A stretch of DNA of 64,000 nucleotides, taken from Balanoglossus misakiensis (Eukaryota > Animalia > Hemichordata). Each line of letters opens with the position of its first letter. Positions within the stretch are counted from its first letter, which is position 1. The stretch lies in contig CM082578.2 in the NCBI GenBank assembly GCA_040954595.2, forward strand, positions 5,562,831-5,626,830, written 5' to 3'. The translations under genes and the position numbers were made by a program. The notes under the pieces are model-generated. The model ran no database searches and was not told the DNA's origin. It was given only the letters and a program-made list of their open reading frames with translations. Positions 1 to 64,000 of this stretch are shown in pieces.

Positions 1-1036
1 CCTGTCATCGTTTACTTAATTTTTCCCCCAAGGAACTCTCAGATGTATTTTGTTCCCATCAGTGAAATGCAGTGGGAGGCTTTCTGTTGTGGACGCTTCG
101 GGACGCCACTTTCCCTAAGTTGTCTGGGTGTTGAAAGAGGGACCCTATCGTGGAACGTGGTCAATGGAGAACAGTATAATAGACAGTAGTTTGTGGTGCC
201 AGGTACACCGCCTCACCGCGACCTTTTAGAGAGTTCAAACCCCTTAACACCCACTCATGAGTCGGACTGAACTTAAAGCGCCTGTCCCTTCTCACTCTGC
301 AAAGGGTGAGTTTGTTTTGTGTTGAGTCTTGCAAGTAATCGAGGTTGCTTCAATCTACATGTAGAACATGAGACAGTCACTAGGGTCTGACTTGCACTGA
401 TGTTAACGATTTGGTATCCGAAGTAGAGTTAAATGAAATGCCCATTACCGAGGGATAATTGTCATATTTGTGGCTGTTTTATTCTGTGTCCCCTACCCCG
501 GCGGAGAACTGAACATGTATTATCCTAAGCTTTTTTGCAAGGGGCCACTTTTATGGAGGTGGCACAGCCGCGCTGAACAGAATCACCGAGACGTCACTGC
601 GTACTTTTCGCCAGTGTAAATCATTCTATCGCAATTACTTATTTACTTATAGGTTTCACAGTGTACTTCAGCTATGTATATTCTGTAGTATAAATCATGA
701 GGCACCTCTAAATCAACAACAGTTCTTATACATATTTAGGCAATGTGCTCGTCATCCGTAAAGCACCCCCCTTCTCTCTCTCCCGCTAGGTGAATGCAGA
801 AGGCCAATCCCAAATAATAAACAACCAGTTTTGCATGAGAGTGCATTCGCATAGTTAAATAGAGCACGGGATCTCTTGTCACCAACACAGGGTTCTGGCG
901 ACCGCAATCCCAAAACATTGTAAAAGCGAAGTGAAGTTTTCACAAGAACAACGGACGTCTTGGACACATCATCGTAAAGATCTTACAGGTACACACACGG
1001 TAGTGCGATATATTGCTACCCGATCAAATAAGACGC

Positions 1037-2121
1037 ATGAAAATGAAGACCTATATCTTTGCACTGTTCTTGAGCGTGCTGATCACAGGTAAGGCGTAAA
1101 TCCTTGCTAAAAGATTTCTGCCTTTACTCCGTGCAGGTACATTGTAACACCGTCAGCAAATCATCGTTGGGGAACGAGATCTACGCCAATTTGGCCAAAA
1201 TCTCAAAGGTGTAATATAACCCCTAAATTTAATTTAGTTTGTTTAGCAGCCACAGAATTATGCTAAGGAAACTTCGTCGTCATAAGTCCACAAAAATCAG
1301 TCTGTATACACACGACGCCCGTCTCTATATCTCCACTATACGAACTATAAAAGTCTGACTTGATCAATGCAGTGAAGTTATGTCAGTACACAAAAGTTTA
1401 CGAGAAAAGTCTAAGTGACCTATTTCAAGGGGAACCTTTTGTATGGTTTTTCGTCTTGCATATTTTAAGTCGTTGTGACCCCGAAGTGTGGCCCTACTTT
1501 GGTAAATGTAAAGTGCCTCTATTCAAGTATTCCCGCAAAGGCTGTTTAACAGTGCGGACACAAGGTATAGGCGTTCAACTTAGAGAACGAGCGTCCACAA
1601 AGCATTTGGGGTACAACAACGCACTGAATCCGACAGAAGTCATACTCATAACAACGGGCTTGGTCAATTTTGTCCTGCCTTGGAAATAAGTTATGGTTAT
1701 GGCACTATGGTCAATTTGCCCTTCTCCAATTTATTCACGGCGTGGATTTACATTGGTGAGGAGCGGATATATTGAGGATTCTGAAAGTTGATGTTTACTT
1801 TTCTATTTCCCTCCAGAGTCCTGTGTTGCAGACCCAACTGATCCACCAACACCACCAGCACCTACATGTAGCCATGGCTGCATGAACGGCGCTCCCTGTG
1901 AATGGCCGGGATATGGAGATGAATATCATTGTCAGTGTCCCGAAGGTTTCACCGGGGTATTCTGCGAAACAGGTATAAAGCCAATTTAATGTCTAACACG
2001 CAGACTGCCAGTTTAGTCTCCTGATGAGTCCAGTGACTCCCAAAACAACGTTGTAGTGATTACACCGCCTTATATTTCTCCAACCTTACTTTGCATAGAT
2101 ACATACATAGATACATACATG

Positions 2122-2173
<52 letters not shown>

Positions 2174-4534
2174 CATACATACATACATACATACATACAT
2201 ACATACATACATACATACATACATACATACATACATACATACATACATACATACATACATACATACATACATACATACATACATACATACATACATACAT
2301 ACATACATACATACATACATACATACATACATACATACATACATACATACATACATACATACATACATACATACATACATACATACATACATACATACAT
2401 AACTTTGCGTGGACTATCCTTAGTTTGTCGGTTGATAACCTCATCCAAGCAACACAGCAGGTGCAACAATTACGCAAGGTCTAATTATTGTTAACAGAAA
2501 TTCCCGACTGTAACTTGGGTTATATGTGTTATAATGATGGCGTATGCGAAGATATCGGCGGTGGTGAATTCTACTGCACATGCCCAGTGGGATACACTGG
2601 TTACCAATGCGAAACAGGTAAGAGGACATCGTGGAAAATTAAAAAGAGTTTGAAAATTAATCAAAGTAGAACGAGATGGACATAATCGTCTCTTGTACAT
2701 GTATGTGCAATAAACAATCGCAATCTGTAAACGCGTCAATCGAGACTGCACGCCCATTATGAGAACATCAATTTACCAGTCTCTTCCGTATTTGGATACG
2801 TTGAATATTGCTGGAACGTCGGTTGGACAACCTGTCAGTGACCCAATCAAATAGCAATTGCACTTTTGCTTCTGGTTTTCAGAACTGCAAGATTGCAGAA
2901 CTGGGGAGCTCCATGCTATTTGTCTCAACGGCGGTACGTGTATGGATGAGGCCGGCGATGTCTGGTGCAACTGCTCGGACGGGTTCACCGGATTCCAATG
3001 CGAAAAAGGTAGACCAGTGTTTCATCTTGACCGCGGGATGAAGTGACTCACCCCCGGTTAACCTGTTGGCAACCCGCAGTACGTGTGACGCGCCGGCGTG
3101 GTGTTTGGCCTCAGGCACCGACCACTGACAACTTACATTATCCTTTTCCAATCCCCCGATTCCATAGAAACCAACGAACACCGACAGCCCCGTGACATCG
3201 TTAATATTTATTTTTTAAAGCTATTCTGTACACCCATGCCTCGACTATAACCGCTCTCCCAGTAACAATTAAACATACATGTAGGTTATAGTACACTATT
3301 ATGTATTTGTAGGAGAATGGCGTATTTTAAGATGACTGACACATTTCTCTCTTCTTTATATGTAGTGCTGCCAGTGTGCGATTCGTGTCACCCAGATGCA
3401 GACGCGTGTGACATGGCCCCGTGTATGTGTGGAGGTGAATGCGGAGGTGAGTCTCTGACTAATGTTATCCAAACTATCGTTTATTTCTCTCTTTGACAAA
3501 ATAACAACTACAGACACTTTGAGAGATGGCACGCTGTCCTTGTGTCGTATAGTTTACGACGAGTTTCAGAAAGTTGACCATTCTGAGAGTTTTTCGTAGC
3601 ATGTGGTGTTAACTTGAGTCTCGCGAATGCTGTTATAGGCCTACATGTAATATAATAGATCAGTCTCACGCTTCAACTTGTTAGTGAATTTGAAAAAAGT
3701 AGGATTGGCGAACTTTGAAGCCGACCACAGCTTAAGCTATTCAACACCCATCCTCAGAAATCACCGTGTGTCTTGCGTGTAACGGAACTTACGACACGGA
3801 TTGCGGCAAACCATCAGAAGAGAATATGGACGGCGTGCACATGATGCAGTGTCCCCATGGCTGCAAGGTAAGGGGAGAACCATTTGATTTATGGGGGTGG
3901 GGAATGGATGGAGGTTTTTTGGGGAAAATCGTTAGCAGATGAAAAAACTGTTGTCCAAAAAGACATACTGTCAACCGCCCGTCGTTGACCATGTTGCTTG
4001 CAATGATATGTAATGTTTGCAAAACGATGTATAGTCGACATTTATTTGCAGACTGAAAATGGCATGTATGAAGGCCACTGGCATGTACTGCGTGGCTGTG
4101 CCGAAGAAATGTGCTGGAGCGCGTGCAACGAGAGAGGCGGTGAGTTTTCTTTTTATTTTCAATCAGCGTCAGAATTAGATGTGTCCTATGGCAGTCTTAA
4201 TTAATGCCGGGTGTATAGTAGCAATTTATCAATGCAATAAAAATTGTACTGTTCCGGTAACACGCACTCTAGTAATTGGGTTAGGGAGGACTGCGTAAAC
4301 GATCCTGACAAACGTCGCTTTTGTTGTTTTTTTGTTTGTTTGTTTGTTTGTTTGTTTTTGCTTTATTTATTTATTTATTTATTTACAAACGCAGAGTGCA
4401 GAAAGTGTTGTGAAGGAGATTATTGCAATAACACGCCAGTGGATCCCGATAATCCAAGTTCTGCATCGACGTTTGCCTCGCGCGTGTCTACCATCCTCGC
4501 CATTGCTCTGGTGGGTTTCCTGGCCCTCGTTTAA
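1037..4534 (+). CDS. GPI-anchored EGF x3 + Ly6/uPAR (three-finger) domain protein, 8 exons, ~290 aa
   Basis: Exons 1037-1088, 1817-1972, 2498-2617, 2883-3008, 3366-3446, 3758-3867, 4052-4139, 4395-4534; all GT-AG with matching phases (873 nt). Signal peptide MKMKTYIFALFLSVLIT. EGF motifs CMNGAPC..CQCPEGFTGVFCE, CYNDGVC..CTCPVGYTGYQCE, CLNGGTC..CNCSDGFTGFQCE. LU domain from CLAC through RGC to CCEGDYCN. Hydrophobic C-terminal tail SSAS..TILAIALVGFLALV*. Confidence 0.9.
2093..2400. repeat. (ATAG)n/(ATAC)n tetranucleotide microsatellite in intron 2 of the EGF-LU gene
   Basis: Directly visible; source of the MYVC ORFs. Confidence 0.98.
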
Positions 4535-5319
4535 AGCAGATGTGTCCTCGATCGTCGGTCACTGGAATTGAAGAAGCGAGTTTACAGAACAACCCCCCCC
4601 CCCTCTTCCCGGTAGAGACTAACCTGCACTGACCAAATGCTGCAGACTGACCATATCACCATAGACAGGTCACCACACATGATCAACACAACAACGTGTG
4701 CACGACCAACATGAAGTGATGTCGTGTCGCCATTCACTTCTTCGATCATTAAATTCAAGTGTTGTAATCTGTGTACATTTAGTAGTTTTCCAAAGGCGGA
4801 CCAAAAAAAAAAAACATTTCTATAAAGTGACCAGCTATTGGAAACATACTGGCAGTGTCTGGGATCTCGCTTCAAATGTCGGCAGTGAACAAGGCAATCA
4901 CTCTGATGGTTAGCTTAACCCCAAAGAATCATTTTGTTTTGATATGTATAATATAATTGGTAGATGAATATATTAATATCGACACAAAATTTGCATAGGT
5001 TAATTTACACAAAAAATCAACATATATGACCTTGCACAGTTCGCATAATTACAAACAGCAAGAGTCAGAAAAATCAAGTAATACAGTAGAAGGTTAAGTC
5101 ACGCCCATAGCGTACAGACGACCAAGTGATTGACATAACGAACACACATACCACTTAAAGACTCATAAATGTGGAAATTAAAATGCGTTATATCTCAATC
5201 AGAATTTCTATTTGTTTTGTATTTACACGCCCTCGAAAGTCATATATGCATGTAGGAATGTGATATATAATATATTGACTCCTTTATCTTTGAGTGGGAT
5301 ATCGTCTTTCTATACGTCT

Positions 5320-5643
5320 ACATGTATGTATGTATGTACGTACGTACGTACGTATGTATGTATGTACATGTATGTATGTATGTATGTATGTATGTATGTA
5401 TGTATGTATGTATGTATGTATGTATGTATGTATGTATGTATGTATGTATGTATGTATGTATGTATGTATGTATGTATGTATGTATGTATGTATGCATGCA
5501 TGCATGCATGCATGCATGCATGCATGCATGCATGCATGCATGCATGCATGCATGCATGCATGCATGTATGTATGTATGTATGTATGTATGTATGTATGTA
5601 TGTATGTATGTATGTATGTATGTATGTATGTATGTATGTATGT
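5320..5643. repeat. Compound (TATG)n/(TACG)n/(TGCA)n microsatellite
   Basis: Directly visible; a (TGCA)n block at ~5493-5565 is embedded in (TATG)n. Confidence 0.98.
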
Positions 5644-6952
5644 TTGTGTTCTTTTTATCACTCATATACAGTGTGGCATGCAAGGAAATACATTGGCTCT
5701 GGTAACAGGATGGATGGCGAGTTCGTTAATTTGTACCCTAGAGCAAACCGCTTTTTTCGTCTCATTTGATTCTGCCAAGGCCGAGAATGTTTGCTAATTT
5801 ATCCTGAACATGGACATTTTGACGGTTACATGATACCAAAAACCAATCAAGAAGAAAGAAAGCTTGAATATTACATGAATGTGTTTGCTAGCAAGAACAA
5901 GAGACCATGCGTCATCTCGTATCATCGTTGACAGTTGACCTATTTGCAACGACAATTTGTAAGGGTACGTGTATGTGTATGGAGGTTGCTTTAAATGGTG
6001 CATATTGTACGCTACTACGCTGCTCAATTTTACGCAATTTCGACGGTTAGGTACGTGGCAATTGAGACCGCATGAATAACATACATGTACTGATGGAGAG
6101 TTTCATAAAGAAAGTGAGAATAACAATGGGAAGAAACTCCATAATCCATTAAGCGTCTTTCAGAGAAATGTTGAGTATATCTCGGCACATTTTGCCCATC
6201 CTCTTTAAAGCGAATTTGACAGCTGAATTTGACATACTTTGTAAGAGAGGACGCCTGAGGCCACCGCGAACAAACACGAAGCGTAATAACCCACTACGCT
6301 CGAACTTCACCTTAACTGATTCTTGGCTGTGTTGTTCTCGGATGTGGGGCGAACAGCGCTACTGGCAGCATAAAAATCGGCAAAAGATAGCAGTCGTGAC
6401 AAAACGCGTCCAGAAGTTTTCGTAAACAAGAACATCGGTCTCTGATATACATGTACCGTTGTTGCATTTTGTTGCATTGGAGAAAATCACTTGAAAGCCC
6501 GATAGAACATGTTTTCACGCTTCGTTTATATTGTGATACACTGTTATAACTGTGTTATTTGTTGGATATAACTTCCCTTTCAAATACATTATTCTTATAG
6601 TACCTTGCACCATCTATTGAAATGCTGTAGCTCCAACTGTGAAGCCTTATTCACTGTTCACAAATGTTCTTCATTACACAGAGAGCGGCTTGGGATTATA
6701 CTCTTATTTCCCGTGCACGTAAACATTCAATTGACTCGTGACGATATTGGAGAGCTGTTTTCGCCTCTCAGCATTATTCTAATGAGATAAACTTCACAAT
6801 GCACCACTCATGAGAAACGAACAGTGACCGGGCATTAGCAAAACTTAACATTTTAATCGAGCGACGTTCGAGCGACATTCGAAATAATCTCAGTCATAGG
6901 CCCTGTCACCAGAAAAAAAGAACTTTCGTCCGAATAGAGATACGTGACCTTT

Positions 6953-7071
<119 letters not shown>

Positions 7072-10000
7072 AGGTGAAATAGACGGTTAAACAGAATTCT
7101 GTGACCTTCGTTGGTTTTATCACACTGATAATCAAACATAACCAGCAGCGACCAGAACACCTTGAGTATAATGTGCAGATATTAAGGTCGATGCATCGAA
7201 CATTTGCCCTTTTACTCTGCTGTACACTGTAATCTCGATGTTCTGTGTATAAACCTGACCACAGATGATTTTAACAACTATAAGTTTTCTTTAAAAAGAA
7301 CACGACATCGGATGGTACTCTTTTATGAAAAAATATTTGTAGAGTAGTCGACGTGTCATTAGAATTTTTAACTGTCTTTTCAATTTTCAGCAGGTGTTGG
7401 TGAAGGATGTCTCTTAATTCTCAAAAGAAGAAAGTCACTCTTCACGTGTTTTTTACACTATAAATGTAGGCTGAAAGAAGTCGTGGGATGCGAACGCCAA
7501 CTGTTAATGGGTTTTCGAAAAGCTGAAAAGGCATCGTTGATGTGGCTGTCGTTATAGCCTGAGAAATGATCCACACTCTTTTTCATATAGACATTTATTG
7601 CGTCTGCAATGTTATGGTCTCTGCAATCAATTCAATAAAAAAATCAATAACCATTTCAGACGAAATGGGCAAAAGGCGATCAGTTTTTCACCCAACATTG
7701 CACAATGCAATTTCGTCGCATTGGCGGAGGCCAAGTGGTGAAATCGTGTCATAAAGGATCGTTTGGAGACAACGATCCCGGAGGGACGTCTTGATTGATT
7801 CTCAACAGGAGTATTGATCCTGCCCAGACTTCGTAATTCACTATTACATCGACATTGCATTTTCTGATTTTCAAGGTGTGCTGTATAATAAAACATATGT
7901 CAGTACTTCATTTTGCCATTTCAATTTGATGCTTCGCCTGATACTTAGCATATACACGTCTGCTCTGCTATCGACAGTAGACAACTCGATGGATGTTAGT
8001 TCCAAACAATTATCACTTCACATCTAATTAATTCGTTGTTATGGACACCACTGAAGACATGTCTACGACGTGTTACAATGCGAATCGTTCTTCTTTAGCA
8101 AACTTAATGAATCGTAATCGATGAATAACTCTGATTACCCGTAGGAACAGAACTGCAACAGCTACATGTATAATGCAGAACGCCGAGCGTCTCATTGCAA
8201 GATTATCGATTTTCTCCTAAATCATTGAATGTGCAGCGTTCAAGCAACCGGCTACATACTTACATATCGCATTCTAATGCTCTTTAAAGCAGAGCGAATT
8301 ATTTCTGCCATAAAATATTCATTATGCCGGTGAAATGGCGCAAAAGGGTATATAGGGCATACGTCGTCCTCTGCTGGTCGCATCGTAAATGGTGACGGTT
8401 CTTCTTAAAGATTAATAACATTCGGCTAAGCTCGCCAGATGGCGGTCGTTTGGATAACAATAAATATTTCAGTAAAGAATTCGTGAGCTGTCCATGCTGA
8501 AGAGTACAATCCCCCAGAAAACCTCGACCGACTCATCAAATTCGTGAGTAAACGTTCCTTCCGACCGCTTCCCTCAATCACTACGACAGCAAGCGTACGT
8601 TGTGCGTCCTTCAGAATGGTGAATGATAGAAAAATTATTCAGTTGAAGAATACAAACTGGACCACTTGTCGATGCGTGTTGTGCATTCAAACATCAATCT
8701 TGCACCACTTGATAGAGACTATTTTGGAGAATTTAATCATCATTAGCTGTTCTTTTGTAGTAAACGAAATCTGAAATCCAATCGAATTCTTCTGACTATA
8801 ATCATAATGGGTTTCACAATCGGAAATTAAGTACTTTCAGTCAACGAACTGTGTTACTAAGTGGACATGCGTGACCGAAATTCTTGGCATTCAACGTGTC
8901 TTAAAGCATAAGTAGAAAGAGACATTTCAAATAGAATTTTGCATGGGAATTAAAATCCTTGCAAATATATCGCTCAAAAGTACACATATACTGGCCTCAA
9001 TCCTATTATTCAAACGCGGGGCACTTTCAAGAAGCATTGCCCATTTGAAATGCACTTACTGTTCTAAAATTGAGCTAATTACTGGGTTCATTCAGCTTAC
9101 GTGTTAACGGTGTCAGCAAGAGCTTGAAAATGGTAGAGTATTGGAAACAGCGGGCCCCGTTTATGCGTCAAAGGAAGCAGAGAGATGTAAACAACATTGA
9201 ATATGCTTTCCCCCCGGGACAGTCGAACTACTTGTCACGGCAGGTTTCTCCAGAAGTAAGACTTGGTTCTTTACTCGTCCCCGCTTGGAGTGTCGCATAA
9301 TTGAGGCTGTAATGTGTGGAAAACCATATGAAGTTACAAGCTTCACTGCTTGGCAAAATAGATACGCGTGTTAGAAAGAAATAACCAGTAATCCATTCGG
9401 ACGTTATAGATATGTTAAAGACTTTGGTATAACAACACACTCCATGGGCACAAATGTACGTATAGGACACTTATGGACACATAATTCTAAGATCCTGGTG
9501 GATTGTTGATGAATAGGCAAGAAAATAATCTCAGGGGAAAATGTAGAGATAGATCAATGTGTGAGACAGATATACCGTGGCCGCATCGCTCGGCATAAAA
9601 TCACGTATTCGCAGAAGACCCGTTTCTATAAAGAACACGATGCTGTGAAGTGTTTGCCTGAAATCCATTACCAATATTATTAAATTTACAGGACAAATTC
9701 GGCAACAATGTAAACCTATTCCCATTGGTACTGACTGTGCGTCCTTGCTTGCTGATTTGATTAGTCTGTCGTCCAAGGCAGACGTTTTGCGTATCTCAGT
9801 ATAGCTACAGCTGTCAACTGCAGTACATTCAGATATGTCATCTATGAATATTCCCATATTCAGCGGTTTCCTCCCAGTAGAGTATTCTGCTGCATAATAC
9901 GCTACAGAATCGGCTTCTTATGCTTCGTAGCAGGACGTATTCCTTATATTAGATTCTGAGGGTAACCTTTCTACGAGGTTGCATGACAAGAGAGATCATG

Positions 10001-13000
10001 ATTTCAACTTTACTGTCATCAATTTCTGACACTACATTACGTTACTGACAGCGATATTCCACTCATACTTGCCTATGGGGTATACATGTCCTAGTCTGAT
10101 CTGTTCGTTAGGCATAACAGTTCCAGTTGATTATGATGATGTTGCACAGAGAATGATGCAGTCACCTCTCTTGGGAACTTATAAATCAAGGTTATTGGTC
10201 TTTGTTTCTTCATTCAAACTCTTTTTGCGGGTGTTGCGAGCTTCTGGATCAGTACAATGCATCTCTTTAGGCAAATGGTTATTGACAGTATCGTTGACAT
10301 AGATTATGATTGCTTCCCACTTACAGATTAATATATGGACGGTGTAGGGCATGGGAAACAGGGACACATTATTTTCGCAACACTTGAAATCATACTTCCT
10401 GGTCTTTTGACTCGAGGCAGACATATATTTATTTCATATTACATTTTCTCTGTACTTGTTTGGTTGAATGTGCCCTGCTGTGCTGTGCTGTGGTGAAATG
10501 TCCTGTCCTGTGCAGGGTTATGATGTTTTTGTCTTTAATTTGCAATATAGATGAATATGAAAACAATTATCTGGGTATGGACAGCATGGAAATGTACGGC
10601 ACTGTAATCCTAGTATTACATCCGTATCACTAATGTTGTCATTCTCCTTTTTGTCGGGACGAAGACGTGTCAGGCGTGATTCTAAGGTTCGACAGGCGTG
10701 CACAATTCCACGCAAATACATCGTGCACAGCTATATATCCATTCTTTGTTGCTCCTTTTTTGGCTGACTCGTTCCAGCGCTTGGATGATACTAGTAAAAA
10801 GGAAATTGAATCATATGTGACTAGCCGGCTGGCTGGTTGACTGACTGACTGATTGATTGGTTGATTGATTGAGCAAACGGGACAGTTCAATGAGCGGGTC
10901 ATTCGTGCAATACCCAATGAACAATTTATGTTGACATAATATATGTCTCCAGTCTGAGTGGCCGATCATGCTACGGACAGTGATAGACTGAATTCAAATT
11001 ACGCGTGGCTTGCGCATAAGTCACGAAAGAAATAAAGATGACGAGATTTTCATTCCTGTGAGTGCCGAGCATAACCGAGTGTTGTGATTGATTGAAGAGG
11101 TGCGCAACCATGTATGACCGACCAATGGAAATTGTCAGGTTCAGAATACAACACACCACACGATTACAAACAAACAAAAATACTATTGAATCAAACAACA
11201 TACTCGAAATGTTACGTATTATAGTATTTGGACGACTGTTACATATTCCGCTCTCACCAGCCTACTCGACGAATGCATTTTTAAAGAGACACTCTCGCTT
11301 CCCTGGTAGTGTTAGGAATGTTTTGGCGAGTAAAAGAACAGACGAGGAATGCCTCGTGGCGAATCAACTTCATGATGGCTTAAATGAGATATAGCTTCTT
11401 TGATCCGCTACGTCGATAGTATGCTTAAGTACGTAGGCATTGGGGCTTTATTAAAGCAACTGGGACTCAATTCTATCACATGACGTACAAAAGACAGCAT
11501 CTTTTCTGAAAGGACAAATTGCATGAAAATCAATGGCTAAACGAGAAGAATAAGTGAATGGGGTTCTGTGTCCAAATATATACAAATGCCGTGACCTTTC
11601 CTCGTTCTGAGAATTGTCGAGACATCCGCAACATCAATACCCTTGACAGTCCGCCATATTTGGAAAGGTTGCCATGGGAGGCAACAACCATGTCTCCGGA
11701 ATTAATAGCATTGATTGCGAAATAATAGTATGTAGTAAATAAGAATTCAGTTCACGCACTATAACATACCTATACTGTACTTTATCGATCGAGAAAATGG
11801 AGGGAGCATTTCCTTGGGATATTTGACATTGGGAATGAAAGAAGTGACGTTTGCAAAATAACGTACATGTATGTACTTCAATATGTCCCATGTGTCTTGG
11901 TGCATTGTTTTAAAATGAACCATACATGCAGTTTGGTGATAGTCCTTGCACATGCGCACTCAGACAAGTACCTGTCCAGAATTCCCACTGTTTTCCTATC
12001 AACGTACTTTCCTCTCTGCACCCACTATACATTATATCCACCCGACTACACCGTCCTTTACTTCGATGTGGGAAGTTTCAAACCAAGTGTTGTCTGTTGA
12101 GGTTACATCACATAAGACGTCGACGATATCAAGAAAGCCGATAAATTAGCCGACCCATCCACCGTTAAAATATCAAGTTTCGCCCAAGATTCCAGAGTAT
12201 TTTAATCACAAACATGTATTGAAATAACAAATCATTGCAAGAGGCAACTGGTGCTTGTACCCTTTCCAAATACTCAGCAGACGGCACATCCATAATTTGT
12301 TAGTTCACGTTTCCTGATAAGACGGAAGAAGGTGATAAAAAGACGGCATAAAATTAGAAAGAAAATGGTGATAGCTTGATGGCCTTGAAAGTAGATAAGA
12401 AGTACACATTTAATTCCATCTCGCTTTTACTGCCCATGTTCTGTGGCACAAACGTGACTCAAATACCTAACATCATGCATGATTTACGCAAACAGCAAAC
12501 AACACTGACATATGACAGAAAACTACAGAAAAAGTTTCCTTATCAGAAAAGGCAGCCCCTGTCGACTTCAACTTCATTCTCGTTGATACAAAATCGTTCA
12601 TTCTCCACACCGGTATACGCGTATAGGCTAAATTTCAAGAACACGTGACCAAGTCTTCGAAACATCAGTGCATGTGTTGGAGGAAACAGAATCACCATTC
12701 ATCCCAGAAATTCTATTCAATCAACCTTAAGTTTCTATAAAGGGAATGGTATTATGTAAACTTGTTTGTGGAAAAGCACGTTTGATAACCCTTCATAGTT
12801 TAAAGTACTTTCACATCAAGTGATAATTATTAGTCATGTAATAAAACCATAATATTCTAGTTAGCTATAGACACATACGAAAGCCGTATTCATTACATGT
12901 ACAAATCAAAATGTTTCATTCACATTAAATCTGATCATGAACAGCTGTAACATAATGAATTCGACACATGAAAACTCTAAAACACCCCCGAGAGAGTTTA

Positions 13001-13801
13001 CAGTAAAAAAGAAATTTCTTTGTAAAGGATGCCCAGAGGTCCAGACAAAATAGTGCCATCGGCGTGCAATGAATACTGAATGACATTAAGCGACTGCTTT
13101 GTAGGACGTAAAGCAACAATCCGTCAACCTTGTCTCTGCACTTTGTAGCCGAACCATCTGTTCTATCTGTGCACAGAGACTCGAATTCGTCCTAGCATTA
13201 AAATGGGCGAAGGGTTATTTCGGGGGGGGGGGGGGGGGTAAGGTTCGTGGATGACGCGTTGGAGTCCTACTCTCTTTAGTTATCTGTGTTCATTGCCAGT
13301 ATATATTGCCGCCTGAAAAGAAGAAAAGAGAGCCTGGATAAAATTTCAAGAATCCCGTTCTCTGTCGGTCGCTCGTGTATACATCACTCATCAGAAGAAA
13401 ACGGGATCGAATTGCTAATATTTGTCTGTCAACAGCGAGGATTTCTGTGACATTTATGTACACTGCTAGCGCTGACAGTTGCCTGTCGAATGTAGCTGTT
13501 GGCAAAATGTACTAAGCTGGCTCTGTTTTACCACAGGGAGCCAATTTGAGAGCTCTCTCACTGACACACGCAACGCTTTTACATCACTTTATTGAACATT
13601 GCTATGAATAGAAATTAAACAGAATTATGCTGTGAATATTAAACCCGTTTCAAACGCGCCAACGTACGGTCACCGTGGCCGCTGTCAATTTCAGCTGTAT
13701 TGTATTTTACAGGCGCTTATTCTGTGCAAGCATCACAGGCGAATTAGGCGATCTTTTCAGGGAAACAAAAACACAAACAAACAAACAAAAAAACAAACAA
13801 A

Positions 13802-13836
<35 letters not shown>

Positions 13837-16039
13837 GGAAAGAAAGAAAGAAAGAAAGAAACAACAACCACCATCATGATAAACAACGCAGTGTCTTGAA
13901 TTGAGCCGCCCACTCGCGCGATCGAGCAGCTGGCGCAAGAAGTGGCTTGTGTCAAGGGTCCCGTCCGTATGCTAGTAAATTGATCTCACCAATAAAAACC
14001 GATGACCGATGTCATCCCCTTTCCCCATCACATCTGACATCCAACAAGTTTTGCGTTCCTTTCTTGAACCGCATGCCTCTATGTTTCTCTTCAAATCAAC
14101 GTCATTTGCTGATGTTGGATAACATTGGGAAACAATTTACAAGTACGTTCATGTACATGCTACATGTACATCTCGGTGTGGTTAACGCTTAAATTATTGG
14201 GCCAAGCAATTTCTGTATAATATAGACAAATTACAGGTAATTTCTGCTTTAAATTTCTGCTGTTCATTAAATTGTGCCTGCATGGTGTATGTGGCGAGGC
14301 CAAACGGTTAACCTAAAATAATATCCTGCATGCCAAACGATATTATTTCTACATTTCGCTGGATAGTGAACTGTGGTGAAAAATGCGATAGGGTAATAAT
14401 AATAATAATTCAGATTCATATTCGTTTATTACGTTTCAAGGCTAGAAATGTGATAAGTATTAGTTTCTAAGGTCTGTGTATTAAAACTGGGCGCTCAAGA
14501 AGAAAGTGGTTTTCATCTTGCTCTGTTTGTGCATAATTTACAAATTCTTTCTGTCACATCTGCTGTAAATTAGGCCTATTTCCCTTCCTCTAATAATAAT
14601 ATTGATTTCTTACATAGCCACGTATGTGCTTAAGACAATTATCCCCCCCCCTAGCCATTGGACCTATTTAATATCATTCACCTCCCTTGGGAGCAAACGA
14701 CAGCTCATATGTGCAGCCACAATCAGCGCAGCAGAGCTGAAAGCACGCATTGCAATCTCTGTCATACCAGGCGGGCCATACCAGGCGGGTGCTCGTTAAA
14801 TACCATCTTCACGACCCTGGCATGGAGACAATATTTACATGTATTAACGTGCAACACCTGCTGTTACATGAATCAGAAATGACATCTGCAGATTAAGTAT
14901 TTCACAATCGACAGCACACCCGGAACACAAGAGCATTTGCAGTTTTGCCAATATTTGCTTGTGACAGTAATTAAACGGACATTAGCTGTAACTTTTGTTT
15001 TTTCACTATTTTTGTTTTGTGTACCAAATGCAAGCTTGTTCTACTCCCAAACAACGCGCTAATATCCTCTGACTGAAAACGACAACACGAACTTTCACGA
15101 AAACACTTTCTTTTTATTATCGGGAAAATTCCGGACATTGCCGAAGTGGATACGTTCGGAAATCTTCGGAGACAAGCTGCACCTTGAAGGCGAGCCGAGA
15201 CAGGCACAGGGGGATTAGGAGATGTACTTCACACCTTTTGACAATAGCGTTGCTAGTCTGTTTCTCTTTGTCTGTGATGGAAGGAAGATTCCGGGGGAGG
15301 GGGTATTAGAAAGTGTATTACAAATTTCAATTGTCAACTTATAGAGAATGCGTCTCGCTCATATAAGAACACCGGAGAAAAATGAAGTGAGCAACTTGAG
15401 TAGGCAGGCCTGTGGCATATACTTTTAACACCCTTTCAAACTATGTGGTCCCATGAAAGCGAACCTTCTTGCATGGTGTGCAGCTATAACCTAAGAACAA
15501 AGTGGAAAATAATGAACCGGTACACCTTCAATCCTCTTATTCGTCAGAGCGGATTATATTTAAACTATTCAATTACCTTAGGAAAGGCTATATGTATTAT
15601 GCATACATTCTACCCAACACATGGCAGTAATCTTAATTGAAATACGACGCACTGGGCTATGTTCTTTCTTAAAATAGTGAATAGTGTTCCATCGGTTCCC
15701 ACTAAGATAATTTTACCTGAACAAATGAACATTTTCTACCATTCTAAACTAAATTTGTGTTGCCTGGCTACGTTTTTCTGCCCAAAGCTATTTTCCTGTG
15801 TTCAAAGTGGTATCACAAAAACCGTCGGTGACAGTAAACATAATAGCCCTCAAAACTTTCCAAGTCTTTGCAATATTGAAAATGTGCTGCGTGTCACTTT
15901 GAGAACAGAGAACAAAACTAGATTCACTTGTTTGATTTCGCGAGACTTGCCGACGTCGACCCAAGTCAGAGGCGCTCCTCGAAAGTGAAGCACTGTGATA
16001 GAAAGGAAGGGACGAAACTGAAGTTATTTCACTTCCGAG

Positions 16040-19000
16040 ATGAAACGCAGTAAAGTAGCACCATTTAGGGATAAGGTAAGTGAAACGGGCGATTTTAAAC
16101 TTGAAACGTAGAATTGTAGCCGTTTACCATCTGGCTGTAATAACTGCATGATATGAATGTTTGATATGAAGTTTTTCGCCATGGTAAACAAACAGCTGTC
16201 TTCGGATTTAGGACGACGTCGACCTGATGGTAACTCCCAACTTGAGAAAGTTCTTGTAACAATTGTGCATTAAAATAAGGCAGTTTTAATCGTTCAGTCA
16301 AAACAATTTCTGAAAGAATCGAATTTAATAGCTTACATCAAGCTAATTCAGTCGGAGCAAAATAGTCATCACGAGTAATTTCAAATATACCTTAAAGAGA
16401 ATTTTGTTTGAAATGAAAAGCTTTTCATGGTGTTTTACTGCTTGAAACATGCTAAAATACTTGTAAACTGTACTCAATCTCTACCACGTGCACAACGGAC
16501 AAGATTGAACATTCAGTGAATCAATTTATGGTCGCTACCCAGTTATTCAATGTTGAGACAACTTTTGTCTATATGTATACAGTGATGCATAATGTTTAGA
16601 TTACACGGGGCTTGTAAGGAAATCTCAGAGTGTGGATTCCTTTCATGTTATAGCTGTCATGTTCATGTCTTTTCTCAGTGTTTAGGGAGACCTTGCTAAC
16701 CGATATGTTAATCAAATTAACTTGAAATGTGATGACTAATCGACGAATTGTTTACCGTGATGTACAATGTAATACCAAAGTACCAAACATATTGCTTCCA
16801 ATTTGGACATTGTAGCCGTTAGATTGTACGCCCATGTAAGAAAAGTCCTGCTAGAAAGTGTGTCACATGCGACCCATACCAACAGCCGCAGACTAGACGA
16901 CGACCGCCTTTCAAACCAAGTGTTGCCGAGCGACACGCATAATCTCTCCCTCTCTCTCTTTCTTTCTCTCTCTCTCTCTCCCCTCTCAATCCTCTCTCTC
17001 TCCCTCCTTCTCTCCCTATTGTTATTGAATAGCTATTCCATGTGATTTATTATTCTACATGGTGTTTTGTATGGCTTCACTTTCGTGGTGGTGTTGCCAT
17101 GGTAACCGTTACTGGGCTGTCTTGTATGATTGACACGGATGGAGGGGTTCCCCCATCTTCCCATTGGTGGGTTCTACACCAATCAGAAGTGCGTTCTGGG
17201 TCACATGTTTAGCCCCAAGTTTCGGCTTTGTGCAACGTTTCCTACATGTAATTAGTCCGGTTTTATCCCTACCGGATAGCCAGCCCCGGGTCACCGATCG
17301 CGAGATCTAAGACGTGTTCGCCGTAGCAGTTCGGTGTGGGCCGATATCTTCGACGAGACGTTTGCTTTACGGCGAGTTCCGACCGCCATGTGTGGAGAGA
17401 GCTGGTCCGTCTGCGCTACCGGTTTTCAAAGGCGGGAACGTCCGGGCTTCCGTCACAATATATATATTTGGTTTTCTCCACAGATCGATGTCAAGACGGG
17501 CCAAAAACGGCGGCGGAAGGTTATCATCGGGGCCTTACTCACCACGGGGCTGATACTCGCTGGTGGTGGTGCTGCGGTTGGACTATTTACTGGTATGTAT
17601 TTTTTGTCCATCTCAATCACCGTTAGAGAACAACCATTTAATTTCTTCCCTTTATCAAGTTTTCTTGCAGGCGGGTAAACATTTATTGCTCTTCGAAATA
17701 TCCAAACATCTTTAATCGCACGTTAACTTATAAATATTCGTATATATTCATACTAACCTAGTCAGGCAATTTGAGTACATGTATATGTGGATTCTTTCTT
17801 AAGGTGGAAATCATGTGACAACGCCCATGCCATTGCATACACCACAACCATCGAGTCCAGGTAATTGATAACATAATCTCCTTTTCTAATTAAACATACC
17901 AAAAGTATTGCCATGGTCAAGATGATCAGAGTGTTTCAATAAATGTGTAGTACAAAATTTTACTATATTCTGTTGGATTTTCAATTATTTGCGAGTTATA
18001 ATATATATTTAAAAACGTTAACACTGTGTGCGAATATGTGTGTAAACGGTATACATGTAGTTGCTGTTAGTTGGCATCGATGGCAGATACGTGTGCGTAT
18101 ATAAATGGATTGGCTTCCATCTGCCCTTGGTCTTTTTGCTTCTTCTTAGTAGGCCAGTTTTAGCCACTATTCCTTATCACACGATACTTGACATGTTAGT
18201 AACACCAATGGCTGCAATTTTGTAACAACAGTATCTCACGTTGCCTTTGCTAACATTAATTATTAACCCTAAAATAGACACTAGCACAAAATGACGTGGT
18301 CAAATCTCTTTCTCTTTGAAGCATTGATCAGTGCGACTCCAACCCTCCGCGTCCATCCTGATTATATCCCGGATGTTGTGCAAGGTCGGCAGATTGACTT
18401 CCATTTGAACGTTGAACTGCCGATTGTTTACGCCAGCCGAACAGTAGAGGGCACTGCAGCGGATTTGTTTTCAATCAACGCTTTCCTGGCTGTGTCTGAC
18501 GTCAGCGCGGCTGGGGGTGACTTGGTTTCGTCGACAGCTTCCCAAGAGACTGCGCCCACGAATACCTCTCTGGGTAATACAACAATGGAAACTGGGACTT
18601 CCAGTGGTGCAGACAAAACAACCGGCGTGCGTGTCAATACAACAGAAACGTCAGCGCTCGTAACACTAGGAGATGAGGGGGCAACGCAGACCCACAGGAC
18701 AACAGCTGTTGTACCTGGACATGACGTCACACTTTCTAATCATATGGCTGTGCTGGTAGATGTTCAGGCCAACTTCGATCCTATACCGTGCGACCGTCAC
18801 GACTTCATTTGTGTTGAGATTTATCCAGTCGACACAGAAGTTTGGCAGTGGACAGACGACGTGAAGAGAACTGCCTGTGTAGAGATAGGAGATTGTCTTT
18901 GTGAGTATATACTAGTAAACGTTCAATAATGATGATTAGGTCGTGGCGTTCCCACATCCCCTATCAAACATTAGATTGATGTCATGACAAGCTTATGGTT

Positions 19001-22000
19001 ACCACGTGTGTACATTTGTGACGTTTTTGTACCGTATCAACACTTGCGTGACTCTATTTTACAGGTTAAGAAACACGTAAGCTAATAGTCGGAACATTTA
19101 ATACTCATTACATGCAATGTACCGTACCGCCTTAAGAATCGTGGATAACCAATTTCCAGGAAGTTTTCAATGCGCAATGCCATGTTCATACATAATGGTT
19201 GTTCATCTTTTCTTCACAGACCCCATTGATCCAATTGATATGCAAGTGTTTACAGACATAAACGTAACCATGGGAACATCACAGTTGTTATGTATTGGCG
19301 TTGAATTGTACCTCGGAAATGATACGGGAAACTTCACAAGTATGGAGGATAACTTATTCGACGTTCAGCTCTACTTCTCCGCCAATGTAACAGGGCATGC
19401 ACACTCGAAGAAAGTTTTAGCTGATCATATCTCACCAACAATGGCCGTCATTCTTCCAAATTCCAACATGAACATGGAAAACCTGATGGCAACCTACGAC
19501 CTCCGTGATATGGGCTGTGCAACGTACCCGTATGTATGCGCCGACATTTATCCTATGAAGGACGCCCCCTTTTTGTGGCTCTACGAAGACTGGTGTATCA
19601 CAAACTGTGTTGAGGTGACGACTTGTACACGTGAGTTAGAATTAAAATCATGGTTTCTATCCGTAATCAGAGCTTCAGAGATGCAACTATTTCCGGGTAA
19701 TTTTTCTCGTGCGTTTCCTTGTAGATATACAACTCGACACATGTAGCATTCTGCAGTGCATTTGTAGCAGATGCACATGTTGTTGATTGTCTATGGAACA
19801 TGAAGCTGGCAGATATACGTTTACTGGATCATCAGATATACGTTTAGCTTTCTTATTCCCTTCAGATCAAATTGACGAACTATCTCTCGATGTGAGTGTT
19901 AGTTCCAACAGCAATGTTGACTTCGTCATGGGTTCATCGAAACGCCTTTCCCTAGACGTTAGCATAGCGATTGGACCGGACACAGCACAGTTCTCCAGTG
20001 AAATTAACCATGTATTCGGCATGAATTTGAACCTGAAGACTACCGAGGAAGACCCAGCTCTTGTGACTTCTCCACCAACCAACGTCACTTCCGGTACCTT
20101 GTCTATCTCACCGAACATATCAATATCCATGTATAACGTTACTTTCATGGAAACAGACTTGGTTGATATCGGATGTGACGACGTCAAGTTTATCTGTGTT
20201 GATGTATTCCCTGGTGGTAACTCCGGGTTTCCATGGAAATGGTCCGGAGGCGACGTTCTCTCCGGTTGTCTGGCAGTGAACGGAACCTGTATCGGTAGGC
20301 TGCAAGAGATCTTTGCACCTTTTGCTCATTTTTGTCTTTGTTATGGAAATTTTGAATTTTGGAATATGGAAGCTTAGAGTGATCGCAGTTGTTCTCCTGG
20401 TGGAATTTCTCTGTGTTAACTCCTATATTCCTTTCATCTACATGTAGTTCAAGTGACCCCAGCAATTCAGAGCCCATTGCAAGTTAGCGGAACAGTTGAT
20501 GTTGTTATGGGAGTACTGAATGATTTCCATCTGTCAGTTACAATCACCACAGCATCCCACAGTACAGGATTGCTGTCTGGTCAACTGGTGGATCTGTTGA
20601 AAGTCGATGCGTTCTTGACCGGCTCGACCAATGGTGACAGAGTTGAAGCAAACTTACCCGCGGATCCCATGACCTTTCGTACAAATGCGCTTATCAACTT
20701 CGCGATCACGCCAAGTTTTGACCTGTCCCATGGAGAGTGCGAGAGTTTCTCTCATATCTGCGTCGAAGTGTCACCGACAGCCCACTCTAACTGGTTCTGG
20801 CGCACTCCAAACAACCACGTTGGCCCTGCTTGTGTACAGTTTGATTCCTGCCAGGGTAAGTAGAGAAGAGATTTCAATGATCTGACATATGCATAAACAC
20901 ATATCAGCCATACCACAATGCTGTGCAATACAGAGATTCACATCAGCAACACGAAGCACGATATGATCCTAGTTGTATAAGAATCGTGAATTTAGATCTT
21001 GAACAATAACTGATGTATACATAGATGCAAAGCAATGTTGACCGGATGACCTTTACATGTATATGGCCCATTGTATTGCATATCTATTATTTGCATTTTG
21101 CATATTGGCTAACCCACCTCCCAGGGCACATATGCATGTACAGTGAATCTGTCCTTATTAGAGAGGTGTCCTGCTTAGAGAGGTGTCCGTAACGACAGGT
21201 TTCACTGGTGAACTCCCCCTTGAACATTCCCTTGATATTCCATCGTATGAGCAGTTTATCAAGAATTTCTGTAAATTGCACCGCATATATAGCTTCCTGT
21301 TGACTTAGGGACCGTTCAGTTTTACGGCCGGGGGGGGGGGGGGGGCGGCAAAATCCAGGGGGGGGGGGTCACTTAAATTTTGAAGTCCAAAAGCGGGGGG
21401 GTCATCTGTTTTTTTAAACGTTTAGGGGGGGGGGGGTCACATACTTTTACCACCGAACTTTTGCTTTTGAGTCCACAAAATTGCAGTTTCGCGCCCTTTG
21501 TTTTACAAAATTTTCTAATGTGGGAGGGGGACACCCCCTCCGTCACCCAACCCCTTCATTCTCCGCCACATTTCGTTTTTTGCTGGTTTGTCTAGTGTAC
21601 CGGGGCAGGGTGCTTGCCACCCCAGCCCCACTGATGATAATATTTAACAAAGTAAATACATAAAGGAGAATAATCGTTTAAACCATTTCGCATAACTGAT
21701 ATTTTCGCGCTGCATCTTCTATATACTAGAAGTTTTATAAATGATGTCATGACGAAGATGACACCAAATCTTCTAACTTTGAGTGGAATGGCAAAAAGTA
21801 AAATTGGTCCTCCCAAACATTGAGATGAATTTGCTTTTGAGTTCATAAAAATGCAACTTTGAGCTCCATATTTTACAATTTTTTTACAAAATTTCCCACA
21901 CCCACCCCTCCATTCTTCGCAACATATCATTTGTTCGCTGGTTTGTCTAGTGTACCAGGGCAGACTTATTCCCACCCCACCCCTATGCTTACTTTGAGTG

Positions 22001-25000
22001 GAGTGGCAAAATCAAAATTTGTCCTGCCTAACATTGAGTTAATTTGCTTTTGAGTTCATTAAAATGCAACTTTAAGCACCGTATTTTACAAAATTTCCTT
22101 GTATTGACTTGTCATTTTATGTTGTTCCTAGATTTCTTTATTGCAACGATATTATTATATTATCCAATTACTTTAAGAAATTTATAATTGAGGTGTGAGG
22201 AGCCTCGTTCCCTTTATTGCATACAGTGTACATAGGATCAGGACGGCGAATGTTTTCAGCGTGGGGGGGGGGGGGTTATCATATTTTTGGGTCTGTCAAA
22301 GGGGGGGGGGGTCATCATTTTTGGGTGCTGGGTGAAGGGGGGTCGGCGTGATTTTGAAAACCCACGACACAAACTTGCCAGTTATTTTCCTAACGGTAAA
22401 CAGAAATGCCTCATATACTAATAAACGTTTTCCTGTATTCCTTCCATTTAGTTCAAGTGGCCCTGGCAAGTCCATTGCTAGTTAGCGGTGCCGTTGATGT
22501 TGTTACGGGAGTACCCAATGATTTCTATATGTCAGTTATGATCATGACGGCGTCTCACAGTACAGGATTGCTGTCTGGTCAACTGGTGGATCTGTTGAAA
22601 GTTGACGCATTCCTTTCCGGTCCATTCGGAACTGGACACAGAGTTGAAGCAAACTTACCAGCGGATCCCATGACCTTTCAAACAAATGCGCTTATCCACT
22701 TTGCGATCACGCCAAGTTTTGACCTGTCCCAAGTAAATTGCGTGAGTTTCACTCATATCTGCGTCGAAGTGTCACCGACAGCACACACTAACTGGTTTTG
22801 GTATGGACCAAACGGCCAGGTTGGCTCTGGTTGTGTACCTTTTACTTCCTGCAGGAGGGGTAAGTAGATAAGGGATTTCAATGACCTGACATATCGATAA
22901 TCACATGTCTGTCATACCATAACATTCATAACATTGTGTAAACACGATTGGAAATATGTTGAGATAATATGAATTCAAACGGTCTGTCAAAACCTGTTGA
23001 AAAATATGCTATACCAGGCTGTAATATTTCCCTTCAGGGAAATTGCTAAGTTTAAACCACTATACTATATGCAATTAAGTATATTTCATAAATTTTCACG
23101 TTACGAGTTGCGTTAACCGACTTGTATCCCGAATTTGCCGAGTTTTGCCTCAGTCAAAATTGGAGCCGTGGCTGCAGTCTGGGTGGGTGACGTCACTTCC
23201 GCCTGTAATGGGCTTTGAATGCTCGAATAGCATCTATGGAACATAGCCACATAAATCCCCTCGCGGGGTATCAGAGAGAGAGAGAGAAGCTACCTGTCGT
23301 CGTGGAGGGCCTGGGTGCGATTCCCACCGCCCACAATGCAATTTTTATCTAGTGAAAACTAAGTTTGTACAGTTTAACCAAAAACAGTCAAAACAATAAA
23401 GATTTAACTACTGTTACAGTAGATGCAACATACTCTAGGAGATAGGTACCTTTAATCAGAATGTTTGGTAATGAAGGTTTGAGAAGTCAATTCTATGTAA
23501 AAATCACACTGATTCCAAAAAAGCAGTCTTATTGACCCAACTCAAGACAAAATTGCCCTTTTGGAAACTTTTTGCCCCCAAAGAGTCATTTTTAGAAAAC
23601 ATTAAAAGCAAACTCTTTTCTTCACATTCGGGGATCTGATGACGTAAGATATGCTCATTCGATGTAAAATTTGGTGGAAATTCCAAACAATTGACCCCAC
23701 ACAATTGCCTTTTTTGGCGCCCAAAAGGTCATTTTAGACAAATTCAAAACAAACTGTTTTCTTCATATTTGGTGATCTGATGATATATATCAATTCTATG
23801 TTAAAAATGGTGACTATTAAAATTGAAGTAGTCTTATTGACCCCACTTAATACAAAAATGCCATTTTGGCCACTGTGGGTCAAAAAAGGTTCAGAACCAC
23901 CTTAGTCATGTTAGTGGTCTGTTTCTAAACAAGGCAAATGTTAGTTTTACCCAGCCTGAACATTAAATGAATCAAGCATCAATTACAGATTGATTTTTTG
24001 TTGGCCGACAGCTTGTAACAAGGAGGATGGTTACGACAGAGGCGGAAGTGACATCAACAACGGTCGGCATAATAGGAAAGATAACGCTGACGCGTGTTGT
24101 GAAGACTGCAGGAGTAACGTGCTTTGTCGCGCCTGGACTTTCAACAAAGTTGATGGCACTTGTTGGTTGAAGAATCCAATTCCCAATAAAAATCAAAGGT
24201 CAATCGCTGTGTCAGGAGTCGTCCAGAGATCAGGTAACCCTCAATATTTTGTGAAAACAATGTTTAATTTCAACCCCTAAATGGATGTTATAGAAAAATG
24301 TGTCATCGAAACAGACATCATGTTTATTTGTTTTTGACCTTCGGTACATATTTGGTGACATTTTAAGAGTGATCTGACTATATATCACTGGAAAAGTGAA
24401 AAAAATGCATACTTTCAGTCTCAAATAGTTGCCATGGAAATGTGGGTCATCAATATGGACATCACATTTATTTGTGTTGACCAAGGAGACCACTTTTGTA
24501 AAATGTTCATGCTAATACTTTCCTATACATGTACCTCTGCATCCAGAACAGGTACAGCATTGGCGTTTGGACGGATGGGACTACAACGAAAAGCCAATTT
24601 TTTTTTCACCTATATCATTAATTATGTGCATACCTAATTTCAGGCTAACCAATAGAGATAGAGATAGAGGTCTGGTTTTTGTTGGACCTGGACCATTATG
24701 GGTTCAAAACTTTTTGCTCAAATTTAGTTGACCTCGGATGACATTTGATCTTAATATGACATACATGTAAATGCGAATTACTACATAATTTAAGGACCTT
24801 CAGACTTCACATTTGGTAAGAATAAGCACACACCTGTACTGGTTACTCATATGTTGCTATGTGCTATTTTGGCTTTGGCCCGCTATTGCTACTTACAGCT
24901 ATATTTTTACTTTTATTCTTTGTATCCACTTTGGTTTCTTGGTCGGCTACCTTAAAGGGACAAAGTCTCTCTCTCGCTGCCCCTTTTTCATGACTTGGTG

Positions 25001-25448
25001 GGCGCATTTTCTCCAAACAGAAACTTAATAATGCGAAAGAAATAGAATTATGTGGTCCATGTACGTATCCTTGAGTTTTAACTTCTCCCCAAATTTCGAA
25101 GTGACCTATGACCTACTGACTGAAATTGTGTATTGTTTGACTTTTCCGTTGGTGTGCTTCCAAATGATCTGTTGTTGCGGCGGCAAGTTTTCCTTTGTTC
25201 GATACTTCCGTCTCATCATCGACGTTCATGCAGCTCACATTTCAGTTGTTTCTTTCCATACATTTTCAGTTAGACAATAAATGGCGAGGCGACCGTCGAT
25301 GTGGACCCAATTTTCCCCTTCCTGATGGCAGTCCTGCAGAGTGTGACCCAGATAGTTACCGCCCTCTTGCTGTTCATCTATATTTTATGGTGGAAATACA
25401 GCAGCTCACTGCTCATGCTCAGAATGCATCGACTACAGAAGTGAGTAG
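16040..25448 (+). CDS. Type II single-pass membrane protein: five ~135-aa 4-Cys repeats + PAN/Apple domain + frameshifted hevein-like (chitin-binding type 1-like) exon
   Basis: Exons 16040-16075 (MKRSKVAPFRDK, phase 0; least certain), 17484-17592 (KRRRK + TM VIIGALLTTGLILAGGGAAVGLF), 18322-18900, 19220-19630, 19866-20294, 20448-20855, 22452-22859, 24012-24233 (all phase 1-1 GT-AG), and 25274-25440/25448. PAN motif GSDI..ACCEDCRSNVLCRAWTF..GTCWLK..VSG. Confidence 0.8.
21308..22379. mobile_element. PIF/Harbinger-type MITE, copy A (one TIR lost), in the intron between duplicated exons
   Basis: Starts TTA|GGGACCGTTCAGTTTTACGGCCGGGG. Colinear in reverse orientation with 58265-59240; similarity stops at ...acacaaacttgcc (22379), about 35 nt short of the second terminus. 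Confidence 0.85.
23485..23870. repeat. Imperfect ~150-bp tandem repeat (about 2.5 units), probably transposon-internal
   Basis: Recurring ttgacccc..aattgcc..ttttgg / gtcatttt(t)aga..caaact.ttttcttca.att.gg.gatctgatga / tcaattctatgt blocks. Confidence 0.65.
24012..24233 (+). CDS. PAN/Apple domain exon of the type II membrane protein
   Basis: ACNKEDGYDRGGSDI...DACCEDCRSNVLCRAWTFNKVDGTCWLK...AVSG matches the PAN/Apple cysteine pattern; phase 1-1 exon of 222 nt. Confidence 0.85.
24956..25000. mobile_element. Solo TTAA-flanked terminus related to the 25650-25996 MITE
   Basis: TTAA|AGGGACAAAGTCTCtctcTCGCTGCCCcTTTTTCA matches the TIR of the neighbouring element. Confidence 0.7.
25274..25448 (+). 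pseudogene. Frameshifted hevein-like/chitin-binding-type Cys-rich exon
   Basis: DNKWRGDRRCGPNFPLPDGSPAECDPDSYRP, then an extra 2 nt (cct CT tgc) shifts frame before CCSSIFYGGNTAAHCSCSECIDYR. Exon is 167 nt versus 165 expected for phase 1-1. Confidence 0.75.
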
Positions 25449-25649
25449 CAGCCATTTTAGAGCAACACATTTTCTTGTATGCATTAATGTTGTGATATCA
25501 AGTGTAACACACCTTACGAGTTGCGATAACCGACTTACATCACGAATTTGCCGAGTTTCGCCTCTGTAAAATGTAATGTAGTTTGATCATTTGCAATGTA
25601 TAACACAATTGGTCTGAAAAACATTGTGTGGTTTGCACCATAATACTAA

Positions 25650-25996
25650 ACGGACAAAGTCTCCCTGTCGCTGCCCTTTTTCCATTAATTATGTTTGATA
25701 CAAGACACGGTTTATGTTATTCTACATGTGAATATATAGTGAATCAACATTCGACCACACACACCTTCCATCCAACTTGTAGACACGAGAGGGAAAAACT
25801 CGCCAAAATGAATAATCGGTGTTTACCATTTATTCATTTTGGCGGGATTTTTACTCTCTTATCCTACAAACGGGATGGAAGTTGTGTGTCGTTGAATGTT
25901 GATTCACTATATATCCACATGTACATTAACATAAACGGTGTCTTGTATCAAACATAATTAATGGAAAAAGGGCAGCAACAGGGAGACTTTGTCCCT
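25650..25996. mobile_element. Kolobok-like (TTAA target) MITE with ~70-bp TIRs
   Basis: Left a(c)ggacaaagtctccctgtcgctgccctttttccattaattatgtttgatacaagacacggtttatgtta is the reverse complement of the right end with ~3 mismatches. Flanks are CTAA/TTAA. Confidence 0.85.
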
Positions 25997-27430
25997 TTAA
26001 TACCGCCTCGTGTAAAAATAAACGTACTCTATGCTCTGTGAACGTTTCCGACCATACATGTACGAGTCCTTTTTGGAGTGACTTTTTGTGGTATTGCAGC
26101 TGTTTTTCTTAAATCATTCGCTCCCTTGGGAGTGTTCCTATTTTTCTTGTGCAGTTACATATTTTGCCCTGTGGGGCAGGTGTCCTGTATCTAAATAGTG
26201 CAAATGTCGAACCGTTCCAATCAATCCAACTTACCCCTGAACAGGAAGTCATGGAAACAAATGCAGTTCACTTTATAGCATGTTCAAGGTTATTTACTTT
26301 AACATTGAATCAGAGCGAAAAGAGAATTCTCTGCGGGGAGACAGCTGTCGAGAAACATTGTGAACACTTGAGTTATTTCCTATCTGTGAAATGATGTGTA
26401 CGCTTTTCCGCTTCGGACCAGTGTCTTTTACGATAACATTTTAATATCTGTTTATTGCTCTCTGACGAAATACGAGCAGCATTGAAATTTATGCAATTTG
26501 TGAACTAAACTGTCGCCGATGACGGTCAACTTAAAGAGGGAATCTTGTCAGAATACATGTATAGGTTTTTTCCTGAAACGCTGTGCGTGGCGAAACTGTC
26601 ACGACACACTATTCAGGCCAATTTTACGCCGACATCTGATTAAATTACTCTCTGCATGTAAAAGGGTCATTAACTCATTCGCGCCCTGACGCCAGTTCCG
26701 TTTTCAATCACACACTCTCTGCTCCTTTAAAAGCGTCCCTTTTTTTGTTGAAATGAAAATTTGTCGAGAACAGGCGCCGATCTGAAATTAATGGCAGGGA
26801 GATTATCCAGTAAATAGTTCAGCCCCGTTCGTTGTTAGTATGTCCAAAATGCTTGTAAATATTTAGCACACGGGTGCTTTAATTTCCGTTGTAGAATCCT
26901 AAAACCAAGGCATGATTCCTTGTTTTCGGGTAATTCATCCAAGAAGTTGATACTGTTTGTCGTAGCTTGTGAGGCTCACCTGGGTATTTCGTTCTATGTT
27001 TTGAAATATGCCCTTTCCCATAGTCTTTATAAGTGAAACTCGTAAATGAAAAATAGATGCCGAAAGCCTGTTGTCTGCTGCTTTTGCACTGTAAACACCA
27101 TTTACACATGTGTATCCCTGCATATGAAGTCAGCATCTTCTGGCCATTTTTGCTCTGTTTGTGGGATAATGAGATGGAGTGCCACGTAATCTTGACATTT
27201 AATTGAGTGTGCAAATGTAACATTGCATAATTCCCCGCCACTTTCCTCAAAATGGCAGAAAACAGCAGCAAAATCTCAAGCAAAGGAGGTCACAGGTCAA
27301 AGGTCCACTAGCGATGAAAAACGCGTCTTGACCGACCGGCAGAACTGGGACAGAGATTTGTTAGAGGCGGAAACGGCTCTGATGGAATCTCTTCCAGGTC
27401 TTTATCTGTAGATGTGCGCATTTAAGACCC

Positions 27431-30400
27431 TTTTTTTCTTTTTATAAAATCTTTAATTCAGCAATTGCAGAGTATACAGGATTATGTTACACATACTTCA
27501 TGAAATTTACAATAGTTCTATCGTTTTTTACATAGTTTATATAATACAGCTCTTCAGTAAGAAATCTCTTCATATTTTGCTGTTTTAGTATCCTTGCTTT
27601 GTATACCGCAAAGGTGCTTAACATTATGATTAGGTTTCAAAGGTTCGAGCTTGTGTAGCTCTAGATAGTAACCATAGATTACATGCTTCCAAGATAAGCT
27701 GAACTGAGTGTTGTATGATCTATTAAGGGCTCGAGTAACAGTAGCCCAGAAATGTGTTACATTTTTACAATCAGAAAGAAAATGCTTACAATCTTCAATT
27801 ACATTACATACTTCACACAATGGAGAGGCTTCTCTCTTCCATTTAAATAAATTCACTTTGTGTGGAAGTTTATCATACAATAAACATAAATTGAATTGAG
27901 CAATCTTTTTAATCTGTATTTTTTCACTTTGTTTGCCCATATCATACTCCAGTTCGGATAAACACCGATTTTGTTTTCCCACACCTTTGTCGCATATGAT
28001 TTTTCTACATACTTATTTACCAGATTCCAATAGAAATCTTTACAGCAAAAAGTAAAAACGTCCGTATATTTTCCCTGATGATTTTGTTTCATTATAGCTT
28101 TTCTTTGATGAGTAACTATTAACTCATTTCTTACATTTCTCATACACTGCTTCCATTGATCTGGAATAGCTTTTTTTAAAATCATGTACTGAGTGATCCA
28201 GTTTCTTTTTTTCTGTAGCTTGTTTAAAAGACAGTGCTGATCAATGAAATTACCATTAACAAATAAGTCGGCTATATGAATAAATCCAGCCTCGATCCAC
28301 TCAGTGAAAAATAAAGGATGGTTATTTACCGTTATATTACAATTCCCCCAAATTATTTGTTCTCCCACCTTATTGGGATTTAAATCTATACGTTGCCCGC
28401 TTTGCACAACCTCGTTCCAAATCTTTAAAATAGACGAATAAAAACTTGGCAGACCTTTCGTGACATAACATATGCCTGTGTTATTTAGGTTGTACGTAAA
28501 TATACGCTTGGTCCCCCCAAACTTTTCCAGGTGGTAATCGATGACTATCTTCCATGTCTGGTTATCGCTGTTTACAAGTCTTGATACCCATCCACACATC
28601 AGAGCTTTTACAGTCGAACTTACATCAAGCATCTCTATACCTCCACTTTCAATCTTATTAATGATAATACGCTTTCGAATTTTTCCCTTTTTCCCACTCC
28701 ATAAAAAGTTGTAGAAAAGCTTGTTTAGTCGCACTATCACATCTTTTGGTGTTACAATCATAGAGGCTAGGTATACAATTTTAGAAAACGCAAGACTCTT
28801 CAGAATGGTTAGTTTACCAAAGACTCTCAAATATCTTTTCTTCCAACTATCTAATAATTTCTCAATTTTTTCTAATTTTTTGTCCCAATTTAAAATGTTC
28901 AACTCTTTCTTGTTGTGGCCAAAGTAAACCCCCAAAGCCTTAATGGCTTTATTGGACCATGGAATAAGGCCGATATTACCCTTCCTTTTCCAGGACCCTA
29001 GCTTCAGCCCTTCAGTTTTTTCTCTATTCAATTTTAAGCCAGAGTACTTTCCATATTGGTCAATAATATTCAGTACTCGGGCCAAAGATTTTACATTCTC
29101 GATGTACACTTGGGAATCATCCGCCAATTGAGTGATTTTTATGATCTTATTCCCCACTTTAAAACCAATATTATTCTCATTGCGGATAACCTGGGCAAAT
29201 AACTCTGCAACTATGATGAATAGTAGAGCTGACAATGGACAACCCTGCCGTATACCTCTTTGTAATGCAAATGGAGAGGTTATCCAACCGTTGTTGGTAA
29301 CTGCACTCCTACATTCGGTGTAGATTGTTTTAATCCAGGTGATAAATGAATTACCAAACCCAAACTTTTCCAGCGCTACAAACATAAAATTGTGTTCTAC
29401 CATATCAAAATCTTTACAAAAGTATAAGAATATGATGGCCCCTCCTTTATTCCTTTTCTCAGCAAAATCAATCAAGTCTTCAATCAGACGGACATTTTGA
29501 CCACTAAACCGACCTTTGATGTATCCCACTTGATCTGTGTTAATAATTGTGGGAATAACCTTCTTTAGTCTATTTGCAAGTACGCATGACAGAATTTTGT
29601 AGTCGTGATTTAACAATGAGATGGGTCTCCAATTCTTCAAATCGAGCCTTGTGTCTTTTTTGTGTATAAGCGTGATGACACTTTCACGCTGCGTAATAGC
29701 AAGCTTCCCTTCGTCGAAACCCTCATTAAAAGAGTCAATAACAAGATTCTTCACGCTGTCCCAGAACATACGATAAAATTCTATGGGAATACCATCCAAC
29801 CCAGGTGTTTTATTACTTTTCATATGCCAAATAGCTTTTGTGCATTCCTCTACCGTTATACTACCTTCCATCTTTTCTGCAAGATTACCTGTTCATTTAG
29901 AGTTTGTGCTAATGTTATTAATATAATGTCTTATATCATTTTCGTTCACCCCTGTTGTCGTATACAGATCACTATAAAAATCTCTCTGTGCATTACGGAT
30001 ATCTTCTGTTTTTGTTAAAATTCTACCATTTACACAAAGTTTTGTGATCTGCTTGTCCCTGTATCTCTTCCTCTCCAACCCCAGGAAGTATCTGCTGTTT
30101 CTTTCACCCTCTTCATACCATTTTATTCTGGATCTTATCTGCACCCCCGTAACCTGTGTATATAAATTTGGTTAAGCTGGTTCATTTTGCTTTCGTATTC
30201 TTTAATCATGTCTTTGTCCCTGTTAGAGGAGTTTAACAACTTACTTTCGAAATTCATGATCTCATTTTCTAAAATCTTCAGCCTAGATTTTCTTTTCCTT
30301 TCCTTATCTTTTGCATATTTCATGCTAACTTCTTTAACTTTTATTTTTAGAATATCCCATAAGTTTCTTTTGTGGCCATTACTATTACAATACTTCAATT

Positions 30401-32088
30401 ATTATTATTATTATTATTATGCTTTATTTAAAGAGGGTAGTCTGTGTTACAAAGTAGAATTGTAATATACAACAGAGCCCTCAAAGGCGAATGAGAATGA
30501 ATACAACAAGGAAAAAAAAACACTGAAAAAATCAAATCAAGTCGCAATGGCGGAAACATTCATGAAATCTAATCAAGTGATGAACCTTCATTTATAAATT
30601 TAGTGTGAAAAAAGTTACGTAGTTGTGACTTGAACTGTGACAGACTGTATATACTTCTTATAGACAGGGGAATATTGTTCCAGATATTTGTTGCTCGATA
30701 CATAAAAGACCTTTGCCCAGTTGCTGTTTTAAAAGTGGGCACATACAAATTAGCGTTGCTGACAGATCTAGTGGTAAAATTGTACATCTCAGAAACATAG
30801 GAAAATTCATTTAAATAATCAGGCGCCAGGCCATGTAGTATCTTGAAAGTTTGAACAGCAATGAAATACTCAATTCTAATATCAATGGGCAACCAATGAA
30901 GAGTTGTCAGAAGAGAACGAGAAGGAAATGTAATGTCTACTCCTAAAATTACTCTGCCGGCTCTTTTCTGAAGTTTATAAATTCTCTGTAGATTGGTTTT
31001 TGATGTGTTGCCCCAAACAGTGCAACAGTAATCAATTATAGAAAGGAAAATAGCATTATAAACCAACATAAGAGTATGCCTTGGGGTCAAAGGTCGCAAT
31101 TTCCTCAGTACCCCAATCCGCATTGACAATTTTCTACTTAAGTTATCTATATGAGTATCCCATGTTAAAGCATTGTCAATCTCTATTCCAAGAAGTGTGT
31201 GAGAAGAAACACAAGAAATGCAAGTATTATTGATCCTAATATTTGGAGTGACACTGTGCTCGGACACATTATTAACCTTTGGGCGAGAGGCAACAATCAT
31301 CCATTTTGTCTTGGTGGTGTTAATTGACATGGCATTATTTGAAACCCAGGTGGAAATTGGTAAAATGTGTCAGTAATCACTGCCTTAATTAAGCATTTAT
31401 ACTCTTCGTCCTTAAGCAAACTGGTATTTAACTTCCAATAGTCGGGACCCCTTTCAGAATCTGTGAAACCTATTTTTAGCGAAACAGCATTGTGATCTGT
31501 TCTAACAGTGGGCCTTATGTCAGCGGAATGAACGCTGGCAAGAAGCTGCTTTGAAATCAGCCAAAAATCTATTCTACTTGCTATAGACCCAATGTAACCT
31601 GTCGCCAGGTGTATTGTAGCGTATCAGGATGCAGTGTTCTCCATACATCACACAGCGTAAACGACTTAGTGAGGTTACAAAGTTTTTTAGACCGCACATA
31701 ATAGCTCTTAACCCCACGTCTATCAATATTGACATCGAAAACAGTATTGAAGTCCCCACCAATAAGGATATAACCTTCGGGTGAAGCGTTTTTGTGTACG
31801 AAGCTTTTCAGAGAAGTCAGGAACGCTTCTCTTTCGCTATGGACATTCGGTGCGTACACATTTACAATTGTGAACAGAATTGCGACTCCTTTTTATACTG
31901 TGGTTGGTACCAAAGGAGTTGGTAATGTGCCCTTTCCATTCAAAACTGATTTGAGTGGAGAGTTTTTCGTCCCAGTATGTCTCTTGCAACAGCACAATGT
32001 CTGCTTTTTGTTCTCTTGTCCATTTGAAAACCTGTTTCCGTTTTTGTGACTCTCTCAGTCCTCTGCAGTTCAGAGACAGAAAATGCAT
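27431..32088 (-). mobile_element. Decayed L1/Tx1-clade LINE ORF2 (APE endonuclease - RT - CCHC knuckle), interrupted by a nested element
   Basis: EN: SLNCRGL..LLQET, YAPN..IGGDFN..DVWR..YTW, SRIDFWL..TDHNAV..GPDYWKLN. RT: KTPGLDGIP, NWRPISLLNHDYKI, GIRQGCPLS, QLADD. Knuckle CEVCNVIEDCKHFLSDC. ATTAAA and an A-rich tail near 27431-27457. Several frameshifts; motif LDFxKAFD mutated to LYFCKDFD. Confidence 0.93.
30399..31365 (-). mobile_element. 5'-truncated CR1/L2(Crack)-type LINE nested inside the Tx1-like element
   Basis: ORF 30569-31330 INTTKTKWM..LLGIEIDNALTWDTHI..IDYCCTVWG..LQKRAGRVI..LHWL..RSFMYRATNIWNNIP..FK is the CR1/L2 RT C-terminus. 3' AATAAA + (TAA)n tail at 30399-30430. The host frame rejoins exactly across it (..KAVITDT|LKYCNS..). 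Confidence 0.9.
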
Positions 32089-34210
32089 AAAGTGGTAGAT
32101 CTACATCTGGACTCAAGTAAGAAAAGTATAGTTTAAGAGCTTACAGGAAGAAAACAGTCTGCTTTCTCATCTTCTTCTTTGCCCTTGGACTTTCTTTCTT
32201 TTCTTCGCTGCTTTCTGTATCATGGTTTTAAGTGGTTTAAATTTGGCTTAGCCTTACTTTTGCCATCATTCTATTTCCGGCTGCTGCCGACAGGTATCCT
32301 TGATAATGTTGTCAAATCGTCGCCATCACTGTCACTATTGCACGCACTGAGCATCTCCAAAACCCTTAACAACAATGAACAACGATGAACATCTAACAAC
32401 ACTGCATATCACATAGCACGTGCGACGACCCGGGAAGGTAGAATGGAATACAAAGCAAAGACCGAGAAAAGTTGACTAGACATGCTCAGAACCATGCTAA
32501 CGATGTTTCAACCGCGAGCCACAATCGGATACAAGAGAGAACCTTGATAGAATCATGAAGCGTAATGGAAAAGACTGTACCTGATAAACGGAACAAAAAA
32601 ATCTCAATATTTATAGCGTACGAATGATAAAGTGGCTTTTATTACCTGAATTGCCGTCTTGGGTTTTGAAACATGTTGAACATTTGATACTAATGATAAA
32701 AATGCATCCCTGAAGAATATGAATGTCATGACTTTGTTTTGATCATTAATTGAAGAGAGTAATACGTTCTGGCAGCAAGTTGTTCAAGTATTCCTCTTCC
32801 GTAGTTTGCAATATTGTAAAAATGCAGAACTGAAGTGATCAATTACCATCCGGATTGACGGTTACAAATGACCAGGGACCACAAAGTTTCTCAGCATGAT
32901 CTGAATTGGGCCACAGAGAACATGGAACTTGGACAGCTGCTTCAAGTCATCTTAAAAATCTAAGTGTCTGAAGCTTTTTTTTCCAATATTATTTTATGTG
33001 TATTGATGACGATATATCATTATCATTATGTCGCAGTCCGAAAAGCATGGCGGGATTCTAAGAATTGGGCTTAGAGTAATCGATTTAAAGTCTTAGCTGT
33101 TGTGCGCATATACAAGGTATTCTTACATGATAGTACCTATCTTAACAGGCTATAGGGAATAGAACAAGAACATAAATAACTCGTATATCTGATACACAGA
33201 ACAAAAATACAGAAAACATTTCAGTTGAAACAAGTGTCGACTAGGCAACCATTGAACCGCCCTGTGAGGCTATTAGTCTGTGGGCGATAAGGGGTGGAAA
33301 CTTTCCTATGGATGTTGCGGTCGTGGTTCTGCTCTTGTCTTGAGGGTCTTGATCTCCTCGGATAGGTTGTTAAGGTGCCCGATGATCTCCTGGACGCCGG
33401 GGATGGCTTCATCCTAGTGAAGGACTATTATCAGACTGAGTTGATTATTGATGTTCATGTACCTTGAGTATTTATTGACTTGTATTCTTGGTATGTTCGC
33501 CATGATAAGTGTTCTACTATTATCTTATGAATTAGTATACATCTAATGCGAAAGGTTACTTTTCTTTTTTTTTGGGGGGGGGGGTTTATCAGTATGAATC
33601 AATATATGACTGATATACATTTATTTAACTCGTGAATGTACTTGCATATGGTATCGTTGCAAGAACAAGTCGAAGAAACGTTACGTAACACGTGAATGTG
33701 TTAGCCACCCGAGTTATACCGGTAAGTGATTCATGAATACAAATATGACGATTGAGGTCAAAGGTCAGTGCAGACAATATGAGACGTAAGATTTACATTG
33801 CTATAAATAAAATATTTCGTATTAGTGGGAAAAGATTTCGACTCATAAATAAACTGAGTCGCCAAGGATTCTCCATTAACTATTGCTGTGGGCAGACTCG
33901 GAGGAAAAAATTATAGACATCATATAGGAATTAGAAGTCTTCTCCAGAATTCGGACCGTTATCTTGTGTCGCCATGAAACATTGAACTCAACAATTTGTA
34001 ACGTGAAAAGCGAATATACGATTTCTGGAGCCACAAAGTAATATCCTATCAGCTCCTATTTGTTTGTGTACATTTTACAGCTTCTAGGATACGGTGGACC
34101 TATATTGACACATATGTAGCAGTGAACTTCCCGAGTGAGCCAGTTTATTAGCCGTATAAAAGCTCGGGAGACAAGGATTCTTTGGTGACAGTCGTTGTAT
34201 GAAATACGAC

Positions 34211-34310
34211 TATTATTATTATTACTTTACAGTTTATTTACAGAGGATAGTCTGAGTTACAACGTAAATTGTAATTTACATCAGAGTGCTCAAAAGGCAG
34301 GAATGGAAAA
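34211..34310 (-). mobile_element. Short 3'-end copy of the same CR1/L2 family (hairpin + TAA tail)
   Basis: tattattatt..tttatttacagaggatagtctgagttacaacgtaaattgtaatttacatcagagtgctcaaaaggc aligns with 30399-30490. Confidence 0.75.
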
Positions 34311-35534
34311 AATATCTTAGTAATAAATCAACAAGCAAAATGAAATCTCTACCGCAGGCATGGCATCTGCGTGGTTGTCTTACGCTTCCAGAATGCAATG
34401 ACATCAGCAATGTAGTCTGAGGTAAGAAGAAGTATAATTACACTGATTCGTCCCAAACATGTCGGTAAAATATTTCCGTTGTCATAGAGTGTTCAGATCT
34501 GGGGACTTTTCTGGACCCGGTGTGTACAGATAAGGTCTGGAAGATGTTGCATTTTCTGGAGCTTTGCTGCTCGGTTACATCGCTTTGCATAATACGAGTT
34601 TGCTGTCCCAGTAATCCGCAAAGAGCTCCCAGAGGGCAGCTTCCGACTTGGATTATTCAAACACATGAAACTAGACGCCTCAGGAAAAATCGACTTCAAC
34701 AGGATGTTGAATAGGTGTCATGTGTCTTCAAAATCTTTGGATCTGGCTTATTTGACTGAGGTTAATATTTAATCCTTTTTTCCGTTGACTAATCAAAGCT
34801 ACCACTGGATTCTATATTTGGCTCATACCCAAATGTCTCGTCTGTCGCTTTGTCAGCAGAAAGTTGGGCAACATGAAAAGTGTTCGAACCTGACTTACAT
34901 AGAACCAAACAAAACAAACAGATTGTTCTAAATTAAAATTGCCGCCAAATCTCACAATATTCTCGGAGAACGACACTCCAGACTAGTCTTTTTAGAGAGA
35001 ATACTGTCTGTGTTAACGAATTGAAGCGTTCTAAACTGGGAGGAGCCCGCGCCGTACGGTCCCTCCTGAATCCTTTCGCCTATCCAGAAAAGAACTGCAT
35101 TGGATTGTTGCAATAGATTGTTGTTCAGTGTCATATAGAAGTGCCACAAGGTGACCTCCAATTGACCTCCAATTGGGAACCATGTTTCTCCGGGGCAACT
35201 CATTCTGAACCCATCTTCTCAGTCTTAACATCACAGTGTAAACGCTGCACTTTCCGCCCCGGTGCACGCGCTGTAATTAAGGCATTGCGTTTAAAGTACA
35301 GGTTATCGCACTACTAATAGGTGCACTTGCGGCTGTTTTCACCGCGCTTTTCACAATCACTATTTTACATTTCAGAGCACGTAGTTACATTTGTACCTTA
35401 TTATGTGGTCAATACTTGCGATTTTCAGAGGAGGAGATTCTCCAGTGACCCTTACCAGTAACGTATTACAAAATGACTTTACTTACTATAACAGTGGGAA
35501 CATCGATGAAAAAGTGCTGAGGCATTGACAATCA

Positions 35535-35537
<3 letters not shown>

Positions 35538-35614
<77 letters not shown>

Positions 35615-35640
35615 CCACCACCACCACCATGCACCACCAT
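35538..35640. repeat. (CAT)n/(CAC)n trinucleotide microsatellite
   Basis: Directly visible. Confidence 0.97.
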
Positions 35641-38600
35641 TATGTGATGAACGTCAAAAATAACATGCCGACATGTATATTTCCAGAGGGTTGCTTTCTG
35701 TGTTGCCCCGGGCCACGTCCTGTCTTATCAGTTGAACAAACCGTCGTATTCCCATTAAGCACCCGCTAGTTACTTAATCTGTGTACCCTATCGACGGATT
35801 AATACCCAGTACTAGTTAGACAAGTGTTTATTTTATTAATTAAAAATTGTAGGCGGATTTTTCCGCCATTTATTACCCTTGTTGTTCGCGACCCCCTTTG
35901 ATGGCTTCATCATCTTCTTCAATGTTAGCACAGGGATTTATTCAGAAAAGGTCTGTCTGTCTGTCTGTCTATCTAATCACAATTTAGGCAATTAATAATA
36001 CTGATTAATGGAATCCTACCCATTGCATACAATAGGCTAATATCGTAGAGCGCAAATTGCCCTTTCTAAGAATATATACATGCAGATTTTATAATAATTG
36101 TTAAATCATTTTATTTCAGCAATTTCAATCGGGATATCCAAATCCATTACTTACATTCAATTACGTGTCCGTAGAGTAGTTCATTAAAAAACACAAAAGA
36201 ATGTATCCTCTAGGGTGTATAATTATGACAGAGAAATGAGATATGTGGACATGCAGCTGCATGAGATATAGATATCGACAATCATTTCCTCTTTGTTATG
36301 GTCACGTCCGAGTCGGGCGTTGAAAAACATCCGGATTACGAACGTACAATGTACAGTATGAATGCTATCCAGATGGCGGATGTATTGATTCCTTTATGAA
36401 GGATGGGTTGATATACACGGATATGCATATTTCGATAAAGAATGACCTATATAGTCTCATGCTGAAATAAATACAATTCTACCGTCGAACCCCACGAGAC
36501 CACTTTACGCTTATTAAGAATCTAGGGACAACAAAACACACGAGTATTGAATATACATGTAATAAGCAAATTCCATCATAGCTTACAATTTATCGTTGAA
36601 AAATATCATTTATTGCTTAGTTTAAAAATTGTCGACCTGATCTATAATCTATATTTATGAATTTCAGGCAGTAATGTGTATTTATCTGATAAAGTGCTCC
36701 TCGCGTACTTTCCGTGTGATCTTCTTTTAAGCCTAAAAATCTCTCCTTTGGTTATCACATTGATTTCAGCTCTATATCTATTCATATCTATTCTTATTGA
36801 ATATTACATTATGTAAAATTATGCAAATGAATACAAATTTAAACGAAACTCTTAGCAGAGGATGACTTCGGGTTACACTTAGATCGAATGTTCTGGCCTG
36901 TCAAAAGCACCGCTTATTAGTATATTCATGAATTGGCATTTCCAGGGAATTGGTACGGAGCGCTGTTTATGTTACTTCCTTCTTCAGACACCTGGGCGGA
37001 TTTCTTTGATATACACATCGCAATATCGCGTATACTATCCTCATTAAAAGCACAAAATGGTACCACCGACGGTAGAAATAATGTACTTTCTTTTTATTTC
37101 CAGGGCAACCATCGCCGCGGGGTTTATTCTGAAGTACGTTTCACACATGAGGCATATAAGATAATCGAATTCATTTTAACTCTCGTTACCGCACAAAGGG
37201 TCTGTCTGTCTGTTTCTCTCTCTGTCTAGCTGGCTGGCTAGACGGTCGTGACTTTGTCATCGACATCTCAAGAACGGCAAATAATATTTGAACTTACCTT
37301 CGTTGATAGGTACTATTCTGAAAATGCAAAAACGCAATTATGGTCAATATTGATATTGATATCGAGGTTAAATGTCACAATGGATGACATTATCGGTATG
37401 TACACTATATAATTATACTACATTCCATAAAACCTATTACAGAAAGCAAATTCGAAGAAACTTGCTAGAGATACTGTTTGTACATCCCCCGCGCCTTAGA
37501 CTGTATAGTAGTATGGGGGCACATGTAATTCACATCAGCTGTTATGTCTGGGGCTACAGACATATTGCCGGAAACGGTTGGAATTCATTTTAAAATCCCC
37601 TCGATAAGTTAAAAAAAACTGGTGCTGTCTGGATAACTTCATATTGTCTTCAAACGTCAAAGGTTACAATTCACATGTAAGCCCGCAATGAAGACTTATA
37701 GAGCAATATCATGACCGGCGCATAAATTGATATTTTGGGTAATGTGTTTTGATCTTCGAGATACACTATTCGGTTAGACTATACATTGTACTCACAATAT
37801 GCTGAGTAACAATATACGGATGATTAATTAGAGGCCGTTGCCCGGAGATTGATCGATATAGCGTTGCTTAAACTTGCATTCAAGTGATGTGGCCATATTT
37901 TAACGAGTTGCGCAGCAACCAGTCATAATACGTCACGTCCCGAAAAGTGCAAGGCGATATCGATCAATCTTCGTGTAATAACCCCTTTATCATGATGTAA
38001 GCCTTGATAGTCAGTTTTGCGAAATTGCGTTGAGATTGACGATTTCACGGCTGGACAAATCAATGGTACATGCAGCGTACCCATATTTCAAGATGTGAAA
38101 CGTTGGTTTACATGGGGGTGGTATTATGATTCTCAGGACATGCGACTGATGAACACAATCAGATTCTATCAGTTTATACGTCCATTTTCAGCATTACCTA
38201 ATATTTCATACATTTCATGAAGTGGAAATAATGCATCCAACATGGTAAATTATCCGCAAGTGTCTGAAACGAAATTGTCAATTCCAGTCACGCATTGAAC
38301 ATCACACTCTACTATGTGTCTTTTGTCGCTGGGATGATCGACGTCGCTCACTCGAAGCAAAAGTGTGTTGTATTCAGTATCTTAGAGTGCGGGTCCGTCC
38401 GGACAAATACGGGGACGTTTCTGTGTTAAGTTGATCTCCTTTAGTAGAACGATTTTACGACTACGGAAATTCACACCACACTCGCGGCGTAACGTCAGGT
38501 AAAAACGATAATTTCTGCCCCCCCCCCCCCCCCCTCCAAGCGGCTTTGAAGATTATGGGTTATCATGACATACATGTATAGTGAGAGGTTGTGTTATTTC

Positions 38601-40852
38601 CACATTCACGTTGAATTTTTACATTCGGTGTTACGACAAGCGATGTTGAGTGACATGACAAAAGTTAACCTCTGACATAATACCCACCCACAAAAAAAGC
38701 TCACTTGTTGCATACTGTACGGAAACAAGTATGGGTGCAGTAGGCAAAACAGCGCCCACTAAGGAACCCCTTTCACTCCTTTTGTTTATAGGAGTAGCAT
38801 AGCGTCTATTGGTTTTCTGTTGTCAGTACAAGGTCATGAACTAAAGAGCTGCCAATTCCCTGCGAGCTGTGAGTCGAGCTGTTTGGGAACACAGCCATGG
38901 GATAGGATGTTCGCCACGAGGGAAATTTGAAAAGCAATCCGAATGGGCCCTCAACGTTCGCCGGGGGGATTTCAGCTGGATACTGCCGCGGAAGGTCGGA
39001 TTGTTTGCAAAAGCCATGATCGCTGTAGCCCAGAAGCTGTGTTAGTGAGTTCGTCGGTCTTTTAAAATGAGGGAATATTGACTAAAATAATATGGCCTCA
39101 CTTTCGTTTGTTAACCACCCCTTCCATTATTTCTCATGCCGGAAAGCAGAAATTGAAGACAAATTGTATTGGACTCGGAATAGAATTGGGTCAGACACAA
39201 GACGGTTTATTTTTAAGAAGTTTCGTATGCAATTTACGATACATGGTAGTGGCATTAAGGTGTTACGTACCGCGAAAGAACAGGTCGTCTGATCTTGTTG
39301 AAATTAATTCTGATGTTATTTAATCTATGAAATAAAAATGAGGGGTCAACCGACTAGATTTTTTGGGGAAAAAAACGCCCTCTATCCTGCACCTCTTTGA
39401 GCTTTTGCTAGTCTTCGTAGAGCTTTGTTAAACGGCTTCATAAAGAAGTATTTTTGAAAGGTCGTCATATTTTTTTCACCATTATAAAATCTAAATTTAA
39501 CCAATATTTTATTTTTAGCAATTTTGAAATTTCATCGTGTTCAGTATGATAATCGCATATCAATTTAACTGTTAAATTAAACACAGAATCGCCCAAAAAT
39601 CCACTTTTACATGATTTTTTTTACCGTGACAACCTCCAGACTTAAACTTGGTAGATGCCTTGTTTAAAATCAATTGAAGGAAAACATATGGGGTCACCGC
39701 GCAAATTGTTGAGACTCAAAAGGTTAAACATGGCTTTCGGGCGTCTATAACAACACAGGATAGGCCGCAAAAGAGTTCGGTTGCTATAGCAACTAACAGT
39801 ATTGCAAACGCGCGAAAATTTCAGCCTCAGATTTAATAAATACATCGTGTGTTTAAAAATAACCTCATCACAGCACTACTCTACAACTTTGTTTAGAAAA
39901 CACTAGAAATATATTTTACACTCTGCGCAGAATCCTGCGTAAACAACTAAAATGATCGAGGCGCGTTATTTCTTTAGTGAAACATTTTGCCAGGGAGACC
40001 ATTTTTGGTTCGCACTGAACATTCATCGCTGATGTGGTTGTTGTCATTTACGAATTCGGAGGGGCAGCTAGCTGGCTGGCTGGTTGGAAGGGTTAGGGTT
40101 GTTTGATTCAGAGTGTAGCGCAGAGCTAGTAAACGACATACGAATGTTGATGCCCTGAGCCATATATCAATGTAGTCACGTAAATTGCATGGACGTGGTA
40201 AATATCATGAGGTCAGTAATCGGAGAGGTCACCCCGTTGATAAGGATTTGATCCGTGGTTGTTTGGAGAGCCCAGACTCAGGTTGCGTTCAGCTCAGGTC
40301 AGTGAAGTTTCAAGGTGACGGTGCACAGGCACTGTGTATGTATTGTCACGGGAGACCAAAGACAAGTTCAGCTCTCATGAAAGCCCCTGCAGGGAAGTTG
40401 CCTAAATGCATGCTTATACTGGCCACTGTTCCTTGTGCAACCCTGACCCATGGGGGAGATACGACCTCAACAGTTTAACGATCCAAACATACGGGTAATA
40501 AAAATTAAAAGTAATGAAGTCTGTCGACGCAGGCTTTAACATGTTTAAGTGCATGCATGCCCTGTAATTTGGGGCACCGTCTGCTCGAGCCCAGTTGTGC
40601 ATGCGCAATGTAGTTCAGTACATGTTGCATGAAAGTACTGAAAGGAAAGGTGCGCGATGGCTGCAGTTGATTCTGTCGAAGGTGTAATTGTATTGTTACC
40701 CAGTTACTAACAGTGATCCATGATCCCAAGTAAGGGTTCACTCTTGAATGACCCAGACTCTTGCAAAATTCAGGTTAGGTTATTATAATTTGTTTGGTGT
40801 GAGTGTTTGGTATAAATTAGTGGTGTACACAGTTTATACTGAATTTAATTTA

Positions 40853-40995
40853 AGCAATAACTACCGCCGAGTGCGGGTATACCACGATATATATTACAAT
40901 TTACGACATATACGCACGAGCCGCAGGCGAATTCATATATGGAGTGAATTGTGCTATATCGAGTGGTATACCCACCCTCCGCGGGGATATTGCTA
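40853..40995. repeat. Imperfect ~140-bp palindrome (hairpin MITE-like)
   Basis: Left arm agcaata..ccgccgagtgcgggtataccacgatata..acaatt pairs with right arm aattgtgctatatcgagtggtatacccaccctccgcggggatattgct. Confidence 0.6.
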
Positions 40996-41320
40996 TATTT
41001 TATCACCTTCATTTTGTTACTTTCTAGAAATTGAAATTAGTAAGAATGCGCCACACTCAAAGAAAGGCGTTTCCTTGATACAGTGGTTAATTGAAATGAA
41101 ATAACTGTCATGTCACATTGTCAAACGAATGTTATTTTGAAGTGACAGAAATGTTTTTCCCCGCAATATAAATCTTGCCTTCCCTGTTGTTTGATTACGC
41201 TTTTAACTTATATAGGCCCTATTCATAACCATACATTATGCTATATTTAATCATGGCTTGCATACAGGTCAGTGTTTGTCAAAACGGTGCAAAATTTGAT
41301 TGCTGTCATGAAATGATTAA

Positions 41321-41390
41321 AGATATACGGTCACCTACGTACATTTAGCTAAAGATACCATGGCAAATTGAGATCTGGCCAATCACAGAC
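41321..41390. mobile_element. Partial copy of the 47519-47690 TTAA MITE
   Basis: TTAA|agatatacggtcacctac..catggcaaattgagatctggccaatcacaga matches the reverse complement of 47620-47690. Confidence 0.75.
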
Positions 41391-42061
41391 ACACAGACAC
41401 AGGCAGACAGACATATAGACACAGACAGACAGGCAGATAAAAAAAGATGGATAAGATAGACAAACAGACAAATATGTACACAATTAACTCAAGGCTAGGT
41501 CTAGCCAGTGTACAACAGGATTAAACTCAATGTTCGATAGAGGTCACACTGGGAACAAAGGTCAATCTGTTTTAGTTCATTGGGAACTAAAATATTATTA
41601 CATGTACTACATAAACAGACCATATAATGCACCGAATCCAAAAGATAGCACAACAACAATTACCACGATGACAACAACAATAATTAATAAAAATGATATA
41701 AAATAATAATCCGGATAATAATACGTCTGATGTCAACGAAAAGTTCGCTATAGGGCTATCTTGGCACAGAAAGAATAAAAACGATGTCCGATCCGTTTTG
41801 TATTGATAGAACACAAACAGATTTTTTATTATTTACTTTGATATGTTGGCACCTCACTTCCAATAAGAGTGCCAAACCCCTTCACGTGGGTTGTACAAAA
41901 CACTTGAACCAATTGTTGACCTTCCCCTTACCCCGCATAGGTAATGCTGACCTTATTCCAATAGTCCAGGTCAATTCTGCAGTGTACCGCTCGTTGCCAA
42001 ACGCTGTGACTCGTCACGAAGACGCAGAGAACAACTGTCGATCATCAGCGTTGGCGGGAAG

Positions 42062-58054
<15,993 letters not shown>

Positions 58055-58264
58055 CGACAATGAACAATGTTTTGGTGTGTGATGTATTCTCAATAGTCGC
58101 GTTATAGTTATGTTCTCAACTGTTACCAATTTCGCATGTTGAGAATAGTGCTTGATTATCTGCCATGGAATCGGAGCAGGCTAGAAGTGAACAAATTTGA
58201 ATGAAATTTTGGGGGTCCACAAAAATATAACAGTCTTTTAGGGGGGCTATGAAAATAAACATTA

Positions 58265-59240
58265 GGGACCGTTCAGTTTATACGGCGGGGGGGGGGGGCG
58301 GCAAGTTTGTGTCATCGGTTCTCAGAATCAGGCCGACCCCCCCTTCACCCAGGACCAAAAAATTATGACCCCCCCCCCTTTGACAGACCCAAAAATATGA
58401 TGACCCCCCCCACGCCCAAAACATTCGCCGTCCTGATCCTATGTACACTGTATGCAATAAAGGGAATGAGGCTCCTCACACCTCAATTATATATTTCTTA
58501 AAGTATTATTGAAGTATATAATAGTATATCGTTGCAATAAAGAAATCTATGAACAAATCAAAATGACAAGTCAATACAATAGTTGCTAGAATCGGTAAAA
58601 CAAGAAAAGTGGCGGGGGTGGGACACCCCCTCCCACATAAGAAAATTTTGTCAAATACGGTGCTCAAAGTTGCAATTTAATGAACTCAAAAGCAAATTAA
58701 CTCAATGTTAGGGAGGACAAATTTTAATTTTGCCACTCCACTCAAAGTAAGCATCGGGGGTCGGGTGGCAAGAAGTCTTCCCTGGTACACTAGACAAACC
58801 AATGAATAAATGCAATGTGGCGAAGAATTAAGGGGGTGGGTGTGGGAGGGGGTGTCCTTTATAAAACTTCTAGTATATAGAAGATGCAGCGCGAAACTAT
58901 CAGTTATGCACAATTATTCTCCTTTATGTATTCACTTTGTTAAATATTATCATCGGTGGGGTTGGGGTGGCAAGCACTGTGCCCTGGTACACTAGACAAA
59001 CCAACAAAAAATGAAATGTGGCGGAGAATGAATGGGGTGGGTGTGGGAGGAGGTGTATTTTGTAAAATAAAGGGTGCGAAACTGCAATTTTGTGGACTCA
59101 AAAGCAAAAGTTCGGTGGCAAAAGTATGTGACCCCCCCTAAACGTTTAAAAAACCCAGATGACCCCCCCTTGTGGACTTCAAAATTTAAGTGACCCCCCT
59201 GGATTTTGCCGCCCCCCGGCCGTAAAAACTGAACGGTCCC
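58265..59240. mobile_element. PIF/Harbinger-type MITE, copy B (complete, 976 bp)
   Basis: TTA|GGGACCGTTCAGTTTATACGGC ... GCCGTAAAAACTGAACGGTCCC|TTA: TIRs starting GGG and a 3-bp TTA TSD; no ORF. Confidence 0.9.
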
Positions 59241-60881
59241 TTATTCATTCTCAATGTGATGTGTCCTTGCAAAGTGAATGTGCAGGATTTTTTTAGTGTC
59301 ACTATCGAAAACAATTTCTTTCACTGTCTCTATTATTTTCAAGAATTCCTATAATACTCTCATCAGAAGTCCATATTGTCAGTTTATGACCAATCTGTGA
59401 TTACCGTTGAAAGTTCTTGAGGAGTCGTTTTTCTCCAATTAAATTTCCCCTTGCCATGTAAATACTGGATTTTTGACTTATGGATACTGGCTATGATTGC
59501 AATTACTGTCTGGTGTAGCTTGAATATGTGTAGTTTTTATTTGAAGTGTTTTCCCTCTTAGTTTACTCTCTTTTGGCAATTGATGTTCATCAAGATTTAT
59601 CAACTGTAACTGATCCCTTGTGTTGGGATTGATGATGTAATGCAATGCAATCGCAATAGCTGTCATTCTAGTTAAGATGTGATGCTAATACGAAGTGACA
59701 TGAGAACTCTTGGATGGATATGATTGGAGGGAGGACAAAGGGAAAAAAACATAAATTCTCATGGGCCTATCAATTTTGTCATAATTTGTGTTTGGGGGCA
59801 TGAGAAAAAAATCGCAAGAAAGTGGAAAATCTTCCGCCCCACCCCCTGGAAGTAAAATGTGAACACTCCCTAAGGTGATATAAAATTTCCCTGTCATTTC
59901 GTGTAGTAAGTGCCACTTTCCCATGTTGCACTTTGCATTCATGTTATTTTAGCTCTTGTTAGCTTATGCTCCGATAAAACGCGTTCTTATGAACTAGCAC
60001 CTTTTTCGTTGTTTTGTCCATACCCTTTGGTATCCTAAGGGTGGCCCATTACATGTGTACGTGTATCGACGATCCTCGATTCTGATATGATTCTGGTGCT
60101 GATATGATTCAGGTTCAATATCATTAATAGCTAGAAAGATACATGTCGACCTTGACCTTGTAAATTCAGATAACATATATCTGTATGAGTGTGAAGTTAC
60201 TATCAGGCCATCAAAGATATAAACTGTAGTATAATGCGATTGTACACTATATTTTGTGCGAACCAGGGAGCTACATGTAATTCACTGACATGGTCGAAAG
60301 TGTCAAACTATATTGAAAATGCTACTCCCATAGCCGTTCATGTTCCACACTGGCAACCAATGACCGCCGTGTCATCATGACATAGCGGCACCTGTAAAGG
60401 TTAACATTTAACCTTTAATTTGACCCCAACCGCTGAACGATTTGTATATTATCTGCTTTAAAATCGTCATGGAAGCTTTCGATTTTTTTTCTTATTTTAA
60501 TGTTGTCTGAAATAATAAAATAAGCATACAAAGTAACCAGGCTAGGTTCTGTGTTGTGGATTTGGTTTATTTGTGCATGAAACGCGATAACATGAAACTG
60601 AACAAACAAAACGACACATCGGACAGATAATCATTATATGCGTTAATATTTCACGAAGATAACAAGGCTAAACATCTAGGGTTACAAAGTGCGATTATTT
60701 GACCCGAGTCGCCCTTCTGTCGGGACATCGACCAGGCTCCAATAGTCCGTCTGCCTGGTGTGGGGTGGACTGAAGAATGAAAACCCCAAAATAATATTCA
60801 GTCGACCACCGCAGGTGTCCTGAACTGTTGGGTAAGCGCCTGGCTTCTGCAATCGTTTTTGTCACCAACAACGTTGGCAAG

Positions 60882-63800
60882 ATGGCGGATGGAGAGGGCA
60901 CTATGCAGTGGTTCTGTGGAGCAGATTCGACTGAGTTTATCGATTTCAAATGGGACCTTGAGAGTACATTGTACAACTCGTGCTTCGTTGACTTGGTGGA
61001 GGCATGCGTTCACACATTTTTCTTGATAATTTCAACCGCCATCCTGGTCATCCTCGGCTGCTGTACCGCTCTACGTCATTTCCGCTCTAAAACGCTCCTC
61101 GTGTACACGGGCCACGATGTGAGGTACGTCACGTTCATGTGTGCTCTTGTAGTTCTTCTTGGGTGGGTAGGGGAAGGAGTGCTGACCGACCTGACCCGGA
61201 ACGAGACGACACAGCCCCACCTGTACATACCGCCGTCGCTGGCCCTGATAAGTGGTGTAATGTCCATCGTGTATTATTACTATGCCGAATATTGGAGTCG
61301 GCCAAAACTAGCGTTTTTACTGGTCCTGTACTGGATACTTGCCATTGGGAGTAAGATCATAGTGTTAGTTAACCTCGCGCACGATGACGCAACCGGCATC
61401 GAAATTCTGAGATTCGATGTCACTATACTCCTACTCGTCGCATATTGTTTATTCGTTGTGGTCGAACTTAATCTACTGAGAACCAAGGTAAGTGTTTCAA
61501 GTTCAGTGAAAATATCCTTCCTTAATTGTAATGTTGTTGGTTATTTTTTATTTAATTGCACAAATTCGACTCACTTATACACTCTCCAGTACCTACACAC
61601 CACATTCGACATGTCGTTGCAATGCATCCATCACTATAAATTCATGTAATTCTATCTCTTAAGTGAGACACGCCCTGAACAATTTGACGAAAGGGAAAGT
61701 GCATCAAGGGCCAGTATACGTAATACTTAAATATTATCCAAGTAACTTTTACTGCATGTAAACTAGAACATTGTTGGTATAATGCACACTACCTGTCTAC
61801 GACTAATTCTGTCGTGTCCTGATGAATGATCAGAAAGGCACACCCTGCAGTGCCTATATCGAAGCTTCTCGTTTTATTCTCCAGGTTTTTGGATGTCTGT
61901 ACAGCGAAGACGAAATGTCGGGGGATTTCCATAAGGCAGATTTGACTTTCGTCCACGACTACACCAGTTTGTTGAGCAGGATCACTTTCCATTGGGTGAA
62001 TTGGCTACTGGTGCGTGGTTATAAGCGCCCTCTGGATATGGAGGACCTTGGTTCGATGTCCGACACACACGGAGCCAAACAACAGTATGATCTCTTCCTG
62101 CGTGCGTATGGGAAAGAAAAGGTACATGCATGCATGCATGATATCGTCTGCGAAGATGGCAATAGTTAGGATAGAAATGCATTAAATCAGGGTGACGTTT
62201 GTTCGTGGCAAACATGTTTTATTTGGCCAGAGGTCACACGTCATGTGGTGAAAAGCGTTGTGATTCCAGTATTTCCTCGGTCGACTTTCAATGTATATGG
62301 AAAATGTCAATTCTGAAATCTGTGTTCCGAAAGATACATTTCTAGGAAGTTTTCGTCATGAACCTTGACATCTGAAGGTCAGCTTATATTGATATGGTAT
62401 GCACACATTCAAATTGTGCTAATACTCCAAGGCAAACGACGTATTGCATACTACATGTATACTTTGAAATGGTCCCTTTGTTGTAGTTGGCAAACAACTG
62501 AAAGTATGTTGTCGATGAGTTATACTTCCAAACGCACATCTGAAATAGACAGCTCCTCTGATTCTTTATTTCAGAAACGGGCTAAAGAGAAGAATGCTAC
62601 TCCATCCCTGTGGAGAACACAGGCCACTGCTTATGGGGGCCAAGTCTTCCACGCAGGAGCATTGCTGCTACTGAGCATGCTCCTGGGATTTGTCGCTCCA
62701 ATGGGGATAGGAGTCGTCATAAACTACGCCACAAATTTGTATTTCGGATCGGAAGGAGAGATTGAAGAAAACGTAAGTTGTCGTATTTATAATCCAAGCA
62801 CAATTAAGCCCAAGAAGCGAAATTATTACCAGGAAACTGATCCCTCTATACAACGCAAGTCACTTTGAATATTTGTAAACTGTACAAGATGAAGCGTGTA
62901 AGGTAATTTTAAGCGTTTGAAGAAGAATATCTTTCTTTGATACAAACGCGTACACTCGATAAGAAGATAAATCAATTGTTGCACACACATACATGTACCG
63001 AGCGAAAGTACTGAGGGACACTAGCTGTATCGTATGGTCATGTGGAAACATTTATTTATTACAATAACTTCAATTCTCTTCGGAAGTCGATTCCGTTTTC
63101 TATACTAAACGCCCCAATTTTCCATAACATACTATGCGTAACAACCAGTTTAATTTGTTGACGAGAAATGAAACACGGACTTGAATTCAGTTGTCAATAA
63201 TAACAGTGCCCACAGTTGACACAACAGGTGTTTTGTGACTTAATACATTAAAATAAATACGGCGAAAAATGTCAAAAGTTACAGCAGTGAAGTTTTAATT
63301 AACTGCCATGCACAAAATGTCATCATTTTCTTTTTTTCACAGTTGTCTCAGTACGTGACGGTTTACGAATACTTCAGTAATGGTTTCGTCATGATAGTGG
63401 TCATGGTCATAAGTCTTGTCTTCAAATCATTCGCCTTCCAGTATTCTAACTTCCTCATGTTCATTGAGAGTGTACATTTTCGAACAGCTCTTCAGGTAAC
63501 TTTTCATTTGTTCCACGCTGACGCAACACTGTAGACTCTATGCAGAGATCATACAAAAGGAAGGCAACAACGACTGTGGGCGCAAAGCCCCATTTGGTTT
63601 CAAATGAGTACATTCTGAAGGATGCACATTGAGCTTGTATACTGCCCCTGGAACTTTCTACAACATGTAATTAGGGGCACAACACAGATAATGGCTGACG
63701 AAATAGACGGAGAAACAGTTGCAGACAGTTTGGCTTAGAAGAGTCCTAGAGTGTAGTGTAGTGTCGTGTAGTGTAGTGTAGTGTAGTGTAGTGTAATGGA

Positions 63801-64000
63801 GATTTTATCGAGATCTCAGAGTTTATGTATGTTCCCCTATGCACAACTGAGTTTCTGTCTGCAAACATAACTTACACATGAGGATACTTTAAGTAAATAA
63901 CAACTTTCGCTTTACAAATTTGTTTTCCGTTGGTCTCAGTGTCACGTGTATGAAAAGTCGATACGATTGGCCAGCTGGACGATTACGGGTGGCGAGAGCA
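60882..64000 (+). CDS. ABCC9-like: Second tandem SUR/ABCC8-9-like transporter, 5' part (runs off the window)
   Basis: Exons 60882-61487, 61885-62121, 62575-62772, 63343-63495, 63940->64000, with the same intron positions as the upstream paralogue. MADGEGTMQWFCG..SCFVDLVEACVH..PHLYIPPSLALISGVMS..VELNLLRTK. Confidence 0.93.
63750..63795. repeat. (GTGTA)n microsatellite
   Basis: Directly visible. Confidence 0.9.

What the first reader, a model, noticed from the sequence alone, without database searches (positions are those of the whole stretch)
18322..22859. Five tandem exon-encoded ~135-aa 4-Cys repeats of an unrecognised extracellular domain
Seen: five symmetric phase 1-1 exons (579, 411, 429, 408, 408 nt). 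Each has alternating hydrophobic, beta-strand-like stretches and ends in a shared motif, roughly D-x3/5-C-x4-[FYH]-[IV]-C-[VA]-[ED]-[IV]-x-P...W-x-[WY]...C-x5/6-C (e.g. DLVDIGCDDVKFICVDVFP, DLSHGECESFSHICVEVSP). Unit 1 carries a Ser/Thr-rich mucin-like insert. Established: symmetric phase-1 exons mark shuffled extracellular modules. Inference: an Ig-like beta-sandwich module that I cannot match to a named family, forming a stalk on a type II membrane protein.
Basis: partly seen in the sequence, partly recalled or inferred. Interest (0 to 1): 0.8.

Follow-up and report, generated by a model that had tools for sequence, protein, structure and literature searches.

The report
SURF-module stalk on acorn-worm receptor
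The five repeated exons encode divergent copies of the four-cysteine 'SURF' module already described in sea-urchin collagen, here predicted to fold as an immunoglobulin-like stalk that likely holds a sugar-binding head away from the cell surface in what is probably an acorn worm.

Summary
The five exons are real: same coordinates, 3n lengths, phase 1-1, open frame, four conserved cysteines. The module is not new. A model built only from the 12 four-cysteine SURF modules of sea-urchin alpha-2 collagen (Q26639) ranks these five exons 1-5 among 2160 reading-frame stretches of the window. Profile-profile probability is 96.7% against at most 1% for 60 controls. SURF has no Pfam model, so it looked unnamed. 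The copies are divergent (17% identity to collagen SURFs) and group with hemichordate proteins only. A predicted model (pLDDT 90) is an all-beta sandwich with only generic Ig-like matches (best Z 7.1). The predicted product is a type II membrane protein: short tail, anchor, five SURFs, a PAN domain, then a frameshifted cysteine-rich exon resembling the N-terminal domain of PGRP3. Ptychodera relatives carry the same stalk units with a C-type lectin plus LDLa head. Likely role: a spacer stalk for interchangeable glycan-binding heads. No RNA was available. Known module in a new setting; modest interest.

The parts
16040..16075 (+). Likely first coding exon (ATG, 12 codons, basic; phase-0 donor AAG|GTAAGT)
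   Evidence: Best-scoring donor of the 2 listed upstream, in frame with the anchor exon. A KVAP motif resembles KVEP at the start of P. flava P0008. Inferred, no RNA.
17484..17592 (+). Basic cytoplasmic stretch and uncleaved signal-anchor (type II transmembrane helix); phase 0 to 1
   Evidence: Highest hydropathy window of the joined frame; basic residues on the N side.
17804..17860 (+). 19-aa Pro/Thr/Ser linker exon, phase 1-1
18322..18900 (+). SURF module 1, most divergent, with a 59-aa Ser/Thr-rich insert (about 18501-18677)
   Evidence: Family HMM E 3e-12. Against the collagen-only model it is marginal: E 0.8, matched by 1-2 of 1000 shuffles.
19220..19630 (+). SURF module 2 (two extra Cys)
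   Evidence: Collagen-only HMM E 5.8e-5; 56% identical to P0001 unit 1.
19866..20294 (+). SURF module 3
   Evidence: Collagen-only HMM E 5.4e-4; 50% identical to P0001 unit 2.
20448..20855 (+). SURF module 4 (the unit folded; pLDDT 89.9)
   Evidence: Collagen-only HMM E 0.011; above all 2000 shuffles; 43% identical to P0001 unit 3; model.
22452..22859 (+). SURF module 5, recent duplicate of module 4 (75% aa identity; 3' intron flank also alike)
   Evidence: dS 0.33, dN 0.16.
24012..24233 (+). PAN/apple domain exon, phase 1-1, in frame with the SURF exons
   Evidence: Pfam PAN_4 E 1.6e-10, 41 bits, cut-off 27; frame continuity.
25274..25440 (+). Cys-rich hevein-like exon, 167 nt, frameshifted near 25365
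   Evidence: The 5' part matches residues 4-29 of PDB 4z8i (PGRP3), E 1e-6. The 3' part, in another frame, matches residues 33-55 weakly, E 4.3, and Pfam Chitin_bind_1 at E 0.43.

Best explanation
The five exons are divergent SURF modules, each predicted to fold as a disulfide-pinned Ig-like beta-sandwich, which likely stack into an extended, glycosylated stalk on a predicted type II membrane protein and would hold a PAN domain and a hevein-like (currently frameshifted) module out from the cell as a likely glycan-binding head. Shown: exon anatomy, homology to SURF, PAN domain, one open frame of 886 codons from the ATG exon through PAN, and a different head (C-type lectin plus LDLa) on the matching stalk units in Ptychodera. 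Predicted: the fold. Inferred: splicing as drawn, type II topology, a spacer role with roughly 4 nm per module (textbook size of Ig-like domains, not measured), and recognition of microbial or matrix glycans by the head. The head would have been exchanged by shuffling of phase 1-1 exons. Confidence is about 0.95 that the units are SURF homologues and about 0.6 for the stalk-plus-glycan-head mechanism.
For: Homology. The window-only profile hits Q26639 at E 1e-31, with matches on all 12 modules, 11 of them with positive scores. The collagen-only profile, cut by cysteines alone, ranks the five exons 1-5 of 2160 stretches; HHalign gives 96.7%, E 3e-10 over 119 columns, against at most 0.97% for 60 shuffled or reversed controls. 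Units 2-5 beat all 2000 shuffles each, half of them with Cys held fixed. Q26639 has vWC + 12 modules + triple helix, the layout the review gives for SURF (PMC2852846). Fold: pLDDT 89.9, pTM 0.83, eleven short-to-long strands and one short helix; matches are Ig-like, CARDB, arrestin-N and transglutaminase sandwiches, and CARDB-type for a crinoid relative. Modular use: 176 modules in the 38 proteins examined, beside vWC, collagen, Sushi, Kazal, FN3-PTP, GPS, SEA, laminin-B/Ig, SUEL lectin and C-type lectin domains. P0008 is a type II protein with units matching 3 and 4, then lectin + LDLa. 11 N-glycosylation sequons lie in units 1-3.
Against: No RNA evidence for any junction. Mean identity to collagen SURFs is only 17%, unit 1 alone is not significant against the collagen-only model, and the Trp of the collagen 'LW.L..FGS' motif is Phe or Leu here. 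The hevein-like exon is frameshifted and lacks one Cys, so that part of the head is probably not made intact. PAN domains also bind proteins (established knowledge), so glycan binding is inferred. No SURF module has a tested function in the papers I could read (PMC10817530 calls fibrosurfin 'of unknown function'). A passive-spacer role is therefore an inference, and many relatives consist of SURFs alone with a hydrophobic C-terminal tail (P0002, P0006, P0020, P0023, P0029), which suggests the module can bind something itself.
Confidence: 0.6

Rival explanations
1. The SURF modules are themselves the binding part: the protein ties the cell to collagen fibrils or other SURF-bearing matrix proteins through SURF-SURF or SURF-collagen contacts, and the head is secondary.
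For: The sea-urchin 5-alpha N-propeptide with 11 SURFs stays on the fibril surface, and SURF proteins were suggested to act in mutable tissue (PMC10817530, passages). SURF-only proteins with a hydrophobic tail exist. Hemichordate proteins with vWC + SURF or perlecan-like parts exist (P0014, P0018, P0026).
Against: The window's units fall in a hemichordate-only group (32 of 112 rows, SH-like support 97; FastTree, 133 columns, many forks unresolved), apart from all collagen-type SURFs. Units 1-3 carry 11 sequons and a mucin-like insert, which suits a spacer. No binding data exist in the papers read.
Confidence: 0.25
2. The gene is a decaying duplicate (pseudogene in the making) and makes no working protein.
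For: The last recognisable exon is frameshifted and has lost a Cys. LINE fragments follow at 27554-31892. No clear terminal exon was found between 25450 and 41900.
Against: 886 codons without a stop across nine exons, intact splice sites, conserved Cys/Trp, and dN/dS about 0.49 between units 4 and 5 (one pair, rough count). The frameshift may be an assembly error or may only clip the last module.
Confidence: 0.1
3. The unit is a separate hemichordate domain family that only converges on SURF through a similar cysteine pattern.
For: 17% mean identity to collagen SURFs; shorter loop between Cys2 and Cys3 (21-23 against 25-32 residues); separate branch in the tree.
Against: The match runs over 119 columns, far beyond the cysteines. 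Cys-fixed shuffles score at most 12.3 bits against 22.3 for unit 2, and none of 1000 reaches the real score in units 2-5. Intermediate proteins from crinoids, sea stars and acorn worms are found by both ends.
Confidence: 0.04

Closest known systems
SURF ('sea-urchin fibrillar') modules of Strongylocentrotus purpuratus alpha-2 collagen (Q26639 / NP_999675; P0074), also reported in 5-alpha and 1-alpha collagens and fibrosurfin (PMC2852846 section 3 read; PMC10817530 passages)
   Same: About 140 aa, four Cys in the C-terminal third with C-x6-C then C-x4-7-C, tandem arrays, significant profile homology.
   Different: Here in a predicted type II membrane protein with no vWC and no triple helix; 17% identity; shorter Cys2-Cys3 loop with a W-x-W-like motif; the core Trp of the collagen modules is replaced; one unit has a mucin-like insert; hemichordate-only branch. 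Fibrosurfin's own sequence was not fetched.
Ptychodera flava uncharacterized proteins P0001 and P0008 (XP_070569079)
   Same: Units matching window units 2-3-4 (P0001) or 3-4 (P0008) in the same order, 41-56% identity for P0001; P0008 has the same N-terminal basic stretch and anchor.
   Different: Their head is C-type lectin + LDLa repeats. No such exons were found in the window by tblastn, where PAN + a hevein-like exon follow instead.
Ig-like beta-sandwich stalk domains (CARDB 3idu, Spo0M 5cl2, transglutaminase C-terminal, ICAM, RPTP-mu)
   Same: Predicted all-beta sandwich of similar size; Z 5.7-7.1, rmsd about 3-5 A over 82-116 residues.
   Different: No match reaches Z 8, identities are 0-13%, Foldseek TM by query is at most 0.45. 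The cysteines are not placed as in the canonical Ig pair. Shared fold class only.
N-terminal Cys-rich domain of peptidoglycan recognition protein 3 (PDB 4z8i, 4zxm; recalled as the amphioxus chitin-binding domain)
   Same: Both halves of exon 25274-25440 align to consecutive parts of it.
   Different: Frameshifted here, one Cys lost; no PGRP domain seen in the window. The chitin-binding label is recalled, and a paper search found nothing.

Membership tests
SURF module | About 140-residue module with four cysteines in its C-terminal third | tested here: met
   Q26639 modules 139-149 aa, spacing x6-7 / x25-32 / x4-7; window units 135-142 aa (192 with insert), spacing x6 / x21-23 / x5-6.
SURF module | Sequence homology to the reference modules of the cloned 2-alpha collagen | tested here: met
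   Reciprocal HMMs and HHalign 96.7% with controls. 4 of 5 units pass singly; unit 1 passes only through the family model.
SURF module | Occurs as a tandem series | tested here: met
   Five consecutive in-frame exons.
SURF module | One module per frame-preserving exon (recalled from Exposito 1995; PMC2852846 says 16 SURF exons fit without disturbing the frame) | tested here: inconclusive
   Met in the window.
SURF-bearing fibrillar collagen (2-alpha / 5-alpha type) | Series lies between a vWC domain and a minor triple helix | tested here: not met
   The flanking exons are an anchor, a linker and PAN. The protein is not a collagen; the module is shared.
Immunoglobulin superfamily proper (V/C/I-set) | Canonical disulfide between Cys about 55-75 residues apart (established knowledge) and a Pfam Ig hit | tested here: not met
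   All four Cys lie within the last 40 residues; no Ig family at E up to 1.
Ig-like beta-sandwich fold class | Two-sheet all-beta sandwich that superimposes on Ig-like domains | tested here: met
   Predicted model only; 252 of 48161 chains at Z 5 or more, best 7.1, none at 8. The class is supported, no single family is.
ZP-N / VERL repeat | Four Cys spread along the domain (recalled) and a Pfam hit above cut-off | tested here: not met
   One weak hit, E 0.054, 14 bits against cut-off 25, in 1 of 5 units; Cys clustered at the C-terminus.
Type II single-pass membrane protein | Uncleaved N-terminal anchor preceded by basic residues, extracellular C-terminus | tested here: inconclusive
   Sequence fits and P0008 shares it; the first exon and topology are unconfirmed without RNA or experiment.

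The most novel reading that the evidence does not exclude
SURF is not a sea-urchin collagen oddity but an echinoderm-plus-hemichordate Ig-like building block. Acorn worms have grown a separate branch of it into a family of cell-surface receptors whose conserved SURF stalk carries swappable recognition heads (C-type lectin + LDLa in Ptychodera, PAN + chitin-binder here), and the stalk itself docks on collagen fibrils. That would be a cell-side partner for the SURF-coated fibrils implicated in mutable collagenous tissue.
Probability: 0.15. Interest if true: 0.6.

Novelty: new variant of a known kind. Interest (0 to 1): 0.3.

Why it matters
SURF has been named since the 1990s but has no Pfam model and, in the papers reachable here, no structure, no tested function and no record outside echinoderms (searches; open-licence papers only, the primary JBC papers were not held). 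This locus and its relatives extend the module to acorn worms and to membrane proteins, give a confident first fold prediction and supply material for a family model. Single modules become easy to express and test, which bears on the open question of what SURF proteins do in mutable collagenous tissue. It is not a new domain or a new mechanism.

Tried and rejected
Pfam: no family above cut-off for any of the 5 units or for the collagen modules. Weak VERL, ChpA-C, DUF7043 and Flavi_NS1 hits on module stretches were set aside as partial or additive matches. PDB by sequence: nothing under E 0.08 with either alignment. ESM Atlas: no usable hit for unit 4; for P0020 only a 0.75 CARDB lead and TM under 0.5. 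RNA: no run was listed, which is no evidence either way. No whole genome is held, so paralogues in this species were not counted. A collagen-type SURF folded without alignment gave a poor model (pLDDT 54, eight strands) and was not used for fold search. In the alignment used for the good model, the first 15 or so columns are out of register in many rows, and about 6 of 47 rows are misaligned or empty over the unit. No sixth unit, and no lectin or LDLa exons, in the window. No clear terminal exon after 25440. The tree used 21 chosen proteins plus the window units, 112 modules of at least 95 model columns; shorter matches and the other fetched proteins were left out. PMC4450265 and PMC11959729 (passages) added nothing on the module. 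Supplementary files were not consulted. Earlier-finding look-ups by place and by sequence were empty.
Full report
Observation. Each has a pyrimidine-rich AG acceptor and a GT donor, a length divisible by three and an open phase 1-1 frame. Aligned, they share four Cys, a Pro and a Trp, at 19-76% identity to unit 4. Unit 1 carries a 59-residue insert with 37% Ser/Thr. Units 4 and 5 are a recent duplication: 75% identical, a similar 3' intron flank, dS 0.33 and dN 0.16. No further unit lies in the window.

The gene. Upstream lie a 19-codon linker exon (17804-17860), an exon with a basic stretch and a hydrophobic helix (17484-17592) and a likely ATG exon (16040-16075). Downstream lie a PAN_4 exon (24012-24233, E 1.6e-10) and a Cys-rich exon (25274-25440). 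From the ATG exon through PAN the frame is open for 886 codons. The last exon is 167 nt long. Its first half matches residues 4-29 of PGRP3 in PDB 4z8i (E 1e-6); its second half, in another frame, matches residues 33-55 of the same chain weakly. It is therefore a frameshifted hevein-like module, or an assembly error. None of the junctions is confirmed by RNA (one search listed no run).

Relatives. Pfam names nothing in the units. Word-based searches found two Ptychodera flava proteins: P0001, whose three units match window units 2, 3 and 4 in order and are followed by C-type lectin and LDLa, and P0002, with eight units and a hydrophobic tail. A full HMM scan of 1.84 billion representatives gave 37 hits at E up to 0.001. 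I obtained source records for 29 of the 37. Of these, 28 name an organism: 12 hemichordate and 16 echinoderm; one is unnamed, and 8 were not looked up. An iterated model finds 176 modules in the 38 proteins examined, up to 31 in one. Pfam on 35 of the hits shows the module beside vWC, fibrillar collagen, Sushi, Kazal, HYR, SEA, laminin-B/Ig, SUEL lectin, FN3, receptor phosphatase and GPS domains. The window's organism is likely an acorn worm, inferred from the nearest hits.

Identification. One hit, an Acanthaster collagen, has vWC + 7 modules + triple helix. [quoted passage not shown] Searching with that region returned S. purpuratus alpha-2 collagen, whose cluster holds the 3198-residue Q26639 with 12 such modules. 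Three tests tie the window to them. First, the window-only profile hits Q26639 at E 1e-31. Second, a profile from the 12 modules, cut by their cysteines with no window-derived model, ranks the five exons first to fifth among 2160 stop-free stretches (E 6e-5, 5e-4, 1e-3, 0.011 and 0.8; the sixth is 1.4). Third, HHalign gives 96.7% over 119 columns, while 60 controls reach at most 0.97%. Units 2-5 beat all 1000 plain and 1000 Cys-fixed shuffles; unit 1 does not quite. Against: mean identity is only 17% and the collagen core Trp is replaced. In a FastTree of 112 modules, all five units sit in a 32-row hemichordate-only group (support 97), away from collagen SURFs; the alignment is short and many forks are open. 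Q26639's modules also lack a Pfam hit, which explains why the domain looked unnamed. The primary papers (PMIDs 1380962, 11259425, 14665629) were seen only as reference-list entries.

Fold. Unit 4 with a 47-row alignment gave pLDDT 89.9 and pTM 0.83, almost all strand. Foldseek returns nanobodies, CARDB and similar sandwiches at TM 0.45 or less. The wide structural search gives 252 chains at Z 5 or more, best 7.1, none at 8. This supports an Ig-like fold class and no particular family. The cysteines are not the canonical Ig pair. A collagen SURF folded without alignment was too poor to compare.

How it most likely works. A short basic tail and an uncleaved anchor would put the C-terminus outside. 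Five sandwiches, three of them rich in sequons (11) and one with a mucin-like loop, would form an extended stalk. PAN and the hevein-like module would sit at the tip as the recognition head, most likely for glycans. The best support is comparative: P. flava P0008 has the same type II start and units matching 3 and 4, but ends in C-type lectin + LDLa, so the stalk is kept while the head is exchanged through phase 1-1 exons. The main rival is that SURFs bind matrix themselves, as suggested for the 5-alpha propeptide that stays on collagen fibrils (PMC10817530, passages). SURF-only proteins with hydrophobic tails keep that open. A decaying gene is less likely given the long open frame.

Novelty. 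The module is known by name. What is added is a divergent hemichordate branch, a membrane-receptor setting with a swapped head, and a fold prediction. Seven literature searches found no paper placing SURF in hemichordates or membrane proteins or giving its fold, but the library holds open-licence papers only. Two earlier notes of this scan reached the same SURF reading for receptor phosphatases in another genome. I saw them after my own tests and do not count them as evidence. Verdict: real feature, known module, new variant and context; interest 0.3.

Noticed in passing
window 25274-25440 (+): Frameshifted hevein-like exon whose two halves match consecutive parts of the N-terminal domain of PGRP3 (PDB 4z8i); one Cys also lost.
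   Followed up: partly
window 27554-31892 (-): Reverse-transcriptase and endonuclease-like reading frames of apparently two broken LINE elements, read from the translation only.
   Followed up: no
window 41951-57947 and 60795-63531 (+): Two tandem ABCC / sulfonylurea-receptor-like transporter genes, judged from the translations; not tested against a family library.
   Followed up: no
window 3266-4531 (+): Small Cys-rich exons ending in a CCxxDYCN motif and a hydrophobic tail, like a GPI-anchored Ly6/three-finger protein (label recalled).
   Followed up: no
P0034, P0040 (Ptychodera, Saccoglossus): Receptor tyrosine phosphatases with six SURF modules before FN3 repeats, pairing one-to-one between the two species.
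   Followed up: partly
P0018, P0026 (Glandiceps, Ptychodera): Perlecan-like proteins (LDLa, Ig, laminin B) carrying 4-7 collagen-type SURF modules.
   Followed up: partly
P0020, P0023, P0029, P0031: Small proteins of about 320 aa made of a signal peptide, two SURF modules and a hydrophobic tail, likely GPI-anchored; the simplest objects for testing SURF function.
   Followed up: partly
P0007 (Anneissia japonica, 5459 aa): 31 tandem SURF modules followed by a likely membrane helix near residue 5072.
   Followed up: no
P0035 (S. purpuratus): Adhesion-GPCR-type protein with two N-terminal SURF modules.
   Followed up: no
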